In this document: positions 1-64,000 of the stretch, piece after piece | How positions within the stretch are numbered: the first letter of the stretch is position 1 | How the letters are laid out: every line of letters begins with the position of its first letter | DNA from: an uncultured bacterium | GTDB taxonomy: Bacteria > Cyanobacteriota > Vampirovibrionia > Gastranaerophilales > Gastranaerophilaceae | Assembly: GCA_949282215.1 (NCBI GenBank) | Contig: CASDPF010000007.1 | Location: forward strand, 13,506-77,505 | Direction of reading: 5' to 3' | DNA length: 64,000 bases | Program-made: the position numbers and the translations under genes | Notes under the pieces: model-generated | The model's database searches: none | What the model was told of the DNA's origin: nothing | The model's input: only the letters and a program-made list of their open reading frames with translations

Positions 1-415
1 TATTAATAAATATATCAGAAATATTAAAAACAGGGAAATCAATAAATTTTAACTCAAAAAAGTCTCTTACATAACCTAATACAATTCGTTCATGCAAATT
101 TCCTGCAATACCTGCTGTAAGCAATGAAGTAAAAAATATAGACTTCATAGAAATTGACTTCAAATGCTTAATTACATACCCAAAAATAATCACAAGAGCA
201 ACAACTGAAATTATTATAAGGAATTCTCTTGAATCACGCAAAATACTAAACGCCGCACCTGTATTCTTCACATAATTTAATGCAATTATATTACTTGAAA
301 AAGCATACCCTCTAGTAATATTTTTTACCAATAAATCAGAAAGGTAAAGATCTGATATTAAGAAAAATACAAAACATACAATTAAATAAAGAAATTTACT
401 TATCTTGTTCGACAT
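1..415 (-). CDS. lspA: lipoprotein signal peptidase II, N-terminal ~138 codons (3' end lies beyond the window start)
   Basis: Own minus-strand translation from ATG 415..413: MSNKISKFLYLIVCFVFFLISD..VKNTGAAFSIL..TAGIAGNLHERIVLGYVRDFF..FPVFNISDIF. The NxGxAFS, GNxxxR and FPxFNxxD blocks are LspA hallmarks. Not in the ORF track because it is truncated by the window edge. Confidence 0.7.
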   Translation of the reverse strand, partial: MSNKISKFLYLIVCFVFFLISDLYLSDLLVKNITRGYAFSSNIIALNYVKNTGAAFSILRDSREFLIIISVVALVIIFGYVIKHLKSISMKSIFFTSLLTAGIAGNLHERIVLGYVRDFFELKFIDFPVFNISDIFIN

Positions 416-1310
416 CTAATTCCTCGATATTCACAAAATTATTTTTAGGCACAACATTAACTCTTGTAATTATAAAAGCAAGTCCGTTCATATAAACTTT
501 CACAGTTTCATCACTAACTTTTTCAGATTTCGTAATCCCGACAGACGCCACAGCATACTCATTTATATTATCTGTATTGGAAACAAAAACTCTCTCAAGA
601 ATTTGCTCCTCCGGCAACTGTTTAAAAACTTCCTCATCTTTCTTTACCGGCTGTACAATTCGTTCTTTATTTATAGATGCAATTACAATCTGATCTTTTG
701 GCAAATCTACTCTTAATTCAGCAGTATATTCTTCCCCTGCTCCGATTAAAGACGGGGCATTAAGTTCCATTTTCACAAATCTCGCATCACCATACTTTAA
801 GGTTGATTGCTCTTCCAATACATGCTCAGCTGAAATTAGCCATTTTTGATTTATTCTTTTTAGATAATATACGCAAGTGGCTGTTGAATTTAATTCACCA
901 TGTGCAGCAATAAGTTCCGAATCCTCATCATCAGTTGCTACAGCTGCCTCACTGGTTTCGACAACAGCATAATCTCCGTTTATTTTTATATTTTTAATTT
1001 CAGTTTTATAAGTTATATCAGGATATGAATCCCATGTATCTTGAATAAGTTTGAAATATACTTTCTTACTGTATCCGTCATTATCCATATAATTATCTGC
1101 ATATAAACTTGCAAGTTTTTTTAAATCATATTCATTTGTATATTTAGTTTGCAAATCAAATAAAGCTTTTATTTCCTTAATAGCATTCTTTTCAAGCTTA
1201 TTATTTTCTATTCTTAACTTAAAATCGGCAATAGGTCCTGCAAATGAGGGTTCTGCGTAACCAACAAGCAATGCCATAAATATAACTAAAGATAATACAA
1301 CTTTTTTCAT
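396..1310 (-). CDS. exported protein of unknown function (Sec signal peptide)
   Basis: ORF track 396..1325. Start moved to ATG 1310 (MKKVVLSLVIFMALLVGYAEPSFA|G) because the upstream ATG lies in a TATAAT box (1322..1317) 6 nt before ATG 1310. No catalytic motif recognised. Confidence 0.6.
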   Translation of the reverse strand: MKKVVLSLVIFMALLVGYAEPSFAGPIADFKLRIENNKLEKNAIKEIKALFDLQTKYTNEYDLKKLASLYADNYMDNDGYSKKVYFKLIQDTWDSYPDITYKTEIKNIKINGDYAVVETSEAAVATDDEDSELIAAHGELNSTATCVYYLKRINQKWLISAEHVLEEQSTLKYGDARFVKMELNAPSLIGAGEEYTAELRVDLPKDQIVIASINKERIVQPVKKDEEVFKQLPEEQILERVFVSNTDNINEYAVASVGITKSEKVSDETVKVYMNGLAFIITRVNVVPKNNFVNIEELDVEQDK

Positions 1311-1398
1311 AATAAGATTATACATAAAAATCTTGAAAAGACTAATAGTACAAATATAGGATATTAAAAAAGACAGCTAAAATAGCTGTCTTTTTTAA

Positions 1399-2142
1399 TT
1401 ATTTACATTTATTATTTCCATTCCAGGATAATTGTTCCGGACACTTCAAATAATCAAGATTTTCTTTATATATAACCCAAGCAGTGCAACCATAACCATC
1501 ACTACCCGAAGCCTTACAGTCTTCCTCAAATGTTCTTGAGCCAATATCTCCTCCCATAGGTACAATCTTATTCTGATATACAAAGAAATAAAAAACATCC
1601 TTTCCTACTGTATTAGGTTTCTTATCTACACCATTAATATCAACAGCGAAATCCCCGCAGGAAATAGTTTGGGTACAATCTATCCTACTAAACCAACCTC
1701 CAATAAATATCGTACCATCTGCAAGTTTAATCTGAGTAGTTGAATGTTTACCTTCCCGAAGAGCACCCGATAATTCATACTGTTCAGGAATTAAGCAATT
1801 ATTACCTCTGTCATGACAAACTGAAATAGTTTTCATATAAGGAATTAATTTTGACCAAAATAACTCACTGTTATCGTAGACGATATCATCATGAAAACCG
1901 TTTTCATCTCTGTCAGAATTATTGATATTCCCTTCAAACCCCCAATTGTTTATTTCTCCGTTTTCATTTCGAGCCATCAGATAGGCCTGACTAATCGTAC
2001 TGTAGGCTTTCTTTAACTTGTTCACCGTAATTTTATCCTGATGTTTTTGTACAAGAGCAGGCAGTGTCATTGCAGCAACTATTCCGATTATTCCTAAAGT
2101 AACAAGTACTTCAGCTAACGTAAAAGCTTTTTTCTTTCTCAT
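1399..2142 (-). CDS. prepilin-type N-terminal cleavage/methylation domain protein (type IV pilin/pseudopilin-like)
   Basis: N-terminus MRKKKA|FTLAEVLVTLGIIGIVAAMTLPAL matches the class III signal (FTLxE plus hydrophobic helix). An SD GGAGG lies just upstream. Confidence 0.85.
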   Translation of the reverse strand: MRKKKAFTLAEVLVTLGIIGIVAAMTLPALVQKHQDKITVNKLKKAYSTISQAYLMARNENGEINNWGFEGNINNSDRDENGFHDDIVYDNSELFWSKLIPYMKTISVCHDRGNNCLIPEQYELSGALREGKHSTTQIKLADGTIFIGGWFSRIDCTQTISCGDFAVDINGVDKKPNTVGKDVFYFFVYQNKIVPMGGDIGSRTFEEDCKASGSDGYGCTAWVIYKENLDYLKCPEQLSWNGNNKCK

Positions 2143-2278
2143 ATATCCTCCGATTAAATACCATCTTTTATTTTATAAATTTTTGTAACAGAAACCACCG
2201 TGTCAAATGGCACGGCTTGCATCTTAACTTCTTGAGACTTTAATCGGAGATTAGGGTCAAAAAAGCTTGATATACCTT

Positions 2279-2332
2279 TTAGTAGGTAGCCCCCCCCCCC
2301 GAAATCAAAGATATGCAAAGATTTTTCATCAT
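2279..2332 (-). CDS. leader uORF A, 17 codons (MMKNLCISLISGGGATY)
   Basis: GGAGG-N5-ATG. The frame runs through the G11 tract as GGG GGG GGG. The stop and the ISGGGAT[NY] end are shared with uORF B. Confidence 0.45.
   Translation of the reverse strand: MMKNLCISLISGGGATY
2290..2300. repeat. C11/G11 homopolymer inside uORF A
   Basis: Counted directly: 11 consecutive C on the plus strand. Confidence 0.95.
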
Positions 2333-2393
2333 TTTGACCTCCATTTTATATGATATATTTTATCATATTTCTTTCTTAATATCAACATCAAAA

Positions 2394-2422
2394 CAAAGAA
2401 AAACAGCCTACGGATAAGGCTG
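2394..2422 (-). terminator. intrinsic terminator after the GH13 operon
   Basis: Minus strand reads CAGCCU-uauccgu-AGGCUG followed by UUUUUCUUUG. Confidence 0.55.
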
Positions 2423-2455
2423 ACTTTCTTTGTTTATTTAATGTGTGCCAAATTT

Positions 2456-4216
2456 CTAATGCTGTTTATAAACGTTTCTTGTGTAATTTTCTATATATGG
2501 GGTATCTATTTCAAAAACATGAACTCTAGCTGGTCCCAAATCGACTCTTAATTCACCATCAACAGCTTGGAAAATACTTTCTTTACCATAAGATGGCAAC
2601 AAGTTATTGAGTTTTTGAGAAGCTTTTAATGTCGGAATTTTTACTTTACAGGCGATACCTCTATTAACATTTTTGTTCGCCAAAACGAGCAATGTGCGAC
2701 CATTATAATGTCTTGCATAGGCGATGATTTGGTCATTCTTATCGTCAACTTTTTCCAATTCAATAAACGTTCCCTCAGGCCCTACAATATCAGCATAATC
2801 TTTTCTCAGCTGGTTAGCATCCTGTAAGAATGTCCTTATGGATTCATCATCACCGCCAGGTTTTCTTGAAGCATTGAAAATATCCAAACGTCCTCTATGT
2901 ACAGTCATTTCATGACTGTCTGTCTGGGTTTCTGGGTTATACTTATCCCCATAAGGATACAAATAATAATCTCCGTTTTGGAATCCATCAACTTGATACA
3001 TATTCAACATAGGCATTGTAGCCTGCAAACCAGCTGTCATTTTACAATAATCAGCACCGCCATGAAACATTGGAGAAATATCGTCATGAGTTGCAAATGA
3101 ACCTATTAACGATTTACCTCTATCTAATCTGTAAGACATGTCAAGGTTTTCTTTTATATAATCCATAAATGTAGTCGCATTGGCCCATTCATGGAAAATA
3201 TGGTACTGCCCGTATATCGCATCAAATCCTGCTCTTAAAGAATCTTCAGGTCTGTCGTAAGGCATATTTGCCTGAGGAGAAGCATCCTCATAAGTGTAGG
3301 TTTCAGCAAGCCAAGCAAATTCAGGATCTCGCATTCTTGAATAAGGAATGATAATATCCCAAAATTCAACAGGTTTAGCTCTGGCTACATCGGCTCTTAT
3401 ACCGTCTACACCTAAATCAATACACATATCTACAAATTGTTTGTGTAATTCAAGCAGTTTTGGATTAAGAGTTCTTTTGCCCTCATCCTCCCAAGGCTGG
3501 AACATTCTGATATCATTCCAACCTTGCGGAGTCTTTGCTAATCCGTCAGGTTCCACCGCCATCCATTCAGGATGATTTAAAAACATTTCATAAGACGCAC
3601 AACTTGGTAAATCTAACATTACTTTGATGTTACGTTTATGACATTCATCTATAAATTTTTTAAATTGATCTTTAACAGTCCCCGGAGATGAAGGATCGTA
3701 CAATTTTGGATCTATTTCCAATAAATCTTTTGGTGAATACACAGAACCTGCTGTACCCATAGCTTTTACTTTACCCGGAGTACTAATCGGTAAAAGGTGA
3801 AGTGTATTAAAACCGTCTTCCTTTACTTCATCCAATCTGTCTATAGCATTTATAAATGTACCGCCCTGCTCATTTCCGTCAATATATGCATTTTTGTTGG
3901 TATCTTTTGCATTAAATGTTCTTGGAATAATTGCTAACATATTTACTTGATTATGTCTGAACATACTGCGTAAATCATTTCTGTAAATTATTTTTTTTGC
4001 AGGTTCGCTTGATTTAACAGCATTAACATTTTCTATATTCTGCTTTATAATTGGCTTGTTTTTCATCGCCATATTCTGCATATATAAAGACAGCAAATTT
4101 ACCTTTGAAACAGGAGCCTCTGAACTTGACTGCTCTTGAAACTTTGATGAATTAGCCTGAGGCATCATCACAGGTTTATTTATATATTGATTTAATAAAC
4201 TAGTAGACTGTATCAT
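2456..4216 (-). CDS. GH13 alpha-amylase-family enzyme, GlgE-like blocks, with ~90-aa N/Q-rich N-terminal extension
   Basis: Blocks MLDLPSCAS..HPEW, GVDGIRADVARAKPVEFW, AWLAETYTYE and SFATHDD resemble GH13 regions I-IV, and specifically the GlgE RVDNPHTKP..FW / LAEAFT pattern. Confidence 0.65.
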   Translation of the reverse strand: MIQSTSLLNQYINKPVMMPQANSSKFQEQSSSEAPVSKVNLLSLYMQNMAMKNKPIIKQNIENVNAVKSSEPAKKIIYRNDLRSMFRHNQVNMLAIIPRTFNAKDTNKNAYIDGNEQGGTFINAIDRLDEVKEDGFNTLHLLPISTPGKVKAMGTAGSVYSPKDLLEIDPKLYDPSSPGTVKDQFKKFIDECHKRNIKVMLDLPSCASYEMFLNHPEWMAVEPDGLAKTPQGWNDIRMFQPWEDEGKRTLNPKLLELHKQFVDMCIDLGVDGIRADVARAKPVEFWDIIIPYSRMRDPEFAWLAETYTYEDASPQANMPYDRPEDSLRAGFDAIYGQYHIFHEWANATTFMDYIKENLDMSYRLDRGKSLIGSFATHDDISPMFHGGADYCKMTAGLQATMPMLNMYQVDGFQNGDYYLYPYGDKYNPETQTDSHEMTVHRGRLDIFNASRKPGGDDESIRTFLQDANQLRKDYADIVGPEGTFIELEKVDDKNDQIIAYARHYNGRTLLVLANKNVNRGIACKVKIPTLKASQKLNNLLPSYGKESIFQAVDGELRVDLGPARVHVFEIDTPYIENYTRNVYKQH

Positions 4217-4219
4217 ATT

Positions 4220-6811
4220 TTAACCTCTTTGCCCATTTTCCGGCAGTTTCAATCTTCCAAAGAAGAACTGAGACAGGAGTGTAACACCTAATAATGCACC
4301 CCCAATAGTTCCAAAGACTTTCAACCATTTACTTGTATTAAACTTTCTTGCTCCGACTTTTGAGAATAACTCATCAGGGGACATACCTAAAAGAAGAAAT
4401 TTGCGTTCTGATGTAGCTGTTGACCCTTTATTTTCAACAAAATGTTGAAGCTTAGCAAAATAATCAGTATCTCCGATTTCTTTGAATACAGCTTGTCTAT
4501 ATTCTTCTACACCTTTCATATTTGTATCACTGAATACGTTTTTCGTATCGTTATGAAGAGGCTCTTTGTATAAAGTATTCATAACAAGTCTAAAGAAATC
4601 CCAATCACTAGGAATATCAACTTTACCGATTTCAGGATTACTACCCAGATATTTATTTATTACTTTACCTTCTTTAATTTCAACATCACTTAAATCATCC
4701 ATGTTTGGATAAGGATTTCTAAGCATATAGAATTTTGTTTCAAAATCTACCATATGACGATCTACAGCAAGTTGTTTAGCGAATTCAATAACTTCTTCTT
4801 TTATTTCTCTAGGTCGATCCTTTAGACTTTCTATAGATGACGTAGAAACTTTACGATAGAAATTCAAACTGTTAATTAGCCCTTCAAAAGTACTCTTAAT
4901 ACCTAAGAATCTGTCAGATACAAAGCTTTTTTGAACTAATTTCAGACAGCAATCATCAGAATGAACTAAATGTCCATCTCTATTTATTTCAGGGCCTGTT
5001 AAATGCTGTGCAACATTTTCAAAACTAAAAGATTTACCATTTTGCTTAATATTTCTAAGCTCTTTAGAGGCACCATCAAAAGCATTATCTGTTTCTCTTA
5101 TATAATCATTCGGAACATCAGTAGCTTTTACAGTATCATTTAAACTATTTACTTTTTCACAAATAGCTTTTAATACTCGTCTATATTCTTCGTCATTTGA
5201 TGAAATTTTTTCCATTTTATCTCTGAGCAGAGCAGTCATTAACTCTCTATCCATACGGGTATTTTTAATTTCATCCGGAGTAAACTTAAAGATTTCTAAC
5301 AAACTGTCAGCAACATCATTCCAATAGTTTGCAAGACCAGTTTCCGGTGCTGATGCATATTTGATATATGCATATTTATCAAGCACATCAGTTTTAGCCT
5401 TCAAATCAGTCATAACTTTCGCTACATTTCTTATAACGGCTTGAGCATTTGCATCAAGTCTGGCTGCAGGAGTAGATGCTATTACTTTTGAAATAGGAGC
5501 TTCTTCAAACTTCGCACCAACCAAGCTATTCAAAATTATAGGCTTTTCTATCTCATTACGAATTGGAATAGACGGATTTCCATTGTTATATTCTTCAATA
5601 TTACGTCTTACAATTAAAGATATATCATCGAGCAAGTCTTGAGTTTCCAATTTAGTAAAATTTTTACCGGCATAAGCATTGCTTTCAAACAATTGTGTCA
5701 ATTGATCCATACTTGGGACAACTGCATCTATTATTTTTTGATTAAGTTCGGCATTCTGCAATGCTTTGCGTGAATTTTCGATAATTGATTGGGCTGAGGT
5801 TGATGAAAGTGTATATTTTTCAACACCATCTATTTTTAGATTTTTATGCAAATCAGCTTCCATTGCTTCAGTAGCTAATGCATCAAATCCATCCGTTAAA
5901 TTTCTTGCAATATTCTTTATTAAATCGTCCTTAAGAGGCTGATCTTTATTTAATTCAATAATACTTTCTATATTATTAATAATCTTATCACTTCGCATTT
6001 TATTAACAGATTCAGGGATATGATTTAATAAATAATCAGCTTTTTTCATCTGTAAATTATTTAAATACTTATTAACATAAGGCTCTGATACACTACATAT
6101 AAGAGCACTCATAACAGGAGTTGCAAACCCTGCTGTTAACATCCACAAAGTATTATTTTGGACTGCAATTTTTCTCATTTTTTCTTGAATAAAATCACGA
6201 CGATTTTCAATATTTCTAGGAACATTTAATCTATCACCGATTTTATTAATTTCTTTATCTGAATATAAATCCCAAGGTATAAATTGCGGATCCTGATAGA
6301 AATTTTTCTTACGGCCAAAACTATCTTCATATTTCTGAGAAATATTCACGCCGTGAATTAACTGAGCTGGCCATTGAATAGCGACCTTTGGCCATATAGC
6401 CATAGAAGCAAGAAATGAACCTAACCCTATAAATTCCATGGCTTTAGTCTTAGGTGTCTGTTTTAACGTTGCCAAAAATGCTGCCAAACTCAACCCCCCA
6501 ACCGTTAATCCCATATCATTGAGCTTACCCAATTGGTGGTCATTTGCTTTACCCGTATACCCGTCTTTTAAAGCTTTAATATCATAAGCAAAATCTTTAA
6601 CTAATACTGCCGGCATATCTGTAATTCTATTTTTTACAAGATGTCCGCGTCCCGGTAATGGTTTTATAAATGTACGATTTGCCAATTCTCTGTTTATATC
6701 AAAATTTGGTTTAGCTCTTTTTACATTAACTATTTCAACATCCTGAGAATTCGCTTTTGGTTGCGGATTGCGGTTATAATTTTGTATGTATGAATTTATC
6801 ATATTTACCAT
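4220..6811 (-). CDS. large membrane protein of unknown function (863 aa, C-terminal tail anchor)
   Basis: Long ORF 3 nt upstream of the GH13 gene. Hydrophobic segments lie near aa 95-150 and 215-240, and there is a terminal GTIGGALLGVTLLSQFFFG. The N-terminal module is homologous to the adjacent 341-aa protein. Confidence 0.6.
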   Translation of the reverse strand: MVNMINSYIQNYNRNPQPKANSQDVEIVNVKRAKPNFDINRELANRTFIKPLPGRGHLVKNRITDMPAVLVKDFAYDIKALKDGYTGKANDHQLGKLNDMGLTVGGLSLAAFLATLKQTPKTKAMEFIGLGSFLASMAIWPKVAIQWPAQLIHGVNISQKYEDSFGRKKNFYQDPQFIPWDLYSDKEINKIGDRLNVPRNIENRRDFIQEKMRKIAVQNNTLWMLTAGFATPVMSALICSVSEPYVNKYLNNLQMKKADYLLNHIPESVNKMRSDKIINNIESIIELNKDQPLKDDLIKNIARNLTDGFDALATEAMEADLHKNLKIDGVEKYTLSSTSAQSIIENSRKALQNAELNQKIIDAVVPSMDQLTQLFESNAYAGKNFTKLETQDLLDDISLIVRRNIEEYNNGNPSIPIRNEIEKPIILNSLVGAKFEEAPISKVIASTPAARLDANAQAVIRNVAKVMTDLKAKTDVLDKYAYIKYASAPETGLANYWNDVADSLLEIFKFTPDEIKNTRMDRELMTALLRDKMEKISSNDEEYRRVLKAICEKVNSLNDTVKATDVPNDYIRETDNAFDGASKELRNIKQNGKSFSFENVAQHLTGPEINRDGHLVHSDDCCLKLVQKSFVSDRFLGIKSTFEGLINSLNFYRKVSTSSIESLKDRPREIKEEVIEFAKQLAVDRHMVDFETKFYMLRNPYPNMDDLSDVEIKEGKVINKYLGSNPEIGKVDIPSDWDFFRLVMNTLYKEPLHNDTKNVFSDTNMKGVEEYRQAVFKEIGDTDYFAKLQHFVENKGSTATSERKFLLLGMSPDELFSKVGARKFNTSKWLKVFGTIGGALLGVTLLSQFFFGRLKLPENGQRG

Positions 6812-6812
6812 A

Positions 6813-7838
6813 TTAGTTCACCACATACTTTCTTGACTTTTCAATTACATCCGCAGAATCTAATTTTGACGGTTTATTTGAACTTGTCATTACATTAGCT
6901 ACACCAACAATTGTACCTAATACAGCCGCACCTAAAAGTGCTTTCCCTGCATATTTATTCATACAGTTTTTGTCACCTTTATAAAAATCTTTTATACTTT
7001 CACCAAGAGTCTTAACAAACGTTACGGCAGACTTAGTAAACTTTTTACCTTGCCAGAATTTCAAAGTTGCTACATTAAAGAATTTATCCCAACATTCTTG
7101 CATAGCAATACCTACACCTGTTGCAGCCCATAAATAGGAAACTATATTTTTCGCAGTAGCGGATTTTATAATAATTTCTCTTATTCTAGGTTTAGCCTCC
7201 TGATCAGAATCATTCAAATTATTTCCAAGTCCAAGCTTTTTCGCAATTTTATCATAAGGCTCATTACGAGTTTTAGCATTATCATCAGGACCATACATCA
7301 AATCCCATCTAACAAACTCGGTACTTTCAGGAACTTTATGATACTCAATACTTGTAATATCGGTATCATTAACACTTTCAGGCAACTCATATTGGACTTT
7401 CGCATAAGGCTGTTCTGTATCTACACCAGTCATCCATTTTACAGGCTGGGTAATTAATAATTTAGACAGACTTTTGGCAACTGCGTAGAATACAACTCCT
7501 AAAGCCAAACGACGTCCAAGTGAAGATGCAGCTTTTTTATCAAAAGGACTAAATGGCTTATTATAATTGAATATTGCCATTAACATACCGCTACCTACTA
7601 AATATGGAACCATGCCCATTGTTAAAAATTCATAGAAATTGGCATTTTTACTTCCGCTCAAGCCTTTCGCAGGATAAACCGTCATTGCATTTGTAAGCTT
7701 ATCTATACCAATACGCATTCTGTTTGAAAAAGTATTTTTTAAAACAGTATCATGGGTATAAGGAAGCTTATTCTCCTCATTTTGCTCTTTAGCAGAAAAA
7801 TTTAAGCTACTATTTCGATTTGTAATCGGTAAAATCAT
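6813..7838 (-). CDS. membrane protein of unknown function, distant paralog of the N-terminal part of 4220..6811
   Basis: Shared blocks: EFVRWDLMYG vs QFIPWDLYSD, YDKIAKKLGLG vs INKIGDRLNVP, and IREIIIKSATAKNIVSYLWAATGVGIA vs IQEKMRKIAVQNNTLWMLTAGFATP. Confidence 0.55.
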   Translation of the reverse strand: MILPITNRNSSLNFSAKEQNEENKLPYTHDTVLKNTFSNRMRIGIDKLTNAMTVYPAKGLSGSKNANFYEFLTMGMVPYLVGSGMLMAIFNYNKPFSPFDKKAASSLGRRLALGVVFYAVAKSLSKLLITQPVKWMTGVDTEQPYAKVQYELPESVNDTDITSIEYHKVPESTEFVRWDLMYGPDDNAKTRNEPYDKIAKKLGLGNNLNDSDQEAKPRIREIIIKSATAKNIVSYLWAATGVGIAMQECWDKFFNVATLKFWQGKKFTKSAVTFVKTLGESIKDFYKGDKNCMNKYAGKALLGAAVLGTIVGVANVMTSSNKPSKLDSADVIEKSRKYVVN

Positions 7839-8021
7839 TGTTTCTCCACACGCAATAAGTCTGGTATTTTAAGACCCGTCAAAACTTTTTTTTGCCACTT
7901 AGGACTTTTTAGTTTACATTTATTTACATATATTAAAAACTAAATCCTAATAACTAAACTCTAAAAAGCAGATTATTGACATGACAATTCTACTTCAAAA
8001 AAAATTTTTTTCAAGCATTAT

Positions 8022-8867
8022 TTATCTGTATAACGCAAAGAAAACAGCAGTAGCAACACCCATAATTATGCAATAGTAACCGAAAAATGCCAACGAGAAT
8101 TTTGAAATAAATTTCATAAAATATTTTATGCAAAGATATCCTACCACACCTGAAACAGTAGTTCCGGAAAGAATCGCTGCCCAGTTATAACTCACTACCT
8201 CATGAAAATCTAATTTAACAAAAGGATAGACCATAGAAGCACCAAGAATAATCGGTATACTTAACAAAAAAGAATAACGTGCAGATGTAGTTCTATCAAG
8301 ACCTGAAAATAAACCTGTTGCAATAGTCCAACCAGAACGAGAGAACCCTGGTAATGCTGCAATTCCTTGAGCTAATCCTATTAAAACCGAAGTTTTAAAA
8401 TCTACCTGATTTTTACGGGCTTTAACATGCTTTGAAACATACTCACTATAAAGTAATGCAAATCCTGTTATAAAAAGGAGTCCACCAACAATAGAAGGAG
8501 AAAAAACTAACCTTTCAGCAAAATCATGTAAAGGTATTGCAACCAATATAGTAAGAAATGTACCTACAATTATATATAATCCGATTCTCGCATCATCATC
8601 AGTCCACACACGGCTTATCAAAGCATTATAAAATGCTTTGATAATTTTAATTATATCTTTTCTGAAAAAAATTAATACAGCAATCAAAGTACCCAAATGA
8701 ACCATGATATCAAAAAACACCTCTTGCCCTGATTGTTCATGTATCGGGATATTTGCAAATACTTTATAAAAATTTGAGGTAAAAACTAAATGTGCGGAAC
8801 TTGATATGGGCAAGAATTCACTCAAGCCCTGTACAATTCCCATTAAAATTGCCTGTATTAAATTCAT
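8022..8867 (-). CDS. uppP: undecaprenyl-diphosphate phosphatase
   Basis: MNLIQAILMGIVQGLSEFLPISSSAHL is the BacA/UppP signature. The protein is polytopic. Confidence 0.9.
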   Translation of the reverse strand: MNLIQAILMGIVQGLSEFLPISSSAHLVFTSNFYKVFANIPIHEQSGQEVFFDIMVHLGTLIAVLIFFRKDIIKIIKAFYNALISRVWTDDDARIGLYIIVGTFLTILVAIPLHDFAERLVFSPSIVGGLLFITGFALLYSEYVSKHVKARKNQVDFKTSVLIGLAQGIAALPGFSRSGWTIATGLFSGLDRTTSARYSFLLSIPIILGASMVYPFVKLDFHEVVSYNWAAILSGTTVSGVVGYLCIKYFMKFISKFSLAFFGYYCIIMGVATAVFFALYR

Positions 8868-8892
8868 ATTCTCTCTCTATTAACCTAATAAA

Positions 8893-9255
8893 CTAATCTT
8901 CTTCGTAATAACTACAGCAAGACGTCTGAGTTTCCCAGACAGAAATCTTACTTAGTTGTACGACTTTTTCTTTTAATTTGCCGTAAATAAATGCTGCAAT
9001 CATTTCACTTGAAGGACTTTCACCTTTAAATTCGGGTAACTCGTTTATATCTTTATGATCAAGCATATCAAGTACTGCATTTAGTTCACGCTTAAGGACT
9101 TTATAATCAATCAAAATATTACTTTTATCAAGAGTTTCTCCTTTTACGTAAGCCTCAACCATCCAATTATGACCATGCTGATTTTCGCAAGCTCCGTCAT
9201 AATTTAGTAGATGATGGGCTGCAGCAAAAAAAGCCTGTGTTTTTATTTCGTACAT
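8893..9255 (-). CDS. queD: 6-carboxy-5,6,7,8-tetrahydropterin synthase (PTPS family)
   Basis: 120 aa. FAAAHHL..CENQHGHNW is the QueD/PTPS zinc and catalytic motif pattern. Confidence 0.8.
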   Translation of the reverse strand: MYEIKTQAFFAAAHHLLNYDGACENQHGHNWMVEAYVKGETLDKSNILIDYKVLKRELNAVLDMLDHKDINELPEFKGESPSSEMIAAFIYGKLKEKVVQLSKISVWETQTSCCSYYEED

Positions 9256-9266
9256 AAAGTCTCCTT

Positions 9267-9737
9267 TTAATTACGGTTCAATTTCAAAATACAATCACAA
9301 AATTCACGGACAGCACCGCATCCGCCATTTTTATCAGCTTCAAAGTTTACAACATCTTTAACTTCTTGAACGGCATCTTTTGGACAACCTGCAAGCTCAA
9401 CTTTTTCCAAAATACAAATATCAGGAATATCATCTCCCATATAAGCAACTTCAGCTAATGTGAGATTATATTTTTGAAGTAATTCATCAAGTACAGCAGC
9501 CTTATCTTTAACACCTTGATATATTTCAGTAATATTAACGTCTTTGGCTCTTCTTTCAACGGCTGCGGATGTCCGACCTGTAATTATTGCAGTAATCACA
9601 CCTTCTTTGCTTAATTCCGCAAGTCCATGTCCGTCTTTGGAATTAAAAGTTTTATATTCCAAACCGTTTTCGTCATAAGTGATACTTCCATCAGTCATTA
9701 CACCATCAACATCGAAAGCTGCTAATTTTATACTCAT
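9267..9737 (-). CDS. kdsC: KDO 8-phosphate phosphatase (HAD-IIIA)
   Basis: KLAAFDVDGVMTDGSI..FNSKDGHGL..GDDIPD. It is adjacent to kdsD. Confidence 0.8.
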   Translation of the reverse strand: MSIKLAAFDVDGVMTDGSITYDENGLEYKTFNSKDGHGLAELSKEGVITAIITGRTSAAVERRAKDVNITEIYQGVKDKAAVLDELLQKYNLTLAEVAYMGDDIPDICILEKVELAGCPKDAVQEVKDVVNFEADKNGGCGAVREFCDCILKLNRN

Positions 9738-10708
9738 TATGCTACTCCTGCTTTTAATAAATCGTGAATATGTATAACCCCTACAGGTCTATTATTTTCA
9801 TCAACTACTGCCAAAGCTGTAATTGAATATTTTTCCATCAAATTCAAAGCACTTGCACCGTATGAATTAGCGGTAATTTTCTTTGGATTTGAAGTCATAA
9901 CATCTTTTATTACAAGATTAGATGTATTACCGAATTTTATAAGTGTTCTTCTGATATCACCATCAGTTAAAACTCCTGTCAATTCCTTATTGGAATTCAA
10001 AATCATAGCCATACCAAGCTTATGAGCCGTAATAATTTCGATAACTTTATTAAAGCTGTCATTTTCGGAAGCTACTGGCAAATCTTCAGTTTTCATCAAA
10101 TCAGAAACTCTATATAAGAATCCTTTTCCTAAAGCACCTGACGGATGGAAAATTAAGAAATCCTCTTCGGTAAATCCGCGTTTTTCAAGCAAACAAACTG
10201 CAAGAGCATCTCCCATTGCTAGCGTTGCAGTAGTAGAAGCAGTCGGAGCTTTATTCAAAGGACAAGCTTCTCTTTCAACTGAAATATCCAAAACGACATC
10301 AGATGCCTGAGCCAAAGTTGAACCCATTTTACCTGTCATACCAATCATTAATACACCAAATCTTTTAATAATCGGGAGTAAATTTAATAATTCCTGCGTC
10401 TCGCCGCTATTAGAAATCGCAATCACAACATCTTGCTTTGTGATAATTCCGCTATCACCGTGAGTACTTTCTGCAGGGTGAAGAAAATAAGAAGGAGTAC
10501 CTGTTGATGAAAGGGTTGCTGCAATTTTTTTACCGATTAATCCGGATTTACCCATGCCGGTTACAATAACACGACCTTTGCAATTATATAAAATTTCAAT
10601 TGCTTTATCAAAATTATCACCAATACTATCTTTCAAACGAAGAATTGATTTTGCTTCAATATCAAAAACTTCTTTTGCAAGTTCATTTATGCTAGACGCA
10701 GTCATCAT
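9737..10708 (-). CDS. kdsD: arabinose-5-phosphate isomerase (SIS + tandem CBS)
   Basis: RVIVTGMGKSG..ISNSGET SIS motifs plus a C-terminal CBS pair. 323 aa. Confidence 0.85.
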   Translation of the reverse strand: MMTASSINELAKEVFDIEAKSILRLKDSIGDNFDKAIEILYNCKGRVIVTGMGKSGLIGKKIAATLSSTGTPSYFLHPAESTHGDSGIITKQDVVIAISNSGETQELLNLLPIIKRFGVLMIGMTGKMGSTLAQASDVVLDISVEREACPLNKAPTASTTATLAMGDALAVCLLEKRGFTEEDFLIFHPSGALGKGFLYRVSDLMKTEDLPVASENDSFNKVIEIITAHKLGMAMILNSNKELTGVLTDGDIRRTLIKFGNTSNLVIKDVMTSNPKKITANSYGASALNLMEKYSITALAVVDENNRPVGVIHIHDLLKAGVA

Positions 10709-10838
10709 GATTTCACCTCTTATTTACTTTCCGGTACAATCGGCTCTCATATATTATGTACGTTTAACATTATACACCAAAAGTAGGAAATACTACCAAA
10801 ACATTAAATTTTCTTATCATTAAGACGAGTAAAAATTT

Positions 10839-11099
10839 ATGAAATTTATAAGTTTTGATAAAAAAAATTCAACAGAATTTCTCGAGCGAGTAGAAAAATA
10901 CATTGAAGAATCAGACTGCAGAGAAATGGGACTTGATGTATCAAGTCTAAATATTTTTGACGCATCGCGAATTCTCTTACTTACCTCAGCAATGCATTAT
11001 AATAAATATCCTGAAGGTAAATTAAAATGCAAAGTTCAAGCAAAAGAAATTACAAATCTGATAAGCGGATTTTCAACAAAAAATCTCGAAATAGTTTAG
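10839..11099 (+). CDS. hypothetical protein (86 aa)
   Basis: ORF only. No motif recognised. Confidence 0.35.
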   Translation: MKFISFDKKNSTEFLERVEKYIEESDCREMGLDVSSLNIFDASRILLLTSAMHYNKYPEGKLKCKVQAKEITNLISGFSTKNLEIV

Positions 11100-12412
11100 A
11101 ATAAATACGCAGCGAGAATTGCAAAAATAATTAAAGGGATATTAAAATGTAAAAAAGTAGGGATACAAGTATCTGCAATATGATTATGCTGTCCATCAGC
11201 ATTTAACCCAGCAGTCGGACCTAAAGTTGTATCAGAAGCAGGCGAACCGGCATCTCCAAGAGCTGCCGCTGATGCTAAAATAACAGTCGTCGCAGCGGGA
11301 GAAAAACCTAAATGCATACAAACAGGTATAAATAAAACAGCTAAAATCGGAATTGTACCAAAAGAAGTTCCAATTCCCATAGTAATAAACAAGCCCAGCA
11401 ACAGCATTAGACTTACAGCGAGCAACCTGCTATTCTGCATAAAAGGTAATATTGCATGAACAAGAGTATCAATACCGCCTGTAGCTTTCAAAACCATTGC
11501 AAACCCTGCAGCAACAAGCATTACAAAAGCTACATATCCCATTAGACCAATACCTTCATTGATAAGCTTATCCATTTTCCTGTGACTTACAGCCCCACCG
11601 CCAAAAACTATTCCTAAACCAACTAAAGCACCTAATGGTAAAGATTTTGTCAGTAATTGAACAATTAATGTAGCAAACGCTCCAATAAGAGTTATGTAAT
11701 GATTTTTATTCAATGCAAGGGCTTCTGCATCAATTTTTTCAAGCTCATTTTCTACCGGTGAAATTTCATTATATTCCCGAGGTTTTCTATAAGAAATAAA
11801 CACGGCAATCAAAAGCCCCACAAACATTCCAAGCCCTAATATCCAAGTTGATTTCCAAACATCATTTTTCAAAACGGTCATTCCGTTTATCGTCATATTC
11901 TCAGCAATCAAGCCTTGAAAAATAAGTCCAAAACCAGCAGGAATCATAATATATGGAGCTTTTAGACCAAATGCTAAACTACACGCTACTGCTCGTCTAT
12001 CAAGCTTTAATTTATTCATAACATGTAATAACGGCGGAATTAATATCGGAATAAAGGCAATATGCACAGGAATAAGGTTTTGCGAAAGCATTGCAATTCC
12101 TGTTAAAATTGAGAGTAACAGTATTTTTTTATCTTTAATTATAATTGCAATCTTTTTAGCAAGAATAGTAGCTAATCCTGTATGAGTCATAGCAGCGGCA
12201 AAAGTTCCAAGTAGAATATAGCTCAAAGCAGTTTCTGAATTACCACCCATGCCGGAAATAAAAGTATCCATAACCTTATCAACAGGCAACCCGCCGCATA
12301 ACCCTGCAACTATTGCTGAAATAATAATTGCAAGCAACACATTAATTCTGCACACGCAAAGTACGCATAATAAAATTACTGATATAACTACAGGATTAAA
12401 TAATAAAGTCAT
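11096..12412 (-). CDS. Na+/H+ antiporter-family (NhaC/YuiF-like) membrane transporter
   Basis: 438-aa polytopic protein. Its overall pattern resembles YuiF-type transporters. Family-level call only. Confidence 0.55.
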   Translation of the reverse strand: MTLLFNPVVISVILLCVLCVCRINVLLAIIISAIVAGLCGGLPVDKVMDTFISGMGGNSETALSYILLGTFAAAMTHTGLATILAKKIAIIIKDKKILLLSILTGIAMLSQNLIPVHIAFIPILIPPLLHVMNKLKLDRRAVACSLAFGLKAPYIMIPAGFGLIFQGLIAENMTINGMTVLKNDVWKSTWILGLGMFVGLLIAVFISYRKPREYNEISPVENELEKIDAEALALNKNHYITLIGAFATLIVQLLTKSLPLGALVGLGIVFGGGAVSHRKMDKLINEGIGLMGYVAFVMLVAAGFAMVLKATGGIDTLVHAILPFMQNSRLLAVSLMLLLGLFITMGIGTSFGTIPILAVLFIPVCMHLGFSPAATTVILASAAALGDAGSPASDTTLGPTAGLNADGQHNHIADTCIPTFLHFNIPLIIFAILAAYLF

Positions 12413-12438
12413 AATCCGATTTTATCACAAACAAAAGA

Positions 12439-13206
12439 TTACCAAGGATAATCCTCTTTCATTTGCCAACCGTCATAAATAAGTAATGCGGCGCAATAAC
12501 CTCCAGCATAAGCTGCATTGGAGCCCTTCTTACATTTATAGTTTGGCATATCAACAGTTTCCCCGCCTTCAATTAAATCATTGCGTTCTGGTAAAACTTT
12601 ACAATCAAGTCCTTTCGGATAAAAGCCTAACCTTCTTAAACAATCATCAGGTGAAATTTGTACTTTTGGGGCATTTCCCCAGCTCATAACAAATGGGAAA
12701 ATATCGTTTCCAAGCATATTTGGCTTTTTCATCGGGCCATTAACATCTATCCAAAACCAAGCTCCTGTACCACTAGCATGAGGCCAATAAAGAACAGAAT
12801 AACCTGATGCAGTCACAAATGCTCCATGACCGCTAATACCTGATGAATCAGGCACAAACACTTTATTGTCAAGTGTAAAAGTGTTTTCTGCCCAACATTC
12901 TGAACTTACCGGAATACATTTTTTTATAACTTTTATATATGGAAACAGAAAATTTTCACTAATATATAAAAGTCTATCCTCGCTAGACTCAAAATCAGAC
13001 AAATCCCAGCTGTCTAAAGTTCCATTATCTTTTTGAGCCAATAAAACAGCTTGATTAATTTCAGAATACGCTTTTTTTAATTGGTTAATAGTTTGTACTT
13101 TTTTGTATTTTCCAACAATGACGGGCATTGTCATTGCAGCTACTACACCGATGATACCAAGCGTTATAAGCACCTCTGCCAAAGTAAAAGCTTTTTTCTT
13201 TTTCAT
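12439..13206 (-). CDS. prepilin-type N-terminal cleavage/methylation domain protein
   Basis: Start moved to ATG 13206 (GGAGG upstream): MKKKKA|FTLAEVLITLGIIGVVAAMTMPV. The C-terminal DGWQMKEDYPW is shared with 55322..55990. Confidence 0.85.
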   Translation of the reverse strand: MKKKKAFTLAEVLITLGIIGVVAAMTMPVIVGKYKKVQTINQLKKAYSEINQAVLLAQKDNGTLDSWDLSDFESSEDRLLYISENFLFPYIKVIKKCIPVSSECWAENTFTLDNKVFVPDSSGISGHGAFVTASGYSVLYWPHASGTGAWFWIDVNGPMKKPNMLGNDIFPFVMSWGNAPKVQISPDDCLRRLGFYPKGLDCKVLPERNDLIEGGETVDMPNYKCKKGSNAAYAGGYCAALLIYDGWQMKEDYPW

Positions 13207-13340
13207 AAAACCTCCATTTGTTTTTATTACCTGTTTCTCAAAAATTTTGCAACACAAATTACCGTGTCACTTGGCACGGTTTATATCTCAGCTCTTTTCT
13301 TTACATCGGAGGTCTAAGTCGGAAATGCTTGATTTAACTG

Positions 13341-13391
13341 TTAGTTGGTAGCCCCCCCCCCCGAAATTCTATCTATCAGTGTTTTTTGCAT
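13341..13391 (-). CDS. leader uORF B, 16 codons (MQKTLIDRISGGGATN)
   Basis: AAGGAGG-N5-ATG. The G11 tract is read as GGG GGG GGG. It has the same C-terminal ISGGGAT[NY]-stop as uORF A. Confidence 0.45.
   Translation of the reverse strand: MQKTLIDRISGGGATN
13352..13362. repeat. C11/G11 homopolymer inside uORF B
   Basis: Counted directly: 11 consecutive C on the plus strand. Confidence 0.95.
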
Positions 13392-13467
13392 ATGGTCCTC
13401 CTTGTTTTTGTATATTAATATTATAAAGTATTTTTTTTATTATTTCAATACGTGCTATAATAATTTT

Positions 13468-13926
13468 ATGAATACATATTCACAAAAAGCAATGAAAAAT
13501 TTTAGAGACGGCTATAATTGTGCACAATCAGTATTCTATGCATTTTCCGATGAACTAGGTCTTGATAAAGAAACTGCGTTAATGTTATCCTCATCCTTTG
13601 GCGGCGGAATGGGCAGATTAAGAGAAGTATGCGGAGCAGTTAGTGCAATGTTTATGATTGCAGGATTAAAATACGGATACACGTCTCCTACTGATAAAGA
13701 TGCAAAAGCTGAACATTACATCAGAATACAAGAGCTTGCAAAAAAATTCAAAGAAAAACATGGAACCATTATTTGCCGTGAGCTGTTAGGAATTGACGCC
13801 GATGACAACCCGATTCCATCAGACAGAACTCCCGAATATTACGCAACTCGACCTTGCGAAAGATTAATCGGAGATGCGGCTCAAATAATTTCTGAATACA
13901 TTCAGGATTTTGAAAAAAATCATTAA
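13468..13926 (+). CDS. C_GCAxxG_C_C family protein
   Basis: YNCAQSVFYAF..CGAVSAMFM..TIICREL..RPCERL fits the C-GCAxxG-C-C pattern. Start set at ATG 13468, which lies 6 nt after TGcTATAAT. Confidence 0.7.
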   Translation: MNTYSQKAMKNFRDGYNCAQSVFYAFSDELGLDKETALMLSSSFGGGMGRLREVCGAVSAMFMIAGLKYGYTSPTDKDAKAEHYIRIQELAKKFKEKHGTIICRELLGIDADDNPIPSDRTPEYYATRPCERLIGDAAQIISEYIQDFEKNH

Positions 13927-13939
13927 ATAAGATATCTCT

Positions 13940-16039
13940 TTAGAAGCTCAAATTAATCTGATATTTATTTAAGAATGTACGCATAGACTCTTCATCAAAT
14001 TTCAAAACAGTATGTTCTACGCCGTTGAAATTACGAGTCCCATCTTCTATCATTCCGAGATTTTTATAGAACTTCAGATTTTCAGGTTTATTGGTTGCAA
14101 GCTTTAAGACTTTATTGCCGATTTCAAGACAAAAACTTACCATTCTTGCCATAATAGCTCTGCCGCAACCTCTTATTTCAGCATTTTTACCCTGATTCCA
14201 AGGTGCTGTATTCAGACTTCTTGCCCAAATTTCTCTATTATTTTGGATTTCTACATTTGCAACAGCCTGCAATCTGCCATCATCAGTTTTTAAGGTGAAA
14301 TAATTTGCATCAGGATAAAGAGTTAAGGATTTATATGGAGGTAATATATCGGCTTCAGGATAAGATTTTTTAAGCCACTGTCTCCTGATATCAGCCATAA
14401 GTCTTTGATATTCAACTTTATCACTAAATGGAGTAATATCTTTAATATCTCCAAATAGAGGTTTTCCCTCCTGAACGTTTTGAAGATATACGCTTTGTCC
14501 GTCTTTCAGGATATTCCAAGGCAATTTCGGCTCAGCTATCGGAATAAATTTAGCAAATTTAGCATCTTTATTTTTGAATTTTTCAGATAAAATATTACGT
14601 TTATTGTTCAACTTCTGCATATACTCTGCAAAGTCTCTATCCTCTTTTGGAGTAATAGAATAAGAACCGTCAGCCATTTTAGCAATTTCAGCCTGTACCT
14701 CTTTCGGTAATTTGTCTTTTGGTATATCAAATCTTATTCCGGCTTTTTCAATACGCTCAAAACATTTATTTATGACACTTTCATCAGCAGACATAACTAT
14801 TCTTACATACCCTTCACCATTCGTCCCGAATACCGTCCCAGGGGTGAAGGCAACTTGAGCTTTATGCAGGACATATTTAAAAAATTCATCAGAAGTAAAT
14901 TTTGGAGGAACTTTAGCCCAAAGATAATAAGTCCCGTCTGTCGGTTTTGCATCACTGCCGAGTTTATTTAACCAACTTATAGCAGTATTTTTACGTCCTC
15001 TATAAATTTTATTAACTTTATTGATATATCCTTCTTCATCCTTCAAAGCAGCAATAGCGGCATGTTGGACAGGGACATATACACTTCCTCCTGATAAATA
15101 TTTGGCATTTAAAAGATTATCGATATTTTCTTTATCACTTACAGTAAACGCTACTCTAAATCCTGGCATACTCTGAGCTTTACTCATCGTATGAATTTGG
15201 AATGCGACCTCTTTTGCTCCGTCAATTTGCATAATTCCTATAGGTTTGCGTCCGGTATGCGTAACTTCGCTGTTATCCATATCATGAATAATTAGGACTT
15301 TATTTTTTCTTGCCCATTCAACGGCTTCTTCAAAAAACTTTTTCGGAGCGAATGAACCTGTCGGATTATGGGGATAATTAACAATTAAAATTTTTGCATC
15401 CTTAGGCATTTTAGAAAAATCAGGTAAATAACCTTTTTCGGGATTAAGGTCAAATTGAACTTTTTGCAAATCATGACGGGTAATCAAGTCATCATATAAA
15501 GAATACCCCGGATTTGGGACTAAAACTTTATCTCCATAGTTTGCATAAGCAGTAAAAATATGATCCACGGCATCAGAAGAGCCTGACGTTGCCATTACCT
15601 CAGTTTTAGGATTAATTTTCACGCCAAATCGCTTCATCATCCATTCTTCTATTGCATAGAAAAATGCCCCTTCACCTTTAGGATTATTATATCTGTGTGA
15701 CCAAAGATCATTAACTTTTTCTTTCAATGCAAGTTTAGCTTTCTCCGGCGGGGTCAAGTCAGGGTTTCCCATAGATAAATCAACAACAGCTCTATCACCG
15801 TGCAAATACCGAGCTTTCCCGATTTCTTTTATATAAGCTGATATAAGATAGTCAGACTTAGTCAATCTTTGAGCAGGTTTTATAAGACTTCCAAAATATA
15901 TTAATGAAAGCCTTGGAGATATTTTGCATTTATCATAATTTTCGGTTGAAATTTGTTCTTTTGAACTTTGATTTGCTTTAGAATTATTATTGTATATTGG
16001 ATTTATACTCTTCCACGTATTTATTGATGTAATTTTCAT
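13940..16039 (-). CDS. fusion protein: N/Q-rich extension + class I/II PLP aminotransferase + C-terminal GNAT acetyltransferase
   Basis: LSMGNPDLTPP, YPHNPTG and SKAQSMPGFRVAF (PLP lysine) mark the aminotransferase. The C-terminal RGCGRAIMARMV..FYKNLGM is a GNAT acetyl-CoA motif. Confidence 0.75.
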   Translation of the reverse strand: MKITSINTWKSINPIYNNNSKANQSSKEQISTENYDKCKISPRLSLIYFGSLIKPAQRLTKSDYLISAYIKEIGKARYLHGDRAVVDLSMGNPDLTPPEKAKLALKEKVNDLWSHRYNNPKGEGAFFYAIEEWMMKRFGVKINPKTEVMATSGSSDAVDHIFTAYANYGDKVLVPNPGYSLYDDLITRHDLQKVQFDLNPEKGYLPDFSKMPKDAKILIVNYPHNPTGSFAPKKFFEEAVEWARKNKVLIIHDMDNSEVTHTGRKPIGIMQIDGAKEVAFQIHTMSKAQSMPGFRVAFTVSDKENIDNLLNAKYLSGGSVYVPVQHAAIAALKDEEGYINKVNKIYRGRKNTAISWLNKLGSDAKPTDGTYYLWAKVPPKFTSDEFFKYVLHKAQVAFTPGTVFGTNGEGYVRIVMSADESVINKCFERIEKAGIRFDIPKDKLPKEVQAEIAKMADGSYSITPKEDRDFAEYMQKLNNKRNILSEKFKNKDAKFAKFIPIAEPKLPWNILKDGQSVYLQNVQEGKPLFGDIKDITPFSDKVEYQRLMADIRRQWLKKSYPEADILPPYKSLTLYPDANYFTLKTDDGRLQAVANVEIQNNREIWARSLNTAPWNQGKNAEIRGCGRAIMARMVSFCLEIGNKVLKLATNKPENLKFYKNLGMIEDGTRNFNGVEHTVLKFDEESMRTFLNKYQINLSF

Positions 16040-16072
16040 AATATATATGAAAACCCCTCAAAAAATTTTTTG

Positions 16073-17044
16073 CTATCTGCGAAATTTATTTGACAAAATA
16101 TTACAAATCAAAGAAAACGTATCATTCACTAATTCAGTTGATTGCAAGACATTTAGCATAAGAAAATCATGTATTGTCATATTAACTCTCACACTATAGA
16201 CTTCTACACCCGCTTCTTCAAGCTTACGGGCGTAAGCATCACCCTCATCCCGTAAAACATCATTTTCTCCGGTAATAATAAGTGCTGAAGGCATACCTGA
16301 TAAATCACTTAAACTTGCCTTCAGTGGTGATACATAAATTTCATCTTTTAATGATTTATCATCAATATACGCATTCCAAAACCATTCCATAGCTTTTTGC
16401 GAAAGCCAAGGCCCATCTTTGAACAATTTATATGAAGCTGAATTCATATCGGCATCTGTGACAGGATATAACAGCAATTGATATAAAATTTTTGGCCCGC
16501 CCTTTTTTAAAGATTTTAAAGCAATCGCCGTTGCAATATTTCCGCCTGCACTATCACCTGCAATTATAATTCTATCCGAATCAATACCGAATTCTTCAGG
16601 ATTTTGATAAATATATTCCAAAACTCCGTATCCTTGATTAATTTGCGTAGGATATACGGCCTCAGGAGCTCGTGTATAGTTAACAAACACAACAACCGAA
16701 TTAGTTCCGACAGAAAGTCGTCTTATCAACATATCATGAGTTTCTTTGTCACCTAAAATCCACCCGCCGCCATGAAAATATAAAATAACAGGCAAAGTTT
16801 CATTGGAATTTTCAGGTCGAATTAGTCGTACGCTAACACTGCCAGTTAAATCCGTAAATACATCTATATCTCTGACTTCTGCAGGGATATTACGATGAGT
16901 TTCTTTTTGCAGCTCTAATAAAAATTGTCTTGCCTCCTCAGGTTTCATTTCATAAATTGGTTTACTGGTTTTTGCACTAAGACTTTCTACAAATTCCTTT
17001 GATTTTTTATCTAAATTTGGACTTTTTGAAAATGCATCAAACAT
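16073..17044 (-). CDS. alpha/beta hydrolase (HSL-family esterase/lipase)
   Basis: HGGGW oxyanion motif and GDSAGGN nucleophile elbow. Start set at ATG 17044, after AAGGAG. Confidence 0.8.
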   Translation of the reverse strand: MFDAFSKSPNLDKKSKEFVESLSAKTSKPIYEMKPEEARQFLLELQKETHRNIPAEVRDIDVFTDLTGSVSVRLIRPENSNETLPVILYFHGGGWILGDKETHDMLIRRLSVGTNSVVVFVNYTRAPEAVYPTQINQGYGVLEYIYQNPEEFGIDSDRIIIAGDSAGGNIATAIALKSLKKGGPKILYQLLLYPVTDADMNSASYKLFKDGPWLSQKAMEWFWNAYIDDKSLKDEIYVSPLKASLSDLSGMPSALIITGENDVLRDEGDAYARKLEEAGVEVYSVRVNMTIHDFLMLNVLQSTELVNDTFSLICNILSNKFRR

Positions 17045-17187
17045 ATTAAACTCCTTTTTCAAACATTTTGGATTTAAACAAAAAATTTTTGTACTATCTG
17101 ACTGGGTAGCTTATGGAAACTTTATATAAATTTTCATTAGCAAATATTATTTTGTCTAGACTTTATATATTTCAAAAGGATAAAATT

Positions 17188-17496
17188 ATGAACGTAGGAA
17201 ACAGAACACAATTTATACAATTTAACGGACTTGTTCCAATTAAAAATTATAAAGGTCCAATTCTAAAATTAACAGAAACTGACAATATAAAAATTAGAAA
17301 TTGTCAAGAACATATAGCACAACTTGAAATTGAAATATATAAATTAAAAAACCTTTCTACAGGAAAACATTTACAAATAAGAGAATTATCTTACTATTTA
17401 GACAAAGAAAATATGTATAAATATAAAATTGAAGAATATAAAAATATCATTAGAGATATAAAAATAAATTGCCTAAATAAACAGAAAAAACTTTAA
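17188..17496 (+). CDS. hypothetical coiled-coil protein
   Basis: ORF track 17113..17496. AAAGGA-N7-ATG at 17188. K/E/I-rich heptad-like sequence. Confidence 0.4.
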   Translation: MNVGNRTQFIQFNGLVPIKNYKGPILKLTETDNIKIRNCQEHIAQLEIEIYKLKNLSTGKHLQIRELSYYLDKENMYKYKIEEYKNIIRDIKINCLNKQKKL

Positions 17497-17500
17497 AAAA

Positions 17501-17587
17501 CGGAGAGGGTGGGATTCGAACCCACGGAAAGTGTTACCCTTCACAGACTTTCGAGATCCGCACCTTAAACCACTCGGACACCTCTCC
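17501..17587 (-). tRNA. tRNA-Ser (anticodon CGA)
   Basis: Minus strand reads GGAGAGGTGTCCGAGTGG..CGGAT-CTCGAAA-GTCTG, then a long variable arm, then GGGTTCGAATCCCACCCTCTCCG. The cloverleaf was folded by hand. Confidence 0.85.
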
Positions 17588-17610
17588 ATCTAAAATAATA
17601 ATAGCATAAA

Positions 17611-17647
17611 AAAAGAAACTTCATTTTTTATAAACGAAGTTTCTTTT
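17611..17647. terminator. bidirectional intrinsic terminator
   Basis: AAAAGAAACTTC-N13-GAAGTTTCTTTT, a 12-bp stem flanked by A/T runs, between the tRNA and the pilin-like gene. Confidence 0.6.
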
Positions 17648-17657
17648 AAAAAGTATC

Positions 17658-18254
17658 TTATTGCATTGATTTATTTGAACTCAAATATTCTTTTTCTTTC
17701 ACACCGGTAACATACATTTTACCATCAGGCTGTATAAAAATTTCAAACCTGTCAGGACTGTGGCAATCCGTTGCAGAATAGCTGCAATTAGGCTTTCTGT
17801 CCCCATTTACATCAACAATTATACTTTTATCCGAATCAAAATCAGTATATGGCATATACCAACTAATACCATCAGTGGTAACAAAAGATGGTACATTTGA
17901 ATCTGTAGGGACTCTTGAACCTGCTACGCAGCTTATATTATTATTTATAGTGTTTACCTTTGCTGCAAATAATTTACAAAATTTATCACTGCCACTATAT
18001 AACTCATCATTGTATTCAACCTCACTGACATTATCTAATCCAACTGATGTTCCTTCTCCAATAGGATACAGCGTTTCATCGTTAACAAGCTCACTTACCA
18101 TCCTTTCTGCAACATAATATGCTTTTTTAAACAAAGCCTTATTTTCATTAGGACGTACTTTTGATACTGCAGGAAGTAATATTGAAGCCAATATACCAAG
18201 AATAGCCATCGTAATCATTACTTCTGCCAAAGTAAATGCTTTATTATTCCTCAT
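17658..18254 (-). CDS. prepilin-type N-terminal cleavage/methylation domain protein
   Basis: MRNNKA|FTLAEVMITMAILGILASILLPAV. Confidence 0.85.
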   Translation of the reverse strand: MRNNKAFTLAEVMITMAILGILASILLPAVSKVRPNENKALFKKAYYVAERMVSELVNDETLYPIGEGTSVGLDNVSEVEYNDELYSGSDKFCKLFAAKVNTINNNISCVAGSRVPTDSNVPSFVTTDGISWYMPYTDFDSDKSIIVDVNGDRKPNCSYSATDCHSPDRFEIFIQPDGKMYVTGVKEKEYLSSNKSMQ

Positions 18255-18302
18255 TTCAAATCCTCTTAAATACTTTAATATGAAATATATACTTTATAAA
18301 TT

Positions 18303-18331
18303 ATTATAACATATTGACCTCAGTTTTGCAA
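18303..18331 (-). promoter_or_regulatory. sigma70-type promoter TTGCAA-N17-TATAAT for 17658..18254
   Basis: Read on the minus strand: TTGCAA aactgaggtcaatatgt TATAAT. Confidence 0.55.
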
Positions 18332-18354
18332 CATGCACTAAAAGTCTCCGACAC

Positions 18355-18383
18355 TTGACACTGAGCCAGTTATCACTTATAAT
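18355..18383 (+). promoter_or_regulatory. consensus sigma70 promoter TTGACA-N17-TATAAT for 18408..19295
   Basis: TTGACA ctgagccagttatcact TATAAT. GAGGAG follows at 18391 and ATG at 18408. Confidence 0.65.
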
Positions 18384-18407
18384 AGAGTATGAGGAGTTTG
18401 GTTTTGT

Positions 18408-19295
18408 ATGAATAAAAAAGGAATGACTTTAGCTGAAGTTTTATTTGTTTTCATAATCATAGGTATTATTGCCGCAATAGCTATTATTACGGTAAAGCCT
18501 TGGGATAAAGCTTGTAAATATGCATATTCAAGAATTTATCATTCACTTAGACTTGCCTTTTACAACGCAATGTTAACGCAACCGGAATTTCCGACAACAT
18601 CAACGCAATTTTGCAATCTTTTAGTTGAATATATTAACACTTCTACAGACGGTGCAAATTGTACCCAATCAAGAGATTTAACAAATAATCCGAGAATTTT
18701 TCCTGATGAAAAAATTCAAATACAAGCATCAAATTCTTCAAAAATTTGGATTGGTGCAAATAGCGGACAACCGTTTGTGCATACAGAAACAGAATCCAGT
18801 GGAGCAATTTCCAAAACAAAATATTACCTTGTATATGTTGACTTAAATGGTAACAGGGGGCCTAATTCACCAAAGTGGGAAGAAAACAGATTATCTGATA
18901 TTGTAGCTTTTGCTGTAACAGATGGACTGACAGTTCTTCCATTAGGTCATCCCGAAGTTGACAACAGATATTTAAATGCCCATGTCGTATATCCTCAGAT
19001 AAATGAAGACAATCCTGACGGAAATATCTCTGATGACATGACTTATTATGAAGCTAAAAAGAAAGCTTGGGGTAACAATGTTGACAGTTCAGACTCAATG
19101 TCTTTAAATTTTCAAAATGATCTGCCTAATGATAGCTACTTTAAACTAACAACAACGGGCAGTGTAAATAGCCCGTATTATCCTGATGCAGACAGCTATA
19201 GTGACTTTTTCCCTGTTCCTATAGGAGCTGACACTGCAAATGGTTGTAAAGAAGTAAGCTCACCTTGTTATGTAGATATTTTCGAATACCACTAG
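18408..19295 (+). CDS. prepilin-type N-terminal cleavage/methylation domain protein
   Basis: MNKKG|MTLAEVLFVFIIIGIIAAIAIITV. Confidence 0.8.
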   Translation: MNKKGMTLAEVLFVFIIIGIIAAIAIITVKPWDKACKYAYSRIYHSLRLAFYNAMLTQPEFPTTSTQFCNLLVEYINTSTDGANCTQSRDLTNNPRIFPDEKIQIQASNSSKIWIGANSGQPFVHTETESSGAISKTKYYLVYVDLNGNRGPNSPKWEENRLSDIVAFAVTDGLTVLPLGHPEVDNRYLNAHVVYPQINEDNPDGNISDDMTYYEAKKKAWGNNVDSSDSMSLNFQNDLPNDSYFKLTTTGSVNSPYYPDADSYSDFFPVPIGADTANGCKEVSSPCYVDIFEYH

Positions 19296-19345
19296 AAAAA
19301 TTTTCTATCTTCTTATACAATTAATAAAAAAAGGAGATGGTATCA

Positions 19346-19975
19346 ATGAAAGTTCTTTTAGTTAACGGAAGTTGCAATAAAAACGGATGTACGTTTACAG
19401 CTCTATCAGAAATTGAAAAAATCCTCAACACAGAAGGAATTGAAACAGAAATTATCCAAATTGGAAATACACCTATCAGAGATTGCATAGGCTGTCAGGT
19501 TTGTCGCAACAGTAACAGCCTAAAATGTGTATTCAATGATGACATTGTCAATGAAATTATTGAAAAAGCCAAAACTTCTGACGGATTCATTTTCGGCTCT
19601 CCTGTATATTACGCACATCCTAGTGGCAGATTAATTTCACTTATGGATAGAGTTTTTTACGCAGGAGGCGGAGCTTTTGCTTTTAAACCGGCAGCGGCAA
19701 TAGTATCAGCAAGAAGAGCAGGGACAACAGCCTCTTTAGATGTTATTAACAAGCACTTTTTATTAAACAAAATGCCTGTTGTTCCATCCAATTACTGGAA
19801 TATGGTACACGGAAATACTCCTGACGAAGTTAAACAGGACTTAGAAGGTTTGCAAATAATGCGAAATTTAGGACATAATATGGCTTGGCTGCTAAAGTGT
19901 ATTGAGGCAGGTCAAAAAGCAGGTATTAACTACCCTGAAATAGAAGCTAAAGTAAGAACAAACTTTATTCGCTAA
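19346..19975 (+). CDS. NAD(P)H-dependent FMN reductase / iron-sulfur flavoprotein-like
   Basis: MKVLLVNGS..GCTF, a CIGCQVC cysteine cluster, and FGSPVYY flavodoxin-like motifs. Confidence 0.7.
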   Translation: MKVLLVNGSCNKNGCTFTALSEIEKILNTEGIETEIIQIGNTPIRDCIGCQVCRNSNSLKCVFNDDIVNEIIEKAKTSDGFIFGSPVYYAHPSGRLISLMDRVFYAGGGAFAFKPAAAIVSARRAGTTASLDVINKHFLLNKMPVVPSNYWNMVHGNTPDEVKQDLEGLQIMRNLGHNMAWLLKCIEAGQKAGINYPEIEAKVRTNFIR

Positions 19976-19976
19976 T

Positions 19977-20249
19977 TTACTTTACCGCATATATAGGAAC
20001 ATTATTCCTGTATCGGAACCACAATCCCATATCCAGAAGTAAGAAAAATACATTCAAAAGATACAACGCTAATACTATATCAAAACTATAGAGTATCTTA
20101 TGTATAATTCCACATATATATCCGAGCAAAATCAGCATAGAAAAGTGAATACTCTTACCGCTGACGCATTTTGCTTTATAAGTTTTATATGCGGCAATAG
20201 GCCAACTAGCACCAAAACAAATTAACATCCCTGCTTCAAAAACACTCAT
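19977..20249 (-). CDS. small 3-TM membrane protein, PQ-loop/SemiSWEET-like
   Basis: 90 aa. SWPIAAYKTYKAKCVSGKS resembles the PQ-loop motif context. This is a weak family call. Confidence 0.4.
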   Translation of the reverse strand: MSVFEAGMLICFGASWPIAAYKTYKAKCVSGKSIHFSMLILLGYICGIIHKILYSFDIVLALYLLNVFFLLLDMGLWFRYRNNVPIYAVK

Positions 20250-20251
20250 TA

Positions 20252-20860
20252 TTAAACTCCTCCTTTTTTATTTTTTTCAAAACCCATAGTCCTCATAATA
20301 GGATGAAGGACTTTATTGCTTATTTCTGAGGCAATCCAAGCAAGACCAATTACTGAGCCTGCAAGGTAACTTAATTCTATAGCACCTTTGCCAGCCTCAT
20401 ATAATTTAGGATTTTCTTTAGCTAATAAATCTTCTTTCAATGTCGTTTTTGAAAACTTGTCTTCTTTCAATGTATCAGGAATTTTTGATAACAAATTATT
20501 TGATTTTCTATCTTTTAAAGGCATACGAGCTAATTTTAAATAATTTTCATATTCATCAGCATTTTTAAATGCAGGCAGAGCCTTTTCATTTTTTATAAGC
20601 TTTTGTGCAAGTTTAAATCCTGCATTCTTAAAAAAGACAGATACAAGAGTCATGTAAATTCCAAGACAAAGCAGCTGATACAATCCTTCTTTGACTGCAG
20701 CATAACGTCTTGTATCTTTATCAACTTTTTTATCCATCATGATAAAAGCAGGGCGGCCTACAGCCTTAAACATTGACTCAGTTGCAACCGTAGCTTTTGT
20801 ATTCTGAGCGAAATTAACGAATGCGGGGTTTGTTAAAACTGCAGTAATTTTATCTATCAT
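20252..20860 (-). CDS. membrane protein of unknown function (RP-x5-DKK family)
   Basis: GRPAFIMMDKKVDKDTRRYAAVKEG is paralogous to LRPTYTMMDKKQDRKSRVYTAFREG in the next gene. Confidence 0.55.
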   Translation of the reverse strand: MIDKITAVLTNPAFVNFAQNTKATVATESMFKAVGRPAFIMMDKKVDKDTRRYAAVKEGLYQLLCLGIYMTLVSVFFKNAGFKLAQKLIKNEKALPAFKNADEYENYLKLARMPLKDRKSNNLLSKIPDTLKEDKFSKTTLKEDLLAKENPKLYEAGKGAIELSYLAGSVIGLAWIASEISNKVLHPIMRTMGFEKNKKGGV

Positions 20861-21372
20861 AAACCAACCCTCATTCCGTAATTAAAAGGCTTTACATTAT
20901 TATAACTAATCGGTTGATATAAATTATAAGCCTTTCTATCTGGCTTAACGGGTTCAATATTAACAGGAGCATTATTTTTCTTCCTAGTACACAAATCCAT
21001 AAGCGGTTTTGTAACAAGATTACAAATCATAGGTATAACAAAAAGAGCAGTTAAACTTACACTGATTAATGACAATGTAGATTTTACCTGACTTAATTTT
21101 TCAGGAATTTTAGCTCTTTCACAAATCGGTTTTGCCATTTTTTCTACAAAATGATTGGTTAATAAGTAAGACCCGAAAGCTACCGCACCTGTCGTACCTT
21201 CACGAAACGCTGTATATACTCTTGATTTTCTATCCTGCTTTTTATCCATCATTGTATAGGTAGGACGCAAAATCCCCTTAGAAAGAGCAATAGTTAATGC
21301 ACCATATAGGGCATTATTATTCTTTCCGAGGTAAGTGCATATATTTTCACAGCTTTTTGAAAGGGTCGTCAT
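20857..21372 (-). CDS. membrane protein of unknown function (RP-x5-DKK family)
   Basis: ORF track 20857..21405. Start set at ATG 21372, after AGGAAG. Overlaps the downstream paralog by 4 nt. Confidence 0.55.
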   Translation of the reverse strand: MTTLSKSCENICTYLGKNNNALYGALTIALSKGILRPTYTMMDKKQDRKSRVYTAFREGTTGAVAFGSYLLTNHFVEKMAKPICERAKIPEKLSQVKSTLSLISVSLTALFVIPMICNLVTKPLMDLCTRKKNNAPVNIEPVKPDRKAYNLYQPISYNNVKPFNYGMRVGL

Positions 21373-21499
21373 AATTTTTCTTCCTGTATTTATATTATGA
21401 CTCAAATATTTAGTGTGTAAAATACAATTATTCTATAGTTATTATAACTTTTAGCTATAATATTATTGATTTTTTATTCTAATATTATATAATCTTAAT

Positions 21500-22372
21500 A
21501 TGAATTTAAATCAATTAAAATACATAACAGTTACAGCAGAAGAATTAAATATTTCAAAAGCAGCGGAAAAACTCTATATATCACAACCATCATTGAGTAA
21601 AAGTATAAAAATGCTTGAGGAAGAACTGGGTACTGAAATTTTTACAAGAAAACCCTTTCAACTGACTTACGCAGGTGAAATATTTGTAAAATGGGCAAAT
21701 CAGGTTTTAACTTCTCACAAACATTTGAGTCAGAGGATTTCAGATATAGTAAATGAAAAAGAGATAAAACTTACAATCGGAATGTCCCCTTTCAGAAGTA
21801 CATCTTTACTCCCTCAAATAATTTCTAAATTCAAAGAAGAATATCCCGATTGCAATCTCGCACTTGAGGAGCATCCGACAGATATTTTACATAAAATGCT
21901 CGAAGAAGAAAAAATTGACATTATGATAGATATCCCATACGGAGACCCCTCAAATTATGAAAGTATAATTATTGCAAAAGAAAAAATATTACTTGGACTC
22001 CCTGCTGATTGGATTTATACAAAGCAGAAAGCTGAAATAAAAGACTTTAGTGATAAGCCGTTTATAATGCTGACCGAAAGGCAATACCTCGGGAAACTCG
22101 GACGAAGAATTTGTTTAAAAAGCGGTTTTAGCCCTAAAATATTTATGGAATGCCATAATCTTGAAACAGCGTATTCAATGATAAAACAGGGATTTGGGTT
22201 ATCATTTATACCTGAAATGTTTGCCAAAAATCTTGCTGACAATGACAAAATGAAATGTCTGGAGATAGATAACTACAATCCTGAAAGAGAGATTGCTGTT
22301 GTATATAATAAAAACAATTATCTTCCAAAGCCTGCAAAAAGACTTATAGAAATATTAAAAGAAACATTCTAA
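21500..22372 (+). CDS. LysR-family transcriptional regulator
   Basis: The N-terminal wHTH MNLNQLKYITVTAEELNISKAAEKLYISQPSLSKSIKMLEEELG is typical of LTTRs. 290 aa. Confidence 0.85.
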   Translation: MNLNQLKYITVTAEELNISKAAEKLYISQPSLSKSIKMLEEELGTEIFTRKPFQLTYAGEIFVKWANQVLTSHKHLSQRISDIVNEKEIKLTIGMSPFRSTSLLPQIISKFKEEYPDCNLALEEHPTDILHKMLEEEKIDIMIDIPYGDPSNYESIIIAKEKILLGLPADWIYTKQKAEIKDFSDKPFIMLTERQYLGKLGRRICLKSGFSPKIFMECHNLETAYSMIKQGFGLSFIPEMFAKNLADNDKMKCLEIDNYNPEREIAVVYNKNNYLPKPAKRLIEILKETF

Positions 22373-23856
22373 AGTGAGGAAATAAATTTTCTAAATGCAT
22401 TTTTGCCTTGCTCGTTTCTTTTAAAAACACCTGCATCTTCAAGCACTTTAGCAAATACAAGACCTGTTTCTGTTTCAAGAATATTACGAATATTACCAGA
22501 ATTCACTTCAGGATATTTTGGTAAGAATTTCTGAACCCAATCAGCATGTTTAGCCGTCAATTCATTTTCTGTTAAGTCTTTATTGTAAAGTATTGCATCT
22601 TCAAGAGCATTGAATTCTTTTTCTAACCTTGAAGGGAGGACTGCAAGTCCCATAACTTCAATTAACCCTATATTTTCTTTTTTAATATGATGTAAATTAG
22701 AATGCGGATGATAAACTCCTAAAGGATGTTCATCAGTTGTAATATTATTTCTCAAAACTAAATCCAATTCATACAAATCATTGCGTTTTCTTGCTATAGG
22801 AGTAATGGTATTATGCGGCTCGCCATTTGTATATGCAAAAATAAATGAGCTTTCATCAGTATAATTTCGCCAACAATTAAGAATATAATCAGCTAAATCA
22901 ACAAGTCTGTCAGAATCTTTATGTCTAATTCTTATTACTGACATAGGCCATTTTACAATTCCGACCTCAACATCTTCAAAATGTCTTATAATAAATTCTT
23001 CGTCAATAGTAGCCCGCTCCATCGCAAACTCATATCTGCCGCCTTGAAAATGGTCATGAGAAAGTATTGACCCTCCAACTATAGGCAAATCAGCATTTGA
23101 ACCAACAAAATAATGAGGAAACATCTCAATAAAATCAAAGAGTTTTTCAAACGTAGACTTATCAATCACCATAGGAATATGTTTTTTATTAAACACGATA
23201 CAATGCTCGTTATAATAAACATAAGGAGAATACTGAAAATACCAAGGCTCGTTTGCAATTTGTATTGGAATAATTCTATGATTTTGTCTTGCAGGGTGAT
23301 TTACTCTGCCTGAGTAACCTTCATTTTCAGGACAGAGCATACATTTAGGATAACCTGATTGTTTTGCGGATTTTGCAGCAGCAATAGCTTTTGGATCTTT
23401 TTCAGGCTTTGAAAGATTTATAGATAAATCAAGTCTGCCATATTCAGTCTCTGCCCCCCAGCGTAAATCTTTTTCTATACGGTAACGTCTGATATAATCA
23501 GTATCCTGCGAAAATTTATAATACCAATCCGTAGCTTCCTGAGGAGAGCTTGCATAATGAGCGTTAAAAGTTTCAATAACTTCATGAGGCGGAGGCGTTA
23601 GACAACCCATTAATTTCGTATCAAACAAATCCCGATATACAATACTATCTTCTATCAAGCCTTTTTCTACGGCATAATCATTTAACTTTTTAAGGATATC
23701 TTCAAGGGAAAGATTAGAAACATTTTCTGGTTCTATATACTCATCAATTTGAAGCACTTCAAGAATACGGTTAATTGCATAATTATAATCAACCTCTTTA
23801 ATAAGACCTGATTTAATACCATATTCAACGAGTTGTTTTATCGCGTCATTAATCAT
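22369..23856 (-). CDS. galT: UDP-glucose--hexose-1-phosphate uridylyltransferase (type 2 GalT)
   Basis: ~495-aa long-form GalT. Sits in an operon with galE and galK. Confidence 0.8.
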
Positions 23857-24842
23857 TTTTGAAAACCTTTCGGATGATTTTTATGCCATTTCCAAGCTGT
23901 TTCAATAATTTCTTCTAATGAATCGTGCTGAGGTTTCCAGCCCAAAATCTTTTTAGCTTTTTCACTTGATGCAATTAAAACTGCAGGATCACCGGCTCTG
24001 CGAGGTGAAATAACAGCAGGAATTTTATGTCCTGTAACTTTTCTTGCACATTCAATAACCTCTTTTACCGTAAAACCGACACCGTTACCGAGATTAAAGA
24101 TATTGCTTTCATTTCCCTCTCTCAAATATTTAACCGCAAGAATATGAGCCTGAGCCAAATCTGTTACATGAATATAATCCCTAACACAAGTTCCATCCTT
24201 TGTATTATAATCATCACCGAAAATTCCGACCTCTTCACGTTGTCCATTAGGAACCTGTAAAATTATCGGGATAAGGTGAGATTCTGGATTGTGAGCTTCT
24301 CCGATTTCTCCTGAAATATGAGCCCCGCAAGCATTAAAATACCTCAATGAAACATATTTTAGACCATGAGCTTTTGATACCCACTTAAACATCTTTTCCA
24401 TTGATAATTTCGTCTCTCCATAAGTATTAGTCGGTTCAGTTCTATCAGTTTCAAGAATAGGAATACTTTCAGGCTCACCGTAAGTCGCTGCAGTAGATGA
24501 AAAAACTATTTTATCTATACCGCTCTCAACCATAGATTTTAAAAGCACCATAGTACCATATAAATTGTTATCGTAATATTTTAAAGGATCCACCATACTT
24601 TCTCCGACAAGAGAATTTGCAGCAAAATGTATTACGGAATCAATTTTTTCTTCTTTAAACAATTTATCCAAAAACTCTTTATCTCTTATGTCACCTTTAT
24701 AAAATTTTGCTTTCGGATGAACAGCTTCCTGATAACCGGTTTGAAGATTATCTGCAATAACAACCTCTTCCCCGCTATCAATCAGTTCATACACTGTGTG
24801 TGAACCGATATATCCTGCTCCGCCTAAAACTAATACAGCCAT
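23853..24842 (-). CDS. galE: UDP-glucose 4-epimerase
   Basis: [11 protein letters not shown] Rossmann motif, YGETK catalytic motif, 329 aa. Confidence 0.9.
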
Positions 24843-24865
24843 CTTTATTCTTATCCTCCAATTAT

Positions 24866-26134
24866 TTATTTAATAACAGTACCACCAATCGGTCTTATTG
24901 AAAGAACATGACAATTACCACTGCCAACTATTTTTTCAATATTTTCTCTAAAATCATCTAACATATCAAGCGGAACAAATGCTTGTACAGTTCCTGCAAA
25001 ACCTCCGCCATGAACTCGATAGGCACCTTTGCCATCTAAAAATTCTTCACACAATGAAAGAACAACCCCAACGGCCTGTTCAGCTATAGATCCCGTAACA
25101 TTTACATTTTGTAAATACATATAAGATGAATACCCTGAATGTTTTACTAATTCCAAAAACTCTTCAAAATTATTTTTTTCAAGAGCCTCCGCTTCTTTTT
25201 GAGCCCTTTCATTTTCATTTAAAAAGTGATAAGCCCTTAATAATGCTCTGTCACCATATAATTTTCGTAACTTAGGGATTTCTGCTAAGAATTCATTTTT
25301 TTGTACATCTCGTAAAACATCTTTTTTAAAATACTCCGCAACCGCTTTCATTTCTTTCGGGATTGAGGCATATTCATCCGTCAAATCTGCATGGTCAGCC
25401 CCTGTATCTATTATACAAAGAGCATACCCCTCTTTTTCCAAATCGAAATCAATCTTTTTAATTAACGGTTCATCAGGATTTTTAAAATCAATAAACACCG
25501 CACCACCAACAGAAGATGCCATCTGATCCATCAAGCCGCATGGTTTACCAAAATAAACATTTTCCGCATATTGACCTATTTTTGCAATTTCAACAGGGGA
25601 TACCTGTTCTTTTGCAAACAATCCGTTTAGAATATTCCCGACCAAAACTTCAAAAGCTGCAGAAGACGACAAACCTGAGCCTTTTAGAACATTTGAAGAT
25701 GTATAAGCATTAAAACCTTTTATATCATAACCTAACTGTCTAAATCTAGCAGCTATTCCACGAATAATTGCACTTGAGCAACCGTATTCTTTTTCATCAG
25801 GTTCCAAATCCTCCAGATTTATCTCATCCATTGGATAGCCTTCTGATTTAATCCTTATAACATTTTCATTATTTATCGCAGCAACTGCTATAACATCTAA
25901 ATTAACACTTCCGGCAAGAACACAACCATGCTGATGATCAGTATGGTTACCTCCAATTTCGGTTCTTCCGGGAGCTGATACTAAAATTACATCTCCATTT
26001 GCAGAAAAAATTTCCTTATACTTTTTAATCAAATCCAAAAACCTGTCACGAATATTAGAGTGGAATGAAGAATTGAAATATCCATCGTACTTTCCATTAG
26101 TCAACTCTGCTTCAAAACATTCTAAACTTTGCAT
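24866..26134 (-). CDS. galK: galactokinase
   Basis: GHMP kinase motifs [13 protein letters not shown] and GSGLSSSAA. Start set at ATG 26134, after GAGAGG. Confidence 0.85.
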
Positions 26135-26274
26135 AAACACCTCTCGCTAATATATAATTTATACCCTAATATATAAAATCAAAACATTCAAATACATGAA
26201 AAATCAAATAAAAACATGATAAATCTTAAAAAAAAATGGGTATAATGTTAACATACTGTTTAGAGGAGATTTAT

Positions 26275-27684
26275 ATGGAAGAAAGCTTAGACCTTAACGA
26301 AAAAAGGGTTGCAAAGGCTAAAAAAATGAAACTTTTTATTACCTTTGCAGCAGGCATGGCAGGATTACTTTTCGGGCTTGATATCGGAGTAATTTCAGGT
26401 GCTTTGCCTTTTATTACAACACAATTTGAACTTTCAAGCAGACTACAAGAATGGGTAGTAAGTACAATGATGCTTGGAGCTGCACTTGGTGCTATTTCCA
26501 CAGGCTGGATATCTTTTAAACTTGGAAGAAAAAAGAGTTTAATGACTGGAGCCGCACTTTTTGTAATCGGCTCAATAGGTTCATCGCTAGCACCTAATGT
26601 CATAATCCTACTAATATCAAGAGTTCTTTTAGGATTTGCAGTAGGTATAGCATCATACGTAGCACCATTATACCTTTCTGAAATGGCTGAAAAAGAAGAT
26701 CGAGGAAAACTGATTTCAATGTATCAAATGATGGTTACAATCGGGATTTTAGTTGCATTTATTTCCGACACCATTTTCAGTTACGGTGGACACTGGCGTT
26801 TAATGCTTGGGGTAATCAGTTTACCCGCATTACTTTTAATGTTTTCAGTATTCGGCTTACCTGACAGCCCAAGATGGCTGGCGTCAAAGGGTAAGTTTGA
26901 TAAAGCTAAAGAAATCCTAAGAATGCTTTCTACAACTGATGCAAAAGCTGATGCCGAATTAAATGAAATCCATGAAAGCCTTAAAGTAAAACAAGAGGGC
27001 TGGAGTTTATTTAAAGAAAATAAAAACGTAAGACGTGCTGTATATCTTGGAATGTTATTACAGGCTATGCAACAGTTTACAGGTATGAATGTAATTTTAT
27101 ATTATGCTCCGCAAATATTTAAACATGCCGGATTTGCAAATACGGAACAACAAATGCTTGCTACCGTAATTTGCGGATTGACAAACGTACTTGCAACGTT
27201 AATTGCTATGAGAACTGTTGATAAATCAGGCAGAAAACCAATATTAAAAATAGGTTTTGCAGGGATTGCAACAGGTACATTCTTATTAGGTGTATGTTTG
27301 TTTATGATAAACGCAGGATTCAGTGCATTATGGATCTCAATACTTGCAATCATAATGACATTATTTACAATCACAAGTTTTGCAATGAGTGCAGGTCCGG
27401 TTGTATGGATTTTATGTTCCGAAATTCAACCGCTAAAAAGCAGAGATTTTGGAGTAGCTTGTTCTACAACGACAAACTGGATTGTAAATATGATAATCGG
27501 GGCAACATTCCTAACTCTTATCAATCAATTCGGAATTGCTGTTACTTTCTGGATTTATACAGCATTGAACATATCGTTCGTAATATTTACTATATTATTG
27601 ATTCCGGAAACAAAGGGAATTTCGTTAGAAAACATAGAAAAGAACCTAATGGAAGGAAAACGACTCCGAGATATCGGGGTATAA
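26275..27684 (+). CDS. MFS sugar porter (GalP/XylE-type sugar:H+ symporter)
   Basis: [24 protein letters not shown] and PETKG are sugar-porter signatures. Start at ATG 26275, after AGAGGAG. Confidence 0.85.
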
Positions 27685-27685
27685 G

Positions 27686-27720
27686 AAAAAGACCCGCTTA
27701 TTTTATAAGCGGGTCTTTTT
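27686..27720. terminator. bidirectional intrinsic terminator
   Basis: AAAAAGACCCGCTTA-tttta-TAAGCGGGTCTTTTT. Confidence 0.8.
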
Positions 27721-27735
27721 TGTTTATATATTAAT

Positions 27736-29694
27736 TTATGCAGAAACTTTCTTAGCATTTTCTTGAGGAGTTTTAGCTTCCTCTTGTTTTGCCGGTTTCG
27801 GATGTCTGTTTTTTACAAGTGCATAAATACCTCCAGCGACTACCACTGCACCTGCGGCATACCATAAAGGTTTATATGATTTAGATGCTTTTGCAGCTTG
27901 TTTACCAACAGTTTCTACAGCATTCTCAGCTGCTTCTGCCCCGCCTTTTGCATTATCTACAACTGCATCAGCTGCATCTTCTACTGCTTTTGCAGCCTGT
28001 TCTGCGAGCTTAGCATTTTCTTCTTCTCTGTCTGCTAAAATATTACTGAACTTAACTATTCTGTTATATAAGTCAGAATTTGACTCGTCCAAACCTTTAG
28101 CTTTAAATGCCTTTGCAAGAGCATCCATAATGTTAAAACCAAACCCTTCTTTCAAAGAATTCAAATAATTATCCATATAGTTTACAGAAACTTTTCTTCT
28201 GAAAGATGTTGCAGACTGATTATTATGTTCATTAAATCTATCAGCCATACCGAATACATCACCGAAGAAGAAATGATTATTTTTACCTGTCATAATTTCT
28301 GCCCATTTAGCTTTAGCAAATTCTGCAGGGTTTTGTAAAGTTTCGCCGTCAATTTTTAGAATTCTTGAGAGTGGATTAATTGAAGCATTTTTATGAATTT
28401 GGTTTCCATTCACAGTATCTTCTACGCCATTAGCGATTTGTCTTAGAGGTTGAGTATCATGATTTCCTACACCTACAGAAAGTTCGTCAGCACTCCAGCC
28501 TCTTGCTTGAAACGCTTCATTTGAACCCCAACCGTCATTCATATATGTTGTTTGGTAAAGATTTACTCTGTCTTTTACTCCCGGGATTAATTTACCATCC
28601 CAGAATGCACTGAATTCATCTGCACCGGCTTCAAATTCATAGAAAATGTTCTTTTTAACATCAAAGTCCTCACCTTTTACTTCTTTTACCCATTTTTCTA
28701 TTTGGTCGACAAGACCTGTTTGTAAAGCTTTTCTGTTACCATCAAGAATTTTAGTTTCATCTTTTGGAGTTACGACAGGTGTCACATAATTCCATGCAGC
28801 ATCCAATCGAATCATATCTGCATTTTTTGCAGCATATTGGATTTTCATTTTTAATAATTTATTTGCATCACTTGATTCATCAAGGATTGTATCAAAGTTC
28901 AAAGAAGGAATTTTCCAACCTGGAGCACCCATGTAATGATCTTGTTTAAAAGCATTAGGAAATGCTCTTACTTCATCATCATCAAAATTAAAAGCAATAT
29001 CATGGCAATATTTCAGACCATTATCATGAAGTTTTTGAACACCCTTAGCGTGATGTTCTTCAGCTAAAAATTGTTTAAATTTGAAGAAATCAGCATCAGG
29101 TTCTGATTCACGTTTAATATTTAATCTTTCTGCGTTATCATTAACAAATTTATTATATCTTTGTTTTAATTCGGATTTTTCATCTAATGCACTAAATCTT
29201 TCATAAGCTTTTTTTAGTGCCTTACCTTGAGCACTTTCATTACCGATTACATTATCAAAATTAGCAAGAGTCTCTTTTGTCTCTGCATTATTCGCTTTTA
29301 CGATTTCGTCAACTTCTTCTTTTGTAAGAATAGAACCATATTCATCAGTTGTTAACAATTCAGGATTAATATTTTGATCACCCAATGACAATGCTGAACC
29401 GTTATAATGATTACCTTTAAACTGGTTGATAGGCAAATCTTCCACTACATCATATCCAAGATATGTTCTCATATCTGTCAAATATTTTATAGACTCATCA
29501 GAAACTAAATTAGCAACACCCGTATTTTTAGCTGCTGATTGAGGCATGGATGTAGAAGGCATTATAAATGTAGAATTTCCTGTCTGCCCAACTAAATTTT
29601 TACCTTCACTAAGCGTCTTTTTATACTCTTCTATTTCATTGGCATGCAATGCACGTCCGAAACTTAAACCCGGATTAATCCTTGATACTAACAT
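27736..29694 (-). CDS. divergent GH77-like (4-alpha-glucanotransferase-like) protein with A/K-rich linker and C-terminal TM anchor
   Basis: GVANLVSDES..YL, NGSALSLGDQNINPELL, MIRLDAAWNY and VGVGNHDTQP loosely parallel MalQ blocks. C-terminal WYAAGAVVVAGGIYALV. Confidence 0.45.
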   Translation of the reverse strand: MLVSRINPGLSFGRALHANEIEEYKKTLSEGKNLVGQTGNSTFIMPSTSMPQSAAKNTGVANLVSDESIKYLTDMRTYLGYDVVEDLPINQFKGNHYNGSALSLGDQNINPELLTTDEYGSILTKEEVDEIVKANNAETKETLANFDNVIGNESAQGKALKKAYERFSALDEKSELKQRYNKFVNDNAERLNIKRESEPDADFFKFKQFLAEEHHAKGVQKLHDNGLKYCHDIAFNFDDDEVRAFPNAFKQDHYMGAPGWKIPSLNFDTILDESSDANKLLKMKIQYAAKNADMIRLDAAWNYVTPVVTPKDETKILDGNRKALQTGLVDQIEKWVKEVKGEDFDVKKNIFYEFEAGADEFSAFWDGKLIPGVKDRVNLYQTTYMNDGWGSNEAFQARGWSADELSVGVGNHDTQPLRQIANGVEDTVNGNQIHKNASINPLSRILKIDGETLQNPAEFAKAKWAEIMTGKNNHFFFGDVFGMADRFNEHNNQSATSFRRKVSVNYMDNYLNSLKEGFGFNIMDALAKAFKAKGLDESNSDLYNRIVKFSNILADREEENAKLAEQAAKAVEDAADAVVDNAKGGAEAAENAVETVGKQAAKASKSYKPLWYAAGAVVVAGGIYALVKNRHPKPAKQEEAKTPQENAKKVSA

Positions 29695-29759
29695 ACTACT
29701 TTTTACTCCTTTACTTTATTTTATTTTGTAATTACAAAAAACGTGAATTTATTTTTTTG

Positions 29760-30788
29760 CTAGTTATTTTCAAATTTGTAAATAATATTTTTATAATATT
29801 TTTCTCCTTTTTTTAATATTGGTTGAACAAAATTTTTATGATTTATTGCATCAGGGAAATATTGACATTCAAGACAAAATGCAGAGCGATTTTTTACAGG
29901 AATTTGATTTTTACCGCAAGATGAACCATCAAGATAATTTCCGCTATAAAATTGAATTCCGGGATAATCGCTGCTAACGGTTAATTTTATACCTGAAGTT
30001 TCATCAATAACTTCTGCCACATTTCTGATAGTACCGTCATAATTTTTCACAACCCAATTATTATCAAACCCTTTTGCTAATTTTATTTGATAATAGTCAC
30101 TATCGATATCGTCCCCGATTTGTTTAAAACGTCTAAAATCCATCGGAGTATCCTCAACAGGCAAAATTTTACCTGTAGGGACGGAAAACTCATCATTTTC
30201 CGTAAAATAATCCGCATTTATTTTAATTTTATTATTCAATATATCACTACCGAGATTAAAATAAGAATGATTTGTCAAATTACACAAAGTATCGCCATCC
30301 GACTCAGCCTCATAACTTATAAGCAAAGATTTATTTTGAACTATATAAGAAGCTGACACTTTAAGATTTCCGGGATATCCTTCTTCACCATCTTTGCTAA
30401 AATATGAAAACTTTATCCCATCTTGAATTTCTTCCGCGTTCCACACTTTTGAACTAAAACCGAATTTTCCGCCATGCAAATGATTACTTCCATCATTAGC
30501 AGTTAAGTTATAGTCCATACAATTCAAGCTGAATTTACCTTTATCAATCCTATTACAGCATCTGCCAACTGTGGCACCCAGATATTTACAATTGGTCTCA
30601 TAATCATTTAAACTATCATAACCTAATACAACATCCCTAAGAACACCTTTACGGTCAGGCACATATAAAGATACAATCATTGCACCATAAGAAGATACAA
30701 CAACTTCAATATCTCCTTTTATGAAATAATTGTATACTTCATCCCCATTTAAAGTTTTACCAAAAGAATGCTTTAAAAGTTTTACCAT
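29760..30788 (-). CDS. galM: aldose 1-epimerase (galactose mutarotase)
   Basis: NHLHGGKFGFSSKVW and the overall mutarotase pattern. 342 aa. Confidence 0.8.
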   Translation of the reverse strand: MVKLLKHSFGKTLNGDEVYNYFIKGDIEVVVSSYGAMIVSLYVPDRKGVLRDVVLGYDSLNDYETNCKYLGATVGRCCNRIDKGKFSLNCMDYNLTANDGSNHLHGGKFGFSSKVWNAEEIQDGIKFSYFSKDGEEGYPGNLKVSASYIVQNKSLLISYEAESDGDTLCNLTNHSYFNLGSDILNNKIKINADYFTENDEFSVPTGKILPVEDTPMDFRRFKQIGDDIDSDYYQIKLAKGFDNNWVVKNYDGTIRNVAEVIDETSGIKLTVSSDYPGIQFYSGNYLDGSSCGKNQIPVKNRSAFCLECQYFPDAINHKNFVQPILKKGEKYYKNIIYKFENN

Positions 30789-30849
30789 AAATTCATATTA
30801 ACACAAAATTTTATGCATGCTATAATTTTAACACAAGGTAATATTGTAA

Positions 30850-32157
30850 ATGAAAAAGATTTTTATAACATTTTTAATATTAAGCTTGGGGCAGATTACA
30901 TTTGCAGCAAATACCCCGCAAAAAATAACACTACAAAACGCAATTGAACTTGCCATAAAAAATAATATAGACTACACGGCTAATAAACTAAATATAGAAA
31001 TTGCCAAAAACAATGTTAAATCTGCAAATCGCCTTCAAAACCCTGATATCAACGTATTTTATAACTTTGGAAAAGCAGGTTCTGGGAACCCTCAACAAAT
31101 AGGGCTATCAGAGACAATAGAAATTGCCAAACGAGGAGCAAGAAAAAAACTTGCAAAATCTAATCTTGAACTGACAAAAGAAAACGTAAACTATTTTGAA
31201 TTTGACTTAAAAATGGATGTAAGAGAAGCTTATGTCAATCTGGTTGCGGCAAAATCAATACTTAACAGCTTGGAACAACAGCAAAAACTATTAGAAGAGC
31301 TTGTTGCAATAGCAAAAAAAAGAGTCTCAGCAGGTGCAGCACCTGAAATGGATGTAATACAAGCTGAGATTGCACTTAACCAAATGATTACTCAAGTTAA
31401 TACAGCAAAAGTAAATGTAAAAAGTGCAGCTTTTGATTTTAATAAAGTAATCAACCCAAAAGACCAAACTAATATTGATTTTGATTCTGCGGATGATTTA
31501 TTTAACGATAAAGAAAACTTCACAGGACTGCTTACACCAAAGCCGAAAAGTGAACTGCCTGCATTTGAATCAATTTCAGAAAATACACTAAAAAATCGTT
31601 TTGATATAAAAATTGCAAAACAACAAATTGATGTTGCTAAAAAGAACTTAACGGTTGTTTCAAGACAAAGAATTCCTGACCTTGCAGTTCTTGGCGGATA
31701 CGGCTATCAATCTAAAAGCATGAGTGATGACGGAACTTTCCAAAACGGAGCTTATGCAGGTGCAAGTCTTGTAAATATTCCGCTGTTTTACAGCTATCGT
31801 CCGGAAATTAAAAACGCAAAACTTGAAGTTGAAAAAGCTCAGTTAAACTATAATTCTACACAAAATAAAGCTTTAAAAGATTTAAATAATGCCTATGAAA
31901 AATTTGTCACAGCAAAACTTAACCTAAATTATTATAATGACAAACTTTTAAAAAGCTCAGAAGAAATGATTAGAATTTCCAAACGAAGCTATGAAGTCGG
32001 AAAATCAAATCTTACGACATTAATAGTTATGGAACAGTCTTATAAATCAATTATAGTCGGTTATACATACGCACTTGCAGAATATTACAACTGCTGGATT
32101 GATTTTTTGCGTGAAGTGAACAGCGAGGAGTTTAATTTAAACGATGAAGCTGTTTAA
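30850..32157 (+). CDS. TolC-like outer membrane efflux protein (CzcC-type)
   Basis: Signal peptide, two OEP repeats, and position ahead of the RND pump. Confidence 0.75.
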   Translation: MKKIFITFLILSLGQITFAANTPQKITLQNAIELAIKNNIDYTANKLNIEIAKNNVKSANRLQNPDINVFYNFGKAGSGNPQQIGLSETIEIAKRGARKKLAKSNLELTKENVNYFEFDLKMDVREAYVNLVAAKSILNSLEQQQKLLEELVAIAKKRVSAGAAPEMDVIQAEIALNQMITQVNTAKVNVKSAAFDFNKVINPKDQTNIDFDSADDLFNDKENFTGLLTPKPKSELPAFESISENTLKNRFDIKIAKQQIDVAKKNLTVVSRQRIPDLAVLGGYGYQSKSMSDDGTFQNGAYAGASLVNIPLFYSYRPEIKNAKLEVEKAQLNYNSTQNKALKDLNNAYEKFVTAKLNLNYYNDKLLKSSEEMIRISKRSYEVGKSNLTTLIVMEQSYKSIIVGYTYALAEYYNCWIDFLREVNSEEFNLNDEAV

Positions 32158-35100
32158 TGATTTAATAAAACTTTCAATAAAAAAGAAATTTATATCCGCA
32201 ACCATTGCACTGCTTGTGATTTTAATCGGCGGGTATTGTCTTAAAAATCTGGACATAGAAGCATACCCTGATTTTACAAGTCCGATGGTTCAGGTAATCA
32301 CTCAAATGCCAGGTAAATCCGCAGAAGAAGTCGAAAGACTGGCAACAATACCGCTTGAAAAAAACTTAAATGGTATTCCTAATGAAAAGAAACTATATTC
32401 AAGCTCTTTATTCGGCTTATCCGTTATAAAAATAGTTTTTTCAGACGGACTACCATCCTCACTAATTCGTCAACAAGTTTTGGAAAGAATTTACCAAACA
32501 GAACTTCCTGACGGGGTAAAACCGGTATTAGGGCCTGATGCCTCTGCAATAGGTGAAATTTACAGATACACCTTGGAATCAGATTATTATAATTCAATGA
32601 CCCTTAAAGCTATTGAAGATTGGCAGATGGAAAAAGCCTTTAAACAAGTAGACGGAATTATTGAAGTAAACAGCTTTGGCGGACCTATAAAAACTTATAA
32701 AGTAATACTCAATCATGAAAAAATTCGTTTCTATAATCTTGATGTAGGCGAGATATTTGATGCGATAAAAGCCTCTAACTCAACAGGCGGAGGTCATTAT
32801 ATCTCTAATAATGACCAAGCCTATATTGTCAGAGGACTCGGCTTATATTCTGGAGTTTCAAGCATTGAAAATACAGTTATCACGACTATTAACGGTATTC
32901 CAATCAGAGTAAAAGATGTCGGAATTGTAACTATTGACCCTGCTGTAAGAATCGGACAAGTCGGCAAAAATCTCAATAATGATGCAGTAGAGGGAATTGT
33001 ATTAATGAGAAAGGGTGAAAACCCTACAAAAACAATTAAAAATTTAGAAAAAAAGCTTCCTGAAATAAAAGCCCAATTACCAAAAGGCGTACATCTTGTC
33101 CCATTTTACCAAAGAAGTGAACTTATAAATAATACAATGCATACTATCGCACATAACGTAATTTGCGGTATTGTATTTGTTATAATTGTATTATTTGCAT
33201 TTATACTTGACCTGAGAATAACTCTTATTGCATCTCTTGTTATACCATTAGCATTAGGATTTGCATTTATGCTATTTCGCCTGTTCGATATCCCTGCAAA
33301 CCTCTTGAGTATGGGTGCTGTCGACTTCGGAATTCTTGTAGACGGGGCTGTAATTTTAATGGAAAATATTTTCCGCTGTCTTTCTAACTATAAAGGAAAA
33401 CTAACCCAGAGTAAAAAAGAAGCTCTAATTTATAAAGCTGTAAAAGAAGTCGGCAATGTCATTGTATTTTCCACAATAATAATTCTTTGTTGTTTTTTAC
33501 CGATTTTTGCATTTGACGGAGTCGCAGGAAAGCTTTTCCATCCTTTAGCATTTACGATGGGATTTTCATTAATAGGTGCAGTACTGTCATCATTGTTCTT
33601 ACTTCCGGCAATTTCCGCAATTTATATGCCCAATAAACAAATTATAGAAAAAGAAAATAAAACCCTCAATAAAATCACAGATTACTATAAATCGTTACTA
33701 AATAAAGTTTTTGATTATCCGAAAAAATTTCTCACAATAGTATCTGCAATATTTATAATCGCACTTGGAATGTTTTGCTTCATTGGTTCAGAATTTTTAC
33801 CAAACCTTGATGAAGGAAACATTTGGCTGAGAGTCACAGTATTGCCTAGAAGTACTACTATTGCACACTCTGTAGAAGTTGCAAGAGAAATTAGAGAAAT
33901 ACTTCTAAAATACCCTGAAGTTAAAAATGTAATTTCCCACATAGGCTCAGCCGATGACGGCACAGATCCGAATCTTTTAAGCAATATAGAAAATATGGTA
34001 GACTTGAAGCTTGCTAAAGATTGGAGATGGAAATGGCATAAAAATAAACAAAAACTTATTGAGGATATGTCACAAAAATTATCAGAAATCCCTGGGATTA
34101 CGACATATTTTACTCAATACATTCAAGACAATGTAGAAGAAGCAGTTTCAGGTTCAAAAGGTCAAGTAGTTTTAAAAATTTACGGTTCAGACCTTTATGA
34201 ATTACAAAAACTTCAAGATAGAGCCATTGCACTTTTATCAAACGTAAAAGGTGTAGTAGACCTTTCTTATGACCAAATAATAGGTCAGCCGCAATATCAA
34301 ATCAAAATTGACAGAGTAAAAGCTGCACGATACGGACTTCGCAGTGACGATATTCAAAAAGTTGTAGAAATTGCAATCGGCGGTAAAAATGCGACCCAAG
34401 TCCTTGAAAACGAAAAAAGATTTAATGTATTCCTAAGGCTTGAGGAACAAGATCGAAACGCATATAGAAAAGTACAAAACATAATTGTAAAAACTCCTGA
34501 AGGGATATCAGTACCATTAAGCAACGTAACGGATATTACAACTGATAACGGGGCTATGATTATTACAAGAAGTGAAAACTCTCGCGTAGCAATCGTAAGA
34601 TTTAATATTCGAGGTCGAGATCTCGGCTCTACCGTAAAAGAGGCACAAAAACTGTTAGATAAAAAACTTGAGTTGCCTGATGAGTATTATACAAAATGGG
34701 CAGGACAATCTGAAAGTCAAAAAAATGCAAATACAAGACTTGCAATAATCTTACCGATTACTATTATATTAATTGCCATAATATTACACCTTAATTATAA
34801 AAACAGAAAAGATGTCTTGATTGCAATGTCAACGATTATTGTAACACTTTCCGGATGCATTTTTGCATTATTTATAACAAAAACATACTTTTCCATATCT
34901 GCAGGAGTGGGCCTCATAGCTGCGATAGGAGTATCAATACAAAACGGGGTAATATTGCTTTCTTCAATAATAAGACAGCAAAAAATATGTGAAGATAAAA
35001 CAAAAGCCATTATAAAGGGAGCAGTACAAAAGTTAAGACCTGTTCTGACCGCCTCACTCGTTGCAATACTAGGACTTTTACCTGCGGCATTATCAAACGG

Positions 35101-35233
35101 AATAGGTGCACAAAGTCAAAAACCTTTTGCTATTGCAATTATCGGAGGACTTTCTTGCGGAACAGCCTTTACAATATTCCTTATTCCGCTATTATATAAA
35201 ATTACAGGGGAAAAACAAAATGAAAATAATTAA
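32144..35233 (+). CDS. CusA/CzcA-family heavy-metal efflux RND permease
   Basis: 1029 aa. 12-TM RND architecture with an HME-like N-terminus (IEAYPDFTSPMVQVIT). Confidence 0.85.
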   Translation: MKLFNDLIKLSIKKKFISATIALLVILIGGYCLKNLDIEAYPDFTSPMVQVITQMPGKSAEEVERLATIPLEKNLNGIPNEKKLYSSSLFGLSVIKIVFSDGLPSSLIRQQVLERIYQTELPDGVKPVLGPDASAIGEIYRYTLESDYYNSMTLKAIEDWQMEKAFKQVDGIIEVNSFGGPIKTYKVILNHEKIRFYNLDVGEIFDAIKASNSTGGGHYISNNDQAYIVRGLGLYSGVSSIENTVITTINGIPIRVKDVGIVTIDPAVRIGQVGKNLNNDAVEGIVLMRKGENPTKTIKNLEKKLPEIKAQLPKGVHLVPFYQRSELINNTMHTIAHNVICGIVFVIIVLFAFILDLRITLIASLVIPLALGFAFMLFRLFDIPANLLSMGAVDFGILVDGAVILMENIFRCLSNYKGKLTQSKKEALIYKAVKEVGNVIVFSTIIILCCFLPIFAFDGVAGKLFHPLAFTMGFSLIGAVLSSLFLLPAISAIYMPNKQIIEKENKTLNKITDYYKSLLNKVFDYPKKFLTIVSAIFIIALGMFCFIGSEFLPNLDEGNIWLRVTVLPRSTTIAHSVEVAREIREILLKYPEVKNVISHIGSADDGTDPNLLSNIENMVDLKLAKDWRWKWHKNKQKLIEDMSQKLSEIPGITTYFTQYIQDNVEEAVSGSKGQVVLKIYGSDLYELQKLQDRAIALLSNVKGVVDLSYDQIIGQPQYQIKIDRVKAARYGLRSDDIQKVVEIAIGGKNATQVLENEKRFNVFLRLEEQDRNAYRKVQNIIVKTPEGISVPLSNVTDITTDNGAMIITRSENSRVAIVRFNIRGRDLGSTVKEAQKLLDKKLELPDEYYTKWAGQSESQKNANTRLAIILPITIILIAIILHLNYKNRKDVLIAMSTIIVTLSGCIFALFITKTYFSISAGVGLIAAIGVSIQNGVILLSSIIRQQKICEDKTKAIIKGAVQKLRPVLTASLVAILGLLPAALSNGIGAQSQKPFAIAIIGGLSCGTAFTIFLIPLLYKITGEKQNENN

Positions 35234-36407
35234 AACTCTTTTAATAATTCTACTTTCAGCAACTATAACAGGTTGTGCGTCTAAAAATTCAACACAACCG
35301 CAAAATAAATTACTAACACTTACAGAAGCTCAAGAAAAAAATGCAAAAATTGAAACTGCACCCCTTAGTGAAATGGATATAGAGCTTCAAATAACCATTC
35401 CCGCACAATTCAAAGCAAGAAACCAATCAATAGAAAGAGTGTATTCCCCAATCGACGGCAAAATTACTGAAGTATATGTAGAACCGGGGTCTATTTTAAA
35501 AATCGGACAACCGATTGTTCAAATAAAATCCGATGAAATCAGCCAAATTCAATTAGAGTTTTTAGAAAAAATTCTTGAAATCGACGCTAACGTAAATGAA
35601 TTAAAAGCTCAATATGAATTATCCAGACAAAACTACAACAGAGAAAAAACTCTCTATAACGAAAAAATATCTTCAAGAGCTGAATATGAAACTGCAAACG
35701 CTCAGTTAAAAAAAGATAAAGCAAACCTTGACGCACTGTATTTGAAACGTTCAGCCTTAATAAACGTATATAAACAACGACTTGCTGTATATGGAGGGAA
35801 CATTGAGGGAGTTTTAAGAACCAAACAAATCTCTCCGTATGTAACACTTAAAGCAAGCAAAAACGGAATATTATTGGAAAGAAAAGTAAATCCCGGTGAA
35901 ATTGTTGAAAAAAACAGAGAATTATTTAATTTAGCAGACCTTTCAACCATCTGGCTTGTAGGATACGCATTTGAAAAAGATTCTTCAGCCCTCAAAATAG
36001 GAGAAGCTGTCACAGGAACACTCGAAGAAGCATCAGGTACAATCAACGGAGTACTTTCCTACGTATCCCCGATACTTGACAGCACTACAAAAACACTTGA
36101 AGTAAGAGCAGATATTCCAAATAAAGATTTTAAAATAAAACCTAATATGTATGCAGAAATGTTCGTTAATACAGGAATAGCACACGTACTCGCAATTCCT
36201 AATGATGCTGTCGAAAAATACGGAGATTATGATTTTGCTTATGTAAAAACCGCTCCGCATACTTACGAAGAACGTAAAGTTAAAACAGGCAGAAAAAATG
36301 ACCAATATACCGAAATTATTTCAGGAGTAAATGCCGGAGAAGAAGTCGTCACAAAAGGTTCTTTCGAATTGTTGGGTGAAAGCATAAAAAAACAAGAAGC
36401 CGAATAA
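35220..36407 (+). CDS. efflux RND periplasmic adaptor (lipoprotein)
   Basis: Start set at ATG 35220: MKIIKTLLIILLSATITGC (lipobox). Contains lipoyl and beta-barrel MFP blocks. Overlaps the RND stop by 14 nt. Confidence 0.8.
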   Translation: MKIIKTLLIILLSATITGCASKNSTQPQNKLLTLTEAQEKNAKIETAPLSEMDIELQITIPAQFKARNQSIERVYSPIDGKITEVYVEPGSILKIGQPIVQIKSDEISQIQLEFLEKILEIDANVNELKAQYELSRQNYNREKTLYNEKISSRAEYETANAQLKKDKANLDALYLKRSALINVYKQRLAVYGGNIEGVLRTKQISPYVTLKASKNGILLERKVNPGEIVEKNRELFNLADLSTIWLVGYAFEKDSSALKIGEAVTGTLEEASGTINGVLSYVSPILDSTTKTLEVRADIPNKDFKIKPNMYAEMFVNTGIAHVLAIPNDAVEKYGDYDFAYVKTAPHTYEERKVKTGRKNDQYTEIISGVNAGEEVVTKGSFELLGESIKKQEAE

Positions 36408-36810
36408 TTATCCAAAATTATTAAGAATTGTAAAAATTTACTAAAAGTGTAGTTTTTACAATTTTTAATTTAAATAATTGTAATTTTAGCAAAATTGGTT
36501 AAAGATTTCTATTTTTACAAAATAAACAAACACAAAACAAGTACAAAAGTACTACATTTGTAGTAAATTGTACATGTTGATACATTTTGGCACCCGATTG
36601 TAGGCATTGACGTTTTTTAAAACATAATGTAGTCTATAAACATTAAAAGAAAAAAGGTTATTAAATGTCTTTGATAAAAAACGATAAACGAGTCAAATTA
36701 AATTCAGTGGTGAGAATGCATAAATCCTTAAAATTAATGCACTCCGTTTTTTATCGCAGACTGTGTTTATAGCTATTACTTAATTTACTAAACCTAATAA
36801 CATACTAGCA

Positions 36811-36851
36811 GCCTGCAAATCTAGGGGTAAATTTGCAGGCTTATTTTTTTT
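36811..36851 (+). terminator. strong orphan intrinsic terminator ~400 nt after the nearest upstream CDS
   Basis: GCCTGCAAAT-ctaggggta-ATTTGCAGGC followed by TTATTTTTTTT. Confidence 0.7.
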
Positions 36852-36873
36852 GCAAGAAAGGAGAAGACTACAG

Positions 36874-38403
36874 ATGAAAATTGCACAAATTCAAAACTAC
36901 AACATTACCTATCAAAGAAATCTACAATCAAATAAGATAAAGAATAATATACCTGTGGTCAACCATTCCTACACTCAAAATCCACAAATGAGTTTATTAG
37001 ACACAAATTATAATCGGTTAATGATAAAAAAGAATACACCGACTTTTACAGGAGAAATAGAAAGAGCAGTATCTATACTTTCTAAACAAATTCCACTTGA
37101 AGAAAGAATTGCCGATGCTTTTAATTTTTTAAAACACGGAGACCTGATTATTACAGGGAAGTCAATAAAAGAAGCACAAGGCGGACTGCTTAACTCAATA
37201 GATAAACTTAAAAAAAACGTAATAAAAAGAATATTTTTTATAGAAGATGATAATATTAAAGGTACTCTAGCATTTCGAAAAGATGCACTAGGTGATACAG
37301 AAGTTATCAATCCGAACAACAAATCAATATTCATAACAACTGATGGTAAAGAATATGAAATTCCGAAAAACGGCTATAATTACATAATTCCCGGCGATAC
37401 TATCAGAATTGACGATTTTATTTTACCAATAAAAGATAAGCCAAAATGCGACCTTAGTATGCATAGATTTGCTTATGCAAAAGCTTTCAATTATGAAAAA
37501 GAAGCTGAAGCTGTAATTGGTAAAGAAAATAAAAAAATCCTAAGTACACTTTATTCAGAGAAAAAGCCGGTTAAGAAAACTATGTTTAGTGATGTTATAG
37601 GCCAGGATGATGTAATCAGAGAACTTAAAGAAAATATTCTCTACCCGTTAAGAAAACCAAGAGCCTATGAAAACCTTGATTTGCACCGCGGATTTATTTT
37701 AAAAGGAGGTCCGGGTCTTGGAAAAACTCATACAGCTCAAGCATTGATTAATGAAGCAGGTTTAAATTACAAATTCCTTAACGGACTTGAATTAGAGAAC
37801 AAATACATCGGAGAATCAGAAGCTGCTTGGAGAGCATTGTTTGATGAAGCAATAGAAAACCAGCCTTATTTATTATTTATTGATGAATTTGATGCTGTAG
37901 GCAGAGCTCGTGGCGGAATTGATGAATATGGCGATAAAGTTGTTGATCAAATTTTGACCTGTATGACAGATATTGATGCAAATAAACACGATGTATTTGT
38001 AATGGCTGCAACAAACTTCTTTGACAGACTGGATAAAGCACTGATTAGATCTGGAAGATTTGGAAAAATTCTTGATTTCAAGCAGCCGGATTTAGATGCG
38101 ACAAAAAAATTACTTGATAATTATACGAAAGGTAAACCGATAAGTGAAAATTTATCAAAAGATCAAATTGCTAAGAAAATGCATCAACTTCAATGTACAG
38201 GAGCTGATGTAAGAAGACTTGTAACAGATGCCTACCTGAGCGGTTACAAAAGAGCAGGAATTACAGAAAAACTCGATAAAGATATTCTTACAGATGCGGA
38301 TTTAGATGAATTTAAAATTCTTGATATAGATTTTGAAAATGCCATAAATAAATTTGCGGAAGGTAAAAAATCTGACAGAAAAGCCGTCGGATTTAACAAA
38401 TAA
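36874..38403 (+). CDS. AAA+ ATPase (classic FtsH/Cdc48-type AAA module) with ~260-aa unknown N-terminal region
   Basis: Walker A GGPGLGKT, Walker B LLFIDEFD, SRH ATNFFDRLDKALIRSGRF. Start at ATG 36874, after AAAGGAG. Confidence 0.8.
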   Translation: MKIAQIQNYNITYQRNLQSNKIKNNIPVVNHSYTQNPQMSLLDTNYNRLMIKKNTPTFTGEIERAVSILSKQIPLEERIADAFNFLKHGDLIITGKSIKEAQGGLLNSIDKLKKNVIKRIFFIEDDNIKGTLAFRKDALGDTEVINPNNKSIFITTDGKEYEIPKNGYNYIIPGDTIRIDDFILPIKDKPKCDLSMHRFAYAKAFNYEKEAEAVIGKENKKILSTLYSEKKPVKKTMFSDVIGQDDVIRELKENILYPLRKPRAYENLDLHRGFILKGGPGLGKTHTAQALINEAGLNYKFLNGLELENKYIGESEAAWRALFDEAIENQPYLLFIDEFDAVGRARGGIDEYGDKVVDQILTCMTDIDANKHDVFVMAATNFFDRLDKALIRSGRFGKILDFKQPDLDATKKLLDNYTKGKPISENLSKDQIAKKMHQLQCTGADVRRLVTDAYLSGYKRAGITEKLDKDILTDADLDEFKILDIDFENAINKFAEGKKSDRKAVGFNK

Positions 38404-38441
38404 ATAAAGAGAACTCCCTTTTCTTATTCTTATACTAACAA

Positions 38442-38474
38442 AAAACTCTCGGATTATTTTTATTCGAGAGTTTT
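38442..38474 (+). terminator. intrinsic terminator
   Basis: AAAACTCTCG-N13-CGAGAGTTTT. Confidence 0.65.
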
Positions 38475-38523
38475 ACTATGAAAAAAACTTGTGTAAAATA
38501 TAATTAAGGAAAGTAATAAAGAA

Positions 38524-39486
38524 ATGGGAAAAGAATACAGACTGGAACATTTATACTCTAACTTGGCACTAGTTCTCACTGCATTTATACTGGGATTATC
38601 CTTTGTTGCTCAAAAAGCTGGAATGGATTTTGTAGGGCCTTTTACATTTAATACGATAAGAAATTTTTTAGGTGCAATAAGTCTTTTACCAATTATCTTT
38701 ATTGCAAAAATTTATTCCTCAAAGAAATATACAAGGTCAAAAGAAGAAATAAAAATTCAGCGGAAACTGCTTACAAAAGGCGGAATTATCTGCGGACTAT
38801 TATTTTTTATTGCACTTTCAATAAATCAATACTGTATGATGTATGCACCAGCAGGGAAAGCAGGATTTATTACAGCTTTATATATTATATTTGTACCGCT
38901 TATTTCTGTTGTTTTTCTAAAAAGAAAACTTAAAAATAACGTAAAAATAAGTATAATACTTGCGGTAATAGGACTTTACCTGCTTTGCGTAAAAGAAAAT
39001 TCAGCTTTCCATCCAAGTGAAATCGGCTTATTAATAAGCTCCGTCTTTTTTGCATTACATCTGCTTGCAGTTGCACATTATTCTCATAAAATAAGTTCTA
39101 TTAAACTTGCTTGCGTTCAATTTTTAACAACAGGAATTCTCTCTGCGATTATAATGTTTATATTTGAACCTGTAGCAATTAGCGGTATAATTCTTGGCAT
39201 TAAACCGATTTTATTTTCCGGAGTAATCGTTACAGGAGTTGCTTATACTCTGCAAATTTTCGGACAAAAAAACACCCCGCCGGTTATTGCATCTTTAATA
39301 TTAAGCTTGGAATCAGTTTTCGCAGTATTAGGCGGTATGCTTATACTTGGAGAAACTTTAACTATTCAAGAAACACTCGGATGCATAATTATGATAAGCG
39401 GTATTCTTCTCTCACAATTGAGATTTAATCCAAGAGCGATGAAAAGATTAAAAAGAATTCATAAAAATTTTTCAATTAACTCTTGA
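38524..39486 (+). CDS. EamA/DMT-family transporter
   Basis: 10-TM protein with two EamA-like halves. 320 aa. Confidence 0.7.
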   Translation: MGKEYRLEHLYSNLALVLTAFILGLSFVAQKAGMDFVGPFTFNTIRNFLGAISLLPIIFIAKIYSSKKYTRSKEEIKIQRKLLTKGGIICGLLFFIALSINQYCMMYAPAGKAGFITALYIIFVPLISVVFLKRKLKNNVKISIILAVIGLYLLCVKENSAFHPSEIGLLISSVFFALHLLAVAHYSHKISSIKLACVQFLTTGILSAIIMFIFEPVAISGIILGIKPILFSGVIVTGVAYTLQIFGQKNTPPVIASLILSLESVFAVLGGMLILGETLTIQETLGCIIMISGILLSQLRFNPRAMKRLKRIHKNFSINS

Positions 39487-39544
39487 CTGATAGCAGCTCT
39501 CAAGTTTTACAATATATTTATAGTATGAAAGGAGATATTAAGTC

Positions 39545-41296
39545 ATGATATTAGACAAAGTTGATACCCCAACAGATTTAAAAAAACTGACAATTCCTGA
39601 AATGGAAACTCTTGCTAATGAAATGAGAGAGCTTATTATAAAAAAAGTAAACACAACAGGCGGACATATGGGGCCAAATCTTGGTATAGTTGAAGCAACA
39701 ATTGCTCTTCACTATGTTTTTAATTCACCTGAAGATAAAATCGTATTTGACGTATCACATCAATGCTATCCGCATAAAATACTGACAGGTAGAAAAGAAG
39801 GTTTTACAAACCCTGAATTATACAATAAATACACAGGTTACACAGCCCCTGAAGAAAGTGCCCACGATATTTTCAAAGTAGGACATACATCAACCTCAGT
39901 AAGCTTGGCAGTAGGACTTGCAAAAGCAAGAGATCTTAAAGGCGGAAAAGAAAATATTATAGCTCTAATCGGAGATGGCTCCCTAAGCGGCGGAGAAGCT
40001 CTTGAAGGCATAGATAATGCTGCAGTTCTTGGAAGTAACATTATCATAATTGTAAACGACAACGATATGTCTATAGCTGAAAACCATGGCGGATTATACA
40101 AAAATCTTCAAGACTTAAAAGAATCTGACGGGAAATGTGAATGCAATTTCTTTAAAACATTGGGGTTCAATTACTATTATGTTGGAGAAGGAAATAATAT
40201 TGAAAAACTAATTGAAACATTTAAAAAAGTAAAAGATACAAATCATCCGGTTGTAATACATATTCACACATTAAAGGGTAAAGGGCTTGCCATAGCGGAA
40301 GAAAATAAAGAAGCTTTCCACTGGATTTTACCTGGGACACTTGATAAAAATGATAAAACAACACAATCTGTAACAGAAGATTACTGCTCTATAACTACAG
40401 ATTATATTCTTAAAAAAGCAGAAAAAGATCCGAGTATAATCGCAATATCCCCGGCGACCCCTGGAGCTTACGGATTCACACAGGAATTCAGAAAAAAGCT
40501 AGGCAGACAATATCTTGATGTAGGGATTGCAGAAGAACATGCAATTGCTGCAGCTTCTGCAATGTCAAAATACGGTGCAAAACCGATACTCGCAATTTTA
40601 AGTTCATTCGTGCAACGAACATACGATCAATTATCACAGGATTTATGTTTAAACAATTCTCCTGCAACAATACTTGTTCACTGGGGGACAATATCGAATG
40701 CCGATGCAACCCATTTAGGCTCATTTGATATTCCGCTAATATCAAATATTCCAAACATGATTTATCTTGCACCAACCTGCAAAGAAGAATACTTAAAAAT
40801 GCTCGACTGGTCTGTAGAACAAAAAGATTATCCTGTCGCTATAAGAGTACCGTTTGGAAATTTAATCTCCTCCGGCGAAGAAGATTTAACTGATTACTCT
40901 AAGATTAATAAATTCAAAATTGAAGAAAAAGGTTCTGAAGTTGCAATCTTAGGGCTTGGAAACTTCTTCCGTCTGGGAAAACAAGTTAAAGAAGAATTGA
41001 AAAAAGAACTAAATATTAATGCGACATTAATTAATCCGAAATTCATTACAGGCATTGATGAACAATTACTTGATGAATTAAAAGCAAACCATAAAGTAGT
41101 GATAACTCTTGAAGACGGTATTTTAAACGGCGGATTTGGCGAAAAAATTTCAAGATTTTACGGAAATTCTGATATGAAAGTTCTAAACTTTGGCGGATGT
41201 AAAGAGTTTACGGACAGAACTCCATTAGAAGTCTTATACCAAAGATATCACTTGACAAAAGAACTGATTGTTCAAGACATCAAAAACATACTATAA
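39545..41296 (+). CDS. dxs: 1-deoxy-D-xylulose-5-phosphate synthase-like transketolase-family enzyme
   Basis: GGHMGPNLGIVE..DVSHQCYPHKILTGR..GDGSLSGGEA..GIAEEHA follow Dxs blocks. At 583 aa it is somewhat short for Dxs. Confidence 0.7.
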   Translation: MILDKVDTPTDLKKLTIPEMETLANEMRELIIKKVNTTGGHMGPNLGIVEATIALHYVFNSPEDKIVFDVSHQCYPHKILTGRKEGFTNPELYNKYTGYTAPEESAHDIFKVGHTSTSVSLAVGLAKARDLKGGKENIIALIGDGSLSGGEALEGIDNAAVLGSNIIIIVNDNDMSIAENHGGLYKNLQDLKESDGKCECNFFKTLGFNYYYVGEGNNIEKLIETFKKVKDTNHPVVIHIHTLKGKGLAIAEENKEAFHWILPGTLDKNDKTTQSVTEDYCSITTDYILKKAEKDPSIIAISPATPGAYGFTQEFRKKLGRQYLDVGIAEEHAIAAASAMSKYGAKPILAILSSFVQRTYDQLSQDLCLNNSPATILVHWGTISNADATHLGSFDIPLISNIPNMIYLAPTCKEEYLKMLDWSVEQKDYPVAIRVPFGNLISSGEEDLTDYSKINKFKIEEKGSEVAILGLGNFFRLGKQVKEELKKELNINATLINPKFITGIDEQLLDELKANHKVVITLEDGILNGGFGEKISRFYGNSDMKVLNFGGCKEFTDRTPLEVLYQRYHLTKELIVQDIKNIL

Positions 41297-41307
41297 AACG
41301 ACTAAAC

Positions 41308-41340
41308 AAAAGCCCGATAATATAAATTATCGGGCTTTTT
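41308..41340. terminator. bidirectional intrinsic terminator
   Basis: AAAAGCCCGATAAT-ataa-ATTATCGGGCTTTT. Confidence 0.8.
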
Positions 41341-41343
41341 AAA

Positions 41344-41757
41344 TTATGCAATACTTTCTTTTTCAATTTTATTCATCGGATTCCATTCATCAGCTAGATT
41401 ATTTTTTATCAGATTTTTATAATAATTCTCTTTATAATCCAGCAATTCCATCTGACGTTTCAAATCCTCCATCTGCTGATGTGCTTTAGCTTTTGTATCC
41501 TGAATAATCTTATAACGCTCTGTAATGGTCGAATCCCCGATTAAACATAAATCAATATATCTTTTAATAGCTTTATTTTCAGTACCTGTCAATCTGAGAC
41601 ACTTTACTATTTTTACCCAATCCAAATCACTTTCTGAAAACAATCTGACATTATTTTCATTTCTTTTTATAAAAGGAAACAGTCCGCTTTTAGCCCAAAA
41701 ACGGAGAGTATGTTCAGATACATTCATTTTTTCTGCAACTTCTTTAATCGTATACAT
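41344..41757 (-). CDS. MerR-family transcriptional regulator
   Basis: MYTIKEVAEKMNVSEHTLRFWAKSGL is a MerR HTH. A coiled-coil dimerisation helix follows. Confidence 0.8.
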   Translation of the reverse strand: MYTIKEVAEKMNVSEHTLRFWAKSGLFPFIKRNENNVRLFSESDLDWVKIVKCLRLTGTENKAIKRYIDLCLIGDSTITERYKIIQDTKAKAHQQMEDLKRQMELLDYKENYYKNLIKNNLADEWNPMNKIEKESIA

Positions 41758-41807
41758 TCAAAAACCTCCTGTCATAATCTTATCATAACTCAGAAAACAA
41801 AAGATAT

Positions 41808-42833
41808 CTATGCATTTTGAGATTTAGAATTTTTCTCGACATATTTATCAATTTTTTCAGCAATATAAGTTGAAAACATAGGCAAAATTCCATAGTAAAT
41901 ACCAGCAAAAATAAGTGCAGGACGAATTATATTAATACCTTCGATATATTTATGTAATTTAGGATCATGCCTGTTCAATTCTGAAAATGTTTCAATAAAT
42001 TTCCCTGATTTATTTTTAACAAAGCTGTTAATACCATAACCAAACCCGAGAGTAATCGCAGTAGATACAAGATTATTATATATTAAAGCTTTTTTACGAT
42101 TTTCTTTAATTTTAGAGCTTTTATGAGTTTGATAGGCAGATGTTGCCGTCAAAAGGATATCTGTAGCAGCTGTCATATTGATAGCAATATCTTTCTCCTG
42201 TTTTGCATGTTGCACCATAAATTTTTGGAAGTTTTCGTTATCAAACAATTTTCCTATACCTTTTGATAAACTTTCAGTTAAACCTCCTGTAAAAGGTATT
42301 TTTTTACTATTAATAATTTGTATATTATCAGGATTACTCTTTACACTCACAGTTTCCGTATGCTTTTTGACATTAAAAAGTTTATCCATAATTACAGGAA
42401 TTAAAGCAATAGTAAGTACAGACTTCGGTATAGCCGTAATCAAACCTGTACCGAGTTTTATCATTTGGGTTGCGAGCTTATAACTTTTTGATTTGAGCAG
42501 TTCTTCTGAAGCTGCCTTCAAAGTCACAATCGTTTTAGGTTTCAGAAATTTATCAGGATTTTTATCAATGTTTTTTACGGCATTTTCTACAGGTAAAGCA
42601 ACAGCCTCTACCATTCCATACTTTATAAGTCCTGAGCAGATAGAATTTGCACAAGCATATTGTTTATTTTCTTTTTCAACATCAGGTGTCGAAAAAATGG
42701 CAAGCGGACGTAACGACAAAGACATTAAAAGCGATGTCCCCGCACAAAATGAAGTTCCGTGCTCTGATACCTTTTCAAGGCTTTTTAATAGCATTTTATT
42801 CGTTAAAATTCGGCTTATTTTTTGTACTTGCAT
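41808..42833 (-). CDS. membrane protein of unknown function, related to the RP-x5-DKK family
   Basis: SLRPLAIFSTPDVEKENKQYACANSICSG parallels the motif of 20252/20857. A second similar block lies near aa 230-260. Confidence 0.5.
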   Translation of the reverse strand: MQVQKISRILTNKMLLKSLEKVSEHGTSFCAGTSLLMSLSLRPLAIFSTPDVEKENKQYACANSICSGLIKYGMVEAVALPVENAVKNIDKNPDKFLKPKTIVTLKAASEELLKSKSYKLATQMIKLGTGLITAIPKSVLTIALIPVIMDKLFNVKKHTETVSVKSNPDNIQIINSKKIPFTGGLTESLSKGIGKLFDNENFQKFMVQHAKQEKDIAINMTAATDILLTATSAYQTHKSSKIKENRKKALIYNNLVSTAITLGFGYGINSFVKNKSGKFIETFSELNRHDPKLHKYIEGINIIRPALIFAGIYYGILPMFSTYIAEKIDKYVEKNSKSQNA

Positions 42834-42889
42834 TTATTTCCACCTGTTAATAGTAGACAACACACATAGAAAAAAGTAAAATAATTTTA

Positions 42890-43594
42890 ATGAATATATT
42901 AGAGTTTATTAAAAAAGAATTTCAAGGATTTGGAAAGTATGAAAGGATACTTTTTCCATTAGGGATTATACTTATAATATTATTGTCATTTCTTATCGGA
43001 GATAGCAAAATCGCACTTATCTCGGCAATATGCGGAATAAGTTATACAATACTTGCAGGAAAGGGTAAAATATCCTGCTACATTTTAGGTTTATGCGGGA
43101 CAATGTGCTATGCTTATTTAGCCTACAAAAACCATTTATACGGAAACTTATTTTTATATATGCTATATTATTTTCCAATGCAAATCGTCGGAATATTCAA
43201 ATGGAGACAACATTTAAAAAAAGAGGTACAAGAAATTATAAAAACGAAGCTTTCCCCAAAAGAAAAGCTCGCATTTTTCACGATATTACTTATAGGCTCA
43301 TTGGTTATTTCTTTAATACTGAAAAATCTTGGAGATGCAAGCCCTTTTATTGATGGAATAACAACATTTTTCTCAATCGGGGGGCTGCTGCTGACAATAA
43401 AAAGATGCATAGAACAATGGTATATCTGGACTATCGTAAACGGACTGTCTGTTATAATGTGGATTAGCGCATACATAAACGGCTCCAATTGTCTTGCTAC
43501 AGTAATTATGTGGAGCATATATTTTATACTCGGATTTTATTTTTTAAATAATTGGAAAAAAGAATTGGATTATAAAAAAGACTTTGGTATATAA
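42890..43594 (+). CDS. pnuC: nicotinamide riboside transporter PnuC
   Basis: 234 aa, 7-TM. The AGKGKISCYILGL..YAYLAYKNHLYG..WYIWTIVN pattern is typical of PnuC. Confidence 0.7.
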   Translation: MNILEFIKKEFQGFGKYERILFPLGIILIILLSFLIGDSKIALISAICGISYTILAGKGKISCYILGLCGTMCYAYLAYKNHLYGNLFLYMLYYFPMQIVGIFKWRQHLKKEVQEIIKTKLSPKEKLAFFTILLIGSLVISLILKNLGDASPFIDGITTFFSIGGLLLTIKRCIEQWYIWTIVNGLSVIMWISAYINGSNCLATVIMWSIYFILGFYFLNNWKKELDYKKDFGI

Positions 43595-43605
43595 TATTAA
43601 AAGTT

Positions 43606-44451
43606 ATGGCAAAAATTGATTTACACATACACAGCAACTATTCAGACGGAAGCGATACAATTCAAGAGCTTGCAGAAAATATAAAAACTTCAGGCCTTGA
43701 AGTTTTTGCACTGACAGATCATGATACTATTGACGGATGCAAAGAACTAGCAAAGCTAATCCCTGATAACATTAAATTTATTCATGGCGTAGAACTTACC
43801 TGCAAAGCTAGAGAATGCAAGTGCCATATTTTAGGATACAATTACAATGATAATTCATCAGAATTAAAAAAACTATTAGCTAAAGGGAAAAAACTTCGTT
43901 TGCACAAGCTTGAGACAAGAATTAATTATCTCAAAGAGAAATTTGGAATTATACTTTCTGAAAAAGAATTAAATTGGCTATATTCAAGAAAAAGCGTTGT
44001 AAAAATGCATATAGCAAATATACTTGTCGAAAGAGGACTTGCTGAAAATAATCTTGATGCAATGAGGAAATATCTTGACGGATGCAAAACAGGAAATTCA
44101 AGATTTGATGGAGATGAAGCAATAAATACCATAATAGCCTCAGGGGGAATTCCAATATGGGCACACCCTCTTGGCGGAGAAGGCGAAATACACCTAAAAG
44201 AAGATGGATTTATTCCTAAGTTAAAAACACTTATAGACTGTGGAATTCAAGGACTTGAGTGCTATTATTCAAGATATTCTGAAAATGAAATTAATTTTCT
44301 TGTAAATTGTGCTGACAAATATAACTTGTTTATTACAGGCGGAAGCGATTATCACGGAAATAATAAAAATATTCCACTCGGAACATTAAATTGTCAAAAT
44401 ATATATATTGATTCTTCAAAATTAAATTTAGGCACCAAATGTAAATTATAA
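43606..44451 (+). CDS. PHP-domain phosphoesterase (TrpH/YciV-like)
   Basis: IDLHIHSNYSDGS, LTDHDT and GGSDYHG are PHP metal-binding motifs. Confidence 0.8.
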   Translation: MAKIDLHIHSNYSDGSDTIQELAENIKTSGLEVFALTDHDTIDGCKELAKLIPDNIKFIHGVELTCKARECKCHILGYNYNDNSSELKKLLAKGKKLRLHKLETRINYLKEKFGIILSEKELNWLYSRKSVVKMHIANILVERGLAENNLDAMRKYLDGCKTGNSRFDGDEAINTIIASGGIPIWAHPLGGEGEIHLKEDGFIPKLKTLIDCGIQGLECYYSRYSENEINFLVNCADKYNLFITGGSDYHGNNKNIPLGTLNCQNIYIDSSKLNLGTKCKL

Positions 44452-44454
44452 AAA

Positions 44455-44970
44455 ATGCAAAATAAAATGGCTGAATGTAAAAGTTTTGATCCGATTATTA
44501 ATAAAAATTCAAAAACACTTATTCTGGGCTCAATGCCGGGAATAAAATCCTTGAATGCTCAAGAGTATTACGCTCATCCGCAAAATCGTTTTTGGAAAGT
44601 TATCGGAATAATTTTTAACGCAAAAGATTTAGATAAACAAAACTACAAAAACAAAACAGAAATTTTACTAAAAAATAATATAGCACTTTGGGACACTATA
44701 AAATTTTGCACAAGAGAAGGCAGTCTTGATTCTGCAATAGAAAATGAATATCCAAACGAAATTGATATACTACTAAATAATTATCCTAATATAAAAACAA
44801 TATGCTTAAACGGTAATAAAGCTTATAATTCACTAAAAAAATATTTTCCAAAACTTTTTACTACAGAAAAATATACAATAATAAAACTACCATCCACCAG
44901 CCCTGCTAACGCAAAATGGAGAATTGAAGATTTAGCTGCGGAATGGAAATTATACATTAATAAAAAATAA
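44455..44970 (+). CDS. DNA-deoxyinosine glycosylase (UDG family 6-like)
   Basis: LILGSMPGIKSLNAQEYYAHPQNRFW and LPSTSPAN match the hypoxanthine-DNA glycosylase family pattern. Confidence 0.65.
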   Translation: MQNKMAECKSFDPIINKNSKTLILGSMPGIKSLNAQEYYAHPQNRFWKVIGIIFNAKDLDKQNYKNKTEILLKNNIALWDTIKFCTREGSLDSAIENEYPNEIDILLNNYPNIKTICLNGNKAYNSLKKYFPKLFTTEKYTIIKLPSTSPANAKWRIEDLAAEWKLYINKK

Positions 44971-45026
44971 CTTATATTCAGACTTCTTATTCGGCTATTA
45001 TAAAATACTATAAATTATAAAATAAC

Positions 45027-45650
45027 TTAATTTATATATTTTAAACATACACTCAAATCTTTTTCATCAATTATAATATTTGCATGTTGTTTCAAAATAG
45101 GTTTAGCACAAAAAGCAATTCTTTTTTCTGCATATTTAAACATACTTAAATCATTAGCCCCATCACCCACCACAAGAGTATCAGCAGGCGAAACATCAAG
45201 TAAGTTTTGCAAACGGTACAACATTTGTCCTTTACTGTCATTAAACATCATTTCACCGCCGACAAGACCGGTCAAAATCCCGTCTTTTGAATGAAGTATA
45301 TTAGAAAATTCACAATCTAATCCGAGTTTTTCTTTAAAAGGTACAGTTGCATTTTTAAACCCGCCGGAAAAACATATTACTTTATATCCTAGACGCTTTA
45401 GTCCATTAACAGCCTCAATAGCACCATTCATAAGCGGAAGATTTTCACAAATTTTATTTACGGTATCGACCTTTAATCCCATTAGCAGTTGAACTCGTTT
45501 TTGAAGACTTTCAAAAAAATCTATCTCTCCGTACATAGCACTATCTGTAATCTTTTTAACTTCTTTTTCTATACCGATTTCTTTTGCGAGGAACTCTAGA
45601 GTTTCTCCGTCCATCAAAGTCGAATCAAAATCAAAAACAGCTAATTTCAC
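45027..45650 (-). CDS. serB: phosphoserine phosphatase (HAD)
   Basis: FDFDSTL..GDGANDL. Operon with serA and a serC-like gene. Confidence 0.8.
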   Translation of the reverse strand: MKLAVFDFDSTLMDGETLEFLAKEIGIEKEVKKITDSAMYGEIDFFESLQKRVQLLMGLKVDTVNKICENLPLMNGAIEAVNGLKRLGYKVICFSGGFKNATVPFKEKLGLDCEFSNILHSKDGILTGLVGGEMMFNDSKGQMLYRLQNLLDVSPADTLVVGDGANDLSMFKYAEKRIAFCAKPILKQHANIIIDEKDLSVCLKYIN

Positions 45651-45663
45651 TTAACATTCCTTC

Positions 45664-47259
45664 CTATTGAGCACTTAAATTAATATATTTAGGATTATGG
45701 ACCCCGTTTATTTTTTCAATATCAGAAAGAACATTTTCTCCTACCCCTGAATCAATATTAATAACCATGATTGATTCCGTTTCATGTTTGTCATTTTTTT
45801 GGACTACATTCATAGAACCAATGTTAATATTATTATCCCCGATAACCTGAGCAACTTTAGCAATCATTGCAGGCTGATTAATGTGAGGCACAATAAGCAT
45901 ATGTTTTTGAGGTCTTATACTTGTTTCATAATCGTTAATTTTAACAATTCTTGGAATATCTTTAGCAATAAGAGCTCCAGCTACAATATTTATTCCTTTA
46001 TCAGTTATTAATTTAATTGTAAGAAGTCCCGCAAAATTACATTTAACTTTTGAACGTGATGATATAATATCAATGCCTCTTTTCTTCGCAAGAACAGGAG
46101 CATTAACATAGTTAACTCCTTCAAGCATTGATGAAAGAGCCCCTTTTAATACTGCGACTTCAAGCGGTTGAATATCTAATTCAGCCAAATCACCTTGTGC
46201 AGTGATTTCAATAGATTTAATCATTCCTTCAGAAATCTGCATAGCAAGCTCACCTGAATTTTCAGCAATATTCATGTAATCTTTGACAGGCTCAAGCTTA
46301 TCAGGTCTTAGGGATGGAATATTCACAGCAGAAGATGCAGAACCTCCTGTTAAAACTTCCTTAATTTGTTCTGCGACATCAACTGCAACATTAAATTGAG
46401 CCTCCTGAGTACTAGCTCCTAAATGAGGAGTTAAGACAATATTTCCCTGACAATTAATTAGAGGGCATTCTTTTATATTCGGTTCATTTTCATAAACATC
46501 AATTGCAGCACTTGCAACGTAACCGGAATCTAATGCTTCTTTTAAATCCTGTTCATTAATAATTCCGCCTCTTGCACAATTAACAAGTCTTACACCCTTT
46601 TTCATTTTTGCAATAGTTGATTTATTAATGAGATTTATAGTTTCTTTTGTTTTAGGAACATGAACAGTTATAAAGTCACATTTGCTCCAAAAATCATCTA
46701 AAGTTTGTGCATATTCACCGCCCATTTTTTTAACAACATCTTTAGACGTATATGGATCATAGACAACGAGCTTCATTCCTAATGCTAAAGCTACTTCAGC
46801 AACATGAGAACCGATTTTACCGAGTCCTATGATACCGAGAGTTTTATTATATAACTCACAGCCGGTAAATTTGGCTCTATCCCAATTGCCTTCTTTCGTA
46901 GAAGTCGCAGCAGGAGCGATATTTCTAGCCATTGCAAGCATAAGAGCTATTGTATGCTCAGCAGCAGCCATAGTATTTCCGTCAGGAGAATTGACAACAA
47001 TAATCCCTTTTTGAGTTGCAGCATCGACATCAATATTATCAACTCCAACACCTGCTCTGCCGATTATTTTTAAACTTTTACCTGCTTCAATAATTTTCGC
47101 AGTTACCTTAGTTTGACTACGTATCATTAATGCATCATATTGCGGTATTACTTTTATTAATTCTTCTTCACTCATTGTAGGAAGAAAATCAACATCCGCA
47201 GCAGTTTCAATTATTTTACCTGCTGATTCGTTTATTTTATCTGTTACTAAAACTTTCAT
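45664..47259 (-). CDS. serA: D-3-phosphoglycerate dehydrogenase (long form with ASB/ACT domains)
   Basis: GLGKIGSHVA Rossmann motif, 2-hydroxyacid dehydrogenase motifs, 531 aa. Confidence 0.9.
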   Translation of the reverse strand: MKVLVTDKINESAGKIIETAADVDFLPTMSEEELIKVIPQYDALMIRSQTKVTAKIIEAGKSLKIIGRAGVGVDNIDVDAATQKGIIVVNSPDGNTMAAAEHTIALMLAMARNIAPAATSTKEGNWDRAKFTGCELYNKTLGIIGLGKIGSHVAEVALALGMKLVVYDPYTSKDVVKKMGGEYAQTLDDFWSKCDFITVHVPKTKETINLINKSTIAKMKKGVRLVNCARGGIINEQDLKEALDSGYVASAAIDVYENEPNIKECPLINCQGNIVLTPHLGASTQEAQFNVAVDVAEQIKEVLTGGSASSAVNIPSLRPDKLEPVKDYMNIAENSGELAMQISEGMIKSIEITAQGDLAELDIQPLEVAVLKGALSSMLEGVNYVNAPVLAKKRGIDIISSRSKVKCNFAGLLTIKLITDKGINIVAGALIAKDIPRIVKINDYETSIRPQKHMLIVPHINQPAMIAKVAQVIGDNNINIGSMNVVQKNDKHETESIMVINIDSGVGENVLSDIEKINGVHNPKYINLSAQ

Positions 47260-47281
47260 TAACTAAATATTCCTTTACTTT

Positions 47282-48436
47282 TTATTTACAACTTAATTCT
47301 GTAATAATAGTTTTTACGCCGTCCCCGATATTGAATTTATGACCGAGTTTATATAAAGAAGCCTCTAAAGCTCCTACAGAAGCAATTAAATCTCTATCGC
47401 AGACAAACCCAAGTGTTCCCATTCTGAAAATTTTATCTTTCAGTTGATTTTGTCCATTTGCAACAACAATGTCATAATCTTCTTTTAGAGTTTTTCTTAT
47501 ATCAGGCACCGAAATCCCATCAGGCGGGAGAATAGAAGTAATAGCATAGCTTGCATTTGCATCATTTTCTACAAGAAGTTTAAGATTAATTGCACGAAGA
47601 GCTTTTCTTAAAGCCACAGAATGTCTTCTATGACGCTCATTTACATTGTCAATTCCTTCATCTTTAATCATTTTTAGTGCTGTATTAAGCCCTACAATTA
47701 AATTAACAGCAGGCGTAAATGGAGTGGAATTTGATTGAACAGATTTTCTATGAGAAGCCCAATCAAAGTAAAAACTAGGATGCTTACACTGTTCATAAAG
47801 TTTCCAAGCTTTCTCATTAGCAGTGAGAAAAGCCAGACCGGGAGGAATCATAAAACCTTTTTGAGAACCTGAAATAAGTACATCAATCCCCCATTCATCA
47901 GGTTTACAAGGCATAGCACAAACACTTGTCACACCATCTACTACAGATACAGCACCATGTTCTTTTATAATTGAGCATAAAGTCTTAATATCATTTGCAG
48001 CACCGGTCGATGTTTCACTATGAGTGAGAGTAACTATTTTTATCTTTTTTTCTTTATCTTCATCAAGTCTTTGTTTTAGAATTTCCGGATTAATTACTTC
48101 ACCTGCAGGAACTTCAATTTTTTCAACAACAGCACCTCTTGATTCAGCTATTTTAGCCCAACGGTTTCCAAAATTTCCTATGACAAGGCAAAGAACTTTA
48201 TCGCCAACATTTATAAGGTTTTCCAAAGCGGCACACATAGCACCGGTTCCGCTTGATGTAAACATAAATACATCATTTTGAGTTTGAAAAACATATTTGA
48301 GATTAGCATAAACTTCTTCTAAAATAGAGGAGAATTCCGAACTTCTATGTCCTATCGGGTGTTTGGCAATTTCTAACATAACAGATTCCGGAACCGGTGT
48401 AGGACCAGGAATCATTAAAAAAGTTTTATCTTTCAT
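47282..48436 (-). CDS. class V aminotransferase (AGXT/SerC-type; likely the phosphoserine aminotransferase of the operon)
   Basis: MIPGPTP..SGSQKG (PLP lysine). Operon context with serA and serB. Confidence 0.75.
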   Translation of the reverse strand: MKDKTFLMIPGPTPVPESVMLEIAKHPIGHRSSEFSSILEEVYANLKYVFQTQNDVFMFTSSGTGAMCAALENLINVGDKVLCLVIGNFGNRWAKIAESRGAVVEKIEVPAGEVINPEILKQRLDEDKEKKIKIVTLTHSETSTGAANDIKTLCSIIKEHGAVSVVDGVTSVCAMPCKPDEWGIDVLISGSQKGFMIPPGLAFLTANEKAWKLYEQCKHPSFYFDWASHRKSVQSNSTPFTPAVNLIVGLNTALKMIKDEGIDNVNERHRRHSVALRKALRAINLKLLVENDANASYAITSILPPDGISVPDIRKTLKEDYDIVVANGQNQLKDKIFRMGTLGFVCDRDLIASVGALEASLYKLGHKFNIGDGVKTIITELSCK

Positions 48437-48594
48437 AAATATCTCCTCCTATATTAATTATATTGTTATATACATGTACCAATAAGGGATAATTTTTAAT
48501 AAAAGTATATATATTTTTGTAATAAAATATTAAAAGAATTTTTTTTTAAAGATTTATAATTTCATTTTAAGGGAGTTTATAATTAGTTAATAAA

Positions 48595-48655
48595 TATTTT
48601 AATAAATCAAGAATTTATTTAGTTATTAACAAAATTTTTATGTATAATAACCGTA
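48595..48655 (+). promoter_or_regulatory. promoter copy 1 of the PLD genes (TATAAT 48643..48648, 7 nt before ATG; inverted repeat AATAAAT-N5-ATTTATT at 48601..48619)
   Basis: About 62 nt, identical at all but 1 position (by eye) to 51086..51146. No SD between the -10 box and the ATG. Confidence 0.6.
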
Positions 48656-50011
48656 ATGAAAAAGCTGTTTTTATTGATAATATTAATTATATTTTTGGGG
48701 GAATTATCTGTTTCGGCATCTGATAAAAATAATATTGTATCAAAAAATATTAATTCAAATATTCATATATTCTTTGTTAATCCCGTAAATAAGTCAAAAC
48801 CTGCCCGAAGTGGAGATGGTGAGGCTATAAAAGCATTATTAAAATTGATAAATAATGCACAAGAAAGTATTGATTTTGCTATTTATGGAATAAGTAATGA
48901 AGATGAAATTTTTCAAGCATTAATAAACGCACAAAACAAAGGAGTAAACGTTAGGGGTATTGTTGATATGGATAATGAAAAGAAAAATCCATACAAAGAT
49001 ACTTATGATTTACAGAAACAATTAAAAAATATAAAAACAGATTATAAGCAATTAACAGACTTTAAATCTTCTAAGTCTGATTACGTGCAACATGTAACTT
49101 ATAATATAGGTGGGAAAATTATTGAGGCTTCGTTTGTAAATGAAGGTATTAAAGATTACAACGATAAAATAATGCATAATAAATATTTTATTATTGATAA
49201 AAAGATTGTCTGGACTGGATCAATGAATATCAGTAATACTTGTGCAAGTTATAATTCAAATTCAAGTGTTGCTATAAAATCTGAAGAACTTGCTAAAATT
49301 TATACAGAAGATTTTGAGCAAATGTTTTTAAAAAATAAACATCATAGCGAAAAACAAAATAATATAAATACAAAATATATAAATGTTGATAACAATACAA
49401 GAATTATTGCTTTTCTTTTACCGGAAGATAAAGAAACTTATAATATAATTAGCGGTTATATTAATAGAGCTCAAAAATATATTTATGTCCCGATGTTCTT
49501 TTTTACACACACAAAATATTCTCAAGACTTAATTAATGCACGTAACAGAGGCGTAAAAGTAAAAATTATATTAGACGCTACTTCCGCTAGAACTGGCTAC
49601 TCTAAACATGAAATTATGAGAATGGCTGGTATTCCTGTGAAAATTGAAAATTGGGGCGGAAAAATGCATGAAAAATCTCTAATCATTGATGATAAATATT
49701 TATTAATTGGCTCAATGAATTTTACAAGTGGTGCTCATTACCAAAATGATGAAAACAGTCTATTAATTGAAAATAAAGAAATAGCAATAAAATCAAGAAA
49801 AAGGTTTGAAAAATTATGGAAATCAATACCTAATAAGTGGCTATATTCTATTCCAAAACCCGAAGGAATAGATTCAAAATATTCTTGTTTTGATAATATT
49901 GACAATGATCATGATGGTCTTATTGATGCAGATGATCCAGATTGTGCATGTTTTTATAAGGAAAAACAAAATAAATATATTTATAATCAAACAGGCCCTA
50001 TAATTGATTAA
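48656..50011 (+). CDS. exported phospholipase D-superfamily (HKD) nuclease-like protein with C-terminal EF-hand-like loop
   Basis: Signal peptide MKKLFLLIILIIFLGELSVSA|S. Two HxK(x4)D..GSxN motifs (MHNKYFIIDKKIVWTGSMN, MHEKSLIIDDKYLLIGSMN). DNDHDGLIDADD loop. Confidence 0.85.
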   Translation: MKKLFLLIILIIFLGELSVSASDKNNIVSKNINSNIHIFFVNPVNKSKPARSGDGEAIKALLKLINNAQESIDFAIYGISNEDEIFQALINAQNKGVNVRGIVDMDNEKKNPYKDTYDLQKQLKNIKTDYKQLTDFKSSKSDYVQHVTYNIGGKIIEASFVNEGIKDYNDKIMHNKYFIIDKKIVWTGSMNISNTCASYNSNSSVAIKSEELAKIYTEDFEQMFLKNKHHSEKQNNINTKYINVDNNTRIIAFLLPEDKETYNIISGYINRAQKYIYVPMFFFTHTKYSQDLINARNRGVKVKIILDATSARTGYSKHEIMRMAGIPVKIENWGGKMHEKSLIIDDKYLLIGSMNFTSGAHYQNDENSLLIENKEIAIKSRKRFEKLWKSIPNKWLYSIPKPEGIDSKYSCFDNIDNDHDGLIDADDPDCACFYKEKQNKYIYNQTGPIID

Positions 50012-50777
50012 TTAATGAAAGACTTTTATGACTTTTAGTTTCTTTTTTGTTTTTTACATAATTTGCTCGAATTTTTTTTATATTTTCAGGTAATATCATA
50101 TCTTTTAGACACATATTAATATTCCACCCGTATATTTTAGCTTTTTTATCGTTAAATTTTTCATACTCCATAGCTTTAAAAAATAAATTTGGATGATTTT
50201 CATATAAATTCAGCCAATCATTTTGTGATTGATAAAAGCAAAAGTAACAGCCAGAACGCTTACGCCATTTATAATATTCTGGAAGATTTATTCCAACATT
50301 ATACAAAATTTTAAATACATCATCTCGATTTATACAAAATTCTTGAAACGGATATTTTACAATAACCTGCTTATTGCTATTACTTATTCCTCGGCCTAAT
50401 TCATCAGATCTTATGCCAACATAAGTATAAATAATTGTATTTTTATTTTTTCCTAAATATTTTGATTTAATATATTTCTCATAGACTCGAATTTTTAAAT
50501 CTACAGTACACCAACGATTTACAATAGAAGGTAAAAATTTCCTAACATCGTATAAATGCTCAAAAGATTTTTCCGGTTTAAGGACAGTAATTTTTTTGTT
50601 TAAAAATATTTCTATTTTGTTTAAATAATCATAAGTTTCAGGTATCTCTTGCTCTGTATCACAAAAAACGAGTTCTAAATTTTCAAAAATCTCAGGCATA
50701 TTTTCTTTCATAAAGAATGCAAGTGCAGTGGAATCCTTTCCACCAGAGAGTGATAAAATATGATATTCTTTTTCCAT
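49998..50777 (-). CDS. PAPS-reductase-family PP-loop ATPase
   Basis: LSLSGGKDS PP-loop, NRWCT, GIRSDE and RSGCYFCF motifs. Convergent with, and overlapping by 14 nt, the PLD gene. Confidence 0.8.
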   Translation of the reverse strand: MEKEYHILSLSGGKDSTALAFFMKENMPEIFENLELVFCDTEQEIPETYDYLNKIEIFLNKKITVLKPEKSFEHLYDVRKFLPSIVNRWCTVDLKIRVYEKYIKSKYLGKNKNTIIYTYVGIRSDELGRGISNSNKQVIVKYPFQEFCINRDDVFKILYNVGINLPEYYKWRKRSGCYFCFYQSQNDWLNLYENHPNLFFKAMEYEKFNDKKAKIYGWNINMCLKDMILPENIKKIRANYVKNKKETKSHKSLSLINQL

Positions 50778-50809
50778 TAGTTCTCCTTATAATACTTATA
50801 TCAAAAGCA

Positions 50810-50917
50810 GCCCTTCGCTACTTACGCCCCGCCTACGCGTGCCGTGCGTAGCTACGCTGTCTAACAGGCCACTCAAAAATTCCGAGTTTTTGTCAACGCG
50901 GAATTTTCTCGGGAAAC
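50810..50917. other. GC-rich ~108-nt insertion in leader copy 1, flanked by direct repeat AAAAGCA
   Basis: Absent from leader copy 2. AAAAGCA occurs at 50803..50809 and 50918..50924. Contains the palindrome GCGTAGCTACGC and a 9-bp stem AAAATTCCG/CGGAATTTT. Confidence 0.7.
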
Positions 50918-51075
50918 AAAAGCACAGCAAAGCATCTGCTTCACTGTGCTTAAAAACTTTCAGTTACTCCTTGCAAACACATAAATCATCTTTGGATTTC
51001 GCTCAACAAGAGGTGTATCACCATTTACATTATTACTGTAAAATGACAAATACGATTATTACTTAATTTTTTTTT
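50915..51075 (-). promoter_or_regulatory. conserved leader RNA copy 1 upstream of the PP-loop gene (terminator-like hairpin 50950..50921)
   Basis: About 90% identical by eye to 53720..53880. Minus strand reads AGCACAGUGAAGCAGAUGCUUUGCUGUGCU followed by UUUUGU. Confidence 0.6.
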
Positions 51076-51085
51076 AAGATTTTAC

Positions 51086-51146
51086 TATTTTAATAAATCA
51101 AGAATTTATTTAGTTATTAACATAATTTTTATGTATAATAACCGTA
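51086..51146 (+). promoter_or_regulatory. promoter copy 2 of the PLD genes (TATAAT 51134..51139, 7 nt before ATG)
   Basis: Near-identical to 48595..48655, including the AATAAAT-N5-ATTTATT inverted repeat. Confidence 0.6.
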
Positions 51147-51881
51147 ATGAAAAAGATTTTAGCAATTGCATTTATACTAACGACTTTGTCAATTTTACCT
51201 GTATCAGCTTCTGGCGAACATAAGGTAATTAAAATTATTGATGGGGATACTATATATGTTGACTTTAACGATAATGGAATTGCGGAACAAGATGAAAAAG
51301 TTCGAGTCAATGGAATTGATACGTTTGAAACTAAACTCAATGACGGACTAAATTGGCAAATGAAACTATATAACCTTACTCAAGATGAAGCTTTAGGACT
51401 TGGGTATTACGGAAAAGAGTTTGCTAAAAAAGAGCTGCTAAATAAACCAGTAAGAGCTGAATACACCGCAGAAGAAAAGTTTGATAAAAATAATCGACAT
51501 TTGATGTCTTTATACTATGATTGCGATAGACAAGGCAAATGCAAAAGTTACGAACAAGAAGTTTTGAAAGCAGGACTTGCAACAATTTATACAAAATCAA
51601 ACCTTGCAGATAAATTAAAGCCTTATGAGAATACAGATAAAATAAAACAAAATGCTAAAAGAACACATAAATTGAATCTTGTTGTATTAAATTATAAAAA
51701 CGGTAAATATCACAAAACTACTTGTGAATACGCTTTTTTAGCTAGTCAACAAGAGTTAATTAAAAAGACTTCAAAATATATTCCTTCATCTTGTTGTTTT
51801 AATATTCCAGAAAGAAAACAACATAATTATCCACATAAAGACATTAAATTAAATAGAGATATCTCTCTGTATTTTTGTTGA
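51147..51881 (+). CDS. exported staphylococcal-nuclease (SNase)-like domain protein; upstream part of a frameshifted SNase-PLD gene
   Basis: Signal peptide MKKILAIAFILTTLSILPVSA|S. IIDGDTIYVDF..KVRVNGIDTFE is the SNase motif. The ORF ends inside the frame-overlap window 51853..51881. Confidence 0.75.
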   Translation: MKKILAIAFILTTLSILPVSASGEHKVIKIIDGDTIYVDFNDNGIAEQDEKVRVNGIDTFETKLNDGLNWQMKLYNLTQDEALGLGYYGKEFAKKELLNKPVRAEYTAEEKFDKNNRHLMSLYYDCDRQGKCKSYEQEVLKAGLATIYTKSNLADKLKPYENTDKIKQNAKRTHKLNLVVLNYKNGKYHKTTCEYAFLASQQELIKKTSKYIPSSCCFNIPERKQHNYPHKDIKLNRDISLYFC

Positions 51882-51939
51882 CCCTACAAAAAATGAATTT
51901 CCTAAAAATGAATGCTCTTCTCCTAACTGTAAAGCATTA

Positions 51940-52914
51940 TTGAATATTATTCAAAGTGCAAATGATACAATAGATTTTGCTTTATATGGATTTAACGAGC
52001 AAGATGATATTTTAGATGCACTAATCCAAGCACAATACAGAGGAGTTAAAATCAGAGGAGTTGTTGATAAAGATGAAGCTGAGTCCTATTACGACACAAA
52101 AAAATTGTATGAATACTTTGAAAATATAAAAACAGATACAGAAACCTCAATAGCTAAAAAACAACAAGATGAAAAATTTACAAGAGCAAGACACGCTTTA
52201 ATGCATAATAAATTCTTTATTGTAGATGATAAGTACGTCTGGACTGGTTCTACAAACGTTTCATCAAGTTGTATGACACTAAATGCAAATTCCTCTGTAC
52301 TTATAAACTCATCAAAAATTGCAGAACTATATAAAAAAGAATTTGAACAAATGTATATTGGAGAGAGATTTCACGGTAATAAAGAACTAATTAAGAATAA
52401 TGAACATATTAAACTTAATAATGGTGAGACTGATGTATCTGTTTATTTTTCTCCAAAAGCAGAAGCTATCACAAACTATGTGAGACCAATAATACAAAGT
52501 GCAAAAACTTCCATTCATATATCGATGTTTTATTTAACGCATCGAAAAATAGTACAAGATTTAATAGATGCTAAAAATAGAGGAGTAGATGTAAAAATAA
52601 TATTAGATGGCGATTTTGTTGCTGATGGATATTCTCCACATGAAAAATTGCGTGCTGCTAATGTCCCAGTAAAAATAGAAAATTGGAAAGGTCGTATGCA
52701 TATGAAAAATGCAGTTATAGATGGTAAAATTTCTATTTTAGGTTCAACAAATTGGACTTCAACAGCAGAACTTGTGAATGACGAAAATATGCTAATCATA
52801 ATTGATGAAAAAATAGCTAAAGATGTTGAAAATAATTTCCAGAAATTATGGAAAACAATACCGGATAATTGGTTATTTTTAACACCTGAATTCAGAGTAA
52901 AACCTAAAAAATAA
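51940..52914 (+). CDS. phospholipase D-superfamily (HKD) nuclease-like domain; downstream part of the frameshifted SNase-PLD gene
   Basis: MHNKFFIVDDKYVWTGSTN and MHMKNAVIDGKISILGSTN HKD motifs. The frame is open from 51853 and there encodes CIFVDPTKNEF, which aligns with HIFFVNPVNKS of PLD1. Confidence 0.75.
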   Translation: MNIIQSANDTIDFALYGFNEQDDILDALIQAQYRGVKIRGVVDKDEAESYYDTKKLYEYFENIKTDTETSIAKKQQDEKFTRARHALMHNKFFIVDDKYVWTGSTNVSSSCMTLNANSSVLINSSKIAELYKKEFEQMYIGERFHGNKELIKNNEHIKLNNGETDVSVYFSPKAEAITNYVRPIIQSAKTSIHISMFYLTHRKIVQDLIDAKNRGVDVKIILDGDFVADGYSPHEKLRAANVPVKIENWKGRMHMKNAVIDGKISILGSTNWTSTAELVNDENMLIIIDEKIAKDVENNFQKLWKTIPDNWLFLTPEFRVKPKK

Positions 52915-53700
52915 CTAATATATTTCAAGTAAATTCTTAAAATGTGCTTCCTTATCTAGTTTTTTATCGGAATATTTTTTTCTAATAGCCTTTATATTTT
53001 CGGGTTTAATCATATCTTCAAGAGTTATATCTGAACGCCATCCAAAATGTCCCTTTTTGATATTTTTACAATTTTTATATTCATATTCCATTGCTTTTTT
53101 GTATAGTTCCGGGTGATGTTCATATAAATTTAACCATTCTAATTTTGATTGATAAAAACAGAAAAAACAACCTGAACGAGATTTCCATCTCATGTATTCA
53201 GGAAAACCAATTCCTGAGTTATTTAAAATATCATATATATCTTTCTTGATTAAACCATCCTCAACAAATAAAAACTTTTCTTTTATGTATGGTTTATTGC
53301 TTGTTGCCGTTTTAACTCTTTGAGGTTCATCTGCTCTAATACCTATATATAAGTTAATATACTTACAATTTTCATTATTTATAATACTTTTAAACATATT
53401 TTGAATAGTTTTTGTTTTTAATTCTACGGTACACCAACGATTTTGAGGTGTTGGTAAAATATTACGTGTTTCATAAATATGCTGAAAACTAACTGGAGGT
53501 TTTAATCTTGTAATTTTTTTGCCCAAAAATATTTCTAATTTATTCAAGTAATCATATAATTCTGGTAATTCAAGTTCTGTATCACAAAAATAGTATTGAA
53601 TTTCTTTATGAATATTAGGATAGTTCTCTTTTATATATAAAGCCAATGCTGCTGAATCTTTACCACCAGAGAGAGATAAAATATGATATTCTTTTTCCAT
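52915..53700 (-). CDS. PAPS-reductase-family PP-loop ATPase (paralog of 49998..50777)
   Basis: LSLSGGKDS, NRWCT, GIRADE and RSGCFFCF motifs. Its stop codon abuts the PLD2 stop codon. Confidence 0.8.
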   Translation of the reverse strand: MEKEYHILSLSGGKDSAALALYIKENYPNIHKEIQYYFCDTELELPELYDYLNKLEIFLGKKITRLKPPVSFQHIYETRNILPTPQNRWCTVELKTKTIQNMFKSIINNENCKYINLYIGIRADEPQRVKTATSNKPYIKEKFLFVEDGLIKKDIYDILNNSGIGFPEYMRWKSRSGCFFCFYQSKLEWLNLYEHHPELYKKAMEYEYKNCKNIKKGHFGWRSDITLEDMIKPENIKAIRKKYSDKKLDKEAHFKNLLEIY

Positions 53701-53880
53701 TCGTTCTCCTTATAATAAGCTACACAAAAGCACAGCAAAGCATCTGCTTCACTGTGCTAAAAACTTTCAGTTACTCCTTGCAAACACGAAAATCATCTAT
53801 GGATTAAAGCTTAACAAGAGGTGTATTACCTTTTACATTATTACTGCAAAATGACAAATATGACTATTACTTAATTTTTT
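53701..53880 (-). promoter_or_regulatory. conserved leader RNA copy 2 upstream of the PP-loop gene (terminator-like hairpin 53758..53729, U-run 53728..53723)
   Basis: Minus strand reads ..CACCUCUUGUU..UUGCAAGGAGUAACUGAAAG..AGCACAGUGAAGCA-GA-UGCUUUGCUGUGCU-UUUUGU, then 20 nt later AAGGAG-N6-ATG. Confidence 0.6.
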
Positions 53881-54031
53881 TTTAAGGTTTTACAATTTTC
53901 TCTTTTTACTAATTAAAAAAAAGAATTCCAATCTGCACCTTTAAAATTCCAAAAAGAGAATTTAGGAGATATTTTAATAAAAATTGGTAAAAATTAAGTT
54001 TAAAAATTTCTCTAAATAAAATTACATATCG

Positions 54032-54057
54032 AAAACCGCCCACACTGGGCGGTTTTT
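54032..54057. terminator. bidirectional intrinsic terminator downstream of tRNA-Ser
   Basis: AAAACCGCCC-acact-GGGCGGTTTTT. Confidence 0.75.
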
Positions 54058-54100
54058 CAAAATTATATCTTCACCAACTCCTAATCTTTATACTAAAAAA

Positions 54101-54189
54101 CGGAGTAATAGGGATTTGAACCCTAGATGCAGGATAACCCACATAACACCTTAGCAGGGTGCCGCCTTCAGCCACTCGGCCATTACTCC
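54101..54189 (-). tRNA. tRNA-Ser (anticodon GCU)
   Basis: Minus strand reads GGAGTAATGGCCGAGTGGCTGAAGGC..GCACC-CTGCTAA-GGTGT, then a long variable arm, then AGGGTTCAAATCCCTATTACTCCG. Confidence 0.85.
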
Positions 54190-54197
54190 ATTTCTGT

Positions 54198-54226
54198 TAT
54201 TTATTTGTCATGCTGAAACAGTTCAA
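54198..54226 (-). promoter_or_regulatory. candidate promoter TTGAAC-N17-TAAATA for tRNA-Ser
   Basis: Read on the minus strand. The -10 box ends about 8 nt before the tRNA 5' end. Confidence 0.4.
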
Positions 54227-54342
54227 CATCAACCATATTTCTAATATAACATAAATATTTTTTTTCGTAAACGGTTTTATTTTATTTTTTTCAAGCTATA
54301 ATATTATTATTAATATAAATGCGTTTTATGAAAGGTTTTTTT

Positions 54343-54858
54343 ATGATTGAAATGAAAGTTATGGGTATTGCACTTGATACAAGAACTGGCTCTCCTATCG
54401 TTGTTTTACACGATAAAGAAAACAGAAAAGCTCTGCCGATTTGGATTGGTTCTGCTGAAGCGAGTGCTATTATTAGAAAAATCGAAAATCTTGCCGTTGC
54501 AAGACCTATGACACACGATTTGATAATCAATATTATTGAAAAAACCGGTTATAATCTTGACAAAGTCGAAATTAATGATGTTGAAAAAGACACTTATTAC
54601 GCAACACTTTTCTTAAAAAATGATAAAGATGAAGTCCTTGAAATTGATTCAAGACCTTCTGATGCTATAGCTATTGCAATTCGTGTAGATGCTCCTATAT
54701 TTGTGACAGCTAACGTCATTTCTAACGGCTCTGTATCTACAGACTCTGCCAGAGACGAAGAAGAAGCTCAAGAATTCAAAAAATTTGTACAAAGCATTAA
54801 ACCGTCTGATTTTGCTAAATTAATGAAAGATAACGACCACCACGAAAGTGATCAATAA
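54343..54858 (+). CDS. bifunctional nuclease (BFN/DUF151) domain protein
   Basis: VMGIALDTRTGSPIVVLHD..ALPIWIGSAEASAI..RPMTHDL..RPSDAIAIA is the BFN pattern. Start at ATG 54343 preferred. Confidence 0.75.
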   Translation: MIEMKVMGIALDTRTGSPIVVLHDKENRKALPIWIGSAEASAIIRKIENLAVARPMTHDLIINIIEKTGYNLDKVEINDVEKDTYYATLFLKNDKDEVLEIDSRPSDAIAIAIRVDAPIFVTANVISNGSVSTDSARDEEEAQEFKKFVQSIKPSDFAKLMKDNDHHESDQ

Positions 54859-54864
54859 GCTATA

Positions 54865-55179
54865 CTAAATTTCATTTACCATCTTAAATATGAAAGTTAA
54901 CTTTTCAGCATTTATTTTGGATAATTTTGTATTGATTTTTTTTATCATATCTTCTTTTTTGATGAAATGTTCTTGATTGAATATGTCCTCATAAGAAACA
55001 TTTAAACTGTCTATAATCTTTTCTAATGTTTCAAACGACGGATAATTTCGCCCATTTTCAATTCTGCTTAAATGTTTTGGGTCAATTCCCACCATTTCAG
55101 CAAGCTTATCCTGCGTATACTTTCTATTTTCTCGGAATTCTCTTATCCTCATCCCGAGTAACTCTTTTTTTGTTGTCAT
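54865..55179 (-). CDS. XRE-family HTH transcriptional regulator
   Basis: LGMRIREFRENRKYTQDKLAEMVGIDPKHLSRIENG is a Cro/C1 HTH. Confidence 0.8.
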   Translation of the reverse strand: MTTKKELLGMRIREFRENRKYTQDKLAEMVGIDPKHLSRIENGRNYPSFETLEKIIDSLNVSYEDIFNQEHFIKKEDMIKKINTKLSKINAEKLTFIFKMVNEI

Positions 55180-55321
55180 AATATCTCTACCAAACTGTTT
55201 TTATATTATTTTATAAATCACTCAAGATAACCATACTTATGTAGACTATATTGACAAAAGGTGATATATAATACATAATAGTAATATAGAATGCGGATAT
55301 TTAATCAGAAAGGTGATATTT

Positions 55322-55990
55322 ATGAGAACAAAAGGATTTACCTTAGCGGAAGTGTTAATCACTCTTAGTATTATTGGTATAATTGCAGCAATTACACTAT
55401 CTTCACTTGTAAATAGTTACAAAAAACAACAAACTATTGCTAAATTAAAAAAAGTATATACAAACCTTAATCAAGCATTAAAACTCGCAGAATCAGAATA
55501 TGGACCTTATGAGTACTGGGAGATTCCTGCTATAAATTCTAATGTAAAAAGTTATTACAATAAATACTGGTACCCATATTTTAAGATACTTAAATCGTGT
55601 GAGAACTATTCTCAATGCAATTATACGTCAAATCAGCCTTGGTATTACCCAAATGGATCAAAATCAACTCTAACTTTTAATAGTCAAATTCTCAGAATTC
55701 CATTTTTATTAACTGATGGTACTCTTATTTCAATTTCTATCGCTGGAGGAGATATCTTAACTAAAGAATCTCAAATTTATATAGACTTAAATGGAAGTAA
55801 ATTGCCTAATAAATACGGTATTGACGTATTCGTATTGAATAGGGTAAAAGGTAAAGGAATATTGGCTTATGGTCAAGAACTCTCTATAGATGAGATAAAA
55901 GAAGAATGCTCCTATTCTGGCAAAGGAGAAACATGTGCTGCTAGAATTATTTATGACGGATGGCAAATAAAAAACGATTATCCCTGGTAA
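55322..55990 (+). CDS. prepilin-type N-terminal cleavage/methylation domain protein
   Basis: MRTKG|FTLAEVLITLSIIGIIAAITL. The C-terminal IIYDGWQIKNDYPW is shared with 12439..13206. Confidence 0.85.
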   Translation: MRTKGFTLAEVLITLSIIGIIAAITLSSLVNSYKKQQTIAKLKKVYTNLNQALKLAESEYGPYEYWEIPAINSNVKSYYNKYWYPYFKILKSCENYSQCNYTSNQPWYYPNGSKSTLTFNSQILRIPFLLTDGTLISISIAGGDILTKESQIYIDLNGSKLPNKYGIDVFVLNRVKGKGILAYGQELSIDEIKEECSYSGKGETCAARIIYDGWQIKNDYPW

Positions 55991-56097
55991 AAATTAATTT
56001 TTAAACATTGTGAAAAATGTAACAAAATGTTTTATTATTGAAATTATACATTTTTTTTAATTTTTATATATTTGAGAGAGTATAAAAAGAGGTCAAA

Positions 56098-56295
56098 ATG
56101 CTTGATTCAGTAAAAGCTGTCCAAGCCCAACAGTTGTATCGGGTTCAACCTGTAGCATACAACGACGGCTCAAACGGCAGACAACCACAAAAAAATTCTG
56201 AAGTTAACTTCTTTGCTAACGGCGTACATAACCTAAATTACCCGTCAGTAAAAGGCAGTGAAACTTTAGGAAAATCATTAGATTTTCTTGCTTAA
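56098..56295 (+). CDS. small protein of unknown function (65 aa), paralog of 56387..56593
   Basis: AGAGG SD. Shares NLN[YH]P..G[ES]..LD[FL]LA-stop with its neighbour. Confidence 0.45.
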   Translation: MLDSVKAVQAQQLYRVQPVAYNDGSNGRQPQKNSEVNFFANGVHNLNYPSVKGSETLGKSLDFLA

Positions 56296-56386
56296 TTTTT
56301 CTTCACAATTTAGTAAATTTAGGCAATTTTTTTGATATCCTATACTTTATAATAATATAGGGATAAATTAATATGGGGAATAAGTT

Positions 56387-56593
56387 ATGACATTATCTGT
56401 CGGAAAGATTTTAGGAATAAATACAGGTTATAGAACCGGAGCAATCAGTAAACCTGAGTTTGCACTTGCAGACAATTTTATTCAACAATCTGTATCATCA
56501 AATCAGACATATAATTTAAATCACCCAGCTCAAGCAAATTCTACACCTTATGGTGAGTCTCCTAGAGCTAATCATTTAGATTTATTAGCGTAA
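56387..56593 (+). CDS. small protein of unknown function (68 aa), paralog of 56098..56295
   Basis: Shared C-terminal block YNLNHPAQ..GESPRANHLDLLA. Confidence 0.45.
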   Translation: MTLSVGKILGINTGYRTGAISKPEFALADNFIQQSVSSNQTYNLNHPAQANSTPYGESPRANHLDLLA

Positions 56594-56621
56594 ATAATGC
56601 AATCTCGAATATAAAAAAAAC

Positions 56622-56650
56622 AAAGCAGCAGACAAAAGTCTACTGCTTTT
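56622..56650. terminator. bidirectional intrinsic terminator
   Basis: AAAGCAGCAGAC-aaaa-GTCTACTGCTTT (one mismatch), flanked by A and T runs. Confidence 0.6.
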
Positions 56651-56654
56651 GTAT

Positions 56655-56900
56655 TTATTCAATAATTTCATATAAAGTAGAAGCTTCTTGAATACTTACA
56701 TTATTAGATGGAATACGTAATATTTTTGCTTTTACTTTTCTATTTGCATATTCAATCTCAATAATATCCCCTTCTTTTAGCTGTTTACCTGCTTTTGCGA
56801 GATTACCGTTTACAGAAATTCTACCCATATCTGAAACTTCATTAGCAACCGTTCGACGCTTTATTAATCTTGAAACTTTTAAAAATTTATCTAATCTCAT
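56655..56900 (-). CDS. S4-domain RNA-binding protein
   Basis: MRLDKFLKVSRLIKRRTVANE..V.VNG is an S4 motif. 81 aa. Confidence 0.75.
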   Translation of the reverse strand: MRLDKFLKVSRLIKRRTVANEVSDMGRISVNGNLAKAGKQLKEGDIIEIEYANRKVKAKILRIPSNNVSIQEASTLYEIIE

Positions 56901-56966
56901 ATTTACATTCTATCATGCAAAAAACGTTTATGATATAATCTCTATGGATATTAACGGAGTTTTTAC

Positions 56967-57776
56967 ATGAAAAATATTTTTATCTATCTTTTATTTATCT
57001 TTTCATTTGTCACACAATCTGTATTTGCATCTGATATAAAATTCGTACAGGTAACAGATTCTCATTACTCAAGAAATAATGAGTATTCTGAAAAAATATT
57101 AAAAGCTGCAGTTAAAGATATTAATAAAATTGATGGATTATCTTTTGTAGTATTCACAGGTGATAACCTAAACAGACCTAACGAGGAAGATTTAATAAAA
57201 TTCACAAATATCGTTAATAAGTTAAATGTTCCATATTATATCGTCATCGGAAATCACGACGTTTTTAAATCAAACGGACTGTCAAAAGAAAGATATCTTG
57301 AAATAATCAGAGAAAACAATATTTTATTCAGACAAAAAACTCCTGATTATTATTTTAGAAAAGGCGAATTTGGCTTTATTATTGCAGACGGAGCAAAAGA
57401 AATTATTCCTGGAGCAAACGGATATTTTAAAGAATCAACCTTAAATTATATAGACAAGCAATTATCTAAACATAAAAAACAAAAAATAGTCATATTTCAA
57501 CATTTTCCGCTTGTAGAACCTTATGAGTCAAAATCACATAATACATACAAAGCCGAAGAATACATAAATTTATTAAACAAGCATTCAAACGTAATTGCTA
57601 TAATATCAGGACATTACCACGCAAATGGAGAAAAAATGCAAGATGGTGTATATCATATAAGCTCACCTTCATTACTGCAATTACCACATCAATATAAACT
57701 TATTGATATTAATATCACAAAAGGATTTTCCCCAATGATATATACACAATTAAGGGAAGTCACTGTAGAACAATAA
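56967..57776 (+). CDS. exported calcineurin-like metallophosphoesterase
   Basis: Signal peptide plus the motifs VTDSHY, GDN, GNHD and GHYH. Confidence 0.8.
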   Translation: MKNIFIYLLFIFSFVTQSVFASDIKFVQVTDSHYSRNNEYSEKILKAAVKDINKIDGLSFVVFTGDNLNRPNEEDLIKFTNIVNKLNVPYYIVIGNHDVFKSNGLSKERYLEIIRENNILFRQKTPDYYFRKGEFGFIIADGAKEIIPGANGYFKESTLNYIDKQLSKHKKQKIVIFQHFPLVEPYESKSHNTYKAEEYINLLNKHSNVIAIISGHYHANGEKMQDGVYHISSPSLLQLPHQYKLIDINITKGFSPMIYTQLREVTVEQ

Positions 57777-57851
57777 GCTTCCTTGCATTTTTTTGCTGAT
57801 AATATTATAATTGCATTAATAAGTAAGATTAAAAAAGGAAACATAATAATA

Positions 57852-59207
57852 ATGGATGAGACGGGCAATTTGACATTTAATTTATTTTTAATAGTTTTTT
57901 TACTATTTTCGAACGGTTTTTTTGTAGCATCAGAGTTTGCTATGGTAAAAGTTAGAAAAACCAGAATAGAACAGTTAGTAAAAGAAGGAAACTTCAATGC
58001 AAAACTTGCACTGGAAGCCTTAAAAGATTTAGATAAATTTATAGCGGCAGTACAGCTTGGAGTCACAATATCAAGTATCGGCTTAGGATGGGTTGGTGAA
58101 GGAACTTTAGCAAGAATTATAGAACCAATTTTTGCATTTTTACCAGGAATAAGCCAAAATATAGCAACACACACAGTTTCAGTATCAATCTCATTTGCAT
58201 TGATTACATTTTTACATGTAGTTATAGGTGAATTAATTCCAAAATCAATAGCACTTGAATATACTGAAAAAACTGCCCTTATCGTAGCCAGACCAATGCA
58301 ATGGATTACAACTATATTTAATCCGTTTATATGGTTATTAAACGGATTTGGGAACTGGGTATTGCAGATGTGTCATATTCCACATTCCCACAAGGGTTCA
58401 TTGGTACATTCCACAGAAGAACTTGATATGCTTGTGAATGCAAGTTATGACGGCGGGGTGTTAAATGAAACTGAAAAAGATATGTTGCATAATGTATTTA
58501 AATTCTCAGATTTAACGGCAAAACAAGTAATGATACCACGTACTGATATGGTGTGTATTCCTGAAGATATGAGCTTTGAGGATTTAAATAACCTCGCAGC
58601 AGAAAGTCAATATACAAGATATCCTGTCTATAGCGAAGATATTGATCACATTACCGGTTTGATTCATGTTAAAGATTTGTATTCACTTTCAATAAAAAAT
58701 CAAGAACAACCTATAAAAAATCTTTTAAGAGAAGTCCTACTTGTACCTGAGACAATAACCATGGATAATCTCGTTTTGGAATTCAAAAAAAGAAAAGGTC
58801 AAATGGCAATTGTAGTCGATGAATTCGGAGGAACTTCGGGATTAATAACATTAGAAGATGTATTAGAAGAAATTTTTGGGGAAGTGCAAGACGAATTCGA
58901 TGAAGAAGAAGAATGCGATATCAAAGAAATTGAACCAAATAAATATATAGCAAATGCGATGATGCGATTAGATGAGTTGGCTGAATTTTTTGAAATTCCA
59001 AAAGAAGCTGTAGATGACGAAGATATCGATACCATCGGCGGTTTGGTAGTAAAATTGCTAGGACGTATTGCAACAGTAGGAGATACAGCACAATTTGAAA
59101 ATCTTACATTTATAGTAAAAGAAATTGATGGTGCAAGAATCACTAAGCTTGAAATAGTTAAAACACCTATAGAGTTAGAATCAAATGAGGATGAACAGTC
59201 AAAATGA
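57852..59207 (+). CDS. CNNM/hemolysin-family protein (DUF21 + CBS pair + CorC_HlyC)
   Basis: Start at ATG 57852, after AAGGAA. FFVASEFAMVKVRKTRIEQL, a CBS pair, and C-terminal GGLVVKLLGRI. Confidence 0.8.
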   Translation: MDETGNLTFNLFLIVFLLFSNGFFVASEFAMVKVRKTRIEQLVKEGNFNAKLALEALKDLDKFIAAVQLGVTISSIGLGWVGEGTLARIIEPIFAFLPGISQNIATHTVSVSISFALITFLHVVIGELIPKSIALEYTEKTALIVARPMQWITTIFNPFIWLLNGFGNWVLQMCHIPHSHKGSLVHSTEELDMLVNASYDGGVLNETEKDMLHNVFKFSDLTAKQVMIPRTDMVCIPEDMSFEDLNNLAAESQYTRYPVYSEDIDHITGLIHVKDLYSLSIKNQEQPIKNLLREVLLVPETITMDNLVLEFKKRKGQMAIVVDEFGGTSGLITLEDVLEEIFGEVQDEFDEEEECDIKEIEPNKYIANAMMRLDELAEFFEIPKEAVDDEDIDTIGGLVVKLLGRIATVGDTAQFENLTFIVKEIDGARITKLEIVKTPIELESNEDEQSK

Positions 59208-60196
59208 TGAATATTGCATTGGGTTTTGACAGTAACTTCGCTCCTTATGCTGCCGTCACAATTAAATCTATATTATTACATAATAAAAATATCCATTTTT
59301 ATATTCTGTATGATAATTTAAATCAAACAGATATAAATAAAATAGATAAATTAATAAATACCGGAAATAATTGTTATGTCGACTGGATTGATATGACAGG
59401 AAAGTTTGATAATTTAGATGCAGGGGAATGGCCTTCAAAGACAGTCTACTTTCCGGTTGCACTACCTTCTATATGCAAAGATGACCGAATATTATTTTTG
59501 GACGCAGATGTAATAGTTAATGGAAATCTTGAGAACTTCTATAACCAAGATATGTCAGATTTTTATATAGGCGGAGCTCAAGATTTAGGAATAATTACGA
59601 CGTTCAATAAAAATGAACTGCTTTCATCAAAAACTGAAGGTAAGATGCATGCAAAAGAATATTATAAAAAACTTTTTAATTACAATAATGTAGAAGATTT
59701 TAATTCATACATAAACGGTGGAGTTCTATTACTTAATCTTGAATTAATGAGAAATAACAACATTGAAAATAAAATGTATGAAATATTTAAAAAAATAGAT
59801 TTTGTATTCAATGAACAAGATTGTTATAATTATGTTTGCAGAAATAAAATTAAAGCTTTTTCTCAATCAGAAGTGTTTATAATTTTTAAAACACATACAC
59901 TTCAAAACATTCCACCTGCAATTAGAGCTGAATATCTAAAAAACTATACAGAAGATAATAAGCACCTAATTGTGCATTTTATAAAAAAACCTTGGATAGA
60001 ACCTGAAGAAAATATCCCTTATAAGAAAATTTTTTATAAAATAAAAGCAAAAACGCCTTACAAATTTCACAAGACATCTAAAGAGATTTTTAGGTTTAAA
60101 TACAGCAAAAAAACAAAATACTTATCAATTTTAGGACACACATTTTTTAATAAAAAAGATGATAACAAAATATTTGAGGATAAAGAAAGTTTATGA
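59204..60196 (+). CDS. glycosyltransferase family 8 (LPS-type)
   Basis: NIALGFDSNFAPYAAVTIKSIL, LFLDADVIV (DxD) and NGGVLLLNL. Confidence 0.75.
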   Translation: MMNIALGFDSNFAPYAAVTIKSILLHNKNIHFYILYDNLNQTDINKIDKLINTGNNCYVDWIDMTGKFDNLDAGEWPSKTVYFPVALPSICKDDRILFLDADVIVNGNLENFYNQDMSDFYIGGAQDLGIITTFNKNELLSSKTEGKMHAKEYYKKLFNYNNVEDFNSYINGGVLLLNLELMRNNNIENKMYEIFKKIDFVFNEQDCYNYVCRNKIKAFSQSEVFIIFKTHTLQNIPPAIRAEYLKNYTEDNKHLIVHFIKKPWIEPEENIPYKKIFYKIKAKTPYKFHKTSKEIFRFKYSKKTKYLSILGHTFFNKKDDNKIFEDKESL

Positions 60197-61137
60197 TAAA
60201 TATAGCACTTGGTTTTGATAAAAATTTTGCAGCATACGCAGCAACAACAATTAAATCAATATTATTACACAATAAAAATTTAAAATTTTATTTAATGCAT
60301 GATAATCTGCCAAAATCCGATATCAAAAAAATCAGCAAAATGATTGAGGAATATAAAGAAGATTATCAATGGATTGATATGTCAAATGAATTTGATAACT
60401 TATTTACAGGAAGTTGGAAATCAAAAACCCTTTATTTTCCATTAAAACTCTCATCCATTTGTGATGATGAAAGAATTCTATTTTTAGATGCAGATACATT
60501 TGTTTTGAATGATTTATCCGCATTTTACAACCAAAATCTTGACGGATACTATTTAGCTGCCGTAAATGATTATGGAATGTTAAGTGACTTAAAAACCGAT
60601 AATAAACTAAAACTCGGTAATGAAACTGTTGAAATCAAAGATTATTTCAAAAAAATAAGAAAATGGAATAATACTGATATGCAAAGATATTTCAACAGCG
60701 GAATGTTATTAATGAATTTAGACGAAATGCGAAAAAATAATGTCCAAGAACAAATGATTGATAGTCTTAAATACAATATTTTTGCATTTCCTGATCAGGA
60801 TTGTATAAACTATGTATGTCATGATCATGTCAAAATAATTGAACCAAAATATAATTTTATGGTCTTATTTAAATCTACTTGGAACAGGCTGGATGATGAA
60901 CAAAAAGAAAAATTACTTCCTTACAAAGAAGAAAAAGAACAACCTCTTATTATTCATTATCTTCTAAAACCGTGGAGAAGACCTCAAGATAACTTGCCGT
61001 TTTCAAAAGAATATAACAAAGTAAAATCATCCACACCATACAAAAATGTTTTATCAAGACAAGAAATTTTTCAGTTCAGAATAAGTAAAAAAGGCACATA
61101 CTTAAGATTATTCAATAAAACCATTTTTGAATTTTAA
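60193..61137 (+). CDS. glycosyltransferase family 8 (tandem paralog)
   Basis: NIALGFDKNFAAYAATTIKSIL, LFLDADTFV and NSGMLLMNL. Overlaps the upstream paralog by 4 nt. Confidence 0.75.
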   Translation: MINIALGFDKNFAAYAATTIKSILLHNKNLKFYLMHDNLPKSDIKKISKMIEEYKEDYQWIDMSNEFDNLFTGSWKSKTLYFPLKLSSICDDERILFLDADTFVLNDLSAFYNQNLDGYYLAAVNDYGMLSDLKTDNKLKLGNETVEIKDYFKKIRKWNNTDMQRYFNSGMLLMNLDEMRKNNVQEQMIDSLKYNIFAFPDQDCINYVCHDHVKIIEPKYNFMVLFKSTWNRLDDEQKEKLLPYKEEKEQPLIIHYLLKPWRRPQDNLPFSKEYNKVKSSTPYKNVLSRQEIFQFRISKKGTYLRLFNKTIFEF

Positions 61138-61261
61138 AAGCATGGTAACATCCACTACAAACTTTAGTAATTTAAAAACTTTTCCTCTTTTTAAATGATG
61201 TGGCAAAACCCAGATGTTATAGAATAGAATTGTAAAGAAATTTTAACAATTGGGTAACTTA

Positions 61262-62089
61262 ATGAGTCAGACTTTTGATTTCACATCATATAACAATATA
61301 AAACGACTTTCAGAAGAAGAACTGATTGCACTATGGGGAGAATACTTCAAAGACAAAAATAATAAAGAAGCTCGAGACACCCTTATCGTGCAATATATAT
61401 ATCTGATTCGTTATGTAGTGGGCCGAGTTAAAGTTACCCTGCCAGCGACAGTATCAATTGAAGATATTGCAGGATACGGAGTAGAAGGACTTATAAATGC
61501 AATAGAAAGATACTCCCCGCAAAAAAATACCAGATTTGAAACTTACGCCCTTATAAGAATAAGAGGTGCGATTTTAGATAAAATCCGCTCAGAAGATTTT
61601 CTACCAAGAAGCGTAAGAAAGAAATTAAAAGAAATAAAAAATGCACAAGAGGAATTAAAACAAACATTAGGCAGAATGCCTACCACAGCAGAAGTAGCAC
61701 AGTTCTTGGACATGGATGCGGAAAAAGTCACTCAAATTCTCTCAGAAGATGCCACTATGACATCAATTTATGACAAAAAAGGGAATACTGATGACAGTGT
61801 AGAAATTATAGACACCATACAAGATACACATAAACTTAATCCACAAGAACAAATGGAAGAAAAGAATGTAAAACAGGAATTAGAAAGAGCACTAAAAAGA
61901 CTTCCTGAAAGAGAACGTATTATAATGGTGTTATACTATCAAGAGAACATGACATTAAAAGAAATCGGAGCAACAATAAACATGTCAGAATCAAGAGTAT
62001 GCCAGCTCCATGCACAAGCGATTATGAAATTGAAAAATATCTTGAGTGAAAACCGTACATCCCGTATGCGTCAAAGTATTATCGCGTAA
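61262..62089 (+). CDS. fliA: RNA polymerase sigma factor, FliA/WhiG (sigma-28) family
   Basis: Regions 2-4 are recognisable (RDTLIVQYIYLIRYVV, YALIRIRGAILD, LKEIGATINMSESRVCQLH). Size and pattern fit FliA. Confidence 0.7.
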   Translation: MSQTFDFTSYNNIKRLSEEELIALWGEYFKDKNNKEARDTLIVQYIYLIRYVVGRVKVTLPATVSIEDIAGYGVEGLINAIERYSPQKNTRFETYALIRIRGAILDKIRSEDFLPRSVRKKLKEIKNAQEELKQTLGRMPTTAEVAQFLDMDAEKVTQILSEDATMTSIYDKKGNTDDSVEIIDTIQDTHKLNPQEQMEEKNVKQELERALKRLPERERIIMVLYYQENMTLKEIGATINMSESRVCQLHAQAIMKLKNILSENRTSRMRQSIIA

Positions 62090-62675
62090 CATCATAGTCA
62101 AATATAACAAAATCAACTCGTTTATCGCTGAATCCTTTTCTTGATACATTTTCTTTAAATGGCATAAATTCCCCAAAACCTAAAGGAAAAACTCTCCCCG
62201 AACTTATTTTTCCGACTTTAACAAGATAATTTGCAATAGCATTAGCTCGAGCGATTGAAAGCTCCCAGTCATAAGAATAAATACTATCCAGAGGCAAAAC
62301 TTCATCTGTATGACTTTCTATCACACAATCATTATCATACTGTCGCAAAACATAAATAATACGATTCAAAATTTCAGAACCAGAAGACTTAATTGAATAA
62401 TTATGCGGTAAAAAGAACTCATCTTCGGAAATACTTAAAATCAACCCCCGAGGGACTTTTGTATACACAATAGTATTTTTCTGCGGCAAAACTGCTATAA
62501 ATGAATTCTGAATTTGATTAATTTTTGAATCTAAACTTGTACTCAAATAAAGGCTTTCAATTGCATTCGCATAATTACTACCCGAAAGCAAAACTATAAA
62601 AGTAATAAGAAAAACAACGAAGCCTTTCAAAATCCACGACCTTTCAGGAAATATTATGTCCTGAAAAGTCATCAT
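62079..62675 (-). CDS. OmpA/MotB-like domain protein with N-terminal TM anchor
   Basis: ESHTD..WELSIARANAIANYLV..GFGEFMP is an OmpA-like peptidoglycan-binding motif. Convergent 11-nt overlap with fliA. Confidence 0.7.
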   Translation of the reverse strand: MMTFQDIIFPERSWILKGFVVFLITFIVLLSGSNYANAIESLYLSTSLDSKINQIQNSFIAVLPQKNTIVYTKVPRGLILSISEDEFFLPHNYSIKSSGSEILNRIIYVLRQYDNDCVIESHTDEVLPLDSIYSYDWELSIARANAIANYLVKVGKISSGRVFPLGFGEFMPFKENVSRKGFSDKRVDFVIFDYDVTR

Positions 62676-62694
62676 AAACTATTACCTGATAAGG

Positions 62695-63909
62695 TTAAGG
62701 CTTAAGAACCGATAATACGTAATTATCGTTAAAATATTTTTTGGCACAATCCTGAATTTGCTCAGCAGTTACTTTTAATATTTTATCTTTTAATTTTTCA
62801 TTAAAATCAAATCCAAGTCCCTGAATCCCGTGATGAGCAGCTAAACAAGCCTGCTGACTATTAGTTTCCTGCATAAATGCCCATTTACCGATAATATTAT
62901 TTTTAGCATTATGTAATTCTTCATCACTAACAAGAACATTTTTGATTTTTTCAATTTCTTCCTTGAACCCGTCAAGAGAAACCTCAATATTTTTAGGTTC
63001 AGTTGCAATATAAATTGAAAAACTTCCACACAAATCAAAAGGTTCAAACGAACTTCTTACAACATAAGCAAGCCCCTTCTTATCTCTTAATTCCAAGAAA
63101 AGTCTTGAAGAAAGCCCTGAGGCACCAAGAATTATATTCAAAAGTACAAGAGCTGGATAATCCTCAGATAAATAAGTCGGGACGATCCACCCTTGAAGTA
63201 TATGAGCCTGATTAGCATCAGGTTTTATAATTTCAGTATATTTTCTTTCATTCAAAATCGGAATATCTTTTTCGGTTTCAATCTGAATTGACTCCGGTAG
63301 GTTTCCTAAATTTGCATCGAGTTTCTGACATATTTCATCAAAATCCAAATCCCCTACAAATGTTAAAACTTTTCTGCTTTCACTTATAATTTTATTGTAT
63401 GCATCAATAACATCTTCTTTTTTAATATTTTCAGCACTTTCTAAAATTTTTGTATAAGTGTTTCCGTAAGGATGATTTTCAAAAATAGTTCTATAATAAG
63501 CATCTGATACTTTGCCACGAGGAGAATCAAGCTCAGCAACAATTTCACCTGTCATTTTAGCCAGCTCTTTTTCAAACTCTTCAAAGGTAGAATTTTTAAT
63601 TATATCTGTCATAATTTCAAGAGCTTTTGAAAAATCTTCATTCAAGCAGATAAACCTAAATCTTAAATAATCTTGTTTTAATTCAGAAGAGAACTCAATA
63701 GCAAAAGCATCCAATTCTTCAGCAATCTGTTGTGCAGAACGAGTTTTCGTTCCTTGCATAAACAATCTCGACATAAGTGCATAAATACCTGCAACTTTTT
63801 CAGACTCCTCAATTGTGAAATTCAAACACAATGCAACTCTTGGAGTATTCTTGTTTCTCTTATAAAAAAAATCCGTATTATTTTTAAGTTTAGTAATTTT
63901 GCTTTCCAT
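62695..63909 (-). CDS. M16-family peptidase-like protein (no HxxEH seen; probably the non-catalytic type)
   Basis: Overall insulinase-fold pattern (FMQGTKTRSAQQIAEELD). 404 aa. Confidence 0.6.
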   Translation of the reverse strand: MESKITKLKNNTDFFYKRNKNTPRVALCLNFTIEESEKVAGIYALMSRLFMQGTKTRSAQQIAEELDAFAIEFSSELKQDYLRFRFICLNEDFSKALEIMTDIIKNSTFEEFEKELAKMTGEIVAELDSPRGKVSDAYYRTIFENHPYGNTYTKILESAENIKKEDVIDAYNKIISESRKVLTFVGDLDFDEICQKLDANLGNLPESIQIETEKDIPILNERKYTEIIKPDANQAHILQGWIVPTYLSEDYPALVLLNIILGASGLSSRLFLELRDKKGLAYVVRSSFEPFDLCGSFSIYIATEPKNIEVSLDGFKEEIEKIKNVLVSDEELHNAKNNIIGKWAFMQETNSQQACLAAHHGIQGLGFDFNEKLKDKILKVTAEQIQDCAKKYFNDNYVLSVLKP

Positions 63910-64000
63910 AAAAACTCTCTCCTATAGATGAATTTTAGCACAGTAGGGCTAAAAATACAATCATATATGCTTGCACTTGGAAATTCTTACTGCTATAATA

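Follow-up and report, generated by a model that had tools for sequence, protein, structure and literature searches.

Leader-peptide attenuators are known in a transcriptional form, as in the trp, his and phe leaders, and in a translational form of the ermC and cat type. Poly-G tracts occur in other settings: pilC of Neisseria carries a G tract in its signal-peptide region, and the poly-G tracts upstream of the Treponema pallidum tpr genes are similar to that of uspA1 in Moraxella catarrhalis. Poly-G contingency genes have been described in Campylobacter jejuni (PMC11955535, PMC6321876) and in Neisseria, where lgt and pgtA are examples (PMC2192423, PMC2193922). At M. catarrhalis uspA1, a G(n) tract that lies upstream of the open reading frame (ORF) grades the level of the mRNA (PMC7302503).

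A module that precedes many pilin-like genes in gut Melainabacteria resembles the Campylobacter and Neisseria loci in several respects: a G run of about 8–13 follows closely on the start codon and determines the reading frame by its length, which is polymorphic between isolates or samples, the proteins are surface- or pilus-associated, and many such loci occur per genome. The lineage differs from those genera in that its runs may be of G or of C and lie at a nearly constant ∼28–30 nt from the ATG. By analogy, the common form of the module would work like the Campylobacter and Neisseria poly-G contingency genes. In three leaders, A, B and C, the resemblance is less complete, as the run lies in a separate leader ORF of 16–17 codons and not in the pilin ORF, so any control of the pilin must be indirect. 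For a run outside the regulated ORF, uspA1 is the nearest analogue, since there too the poly-G lies upstream of, and not within, the regulated ORF and its length alters expression of a surface protein. However, uspA1 is affected at the transcript level and no upstream ORF (uORF), hairpin or anti-Shine–Dalgarno (anti-SD) sequence has been described for it, whereas the run of leader A lies in a short ORF and the proposed read-out is its frame. The three leaders are also like leader-peptide attenuators, in that an SD-led short ORF is followed by a hairpin scored as terminator-like and by a predicted helix that would mask the SD, and in that the position at which the leader ribosome stops would decide whether structures form. 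They are unlike them in that the proposed input is a heritable run length, as opposed to tRNA charging or an antibiotic, and in that no anti-terminator helix, no product-related codons and no Rfam leader family were found.

The DNA analysed here, called the window, is a stretch of 64,000 nucleotides from an uncultured member of the Gastranaerophilales. These bacteria are widespread uncultured gut relatives of the cyanobacteria, of whose surface next to nothing has been described. The window carries four type IV pilin-like genes, two of which (A and B) have a leader with a run of eleven G (G11); a third paralog, C, is represented by a complete leader in locus L107 and a partial one in L094. The Pfam N_methyl model, which describes the prepilin methylation motif, scored 29.5 bits for A, 28 bits for B and 27.3 bits for C (cut-off 21.2). 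Precomputed annotation assigns the A and B proteins to PF20318 (DUF6613), and protein A gave weak, sub-threshold matches to the GspG and ComGE models. Beyond residue 32 the A and B proteins are 25% identical, and all three are 25–28% identical to one another. Related loci lie nearly all in Candidatus Gastranaerophilales and Melainabacteria genomes.

An earlier note on this DNA had described a promoter, an SD-led uORF, the G11 run, a hairpin and an anti-SD in leader A, and all of these are present at the minus-strand positions listed in Table 1. Three GGG codons of the leader ORF fall in the run, which begins 32 nt past the ATG at 2332 and 29 nt past a second ATG at 2329. The promoter-like sequence upstream of the ORF has counterparts in copies B and C (for C, in L107). 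The anti-SD had been called a perfect 11-nt complement of the region around the pilin SD, and indeed CUCCGAUUAAA is 100% complementary over 11 nt to UUUAAUCGGAG (2158–2148). This pairing is present in both the minimum-energy fold and the consensus fold. A cis-regulatory leader that masks the pilin ribosome-binding site (RBS) is plausible. In a second predicted helix (P1) the G run and a GCU pair with a pyrimidine-rich stretch, and wherever the copies differ at a paired position, the change is a C/U transition that retains G-C or G-U pairing.

The hairpin DNA of A is a near-palindrome, CCGTGnCA-nn-TGnCACGG (8-2-8), and with a folding energy of −8.1 kcal/mol it is as stable as a terminator-like hairpin after the upstream gene (2422–2404; −8.6 kcal/mol). 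Its U tract is interrupted and starts 3 nt past the stem. The same DNA can also be read as an internal promoter-like site, which has a counterpart in C (GTGACA-N17-AAAAAT) and a weaker one in B (GTGACA-N15-CAAAAT) that was read by eye and is absent from the scan output. The pilin's own SD and ATG, together with this site in the hairpin, could allow the pilin to be expressed without regard to the leader ORF, a counterpoint to attenuation.

Table 1. Features of the two G11 leaders and their pilin-like genes in the window
Feature	Position	Strand	Sequence or remark
Type IV pilin-like gene A	1399–2142	−	247 aa, MRKKKAFTLAEVL...; ATG at 2142
Pilin ribosome-binding region, A	2147–2158	−	UUUAAUCGGAGG; GGAGG at 2151–2147
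UAA, predicted end of leader ORF A in G12 or G9 state	2154–2156	−	11 nt before pilin ATG, within SD-masking helix
Internal promoter-like site, A	2179–2206	−	TTGACA-N16-AAAAAT, over hairpin 3′ arm; 10/12 matches; rival reading of same DNA
U-rich tail after hairpin, A	2187–2196	−	GGUUUCUGUU; columns U..UUU.UG.U invariant in A, B and C
Hairpin, A	2197–2216	−	GCCGUG-CCAUUUGA-CACGGU; stem CCGUG/CACGG at 2215–2198; terminator-like by scan, with U-rich tail
Anti-SD, A	2239–2249	−	CUCCGAUUAAA; core CUCCG common to A, B and C
Pyrimidine-rich stretch, A	2254–2267	−	AGCUUUUUUGACCC; predicted partner of G run + GCU (helix P1)
Leader ORF, A	2279–2332	−	ATG at 2332; 17 codons + stop; MMKNLCISLISGGGATY* in G11 state
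G11 homopolymer, A	2290–2300	−	Hypermutable tract
SD of leader ORF, A	2338–2342	−	GGAGG
Promoter-like site, A	2357–2385	−	TTGATA-N17-TAAAAT; 10/12 matches; TG precedes −10
Type IV pilin-like gene B	12439–13206	−	255 aa
Whole leader, copy B	13207–13448	−	Element order as in A
Pilin SD, B	13210–13215	−	
Hairpin, B	13261–13280	−	
Anti-SD, B	13308–13313	−	ACCUCC
Leader ORF, B	13341–13391	−	
G11 homopolymer, B	13352–13362	−	
SD of leader ORF, B	13397–13401	−	
Promoter-like site, B	13420–13448	−	

The layout had been said to recur as copy B, and with respect to the order of elements it does; the anti-SD of B, however, pairs over only 6–7 bp (ACCUCC(G) with (U)GGAGGU), and that of C over 9 nt at 89%. 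The 11-nt match is specific to A. In B and C the anti-SD helix of 6–9 bp closes a loop of ∼90 nt. The view that this arrangement did not arise by chance held up: at 32% GC, the two tracts in Table 1 are the only G runs of at least 9 in the window, and six matches to G9 were observed against 0.03 in shuffled sequence. Within the window the palindrome CGTGNCANNTGNCACG is confined to the hairpin sites of A and B, and it was found nowhere else in the window or in ∼90 loci, which leaves an operator of a regulon unsupported.

We then considered whether the leader belongs to an undescribed riboswitch or structured-RNA class, as the earlier note had suggested. Rfam 15 at gathering thresholds, the search that note had proposed, returned only two tRNAs in the whole window and nothing in the leader, and a permissive scan of 2050–2500 gave only sub-threshold noise, which rules out a known RNA family. 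The minimum-energy structures of the leaders contain both the anti-SD:SD helix and the hairpin. The fold z-scores against shuffled sequence (A −1.06, B −0.50) were not significant, and none of the 25 consensus pairs showed a compensatory double change among A, B and C, where the only changes were from G-C to G-U. With no model match and no covariation across lineages, a riboswitch or structured cis-regulatory RNA family was rejected. A widely conserved structured leader was likewise ruled out, since blastn, a pattern search and a covariance model applied to ∼90 loci recovered only A, B and C; the model scored these at 154–220 bits and its next best match among 89 sources at 23 bits. Elsewhere, the post-run leader was found only in same-strain contigs (all G11) and in paralog C. 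A conserved post-run peptide is excluded by a 2-nt indel between A and B and by B/C substitutions that are non-synonymous in the open frame. A G-quadruplex, known upstream of Neisseria pilE, was set aside by reasoning, as a lone G11 cannot give four G tracts of three.

These results bear on the model that the earlier note had put forward, in which a leader of fixed length acts as an attenuator or riboregulator: translation of the uORF, or a ligand, would govern the anti-SD:SD helix and the hairpin, and the G run, SD-like and with three rare GGG codons, would serve as a structural element or make ribosomes pause, without heritable switching. The constancy of G11 across every copy and assembly of A, B and C fits this model, as do the conserved C-terminus of the uORF (ISGGGAT(N/Y)-stop in all copies; the leader peptides of B and C are MQKTLIDRISGGGATN and MQKISIERISGGGATN) and the predicted pairing of the G run with the pyrimidine stretch, of anti-SD with SD and within the hairpin. 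Against it stand the missing Rfam family, the lack of covariation and the weak z-scores, the restriction of the leader to three paralogs, and the failure to find a mutually exclusive anti-terminator; nor is there a rationale that would tie glycine codons to a pilin. Further, runs elsewhere in the lineage may be G or C, of 8–13 and on either strand relative to the gene, unlike a specific RNA fold, and the SD–ATG–run module is polymorphic in length at the syntenic ortholog of A (below). We regard a fixed-length device as quite improbable. What the earlier note had not considered is the G run as a hypermutable tract, and this is the key to the locus.

To place the run in its lineage, we surveyed 82 loci (292 kb) from genomes related to that of the window. 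Thirty-eight of 41 G or C runs of at least 9 sit no more than 460 nt upstream of a pilin-like N-terminus, a zone that makes up 14% of the sequence. The module consists of a strong SD, an ATG, ∼29 nt and then a run of 8–13 G or C on the coding strand. SD and ATG precede the run in 38 of 39 tract-bearing loci, mostly by 24–37 nt (mode 28–30), and the only run length outside 8–13 is a C16 at the edge of a contig. In 37 of 39 loci no stop interrupts the pilin frame between the run and the FTLAEV motif, a distance of up to 432 nt; the other two frames are uninterrupted in 1 and 3 of 39. An open pilin frame with a run at its 5′ end is the signature expected where a phase-variable gene carries a homopolymer tract early in its coding sequence. 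In this usual form, slipped-strand mispairing would alter the run length and with it the reading frame from the module ATG, so that one run length in three would yield pilin protein. Gene callers give these genes N-terminal extensions of 40–170 residues from spurious starts in or beside the run. One locus (L079) carries a decoupled G9 module, which REP-like insertions separate from a newly started pilin. On this sequence pattern, the SD–ATG–G11 unit is well supported as the lineage's phase-variable module before many pilin-like genes.

Most of these genes are out of frame in the assemblies. Of 38 tract-bearing loci, no more than 3 are in frame, against the one third expected if frames were random (binomial P = 2.5 × 10−4). 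Such a bias would also arise if slippage took place at the RNA level, with RNA polymerase slippage or ribosomal frameshifting on G9–G13 giving a fixed low in-frame fraction, and the dominance of an out-of-frame G11 at the ortholog of A points the same way. However, the out-of-frame loci that need a +1 correction and those that need −1 are nearly equal in number (21 versus 14), which argues against a single programmed shift; heritable DNA length variants, some of them in frame, occur among samples; and selection against expression of each surface protein would likewise bias the loci to the off state. Slippage on G or C runs is, moreover, less well documented than on A or T runs. We consider RNA-level slippage very improbable.

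Direct evidence on run length came from the syntenic ortholog of A, which follows the same glycoside-hydrolase-like gene and encodes a protein of 59% (L001) or 77% (L002) identity. Here a strong SD, an ATG and ∼29 nt are followed by a G11 run, there is no start codon beside the mature pilin, and the pilin frame is open back to the run, such that G10 would fuse the short ORF to the pilin. Gene calls have long N-terminal extensions beginning 'MRGGG...'. Length variants were collected from the 90%-identity protein cluster of the sister-species ortholog of A, whose products differ at their N-termini. The run was G10, G11 or G12 depending on the sample, with near-identical flanks. The G10 allele has the short ORF fused in frame (MKSLDMIAFAGGGQSKSK...NGFTLAEV; protein P0247). 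G11, the commonest allele, is out of frame, as is G12 save in one contig with a different 5′ module, where it is in frame. Some ortholog scaffolds break or carry N gaps at the run. We take these length differences to indicate slipped-strand phase variation. At A and B themselves no length variation was seen: the run is G11 in the window and in two other assemblies each, which were chosen by identical encoded protein. The sole run-spanning assembly of C also has G11.

The earlier note's design had predicted the element in orthologous pilin leaders, and there the SD–uORF–G-run module is present, but the hairpin, the anti-SD and the other post-run blocks are not. The search for leader blocks that it had proposed (CUACC, CUCCGAU and CCGUGCCA..UGACACGG) likewise found nothing beyond A, B and C, with none of the blocks in the syntenic orthologs of A (L001, L002, L095–L106), in those of B (L087–L092) or in 80 other pilin-like loci. 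The syntenic orthologs of B (63% identity) have neither a run nor such a leader. The A, B and C leaders are a derived form of the module, in which the run lies in a free-standing ORF of 16–17 codons. The hairpin and anti-SD part is a local derived variant, and an attenuator role for it is plausible.

The derived leader may be constrained, to judge from its three copies. Spacing is fixed: 29 nt from ATG to run, a G11, 72–74 nt from run to hairpin and 55 nt from hairpin to pilin ATG. The post-run leader is 67–83% identical among A, B and C and the hairpin 89–100%, compared with 39–52% at the third positions of the 32 conserved N-terminal codons of the same genes. The hairpins fold at −8.1 to −8.3 kcal/mol and are terminator-like by scan in all three copies. 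This degree of conservation argues for function or repeated gene conversion, and against neutral decay. Because A, B and C are paralogs of one or nearly one species, the recurrence of the leader is not independent evidence. The same applies to the CTCCGAT and hairpin blocks in C, since L094 came from a gapped pattern scan of metagenome contigs whose pattern required both; the L094 pilin is 94% identical to the L107 pilin.

How run length could be read out in these leaders was examined by changing the run in silico. In B and C, runs of G10, G11 and G13 end the leader ORF 22–29 nt before the anti-SD; in A, G11 ends it 29 nt before, and G10 and G13 end it 7 nt before. With G12 or G9, the leader ORF of B and C crosses the anti-SD to a UGA 8 nt before the hairpin, and that of A crosses the hairpin to the UAA that precedes the pilin ATG (Table 1). 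The stop of the G10 frame lies at one codon position and takes three forms, TAA in B, TAG in L094 and TGA in L107. Statistical support for this frame logic is modest: an open stretch of 44 codons or more turns up in one frame or another in 8% of shuffled versions of the leader of A, and the long open G12 frame of A is only mildly unusual.

From this frame geometry we infer an effect of run length on the pilin in A, B and C, with the leader hairpin and anti-SD as the read-out. At G11, G10 or G13 the leader ORF would stop early, leaving the leader free to fold and to terminate transcription or mask the RBS, with the pilin off or low; the observed G11 would be such an off state. In the G12 or G9 state, ribosomes would occupy the anti-SD and leave the pilin SD unpaired, and would also keep the hairpin from forming: in B and C, a ribosome ending 8 nt before the stem would cover the 5′ arm, and in A ribosomes would read through the hairpin to the UAA near the pilin ATG, which would permit translational coupling. 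The pilin would thereby be turned on. No alternative anti-terminator or anti-sequester helix was present in the minimum-energy, centroid or consensus folds, so disruption of the structures would have to come from ribosome occupancy alone. We put the chances of this two-layer reading, a phase-variable module joined to a phase-variable leader-peptide attenuator, at about even.

The main competing explanation is that the module before A, B and C is a relic of an ancestral fused phase-variable pilin ORF, and that the pilin now has its transcript from the promoter-like site in the hairpin and is translated from its own SD. On this view the hairpin would merely terminate or insulate an upstream mini-transcript, or be a palindrome bound by a regulator (we take its GTG-N8-CAC to resemble CRP/FNR-type sites), and run length would be irrelevant to the pilin. 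Indeed, the A and B pilins each have their own GGAGG and ATG (MRKKK and MKKKK starts), and in both genes the pilin frame is closed between run and gene, opening only 48 nt (A) or 78 nt (B) before FTLAEV. The promoter-like TTGACA/GTGACA and AAAAAT are 16–17 nt apart in A and C, with the weaker version in B read by eye, and the 8-2-8 symmetry of the hairpin would suit a protein-binding site. That modules can be decoupled by insertions is seen at L079, that they are gained and lost follows from the run-less syntenic orthologs of B, and G11 is unchanged in every assembly of A, B and C. A relic would not, however, be expected to keep a perfect G11 in three paralogs that have diverged in a genome of 32% GC, nor identical spacing in a leader that outdoes adjacent synonymous sites in conservation. 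Stops are kept in two frames and the third is open across the anti-SD in all three copies, and the spacer of a promoter would not need the invariant U-rich columns that follow the hairpin. The palindrome, found at no other site, gives no sign of a regulon. On balance, we judge a relic unlikely.

The SD-led ORF with its G11 core thus reads, from its sequence, as a repeat-slippage phase switch of a well-known kind. As far as the searchable literature shows, this mechanism has been reported neither from the lineage (uncultured gut Melainabacteria) nor for the target family (DUF6613 pilin-like proteins): searches on phase variation, homopolymeric tracts, pilins or DUF6613 in Melainabacteria or Gastranaerophilales gave nothing relevant, and those on phase-variable uORF or leader-peptide mechanisms turned up no such mechanism. 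We know of no prior description of repeat slippage coupled to expression through the frame of a leader ORF. If run length does act through attenuation of an independently initiated gene, this would be a new coupling mechanism for phase variation. The fuller claim, of a phase-variable leader-peptide attenuator amid dozens of unreported, mostly-off phase-variable pilin-like genes in gut Melainabacteria, is one that we advance tentatively, as possible but short of probable.

In practice, pilin-like genes that bear a run are mis-annotated by gene callers, and assemblies break at the runs. Stochastic surface variation has so far been known mainly from pathogens such as Neisseria and Campylobacter. 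Our results suggest that the Gastranaerophilales hold a large repertoire of type IV pilin-like genes behind slippery G or C runs, mostly off in the population consensus, and a mostly-off repertoire of this kind is a hallmark of stochastic surface variation that serves immune, phage or niche evasion.

The frame state of the tract-bearing genes was counted at 39 loci among L001–L082 and L093 from related genomes, in which a G or C homopolymer run lies upstream of a type IV pilin-like gene and, in 38, follows an SD and ATG. In the assembled consensus, 3/38 SD-ATG/run/pilin genes were in frame, which is fewer than the one third expected by chance (binomial P = 2.5e-4). To restore the frame, the out-of-frame loci require either a one-base insertion (n = 21) or a one-base deletion (n = 14). 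This shortage of in-frame genes points either to strong selection for the off state at each paralog or to slippage at the RNA level.

The spacing between start codon and run forms a tight cluster at 27–30 nt (9–10 codons) across all tract-bearing loci, for G and C runs alike. Simple frame-based phase variation does not demand such a fixed distance; the constant spacing could be explained by a mobile 5′ module inherited from a common ancestor, or by a mechanical constraint. The immediate flanks of the runs are likewise similar: when each run was rewritten as a G run, about 45 loci and the window shared the pattern ttC-Gn-C[a/g]a[c/t]t, irrespective of which strand of the pilin gene, coding or opposite, carries the G run. 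The resemblance hints less at coding constraint than at a common origin or a DNA-level element that is strand-symmetric.

Among the syntenic orthologs of A (the first of the two G11-leader pilin-like genes in the window), one sample (L106) carries a wholly different promoter/SD/ATG module before the run when compared with L095–L104 at the same pilin locus. The L106 module encodes MKTPGYGGVC-GGGG... and makes G12 the in-frame state. Exchange of 5′ modules between loci seems to occur. REP-like palindromic elements occur within long run-to-pilin leader regions (P0007, P0012, P0069 and L079 137–440). Translated, these elements read ...CHPELVSGS..., and in several genes they stay in frame, giving called products of 400–414 aa. 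Those at locus L079 disrupt the frame; there the pilin has gained a new start.

In leader A, the ribosome-binding/start region of the leader ORF, GGUCAAAA, is perfectly complementary to UUUUGACC, which lies closely 3′ of the run. The initiation site of the leader ORF may itself be maskable.

Start-to-run stretches and complementary pair in the window (minus-strand leaders A and B)
Feature	Position	Match
Start-to-run stretch, A	2332-2300	
Start-to-run stretch, B	13391-13362	
GGUCAAAA/UUUUGACC complementary pair	2332-2339 / 2255-2262	8 nt perfect

At 54950–55340, the window also holds a tract-less pilin-like gene (ATG 55322, plus strand) with an apparent divergently oriented gene upstream, as read by eye. 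The syntenic ortholog of B in L092 (1068–1382) is likewise apparently preceded by a divergently oriented gene, which is annotated as helix-turn-helix (XRE-type). Pilin-like genes without a run may be under an alternative, regulator-based control.

Elsewhere in the window, residues 52–437 of a 699-aa ORF (13940–16039, minus strand) match LL-diaminopimelate aminotransferase. The approximately 260 extra C-terminal residues fall outside the best-scoring models of this enzyme, and the ORF may encode a fusion protein.

Finally, at four loci (L084, L094, L102 and L105) a contig start, a contig end or a scaffold N gap coincides exactly with the homopolymer run, which fits either variation in tract length or trouble in sequencing these stretches. 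Assemblies of these genomes are fragmented in this way.

Follow-up and report, generated by a model that had tools for sequence, protein, structure and literature searches.

What is a run of eleven guanines doing in the leader of a pilin gene, inside a short upstream open reading frame (uORF) that is separate from the gene it precedes? The question is raised by two leaders, here called A and B, that lie on the minus strand of a 64-kb window (the whole stretch of DNA analysed). At the 32% G+C of this window, runs of nine or more guanines are expected 0.03 times and two were observed; both are G11 tracts on the minus strand, one in each leader, and they are the only such runs in the 64 kb. The hairpin pattern of the leaders is likewise expected 0.03 times in the window and was found in the two leaders only. 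Searching with nhmmer returned exactly two copies of the whole architecture and no third, in agreement with the original prediction that leader B is the second copy of one build, and three other prepilin-like genes in the window stand without such a leader. When the window was compared with Rfam 15 at the gathering threshold, only two tRNAs and no family for the leader were obtained, and the sole Rfam 15 match of the leader at E ≤ 10 was CrcZ, which at 7 bits is a chance match.

Anatomy and conservation of the leaders

Read on the minus strand, leader B begins with a promoter-like site, TTGAAA-N17-TATAAT (13420–13448), which with 11 of 12 matches outranks any other promoter-like site of the region. 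The Shine-Dalgarno sequence (SD) AAGGAGG (13397–13403) follows and is separated by N5 from the ATG of uORF B (13341–13391, minus strand), which encodes MQKTLIDRISGGGATN-stop in 16 codons plus the stop and contains the G11 homopolymeric tract (13352–13362, minus strand), the presumed slippage site, with polymorphism in homologous loci. Downstream on the same strand come a C/U-rich segment, AGCAUUUCCGACUU (13316–13329), predicted from the RNAalifold consensus to be the partner of the G tract in a helix P1, and the anti-SD, AGACCUCCG (13307–13315, with CCUCCG at 13312–13307), as delimited by folds and duplex energies. The CCUCCG block lies about 95 nt upstream of the pilin SD, and between the two stands a 6-bp hairpin, ACCGUG-N8-CACGGU (13261–13280, with the core CCGUG-N8-CACGG at 13279–13262), followed on its 3′ side by a U-rich tail (13251–13260). 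The leader closes with the SD UGGAGG (13216–13211) and the start codon (13206–13204) of the pilin gene, which together occupy 13204–13216. Every element that the original prediction had listed for leader B was recovered at the position given for it in the minus-strand reading.

Leader A repeats this order on the minus strand: a promoter-like site, TTGATA-N17-TAAAAT with TG before the −10 (2357–2385); uORF A (2279–2332), which encodes MMKNLCISLISGGGATY-stop and contains G11 at 2290–2300; the anti-SD UCUCCGAUUAAA (2239–2250), which pairs with its own SD region over 12 bp; the hairpin GCCGUG-N8-CACGGU (2197–2216); and the pilin SD region UUUAAUCGGAGG (2158–2147) with the start codon at 2142–2140, together 2140–2158. 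In an alignment of the two leaders (A1, with leader A taken from about 2385 to 2140), the blocks said to be common to both were indeed present. In both, the uORF is 16–17 codons long and separate from the pilin gene, about 145 nt upstream of it.

The genes behind the leaders, A of 247 aa (1399–2142, minus strand) and B of 255 aa (12439–13206, minus strand; an N_methyl motif and DUF6613), are of prepilin type, each having an N-terminal cleavage/methylation motif followed by a hydrophobic helix. They scored 28 and 29.5 bits with PF07963 (cut-off 21.2) and 22.2 and 23.2 bits with TIGR02532 (cut-off 16.3); DUF6613 was taken for both from precomputed annotation, and among the equivalog models none reached its cut-off. 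Their homologues number in the thousands and are nearly all unnamed, the few named ones coming from Gastranaerophilaceae or Melainabacteria MAGs. The prepilin-type family is large, with several copies per genome and poly-G tracts at the 5′ ends, and in the low-GC related loci examined every run of at least eight guanines marked the 5′ end of a DUF6613 pilin gene. Homologues are often annotated with odd N-terminal extensions containing GGG or GGGG, and gene callers get many such pilin genes wrong, placing the start internally or adding a spurious N-terminal extension.

Through pattern scans and exact-protein look-ups, ten distinct homologous leaders were assembled from at least three genomes or metagenomes, all located 5′ of prepilin-type (PF07963/DUF6613) genes of Gastranaerophilales. 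Beyond A and B, five were found in the MAG ‘Candidatus Gastranaerophilales bacterium BRZ_P__bin23’ (L067, with two, L086, L091 and L093) and two on metagenome contigs (L114 and L115); strain variants of leader B (L116) and leader A (L123) and many identical copies from independent samples were also collected. Scanning genome contigs with the hairpin pattern gave mostly chance matches in GC-rich genomes, with at least four real loci among the matches listed, all in one MAG; a scan of metagenomes gave two loci, and one of viral sequences none.

Common to all ten leaders are the promoter, the uORF with its SD, the G tract with a stop 8 nt past it, CCUCCG, the 6-bp hairpin and the pilin SD. In an alignment of the ten distinct sequences (A2, about 213 nt), in which the uORF SD AAGGAGG is also kept, the invariant or nearly invariant parts are the uORF ATG, AUUUC-Gn-CUACC.ACUA(A/G), AAGC, CUCCGA, CCGUGCCA...GACACGGU followed by UUU, and the pilin GGAGG-ATG. 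CUCCGA is unchanged in 10/10 leaders and is among the most conserved blocks, and the hairpin has an invariant stem and a variable loop. Whatever the leader type, the best promoter-like site, which is the sole one conserved in position, precedes the uORF; further hexamers resembling a promoter are present downstream of the tract. Retained block by block in ten distinct homologues, the leader architecture is, as judged by comparison, a conserved unit and not a chance pair.

Conservation is lowest in the body of the uORF, yet this contains no in-frame stops and no uncompensated indels. That conservation would concern the end with the G tract and the stop codon, not the body of the peptide, had been anticipated, and the alignment agrees: the body varies, whereas all ten leaders have the start, the frame and the stop position in common. 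One of the two L067 leaders (L067a) has UAG instead of UAA at the uORF stop, and L115 combines a G9 tract with a 1-nt deletion upstream of it, by which the same uORF frame is restored. The uORF thus appears from these comparisons to be translated, since start and frame are kept despite the variable body, the change of UAA to UAG keeps the stop, and the G9 is compensated.

Predicted masking of the pilin SD and reading frames of the uORF

A long-range helix between the anti-SD and the pilin SD was present in both the MFE and the centroid folds, formed by AGACCUCCG/UGGAGGUUU in leader B and by UCUCCGAUUAAA/UUUAAUCGGAGG in leader A. The RNAalifold consensus contained three helices, namely the G tract with AGC.UUUCC..CUU, which encloses the uORF stop in its loop, CCUCCG with CGGAGG, and the 6-bp hairpin. 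The pilin SD was predicted to be at least 88% paired, with an unpaired probability of at most 0.12, and its masking exceeded that of most shuffled leaders: shuffled sequences masked the SD as well or better in 0/200 cases for B, 0/200 for L115 and 3/200 for L086, so that masking stood above the shuffles at ≤0.015 in three of five leaders. In every leader, the duplex of the anti-SD with its own pilin SD was better than that with the uORF SD.

The original prediction had staked the pairing on complementarity between the CUCCG block and the downstream SD in further homologous leaders, and such complementarity is found in 10/10 (−10.7 to −15.4 kcal/mol). It had further held that each anti-SD matches the SD of its own gene. 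Plain complementarity holds for both leaders, whereas specificity holds for A and fails for B: in a cross-duplex matrix, anti-SD A reached −15.4 kcal/mol with its own SD versus about −9 with other SDs, and anti-SD B bound the SD of A at least as well as its own. Among the leaders, specificity for the own SD is confined to A, where the helix runs over 12 contiguous pairs. Statistical covariation of anti-SD and SD, proposed as a check on the pairing, was not detected, cognate pairs averaging −13.5 to −13.6 and non-cognate pairs −12.9 kcal/mol (permutation p=0.084), and RNAalifold counted no compensatory pairs in any helix; in helix P1 the G-C/G-U changes are one-sided only.

The leader hairpin, with 6 bp, a free energy of −7.3 to −7.6 kcal/mol, −7.3 being that of leader B, and an interrupted tail of 4–5 U in 9 nt, was flagged as terminator-like in both leaders, and a search for an antiterminator partner found none. 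A two-tetrad G-quadruplex (G11 as 4 × 2 + 3) was considered for the tract and dropped, because tracts of G8, G9, G10, G12 and G13 occur at homologous positions. A direct effect of tract length on SD masking was also ruled out at the level of prediction, the SD unpaired probability being flat from G7 to G14. As masking is predicted to be constant over tract length, the tract, if it matters, would act through the reading frame.

The frames were therefore compared in the ten leaders of the type seen in the window, in which the pilin gene starts from an SD and ATG of its own and the tract is part of a separate uORF. In the observed frame, the first stop comes at +8 after the tract in 10/10 leaders; with one G fewer it comes at +15 (+30 in A), and with one G more not until +61 to +133. 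Only the frame with one additional G (+1G) crosses the anti-SD, at +40, which it does in all ten leaders, and it ends at most 11 nt before the hairpin or beyond it. In the B group, 50 to 85 nt separate its stop from the pilin AUG downstream; in leader A, the stop (UAA) falls inside the pilin SD region, 11 nt before the pilin ATG. A change in the length of G11 hence alters the stop position of the uORF, which is the placement of the repeat that characterizes an SSR phase-variable locus.

Tract states in related pilin loci

Assembled tracts of window-type leaders are highly uniform: G11 was found in 11/11 assemblies at locus A, 4/4 at locus B, 5/5 for the loci of the BRZ MAG and in the single observation of L114, and at the L115-type locus three assemblies had G9 and two G8. 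Both G8 tracts adjoin a contig or scaffold break. In total, the 26 observations comprise 24 in the observed frame, two in the frame with one G fewer and none in the +1G frame, and at loci A and B no tract polymorphism was seen in 15/15 assemblies. As far as such uniformity can be read, the G11 frame is under selection, either as the OFF or as the ON state, because neutral slippage would not give it.

The +1G state was nevertheless met at the protein level. When the +1G uORF products predicted for six leaders, A and B among them, were looked up exactly among 15 billion proteins, none was returned, whereas a profile of these predicted products retrieved two called ORFs that start from the uORF ATG and carry four Gly, P0355 (MQKAHIDRISGGGGCQLAVRVSISDLDLR...KPCQKTR) and P0356. 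Both cross the anti-SD in the read-through frame, DLDLR being the translation of GACUUAGACCUCCGA, and P0355 also reads through the hairpin (KPCQKTR). They would represent natural G12 (+1G) states of two further window-type leaders; among 1.8 billion representative proteins, no further read-through products were found. To judge by these ORFs, the +1G state exists and is rare in consensus assemblies.

Variation was also found in relatives of a fusion type, in which the same promoter-SD-ATG-Gn module is joined directly to a pilin ORF without a start of its own; the 5′ module of L151/L152 aligns to the window-type leader by nhmmer. The syntenic orthologue of pilin B at L120/L121 lacks a pilin SD and ATG and has a G11 that puts it out of frame behind SD-ATG-MSKSLTTVVF-Gn, while P0122, from the L120 protein cluster, is an exact in-frame fusion, MSKSLTTVVFGGGGAGLL...AFTLAE, which implies G13. 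L119 (G12) and L122 (G10) have the same build as L120 and are out of frame, as most fusion-type relatives are; in frame are L149/L150 (G12) and L151/L152 (G11). In L148 the tract carries a synonymous G-to-C interruption, GGGGGGGCGGGG, which would lock the gene on. A tract is altogether lacking in L131, a third syntenic orthologue.

Differences were also recorded between assemblies of a single locus. At the P0182 locus, where eight assemblies share an identical 254-aa pilin, the first tract reads G12 (in four, and in 14 similar sequences), G9, G5AG (in two) or G4CG6, and the second tract, at the next pilin gene, reads G12 (in four), G13 (in one) or G11 (in three); in the short allele of this second pilin, G13 is in frame and G11 out of frame. 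The P0182 leader also has a perfect TTGCAT-N17-TATAAT downstream of the tract. The variation within the family, with in-frame, out-of-frame and locked forms, carries the signature of contingency loci. To go by the sequences, the G11 tract of the window is a hypermutable homopolymer of a family-wide poly-G system at pilin 5′ ends, an aspect that the original prediction overlooked.

A proposed frame switch, its alternatives and known systems

We propose that the leader is a poly-G contingency switch in which slipped-strand phase variation, acting via the uORF frame, unmasks the pilin SD; in our estimate this proposal has an even chance of being right. From the strong promoter, one transcript with the uORF and the pilin gene would be made, on which the pilin SD would be sequestered by the CCUCCG some 95 nt upstream, with the weak terminator-like hairpin between them. 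Ribosomes would load efficiently on the uORF. With G11 they would stop 8 nt past the tract, and with one G fewer 15 to 30 nt past it, in both cases (G11 or G10) well upstream of the anti-SD, so that the pilin would be off or low. With one G more or two fewer (G12 or G9), the uORF would stay open through the anti-SD to at most 11 nt before the hairpin, or beyond, and translating ribosomes could then melt the masking helix, and with it the hairpin, whereupon the pilin start would be used. Slipped-strand mispairing, by altering the tract length, would turn individual pilin paralogues on and off heritably and reversibly. The mutability of the tract would thereby give the uORF a concrete role, its frame deciding whether ribosomes reach the anti-SD. 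The frame geometry is observed in the leaders, the masking is modelled, and the unmasking by read-through, the assignment of G11 to the OFF state and the switching itself are what we infer from them. Against the proposal weigh the lack of a +1G frame among the 26 assembled observations, the failure to find exact +1G products, the distance that remains between the +1G stop and the pilin AUG in the B group, the lack of compensatory changes in the helices and the promoter-like hexamers 3′ of the tract. The main point that the proposed switch leaves unexplained is the uniformity of G11 at A and B, which fits either strong selection or a slippage site of fixed length.

The latter could be a programmed site at which RNA polymerase slips, or at which the ribosome shifts by −1 on G GGG GGG, so that a set and perhaps regulated fraction of uORF translation reads through and the pilin is tuned in each cell rather than switched heritably. 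Such a site would account for the invariant G11 at A (11/11), B (4/4), the five BRZ loci and L114; the read-through frame is that of a −1 ribosomal shift, for which a run of 11 G permits perfect re-pairing, and the three out-of-frame fusion-type relatives need the same shift direction despite having G10, G11 and G12. That direction is, however, +1 in the fusion-type relatives and −1 in the window type, sibling loci show changes of tract length in the DNA itself, in-frame and locked variants among them, P0355 and P0356 point to genomic G12 states, and no recognised frameshift stimulator was identified, which together make programmed slippage unlikely. Somewhat less probable still is attenuation in cis by the leader RNA, with the G tract pairing with UUUCC...CCUCC as an anti-anti-SD and translation of, or stalling on, GGG-GGG-GGG freeing the anti-SD to mask or unmask the pilin SD; control would then respond to translation as in ermC or pyrG, and the mutability of the tract would be incidental. 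Consistent with an attenuator, the consensus fold pairs the tract with AGC.UUUCC..CUU around the uORF stop, duplexes of the G tract with the anti-SD (−12.8 to −17.1 kcal/mol) are as stable as those of the anti-SD with the SD, the stop position directly 3′ of the tract is conserved, and the block after the tract matches variant upstream SDs, GGAGAG/CUCUCC in L120 and GAGAGG/CCUCUC in L122; pairing of poly-G with C/U-rich RNA also has precedents in Helicobacter pylori tlpB/RepG and Bacillus subtilis pyrG, both compared below. Against it, the tract helix and the anti-SD:SD helix are predicted to coexist at equilibrium with masking unchanged from G7 to G14, and an attenuator gives no reason for a +1G frame that is open in 10/10 leaders and leaves the fusion-type relatives, which have no second SD, unexplained.

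Control might instead be transcriptional, with CCGTG-N8-CACGG acting as the operator of a dimeric regulator over the −35-like xxGACA of a second promoter, or as an intrinsic terminator; the complementarity of CCUCCG and SD would then be irrelevant, since no functional transcript would contain the two together. In both leaders the hairpin is classed as terminator-like, the GACA is invariant and in A belongs to TTGACA-N16-AAAAAT with 10 of 12 matches, and HTH genes adjoin some related pilin genes. As a terminator, however, the hairpin is weak given its stem, energy and interrupted U tail, the downstream −10 is poor in B and was not called there, and the best promoter, the only position-conserved one, lies upstream of the uORF in every leader type; with CUCCGA, moreover, among the most conserved blocks, we hold transcriptional control to be very improbable. 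Hardly any weight can be given to the view that the leader is an evolutionary relic, a decayed fusion-type switch that gained an SD and ATG and in which uORF, tract and open frame are functionless leftovers. The syntenic orthologues do include window-type, fusion-type (L120) and tract-free (L131) forms, as a relic would lead one to expect, but a hypermutable G11 free of selection would not be uniform over 21 assemblies of two or more species, and the stop, the frame, the anti-SD and the hairpin are all conserved.

If the proposed frame switch operates, it would follow a wiring from repeat to expression that is new, in which the repeat sets the uORF frame and the frame sets the unmasking of the SD, and the mature pilin and its signal peptide would stay untouched by switching. 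More tentatively, and with rather more doubt than confidence, we suggest that it is a kind of switch not described before: a poly-G tract in a uORF of which one frame crosses an anti-SD and hairpin, installed in parallel on several paralogues per genome in gut Melainabacteria, from which no SSR phase variation is known to have been reported. Neither phase variation of pilins in Melainabacteria or Gastranaerophilales nor a poly-G uORF switch was found described in the searchable literature. Gastranaerophilales are common gut bacteria and uncultured, and to our knowledge almost nothing is known of how their surface structures are regulated; contingency loci have so far come mainly from pathogens.

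Phase variation by homopolymeric tracts is familiar from the poly-G in the signal-peptide region of Neisseria pilC and from the poly-G contingency genes of Campylobacter jejuni. The present loci are like these in having a long G run at the 5′ end of a surface-filament gene, with many paralogous loci per genome, and, among relatives, in tract lengths that differ from isolate to isolate and include forms in frame, out of frame or interrupted. They are unlike them in that the tract of A and B lies in a separate uORF and the gene has its own SD and ATG, predicted to be masked by the anti-SD; the host, too, is a non-photosynthetic relative of cyanobacteria and a gut commensal, not a classical pathogen. 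Attenuation by leader peptides and translational coupling through SD unmasking are known from the ermC, cat and cmlA leaders and from the coat-replicase arrangement of phage MS2. With these the proposed switch would share a short uORF with a strong SD, a downstream SD sequestered by an upstream complement, and the decisive position of the ribosome; the input here would be a heritable frame change by DNA slippage in place of stalling by a drug or metabolite, and no stalling motif was identified. In B. subtilis pyrG, poly-G produced by reiterative transcription pairs with the pyrimidine-rich strand of a terminator. Here too poly-G RNA is predicted to pair with a C/U-rich segment in a hairpin-bearing leader; the G run, however, comes from the DNA itself and sits inside a uORF, 110 nt into the transcript, and the C/U-rich segment lies outside the hairpin.

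In the H. pylori tlpB mRNA leader, a variable G-repeat is targeted by the C/U-rich sRNA RepG (PMC8295292). A hypermutable G run in the leader, a C/U-rich pairing partner and post-transcriptional control, the last as proposed, would be common to both cases. The partner in the present leaders, by contrast, lies in cis together with the anti-SD, and the tract is inside a uORF; with masking predicted to be independent of tract length, the effect of length would follow the frame with a period of three and would not be graded. What distinguishes the leaders described here from the known cases is that the repeat resides in a separate uORF, and not in the gene or its promoter.

Pilin genes lacking a tract and promoter-like sites downstream of one

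The syntenic orthologue of pilin B in the homologous locus L131 (2068–2500), which shares 63% amino acid identity with it, lacks all three of the uORF, the G tract and the hairpin; its SD is a direct one, and upstream of the gene lies an inserted HTH_3/XRE-type gene. An HTH gene also adjoins a DUF6613 (prepilin-type) gene in L119. Within the window, neither a G tract nor an A/B-like leader was found at three further prepilin-type genes, located at 17658–18254 (minus strand), 18408–19295 (plus strand) and about 55334 (plus strand), two of which are divergent, lie 153 nt apart and adjoin tRNA-Ser.

Promoter-like sites were also observed downstream of the tract. A perfect TTGCAT-N17-TATAAT lies inside the leader of P0182, a 254-aa pilin (L132–L138, about 540–575), and TTGACA-N16-AAAAAT occurs in leader A (window 2206–2179, minus strand), with its −35 element falling within the hairpin.

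Tract interruption and assembly breaks

In L148 (623–634), a synonymous G-to-C change splits the poly-G tract (GGGGGGGCGGGG) of an in-frame pilin leader peptide. The interrupted tract resembles a locked-ON allele of the G12 present in L149 and L150. Several contigs or scaffolds break shortly before they reach the G tract, at distances of 4 to 30 nt on its upstream side; these are the contig starts of L114, L141 and L143 and a scaffold gap in L142, with L121 also belonging to this set; such breaks are consistent with either tract heterogeneity or poor poly-G sequencing in those samples.

Allelic variation and the pilin N-terminal coding region

Comparison of the second DUF6613 gene downstream of P0182 among L132–L139 revealed an allele-variable region at about 1530–1760, where a relatively GC-rich insertion of ~160 nt separates the poly-G leader from the pilin N-terminus in some alleles and is lacking in L136 and L139. 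The initial ~70 nt of the pilin coding sequence are also replaced between alleles.

Among the homologous pilins, the ‘AFTLAE’ motif is doubled in many called ORFs (P0018, P0029, P0055, P0057, P0156, P0161, P0247, P0261, P0348 and others among them), or, in an alternative form within the same ORF set, gives way to non-hydrophobic text (GATHVA, for example) before a second AFTLAEVLITLG appears. These arrangements suggest that the conserved N-terminal coding region of these pilin genes has acquired duplicated or inserted segments or has undergone recombination.

Anti-SD-like blocks in fusion-type leaders

In fusion-type leaders, in which the promoter-SD-ATG-Gn module is fused to a pilin ORF without its own start, the upstream start carries a variant SD that is complementary to a block immediately 3′ of the G tract (L120 2466–2540, L122 10–140 and L119 2470–2545). 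The SD/block pairs are GGAGAG/CUCUCC, GAGAGG/CCUCUC and GGAGG/CCUCC, and for L120 and L122 the best duplex between SD and post-tract block is the cognate one. Because the post-tract blocks are complementary to the variant upstream SDs, the anti-SD idea may extend to the 5′ SD of fusion-type leaders.

What the first reader, a model, noticed from the sequence alone, without database searches (positions are those of the whole stretch)
13352..13362. G11 tracts sit in-frame in both uORFs; only the +1 frame (G12 or G9) carries ribosomes across the anti-SD: candidate phase-variable translational switch, or rare-codon sensor
With G11, as assembled, both uORFs stop at UAA right after the tract, upstream of the anti-SD.

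With G12 (my hand translation):
- uORF B reads ..GGGGYQLTVKSSISDLDLRCKEKS-stop. It passes through CCUCCG and stops just after it.
- uORF A reads through the anti-SD and the hairpin. It stops at a UAA that overlaps the pilin SD region, 13 nt before the pilin ATG.

With G10, both uORFs stop before the anti-SD.

One repeat-length class would therefore unmask the SD or allow translational coupling, and the others would not. Homopolymers of 9 or more G are classic slipped-strand contingency loci. Here the tract would act through uORF frame choice rather than promoter spacing or ORF truncation.

There is an alternative. Three consecutive GGG codons, presumably rare in this AT-rich genome, could make the uORF a stalling or attenuation sensor.

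One caution applies. Both tracts have exactly the same length (11), which argues either for selection on the length or for assembler behaviour.
Basis: inference. Interest (0 to 1): 0.65.

Follow-up and report, generated by a model that had tools for sequence, protein, structure and literature searches.

The report
Poly-G frame switch before pilin genes
An 11-G run inside a tiny upstream gene is one copy of a slippery on/off switch that uncultured gut Melainabacteria place before dozens of pilin-like genes; it is a new variant of a known bacterial trick for varying the cell surface.

Summary
Both G11 tracts (13352-13362 and 2290-2300, minus strand) lie in frame in short SD-led uORFs, and every hand translation for G9-G14 was reproduced.

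They are two copies of a ~210-nt leader family in Candidatus Gastranaerophilales. One MAG carries 30 copies: G11 x26, G12 x3, G10 x1.

All four non-G11 loci of that MAG are G11 in other assemblies that encode the identical pilin, and three of the four states (L011 G12, L021 G10 and G11) are seen in two or more datasets. The tract is therefore polymorphic at fixed loci. The two window loci themselves are G11 in every assembly found (A 9/9, B 3/3).

In sister leader types, a one-G change fuses the uORF to a pilin ORF that has no start of its own. The 193-415 nt between them are open (shuffle P 5e-5 to 0.02).

Folding models give the pilin SD an unpaired probability of 0.01 with the short frame translated and 0.71 with the G12 frame.

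GGG is not a rare codon here, so the rare-codon sensor has little support.

Best reading: a slipped-strand contingency switch acting through uORF frame. Switching within a population and any effect on expression remain untested.

The parts
13420..13448 (-). Leader B promoter, TTGAAA-17-TATAAT
   Evidence: 11 of 12 match in the consensus scan. A -10 box sits at the equivalent place in the 33 aligned copies.
13397..13403 (-). SD of uORF B (AAGGAGG)
   Evidence: Read from the sequence. Conserved in the copies.
13341..13391 (-). uORF B, 16 codons plus UAA: MQKTLIDRISGGGATN*
   Evidence: The family consensus is MQKxxI[DE]RISGGGAT[ND]*. The stop is always 8 nt after the tract (TAA x30, TAG x2). Codons 3, 7 and 8 vary mostly at the third position.
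13352..13362 (-). G11 tract of leader B (the finding); the codons read TCG GGG GGG GGG GCT
   Evidence: Modal length of the family. G11 in L050 and L051 and in the X1 and X3 contigs. A diverged X4 strain carries 13 nt with one non-G base inside.
13319..13325 (-). UUUCCGA, the predicted first pairing partner of UCGGGG at the 5' edge of the tract
   Evidence: RNAalifold consensus. All pairs are kept in 29-33 of the 33 copies, and the only changes are GC to GU.
13306..13312 (-). Anti-SD CCUCCGA. It can pair either with UCGGGGG of the tract or with the pilin SD.
   Evidence: MFE folds of the 33 copies, alifold and accessibility modelling.
13288..13290 (-). UGA stop of the G12/G9 frame, 8 nt before the hairpin
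   Evidence: The stop is at this position in 21 of 33 copies and is never earlier than 58 nt after the tract.
13261..13280 (-). Conserved hairpin ACCGUG-CCAAGUGA-CACGGU followed by a U-rich tail (terminator-like)
   Evidence: The stem is invariant, the loop is CCAAnnGA, and a hairpin forms in the MFE fold of nearly every copy.
13210..13216 (-). SD of pilin-like gene B (UGGAGGU)
   Evidence: Pairs with the anti-SD in the alifold consensus.
12439..13206 (-). Prepilin-like gene B, 255 aa, MKKKKA|FTLAEVLITLGIIGVVAAMT..
   Evidence: Pfam N_methyl (weak) and DUF6613. More than 7,000 relatives, and where a source gives a name the relatives are Gastranaerophilaceae.
2357..2385 (-). Leader A promoter, TTGATA-17-TAAAAT with TG
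2279..2332 (-). uORF A: MMKNLCISLISGGGATY*
2290..2300 (-). G11 tract of leader A
   Evidence: G11 in 8 independent assemblies. In 4 runs a single clean contig crosses the tract.
2242..2250 (-). Anti-SD UCUCCGAUU of leader A, complementary to AAUCGGAGG of its own pilin SD
   Evidence: Read from the sequence.
2197..2216 (-). Conserved hairpin GCCGUG-CCAUUUGA-CACGGU
2154..2156 (-). UAA stop of the G12/G9 frame of uORF A, abutting the pilin SD
1399..2142 (-). Prepilin-like gene A, 247 aa (SD AAUCGGAGG at 2147-2155)
   Evidence: N_methyl weak, DUF6613.

Best explanation
The G11 tract is the hypermutable core of a contingency (phase-variation) switch. The same switch stands in front of dozens of DUF6613 prepilin-like genes in gut Gastranaerophilales.

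Proposed mechanism:
1. A consensus promoter drives a ~210-nt leader. Its first element is a strongly SD-led uORF that contains the tract.
2. At the modal length (G11) ribosomes read Gly-Gly-Gly-Ala and terminate 8 nt after the tract.
3. That translation keeps the G tract single-stranded. The downstream CCUCCG element is then free to clamp the pilin SD, and the terminator-like hairpin can form. The pilin is OFF.
4. A slipped-strand gain of one G (G12), or a loss of two, shifts ribosomes into the only frame that runs across UUUCCGA and CCUCCG. In B-type copies that frame ends at the foot of the hairpin. In copy A it ends at the pilin SD.
5. This unmasks the SD and probably opposes termination or polarity. 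The pilin is ON.

Shown here: the anatomy, the frames, that G11 is the family mode, length alleles at fixed loci between populations, and that sister leaders are continuous uORF-pilin ORFs broken only at the tract.

Inferred, not shown: that the uORF is translated, the RNA pairings, the ON/OFF effect, and the switching rate.
For: (1) Tract purity and restriction to leaders.
- These are the only G/C runs of 7 or more in the window.
- In 216 kb of MAG loci all 31 such runs sit in pilin leaders. Those loci were retrieved by a pattern that contains the tract, so this count is biased toward leaders.
- No tract in the MAG or window copies is interrupted, although GGG is the least used Gly codon.

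(2) Length distribution. MAG BRZ_P__bin23 has G11 x26, G12 x3 and G10 x1. Another MAG has G13.

(3) Alleles at the same locus.
- The three G12 loci (L011, L023, L024b) are G11 in assembly ERZ28614323, with an identical pilin protein and a near-identical leader.
- G12 at the L011 locus is seen again in two runs, X36 and X37.
- The G10 locus is G10 in two datasets and G11 in two others.
- Minor G12 and G10 contigs occur in X6 and X1.

(4) Frame architecture.
- In 33 of 33 type I copies the short frame stops at +8.
- The G12 frame is open past the anti-SD to at least +58. It stops at +61 in 21 of 33 copies, and the hairpin starts at +69 to +74.
- A sequence-unrelated variant, type IV, obeys the same rule.

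(5) Sister leaders. In types II and III a one-G change fuses the uORF to a pilin ORF that has no start or SD near AFTLAEV. The 193-415 nt between them are open only in the pilin phase, with shuffle P of 5e-5 to 0.019.

(6) Modelling of the 33 copies. P(pilin SD unpaired) is 0.01 when the short uORF is held open, 0.71 when the G12 frame is held open, and 0.30 for free RNA. The RNAalifold consensus has CCUCCG:CGGAGG and UCGGGG:UUCCGA.

(7) Precedent. The pilus genes of the gut commensal Bifidobacterium breve are split by a G tract behind a short upstream ORF. They are OFF in the reference genome and ON variants are enriched in vivo (PMC9187656).
Against: - At the two window loci the tract is G11 in every independent assembly (A 9/9, B 3/3) and in a diverged strain. 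Type II is G10 in all six assemblies of the L065-type locus, and in L076.
- If the two OFF frames were equivalent, G10 and G13 should be as common as G11. They are not. This points to extra selection for the short frame, or to a biased toggle between n and n+1.
- No raw reads were available, so heterogeneity within a population is unproven. At locus A, at 7-21x depth, there were no variant contigs.
- The RNA pairings rest on invariant columns and show no covariation.
- Many copies carry a possible extended -10 (TGTTAAAAT) between the hairpin and the pilin SD. That could drive the pilin independently of the leader.
- The accessibility test partly assumes its own result, because it masks the anti-SD.
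Confidence: 0.6

Rival explanations
1. Programmed recoding at the RNA level. The DNA tract is held at its modal length. A fixed fraction of transcripts (RNA polymerase slippage on a run longer than the RNA:DNA hybrid) or of ribosomes (-1 slip on G GGG GGG) enters the long frame. Each pilin gene therefore gets low, stochastic, non-heritable expression. On this view the DNA length variants are by-products.
For: - The modal length is strongly conserved, and so is a short-frame stop 2-5 codons after the tract, in all four leader types. That layout is typical of programmed shift sites.
- Loci at the modal length do not vary across samples.
- L039 lost one T and two G, which keeps the short frame.
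- The type II copies L065 and L075 have different 6-bp hairpins 1-2 nt upstream of the tract (AGAAGC/GCUUCU and GGAACG/CGUUCC), read. This resembles stem-loop-assisted slippage.
Against: - Heritable G12 and G10 alleles exist, and most are seen in more than one dataset.
- Type III needs the loss of a G while types I, II and IV need a gain. That fits polymerase slippage in either direction, but not a single directional ribosomal frameshift.
- The only RNA-derived contigs show G11 and say nothing about minor forms.
- No stimulatory hairpin lies upstream of the tract in type I.
Confidence: 0.2
2. Translational attenuation without slippage. The G tract acts only as an RNA element (an anti-anti-SD) and as Gly-Gly-Gly codons. 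The rate of uORF translation or decoding (ribosome supply, Gly-tRNA, or an arrest by the conserved peptide MQKxxI[DE]RISGGGAT[ND]) sets how often the tract is free to sequester CCUCCG. That in turn sets pilin translation, as in ermC/cat-type leaders.
For: - The predicted pairing UCGGGGG:CCUCCGA competes with CCUCCG:SD.
- SD accessibility is 0.30 in free RNA and 0.01 when the uORF is occupied.
- In type III the pairing flank changes in a compensating way: CAGGGGG:CCUCCUG against UCGGGGG:CCUCCGA (read).
- uORF codons 3, 7 and 8 vary mainly at the third position.
- The short frame encodes Gly-Gly-Gly-Ala in types I and II, Gly-Gly-Ala in IV and Gly x4 in III, although the tract lengths differ (G11, G10, G9, G12).
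Against: - GGG is not rare (12% of Gly codons, 7.5 per 1000).
- Pairing needs only about 6-7 G, and a Gly3 peptide needs no homopolymer. Yet no MAG or window copy carries a synonymous interruption.
- This reading does not explain why the other frame is an open, pilin-fused ORF in types II and III.
- It does not explain why length alleles occur.
Confidence: 0.12
3. The leader is chiefly a repeated DNA element. It could be a recombination or gene-conversion substrate, or a mobile-element remnant, shared by the pilin paralogs. Alternatively it is an independent small transcription unit that ends at the hairpin. In either case the G tract has no regulatory role for the downstream gene.
For: - The leader core is about 90% identical among the 30 paralogs, although the pilin bodies diverge.
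- Contig depth over the core is about 100 times the flank depth.
- The positional ortholog of locus B in another species lacks the leader, so the element is gained and lost.
- The hairpin looks like a terminator.
Against: - The element always has the same orientation and spacing before a pilin start.
- The frame rules are conserved in sequence-unrelated variants.
- The fused ORFs of types II and III require co-transcription.
- A metatranscriptome contig reads through the hairpin.
Confidence: 0.05

Closest known systems
Bifidobacterium breve UCC2003 sortase-pilus G-tract switch (bbr_0113a/b, bbr_1889a/b; Penno et al. 2022, PMC9187656)
   Same: - A gut commensal, and a pilus gene preceded by a short SD-led ORF.
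- A homopolymeric G tract separates the frames.
- The reference state is OFF, and replication slippage gives ON.
- The type II and III leaders found here (L065, L074-L076) have exactly this layout: the main ORF has no SD or start of its own.
   Different: - In the window's type I leader the pilin keeps its own SD and ATG, and the long frame stops before it. The switch would therefore act through an anti-SD and hairpin, not by fusing ORFs.
- The genes are type IV prepilin-like (DUF6613), not sortase pilins.
- There are dozens of loci per genome instead of two.
- Nothing here has been tested experimentally.
Poly-G/C contingency loci of Campylobacter, Neisseria (pilC, lgt, hmbR), Haemophilus and Helicobacter (for example PMC6321876, PMC5084427)
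   Same: - A long pure G tract near the 5' end of a reading frame.
- Length alleles of plus or minus one between closely related populations.
- Surface-structure genes.
- Many independent loci per genome.
   Different: - The tract lies in a separate 16-codon uORF, not in the regulated gene.
- One length class dominates strongly.
- The host is an uncultured, non-pathogenic, AT-rich cyanobacterial sister lineage.
Helicobacter pylori tlpB leader G-repeat targeted by the sRNA RepG (PMC8295292)
   Same: - A variable homopolymeric G repeat in an mRNA leader.
- Its effect depends on base-pairing with a C/U-rich RNA segment near the ribosome-binding region.
   Different: - The C/U-rich partner here is in cis (UUUCCGA and CCUCCGA).
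- The repeat is translated.
- No trans sRNA is known.
Leader-peptide translational attenuation (ermC / cat type)
   Same: - An SD-led leader ORF.
- A segment inside that ORF competes with the downstream SD for a common partner.
- Ribosome position decides which pairing forms.
   Different: - The proposed input is reading frame (tract length), not drug-induced stalling.
- No inducer is known.
Haemophilus influenzae hmw1A 5'-UTR repeat hairpin (PMC12721329)
   Same: A simple-sequence repeat that is transcribed into the 5' UTR and forms part of a regulatory hairpin with a complementary arm.
   Different: - That repeat is a heptamer.
- It is untranslated.
- It acts through RNase III.

Membership tests
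Simple-sequence-repeat contingency locus (slipped-strand phase variation) | Long uninterrupted homopolymer, over-represented for the genome's composition | tested here: met
   G11 x2 are the only G/C runs of 7 or more in 64 kb. Shuffles expect 0.03. In the MAG loci 31 of 31 such runs are in pilin leaders.
Simple-sequence-repeat contingency locus (slipped-strand phase variation) | A change in repeat length alters expression of a gene (frame or promoter) | tested here: inconclusive
   The frame consequences are verified. ORF fusion is seen in types II and III. The modelled SD accessibility is 0.01 against 0.71. There is no expression measurement.
Simple-sequence-repeat contingency locus (slipped-strand phase variation) | Length polymorphism at the same locus among closely related strains | tested here: met
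   Four loci carry G11/G12 or G10/G11 alleles with identical pilin proteins. This was not seen at the two window loci.
Simple-sequence-repeat contingency locus (slipped-strand phase variation) | High-frequency reversible switching within a clonal population | not testable with these tools
   All runs are held only as Logan contigs. There is no culture. Minor variant contigs in X6 and X1 are only suggestive.
B. breve-type split pilus gene (short ORF + G tract + main ORF without its own start) | The main ORF is contiguous with the upstream ORF in another frame and lacks its own SD and start | tested here: not met
   Window leaders A and B: the pilin has GGAGG plus ATG, and the long frame stops 84 nt (B) or 11 nt (A) before it. 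The feature is met in the relatives L065-70, L074, L075 and L076.
Leader-peptide translational attenuator (ermC/cat type) | Mutually exclusive pairings linking a segment of the leader ORF, an anti-SD and the SD | tested here: inconclusive
   Predicted in the MFE folds and the alifold consensus. All paired columns are invariant, so there is no covariation within type I. One compensating flank change is seen in type III.
Leader-peptide translational attenuator (ermC/cat type) | Signal-dependent ribosome stalling in the leader | not testable with these tools
   GGG is not rare. No inducer is known.
Programmed frameshift / transcriptional slippage site | Slippery run, a short-frame stop just downstream, and a conserved ORF in the shifted frame | tested here: met
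   These features are shared with contingency loci, so they do not discriminate between the two.
Programmed frameshift / transcriptional slippage site | The shifted product is made from an unchanged DNA template | not testable with these tools
   RNA contigs exist only at depth 2-4 and show G11.
Any Rfam RNA family | A covariance-model match | tested here: not met
   No hit at gathering score over the whole window except two tRNAs. No hit at E<=1 over 13150-13460.
Type IV prepilin-like protein (downstream gene) | Short basic leader, cleavage motif, Glu at +5, hydrophobic N-terminal helix | tested here: met
   MKKKKA|FTLAEVLITLGIIGVVAAMT. Pfam N_methyl (weak) and DUF6613. The -1 residue is Ala, not Gly.

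The most novel reading that the evidence does not exclude
The tract does two jobs at once. It is a mutational frame switch, and it is a structural anti-anti-SD. Each leader would then be a three-state device:
- untranslated: partly open;
- short frame translated: clamped OFF;
- long frame translated: ON.

With 30-100 independently switching loci per genome, an uncultured gut Melainabacterium would express one or a few of many pilin-like proteins per cell. That would be a combinatorial surface-variation system of a scale known so far mainly from pathogens.
Probability: 0.3. Interest if true: 0.75.

Novelty: new variant of a known kind. Interest (0 to 1): 0.6.

Why it matters
- Gastranaerophilales are common but uncultured gut bacteria, and nothing is known about how they regulate genes.
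- A family-wide poly-G switch in front of dozens of pilin-like genes would mean they diversify their surface stochastically, as mucosal pathogens do. That bears on colonisation, phage and immune evasion, and strain tracking in metagenomes.
- Mechanistically, frame choice in a separate uORF that gates an anti-SD clamp extends the repertoire of contingency loci beyond promoter spacing and ORF truncation.
- In practice, these genes will be mis-annotated: spurious TTG starts, apparent pseudogenes, and contig breaks at the repeat.
- The tract states can be read directly from existing deep metagenomes.

Tried and rejected
The window's own genome could not be searched, and no copy number per genome or tRNA-Gly set was obtained.
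- Metagenome scan: a tract-independent pattern gave only 3 true relatives among 16 hits. The others were GC-rich chance matches.
- Raw reads: none were on offer. Every run is held as Logan contigs, so length spectra per read could not be counted.
- RNA runs: two runs held only low-depth leader contigs.
- Rfam: nothing.
- Literature: no paper on Melainabacteria or Gastranaerophilales pilin regulation or phase variation.
- Assembler artefact: rejected, because most length states recur in independent datasets.
- Rare-codon sensor: rejected as the main reading.
- Selection on the G12-frame peptide: not supported. The differences between copies A and B fall at codon positions 1 and 2 (read).
- L004 as an ortholog of locus B: rejected by BLAST.
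- P0007 and P0027 as ON-state fusions: rejected. The SD-led uORF is in another frame in both, and the long proteins are gene-caller extensions.
- G-quadruplex reading of G11: considered but not testable here.

Full report
**1. Observation**

On the minus strand the window holds two G11 runs, at 13362-13352 and 2300-2290. They are the only G/C homopolymers of 7 or more in 64 kb at 32% GC. Shuffles expect 0.03 G9 matches.

Each run lies in a short ORF behind a strong SD:
- uORF B, 13391-13341: MQKTLIDRISGGGATN*
- uORF A, 2332-2279: MMKNLCISLISGGGATY*

Each uORF sits about 135 nt upstream of a prepilin-like gene that has its own SD and ATG.
- G11, G8 and G14 stop 8 nt after the tract.
- G12 and G9 run across the CCUCCG element. 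In B this frame stops at UGA 13290-13288, 8 nt before the hairpin. In A it stops at UAA 2156-2154, which abuts the pilin SD.
- G10 and G13 stop before the anti-SD.

A consensus promoter stands before each uORF (11/12 and 10/12 matches). The conserved hairpin is flagged as terminator-like.

**2. What it is part of**

The two leaders are 81% identical. The block ATTTC-G11-CTACC is invariant.

Logan contig depth over 13288-13383 is about 100 times the flank depth in four gut metagenomes (about 1800 against 18). The leader core is therefore a high-copy repeat in those samples.

A pattern scan that left the tract length open found the family in Candidatus Gastranaerophilales MAGs:
- BRZ_P__bin23 has 30 copies, every one oriented before a pilin-like gene that starts MKK(R/K)NAFTLAEV.
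- Tract lengths there are G11 x26, G12 x3 and G10 x1.
- A second MAG has one copy with G13.

A search inside the fetched loci that did not depend on the tract found no leader copy without one. In 216 kb of these loci the only other G/C run of 7 or more is a G9 in yet another pilin leader. Those loci were retrieved through the tract pattern, so the count is biased toward leaders.

Only two of the five prepilin-like genes in the window carry the leader. The positional ortholog of locus B in a related species has none.

The family of the downstream proteins (Pfam DUF6613 with a weak N_methyl hit) has more than 7,000 members in public data.

Rfam has no match. The literature searches found nothing on this system.

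**3. Anatomy of the type I leader (33 copies)**

In order, the leader contains:
1. A -10 box.
2. AAGGAGG.
3. ATG CAA AAA nnn nnn ATA GAn AGA ATT TCG-G11-CT ACC (A/G)AC TAA.
4. UUUCCGA.
5. CCUCCGA.
6. A variable spacer.
7. The hairpin RCCGUG-CCAAnnGA-CACGGY with a U-rich tail.
8. An AT-rich spacer.
9. CGGAGG.
10. The pilin ATG.

Frame behaviour across the 33 copies:
- The short-frame stop is always at +8 (TAA x30, TAG x2).
- The G12 frame is never closed before +58. It stops at +61 in 21 of 33 copies, and the hairpin begins at +69 to +74.
- The G10 frame stops at +15 in 28 of 33 copies.

uORF codons 3, 7 and 8 vary mainly at the third position (AAA/AAG, GAG/GAT/GAA, AGA/AGG). That fits real translation of the short frame.

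**4. Is the tract variable?**

At the window's own loci it is not:
- Locus A is G11 in 8 further assemblies from different studies. These include a strain with SNPs in the leader.
- Locus B is G11 in 2 further assemblies.
- Four runs show a single clean contig across tract A.
- A diverged strain in X3 also has G11 at locus B.
- A diverged strain in X4 carries 13 nt with one non-G base inside the run.

For the family it is:
- Each of the three BRZ loci with G12 is G11 in assembly ERZ28614323. There the pilin protein is identical and the leader differs by 0-2 bases.
- The G12 state of the L011 locus is confirmed in two runs of another sample pair.
- The BRZ G10 locus is G10 in ERR4096294, and G11 in SRR29409643 and SRR30169968.
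- Minor G12 contigs, at depth below single copy, occur in X6. G10 contigs occur in X1.

The tract is therefore the most changeable site of the leader. The alleles at the L011 and L021 loci each recur in two or more datasets, so they are not assembly noise; G12 at L023 and L024b rests on the BRZ assembly alone. The modal length still dominates strongly. Switching within a population could not be measured, because no raw reads were served.

**5. Independent leader variants**

*Type II* (L065-70, L075, L076). The uORF ends ..CTC GGG GGG GGG GCA ... TAA.
- Its length is G10 in seven assemblies and G9 in one contig of 2x coverage.
- One extra G fuses the uORF to the pilin ORF, giving 404 aa in L065.
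- That pilin ORF has no start codon or SD near AFTLAEV.

*Type III* (L074). The uORF MKKHTMIDFQPGGGGLR* has G12 and is followed directly by CCUCCUGA. Losing one G fuses it to the pilin.

In types II and III the 193-415 nt between the tract and AFTLAEV are open only in the pilin phase. Mononucleotide shuffles give P = 5e-5, 1.5e-4, 7.5e-4 and 0.019.

*Type IV* (L023, plus strand, about 2860-3030). The uORF MKNEIIALKLLWGGALLTV* has G9 and is followed by UCCUCC, a second SD and MKLKAFTLAEV. Only the G10 frame crosses the CCUCC, and it stops right after it.

The rule that one length class carries ribosomes across the anti-SD or into the pilin therefore recurs in leaders with unrelated sequence. 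In all four types the assembled state is almost always the short frame, which encodes Gly-Gly-Gly-Ala in types I and II, Gly-Gly-Ala in type IV and four Gly in type III, then stops within 2-5 codons.

**6. RNA model**

MFE folds of the 33 copies alternate between two pairings:
- UCGGGGG with CCUCCGA, with the next G residues on UUUCC.
- CCUCCG with the pilin SD.

The RNAalifold consensus has UCGGGG:UUCCGA, CCUCCG:CGGAGG and the 6-bp hairpin. All of these columns are invariant or change only from GC to GU, so covariation neither supports nor contradicts them.

In type III the flank of the tract and its partner change together (CAGGGGG:CCUCCUG). That is one compensating example.

Partition-function accessibility of the pilin SD, averaged over the 33 copies:
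- 0.30 for free RNA.
- 0.01 when the short uORF plus 12 nt is held single-stranded.
- 0.71 when the G12 frame plus 12 nt is held open.

The OFF value is not trivial. It says that translation of the short uORF removes the G tract as a competitor and lets the anti-SD clamp the SD. The ON value partly follows from masking the anti-SD in the model.

**7. Alternatives**

*Rare-codon sensor.* GGG makes up 12.3% of Gly codons, 7.5 per 1000 codons. It is the least used Gly codon but is not rare. A peptide or pairing role alone also would not keep 11 uninterrupted G in an AT-rich genome.

*RNA-level slippage or frameshifting.* This fits the dominance of the modal length and the stop placed just after the run. 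It cannot be told apart from DNA slippage without reads from paired DNA and RNA. The heritable alleles show that DNA slippage does happen.

*A second promoter.* An extended -10-like TGTTAAAAT lies between the hairpin and the SD in many copies. It could uncouple the pilin from the leader. Against that, one metatranscriptome contig reads through the hairpin, and types II and III require co-transcription.

**8. Comparison with known systems**

The closest is the Bifidobacterium breve pilus switch. It has a short SD-led upstream ORF, a G tract, and a main ORF without its own start. It is OFF in the reference genome, and ON variants arise by replication slippage and are enriched in the gut (PMC9187656). 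Types II and III match that layout.

The window's type I does not, because its pilin has its own SD and ATG and the long frame ends before it. Type I is better described as a contingency tract in a separate uORF that gates an anti-SD clamp.

Other relatives in kind:
- The poly-G loci of Campylobacter and Neisseria (PMC6321876, PMC5084427).
- The RepG-tlpB G repeat (PMC8295292).
- The hmw1A repeat hairpin (PMC12721329).

**9. Verdict**

The frame-switch reading is the best explanation (0.6). Its mutational basis is shown at the level of population alleles. Its regulatory effect is inferred.
- It is a new variant of a known kind, in a lineage where nothing of the sort has been described.

Noticed in passing
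L023:2860-3030 (+): A fourth leader variant with unrelated sequence. It has a promoter, AAGGAGG, the uORF MKNEIIALKLLWGGALLTV* containing G9, then UCCUCC, a second SD and MKLKAFTLAEV. Only the G10 frame crosses the CCUCC.
   Followed up: partly
L065:7783-8270; L075:1555-2090; L076:2915-3270; L074:2980-3210: In the type II and III leaders a one-G change fuses the uORF to a pilin ORF that lacks its own start. Gene callers gave these ORFs spurious TTG starts (P0056, P0007, P0027). The type II linkers translate to 'ARND'-type strings, which suggests an inserted hairpin repeat.
   Followed up: partly
BRZ copies, e.g. L001:4440-4475 (-); not present in window leader B: The conserved AATGTTAAAATA(A/G)AAAATAGTATA between the hairpin and the pilin SD contains an extended -10-like TGTTAAAAT. 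It may be a second promoter that bypasses the leader.
   Followed up: no
window 13262-13279 and 2198-2215 (-): The hairpin loop is conserved as CCAAnnGA across about 33 copies, while terminator loops are normally free to vary. It may be a binding site for a protein or an RNA.
   Followed up: no
L060-L064 (upstream of gene at L060:8001): The positional ortholog of pilin B in a related species (63% identity, same C_GCAxxG and antiporter neighbours) has no uORF, no G tract and no hairpin. The leader is gained or lost at a fixed locus.
   Followed up: partly
L039:1-165 (+): This copy reads GTTC-G9 instead of ATTTC-G11. The loss of one T and two G keeps the short frame and its stop.
   Followed up: no
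window 12439-13206, 1399-2142, 17658-18254 (-): Three of the five prepilin-like genes have Ala, not Gly, at the -1 cleavage position. No pilus assembly genes were noticed nearby.
   Followed up: no
window 13288-13383: Summed contig depth is about 100 times the flank depth in four gut metagenomes. This implies dozens to about 100 leader copies per genome equivalent, or several co-resident species. Contigs break at this repeat.
   Followed up: partly
L083/L084 vs L082, about 40-55 nt upstream of the pilin ATG: A T7/T8 run in the spacer also differs in length between assemblies of the same locus. Other homopolymers in the leader therefore vary too.
   Followed up: no
L065:7850-7866; L075:1613-1630: Two type II copies have different 6-bp hairpins (AGAAGC/GCUUCU and GGAACG/CGUUCC) ending 1-2 nt before the G tract. 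This arrangement is reminiscent of stem-loop-assisted transcriptional slippage. It is absent from L076 and from type I.
   Followed up: no

Follow-up and report, generated by a model that had tools for sequence, protein, structure and literature searches.

Why would a genome pair the gene for an exported nuclease with the gene for a PP-loop enzyme akin to those of DNA sulfur modification, and do so twice in a row? This question is raised by a 64-kb stretch of DNA from a Gastranaerophilales genome, which we will call the window. The original prediction described a tandemly duplicated, convergent gene pair, and the window does contain two such units: in each, a PLD gene on the + strand lies tail to tail with a PP-loop (PP) gene on the - strand. 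The features of the two units are:

48537-48562, no strand: left unit boundary, with the T9/A9 tract motif AATTTTTTTTTAAAGATTT (repeat family D7, one of three copies)
48595-48655, + strand: PLD1 promoter, with TATAAT at 48643-48648 (75-nt repeat)
48656-50011, + strand: PLD1, an exported double-HKD protein (Nuc/NucT-like) of 451 amino acids (PLDc_2 twice)
49998-50777, - strand: PP1, a PP-loop ATP pyrophosphatase of the SspD clade, 259 amino acids (PADLOC SspD, PAPS_reduct)
50778-51034, - strand: PP1 leader, in four parts (covariance model, terminator scan)
51065-51090, no strand: middle unit boundary, a T9 tract flanked by the PP1 leader promoter and the PLD2 promoter, which diverge (D7)
51086-51146, + strand: PLD2 promoter, with TATAAT at 51134-51139, 7 nt 5' of the ATG (75-nt repeat, TATAAT geometry)
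51147-52914, + strand: SNase-PLD2, with signal peptide, SNase, and double-HKD domains, frameshifted (ORF list, Pfam)
52915-53700, - strand: PP2, a PP-loop enzyme of the SspD clade, 261 amino acids (PADLOC SspD, AF2 model)
53701-53842, - strand: PP2 leader, with AATAAT, RNA core, terminator, and RBS (covariance model, terminator scan)
53873-53898, no strand: right unit boundary, a T9 tract (repeat family D7)

In the list of open reading frames, PLD1, PP1, and PP2 have the coordinates that had been predicted. The gene ends also agree: PLD1 runs 14 nt into PP1, and PLD2 and PP2 meet stop codon to stop codon. The convergent genes were thought to have no terminator between them, and when we scanned 48300-54400, the only terminator-like sites were inside the two PP leaders. 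The motif that was proposed to mark every unit edge has three copies, at 48537, 51065, and 53873, and other genomes have the same CTTAAAAAAANATTAA tract 5' of the promoter of the PP leader (alignment A3). As for the similarity of the two units, PP1 and PP2 are 54% identical by BLASTP, close to the initial estimate of 55%, but PLD1 and PLD2 are just 40% identical, and not 45% as estimated. Beside the module, a class-V aminotransferase (47282-48436) adjoins serA, and from its motifs it looks like a serine-pathway enzyme. Downstream of the module, at a distance of 1.4 kb, is a prepilin-type gene.

To see if the pairing recurs, we surveyed gene neighborhoods in other genomes. We found 36 modules, all from Gastranaerophilales-type genomes or gut metagenomes. 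The PP and PLD genes are strictly adjacent in 36/36 modules and always convergent, the gap between them ranges from -60 to +250 nt, and the pair is present in every Gastranaerophilales-type locus with room for both genes. The loci contain arrays of 1-4 divergent pairs, and an N-terminal SNase domain is frequent, but not constant, among their PLDs. The adjacency persists even as both proteins diverge to about 45-50% identity, at many genomic positions. Both genes evolve under purifying selection (dN/dS of 0.05-0.15). For instance, PLD1 is 87% identical to its ortholog in locus L019 (dN/dS = 0.12), PP1 has dN/dS = 0.07 against the same locus, and PP2 is 97% identical to its ortholog (P0001/L006; dN/dS = 0.08). 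Together with catalytic motifs that are invariant among the homologs, these ratios suggest that both genes are functional. The survey shows that PP and PLD form a real conserved module, a self-contained cassette that is specific to gut Melainabacteria (Gastranaerophilales).

Could the two genes travel together without any direct functional link? Convergent, overlapping units with shared flanks might move as one recombination cassette, in which the PP-loop gene would be the remnant of a degraded Ssp system. Indeed, SspB and the ATPase SspC are missing from the module, each partner family is found independently elsewhere, and pseudogenized copies are common. However, the pairs stay adjacent despite their divergence and their many genomic positions, selection maintains both genes, and the regulatory leader of the PP gene is both elaborate and conserved. 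We consider this explanation to be very improbable.

The original prediction did not recognize the pairing of a PP-loop gene with an exported PLD, and we found no description of it in the PADLOC models or in the literature that we searched. PADLOC's component models gave single-component matches alone (SspD and a DrmC-like PLD), with no complete catalogued system. The flanks of the modules are not enriched in defense-island genes, as no Pfam family was found in more than 2 of 100 neighbors.

The proposed kinship of the PP proteins with DNA-sulfur-modification enzymes is clear. Both match PADLOC's SspD model (E = 9.7e-84 for PP1 and 1.8e-85 for PP2) across positions 2-244 of 277. We rejected the possibility that they are ordinary CysH proteins: the match to CysH (E = 0.008) is far under the cutoff, as compared to about 1e-84 to 1e-86 for SspD. 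The predicted motifs SGGKDS, RWCT, and SGC[YF]FC are present in the translations (PP1 has SGCYFC), and SGGKDS and three cysteines are invariant across 64 PP sequences. An AF2 model of PP2 (pLDDT = 89.9) has the PP-loop/PAPS-reductase fold. The closest relatives from outside the Melainabacteria (40-48% identity) sit in canonical sspA-B-C-D loci, without a PLD, and the PLD-linked PPs form a clade of their own, apart from the loci-verified canonical SspD proteins (200/200).

In 10 contigs, including L143, another gene is found directly upstream of PP. This gene X encodes a protein of 417-469 amino acids with a wHTH domain and the C-terminal domain of SspC (positions ~720-1054 of 1054 in SspC models, E = 1e-40), without the ATPase part. 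In other words, some relatives of PP keep an SspC-derived gene in its canonical position. Neither cassette in the window includes gene X. These comparisons show the cassette to be a derivative of an sspC-sspD operon, with gene X as the upstream gene that was retained in some copies.

The canonical SspD requires SspB and the SspC ATPase. Using tblastn with two SspB (DUF4007 nickase) queries, we did not find SspB in the 64-kb window or in the melainabacterial loci. In the window and in the 20-kb flanks of related loci, we also found neither full-length SspC (a P-loop/AAA+ ATPase of about 1,050-1,160 amino acids) nor the cysteine desulfurase SspA, and SspE and SspFGH are absent from the vicinity of the module. 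Although the PPs match the SspD of SspABCD-SspE/SspFGH systems over nearly its full length and share its SGGKDS and cysteine motifs, the module differs in these missing components, in its convergent partner, and in having its own structured leader RNA. Similarities to other defense systems are weaker. PP1 (but not PP2) is weakly similar to BrxP of BREX type 4 (E = 1e-15), and the PLDs are weakly similar to DrmC of DISARM, MkoC, and DpdK (E = 1e-27 and weaker). The resemblance to BREX type 4, DISARM, or DpdK systems is at the level of domains only, as their other defining genes are absent.

The convergent partner is probably a nuclease. As had been anticipated, Pfam's PLDc_2 matches each PLD twice (E = 3.8e-51 for PLD1 and 5e-58 for PLD2), SNase matches the N-terminal part of unit 2 (E = 2.3e-7), and PAPS_reduct matches both PPs. 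The SNase domain also matches EcnA from NCBIfam (E = 1.6e-12), and the calcium-binding and catalytic pattern is present (DGDT and RVNGIDTFE, read by eye in the translation). Each PLD has the two expected HxK(x4)D motifs (MHNKYFIID / MHEKSLIID and MHNKFFIVD / MHMKNAVID). The Sec signal peptides of the PLDs were read by eye as well and are conserved in at least 20 homologs; these homologs are also Cys-rich, and the C terminus of PLD1 is an acidic, Cys-rich repeat (acid_disulf_rpt). The PLDs are not cardiolipin synthases: models for that family score 43-48 bits against cutoffs of 280-290. Instead, the best matches among solved structures and NCBIfam are to Nuc (from plasmid pKM101), NucT (from Helicobacter pylori; NCBIfam E = 3.7e-27, and PDB 6ehi), and Zucchini. 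Given that they resemble these nucleases, group with them, and have intact HKD motifs, we predict that the PLDs are nucleases. Nuc and NucT are exported, and the signal peptides predict export for the module PLDs too. Unlike Nuc, NucT, and Zucchini, the module PLDs combine two HKD domains in a single chain, to which an N-terminal SNase domain and the C-terminal acidic Cys-rich repeat are often added, and their gene is tied to an SspD-like gene.

SNase-PLD2 had been described as one open reading frame, but a stop at 51881 ends frame 1, and the remainder, the PLD part, is in another frame. After this +1 frameshift, the open reading frames are 51147-51881 and 51862-52914. The shift occurs at a run of five Ts (51873-51877), where a locus that is 95% identical (L006) has four Ts and encodes an intact fusion of 589 amino acids. 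PLD2 is either a recent pseudogene or the result of a homopolymer sequencing error. Decay is also apparent in the third pair of L019, whose PP is frameshifted and whose PLD is split.

The pairs are also mosaic: conserved flanks (the promoter, signal peptide, and SNase domain) enclose a PLD domain and a PP gene that both vary. In locus L022, the SNase domain is 83% identical to that of the window, but the PLD domain is just 39% identical. Through recombination at two points, the start codon of PP and the end of the PLD signal peptide, the variable interior is exchanged while the flanks stay conserved.

Such flanks resemble those of polymorphic toxin-immunity loci, which suggests that PP might protect its producer. 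PP would shield the cytoplasm before the nuclease is exported, either by binding or modifying the nuclease or by modifying its substrate, and cognate pairs would diversify together like toxin-immunity cassettes. There are precedents for nuclease-inhibitor pairs, namely barnase-barstar and NucA-NuiA of Anabaena. As in those systems, the gene for an exported nuclease is found next to the gene for a cytoplasmic partner (and in all 36 modules), and the arrays of divergent pairs include decaying copies, such as PLD2 and the third pair of L019. However, the partner in our module is a conserved enzyme and no small binding protein, its gene converges with that of the nuclease, and the nuclease has no delivery or translocation domain. 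The PPs keep all of the catalytic motifs of an active enzyme of the PP-loop, sulfurtransferase-like kind and are 40-48% identical to bona fide SspD, which would be needless in a mere binding inhibitor. Also, stand-alone homologs of the secreted PLD family are found in other phyla without a PP-loop neighbor, which implies that the nuclease has no intrinsic need of an immunity protein. Finally, gene X, with its DNA-binding-like winged helix and its SspC domain, is a better fit to a nucleic-acid enzyme complex. Overall, self-protection seems unlikely.

The original prediction also stated that the regulatory DNA is conserved far better than the genes. Within the window, the PLD promoters are almost alike (48595-48669 and 51086-51160 are 96% identical over 75 nt), as are the PP leaders (the blocks 50916-51091 and 53724-53899 are 91-98% identical). 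Across genomes, this pattern holds for the PP leader (median nucleotide identity of 90%; the PP gene has 68% and the PLD gene has 64%), but not for the PLD promoter. Upstream of the -10 box, the near-identity of the promoters is limited to this genome; other genomes share the -10 box and its spacing from the ATG. The identity of the two promoters reflects recombination or homogenization inside this genome. The TATAAT of PLD1 ends 7 nt before the ATG, without a Shine-Dalgarno sequence, and most PLD genes of the 36 modules share this geometry. The PLD mRNA is therefore probably leaderless.

The PP leader, which had been described as a conserved untranslated stretch, is indeed conserved, but it is also a structured RNA element with a terminator. 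The PP1 leader includes a -10-like AATAAT (51034-51029), an RNA core (51026-50913), and an intrinsic terminator (50951-50920). Between the terminator and the RBS, it also has a GC-rich insert of 117 nt (about 50915-50800), which is absent from the PP2 leader and common to L011 and L013 only. In the PP2 leader, the promoter-like site (TAGTCA-18-AATAAT, with AATAAT at 53842-53837) is followed by the RNA core (53834-53721), the terminator (53758-53729), and the RBS. A covariance model scores the two leaders at 134.6 bits (PP1; E = 1e-23) and 132.9 bits (PP2), and its 32 matches are always 5' of PP or of gene X-PP. All 32 copies have the same architecture (P0/P1/P2 and the terminator), and divergent copies fold alike. 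In the alignment, 98.6% of cells are paired, as compared to 40-61% in slid controls. We counted compensatory changes at two pairs; since the copies resemble each other so closely, covariation lends modest support. Rfam had no match to the two leaders at E ≤ 1 and nothing at the gathering score across the window. (The leader from L023 matched TD-1 at chance level only, so we disregarded this hit.) By its conserved folding, the PP leader is a structured RNA that had not been described before, with an intrinsic terminator. Its layout is that of the attenuator/riboswitch class, with a conserved structured 5' domain, then a terminator, upstream of a gene.

A leader with a terminator could be a metabolite-sensing switch, in which case the pair might be metabolic or competence-related instead of a barrier. 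The nuclease would process extracellular DNA, and PP would act on imported single strands or nucleotides, for transformation or for nutrient use, as with NucT. As noted above, NucT is among the best named relatives of the PLDs and a prepilin-type gene lies nearby. Also, single strands are the substrate that Ssp enzymes modify, as stated in PMC12914056. On the other hand, competence genes do not recur beside the module in other genomes, and multi-copy arrays of pairs that are 40-55% identical would be unexpected for a housekeeping route. To our knowledge, there is no salvage enzyme in the SspD clade. A role in DNA uptake or scavenging is quite unlikely, in our view.

We tentatively prefer to explain the module as an Ssp-derived cassette in which the PP enzyme would mark the cell's own DNA and the exported nuclease would destroy any DNA without the mark. 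This proposal is possible rather than probable. The phosphorothioate marks known so far are thinly spread, so they would not readily shield DNA against a non-specific nuclease. And since PP and PLD are in different compartments, any functional link between them must be indirect. The missing SspB and SspC ATPase, the lack of gene X in the window, the lack of defense-enriched neighbors, and the frameshift in PLD2 also count against self-marking.

By homology to SspD, DndC, and TdpC, the PP-loop enzyme would adenylate and thiolate the backbone of the cell's own nucleic acids (DNA phosphorothioation), with a housekeeping cysteine desulfurase, perhaps an IscS encoded elsewhere in the genome, as the source of sulfur. 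The TdpABC system is similar, at least by description: it has a PP-loop enzyme (TdpC) as the single writer, an adenylated DNA intermediate, and a restriction partner that contains a nuclease. There, tdpC on its own is enough to make phosphorothioate (An et al. 2025, as cited in PMC12914056). In contrast to the module, the Tdp restriction proteins are cytoplasmic, and Tdp is found in extremophiles. If the self-marking proposal is correct, then the leader would serve as an attenuator or a riboswitch-like switch that sets the amount of the PP enzyme, and convergent transcription without a terminator would couple the PP and PLD genes antagonistically. The exported nuclease would degrade DNA that lacks the mark, either in the periplasm or in the cell's surroundings. 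In these gut Melainabacteria, the pair would then be akin to a restriction-modification system whose restriction arm acts before DNA enters the cytoplasm.

The array contains two units, each with a gene for a predicted Sec-exported double-HKD nuclease (PLD) and a convergent PP-loop gene (PP). In our ORF list, the four genes are placed as follows.

48656-50011, + strand: PLD1, nuclease gene of unit 1
49998-50777, - strand: PP1, PP-loop gene of unit 1
51147 (start), + strand: PLD2, nuclease gene of unit 2
52915-53700, - strand: PP2, PP-loop gene of unit 2

As originally predicted, PLD1 and PP1 overlap by 14 nt, the stop codons of PLD2 and PP2 abut, and there is no terminator between the convergent partners in a scan of 48300-54400. 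The only terminator-like sites in that scan are one per PP leader (the 5' untranslated stretch upstream of a PP gene), on the minus strand at 50951-50920 and 53758-53729. A repeat finder recovered the T9 boundary motif at all three proposed unit boundaries (48537, 51065, and 53873), a 75-nt promoter repeat that is 96% identical (48595-48669 versus 51086-51160), and leader blocks that are 91-98% identical (50916-51091 versus 53724-53899). By BLASTP, PP1 and PP2 are 54% identical, close to the ~55% estimated by eye; the PLD parts are 40% identical, lower than the estimate of ~45%. According to Pfam, both PLDs have two PLDc_2 domains, the one in unit 2 also has SNase in its N-terminal part, and PP1 and PP2 have PAPS_reduct. 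SNase-PLD2, which had been described as one ORF, is not: frame 1 runs into a stop at 51881, and the HKD region is read in a different frame. The related contig L006 (we use L-numbers for related loci from other genomes and metagenomes) is 95% identical to the window over 2,479 nt and encodes an intact SNase-PLD of 589 amino acids. In the alignment, the window has a run of five Ts (51873-51877) versus four in L006.

PADLOC's SspD model matches PP1 (E = 9.7e-84) and PP2 (E = 1.8e-85) over nearly the full length. The DndC model matches both weakly, and the BrxP model matches PP1 only. CysH-type models score far below their cutoffs, so these are not ordinary CysH proteins. The PP family is large (over 7,500 relatives). 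Among 64 aligned sequences, the catalytic motifs of PP are fully conserved. In a neighbor-joining tree of 34 PLD-linked PPs and 60 canonical SspDs, the PLD-linked PPs were separate from the SspDs in 200 of 200 resamplings. The median identity is 54% within the PLD-linked clade and 55% among SspDs from many phyla. In a broad sense, PP thus belongs to the SspD family. The AlphaFold2 model of PP2 (pLDDT 89.9) has a generic PP-loop/PAPS-reductase fold; Foldseek returned APS/PAPS reductases at TM ~0.5, as well as LarE and GMP synthetase, and found generic PP-loop folds but no closer solved relative. The sole solved structure with sequence similarity to PP2 is chain C of PDB 21fy, “PptA” (270 amino acids; E = 3.5e-6 over residues 40-205). 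We did not find the identity of “PptA” in the searchable literature.

To see where the pairing occurs, we scanned for PP with one genome per species, which returned 80 loci. The loci that are at least 50% identical to PP are all from Gastranaerophilales/Vampirovibrionia-type metagenome-assembled genomes. In every one of them where the contig allowed it to be seen, a convergent PLD, with or without SNase, lies right 3' of PP, which bears out the proposal that the two genes co-occur outside this array. Another ~60 loci, at 40-48% identity and from many phyla, lack a convergent PLD; the two of these that we inspected are both canonical sspA-B-C-D. Including metagenome contigs, we collected 36 modules (PP-PLD pairs). 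Every one is convergent, and the two genes are separated by -60 to +250 nt. Tandem arrays recur: L007 has four pairs, L019 has three, and L010 has two. L143, a contig labelled viral, has a module; the remaining viral matches turned out to be canonical ssp loci or phage PAPS reductases. When we searched with PLD instead, the closer relatives whose source is named were Gastranaerophilales proteins, and more distant secreted double-HKD homologs from other organisms (36-42% identity) have no PP neighbor. The divergences of PP and PLD are correlated by Pearson (0.83) but hardly by Spearman (0.19). Because a few close pairs drive the correlation, it gives no signal of co-evolution beyond co-inheritance. 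Given the consistent pairing, we consider it less likely than the main readings below that PP and PLD have no functional link.

Apart from PP and PLD, one gene recurs. In 10 contigs (L006, L016, L019, L020, L023, L024, L027, L098, L127, and L143), a gene encoding 417-469 amino acids lies directly upstream of PP in the same direction. This gene, which we call gene X, has no match in Pfam, but it matches SspC models at positions ~720-1054 of 1054 (E ~1e-40); the ATPase part is absent. By our reading, the first ~100 residues may be a winged helix. Because a gene for the C-terminal part of SspC sits upstream of PP, we view the module as descending from an sspC-sspD operon that was reduced and acquired an exported nuclease. 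Neither unit in the window carries gene X, and searches of the window and of the related loci gave no SspA, SspB, or full-length SspC. With no SspB, no SspC ATPase, and no SspE/FGH partner, the module does not qualify as an Ssp system. No Pfam family was present in more than 2 of 100 flanking ORFs, which implies that there is no recurrent third partner other than gene X and no defence-island signal.

NucT, DrmC, Zucchini, and Nuc are the best matches of the PLDs. The scores of cardiolipin synthase models fall well short of their cutoffs, so the PLDs do not group with ordinary cardiolipin synthases, as the original hypothesis required. Both N-termini have a hydrophobic, signal-peptide-like segment ending in VSA|S, and nearly all PLD homologs have the same signal-like segment along with 4-14 cysteines. 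The C-terminus of PLD1 is an acidic double-disulfide repeat. In itself, each PLD is typical of a family of secreted double-HKD proteins, and export of both is likely given their signal-peptide-like N-termini. A role in DNA uptake or scavenging would also involve an exported nuclease, but we consider it less likely.

The regulatory DNA had been proposed to be better conserved than the genes. Across 17 modules, this is true of the leader, with a median identity of 90% (minimum 78%) versus 68% for PP and 64% for PLD coding sequences. Between genomes, it does not extend to the PLD promoter: beyond the geometry of its box, the 61-nt repeat is confined to this genome. That geometry is found in most modules, where exactly 7 nt separate a TATAAT box from the ATG of PLD and a Shine-Dalgarno sequence is absent, as is typical of leaderless mRNAs. 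The portion of the PLD promoters that is specific to the window includes a 7-nt inverted repeat (AATAAAT-5 nt-ATTTATT), which could be an operator.

Window-type leaders also precede PP genes from other genomes and from human-gut metagenome contigs, and our covariance model found 32 copies. The conserved part begins at a -10-like AATAAT, and the RNA would start a few bases 3' of it. The leader folds into a small hairpin (P0) and a long irregular hairpin (P1) with an apical helix (P2) and a 7-nt loop; these are followed by a conserved linker and then by an intrinsic terminator just before the ribosome binding site. Among 22 distinct copies, 98.6% of cells pair, versus 40-61% with slid partners, and compensatory changes occur in two pairs. 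Upstream of gene X, the divergent copies in L020 and L023 fold on their own to the same architecture, with P1 changing from U-A to U.G to C-G and P2 from AAUC/GAUU to AAUU/AAUU or UAUC/GAUA. (The MAFFT alignment is out of register at P2, so its covariation comes from per-sequence folds and reading, not from pair counts.) Operons of the gene X type have the 5' domain, then a different terminator, and then the ribosome binding site. No Rfam family matches either window leader, a divergent leader, or the window as a whole. We conclude that the leader is a candidate for a new cis-regulatory RNA, of either the attenuator or the riboswitch type. We rejected a leader peptide: the 9-codon ORF (MIFVFARSN) has no ribosome binding site before it, and relatives have early stops (ATG ATT TGA in L019 and ATG ATT TTT TAA in L010). 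When we scanned with a DNA pattern, 29 of 44 stretches from metagenomes and 8 of 8 from viral contigs were chance matches, the former without the rest of the leader.

Leader 1 also has a GC-rich insert of ~117 nt between the terminator and the ribosome binding site (50800-50915, - strand). Its predicted fold (-43.6 kcal/mol) has a second hairpin and then a T-run. Among the compared loci, the insert is found only here and in L011 and L013 (89% identical), and it has no match in Rfam.

The modules are mosaic. The homology between the window and L006 extends from where the signal peptide of PLD2 ends (51219) to the start codon of PP2 (53696), and the flanks differ beyond these points. Within the shared cassette, synonymous divergence is lowest in the HKD part (0.065), higher in PP2 (0.24), and highest in the SNase part (0.57), which indicates that the segments have different histories. 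Loci that share leader, promoter core, signal peptide, and SNase with the window (71-83% identity) have PLD domains that are 38-47% identical to PLD2. In L001-L004, a 63-codon piece that is 90% identical to the N-terminus of PP1 lies directly upstream of a full PP2-like gene. As dN/dS is 0.05-0.15 in all parts, the genes are kept by purifying selection. Exchange of old, divergent PLD-PP interiors between conserved flanks explains this pattern: regulatory DNA is more conserved than the genes because the leader is constrained as RNA and the flanks are recombination arms.

The piece in L001-L004 is part of a 91-codon ORF (5722-5997) whose first 63 residues match PP1; it looks like a remnant of recombination. 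The module in these contigs adjoins type I-C cas3-cas5-cas8c. The third pair of L019 (9881-11890; 1102-3111 in L108) is decaying: the N-terminus of PP is frameshifted, with loss of SGGKDS, and PLD is split into two frames.

The array has a G+C content of 27-29%. Over the window's first 48 kb it is 31-36%, and it is low downstream of the array too (28-32%). A tRNA-Ser(GCU) gene (54100-54190, - strand) lies ~200 nt to the right of the array, with a strong hairpin, AAAACCGCCCACACTGGGCGGTTTT, in between (54036-54056). It is possible that the array inserted at a tRNA site. A bifunctional-nuclease-domain gene (BFN_dom) and a convergent XRE-type HTH gene flank the array's right side (54319-55179). 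They are followed by a prepilin-type gene (55313-55990) and two small ORFs (56098-56295 and 56387-56593, + strand; 65 and 68 amino acids). These two have similar tails (SLDFLA and HLDLLA) and no match in Pfam, and they may be paralogous small proteins. A weak match to the leader model at 56614-56726 (- strand; 21.4 bits, E = 0.21) is probably due to chance.

Our reading of the pair's function is based on homology. The most economical one is that PP marks nucleic acid and the exported nuclease removes unmarked DNA. The mark would most likely be DNA phosphorothioation, formed via an adenylated intermediate, and removal would occur outside the cytoplasm. PMC12914056 offers a precedent for a single-gene phosphorothioate writer, tdpC. 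Several observations argue against marking: SspB and the SspC ATPase are absent from the window and the related loci, and we saw no defence-island context in the 100 flanking ORFs. Also, the phosphorothioate marks that are known are sparse, and that PP and PLD are in different compartments is another point against it. The main rival is a secreted nuclease whose PP partner protects the producer. This would fit the arrays and the mosaic pattern, but it fits neither the full conservation of PP's catalytic motifs nor the PLD homologs that have no partner. Returning to marking, its most novel form would be an inside-out, minimal restriction-modification system, with a single Ssp-derived writer of a backbone (phosphorothioate-type) mark on self DNA, a cognate secreted or periplasmic nuclease that destroys unmarked DNA prior to its entry into the cell, many specificities held in swappable cassettes, and control of the writer by a new riboswitch-like RNA; we consider this rather unlikely.

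The new features are that PP and PLD are obligately coupled within a single bacterial order, that their cassettes form arrays, and that a leader RNA precedes PP. We found the pair described neither in PADLOC's models nor in the open-access text of comparative papers on Ssp, Dnd, and BREX and of papers on Melainabacteria. Whatever the proteins do, the leader is a candidate cis-regulatory RNA, and because its genetic context is clear, the signal it senses is directly testable. If the pair is merely a nuclease with self-protection, it would still be unusual in having an enzyme-type protector. If the SspD-like enzyme marks nucleic acid with neither SspB nor the SspC ATPase, only TdpC would precede it as a minimal writer of the phosphorothioate type, and it would be the first such writer from a human-gut lineage. 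If that writer is coupled to an exported nuclease, the pair would discriminate self from non-self at the cell envelope, which would bear on gene flow, on the turnover of extracellular DNA, and possibly on the host interactions of gut Melainabacteria.
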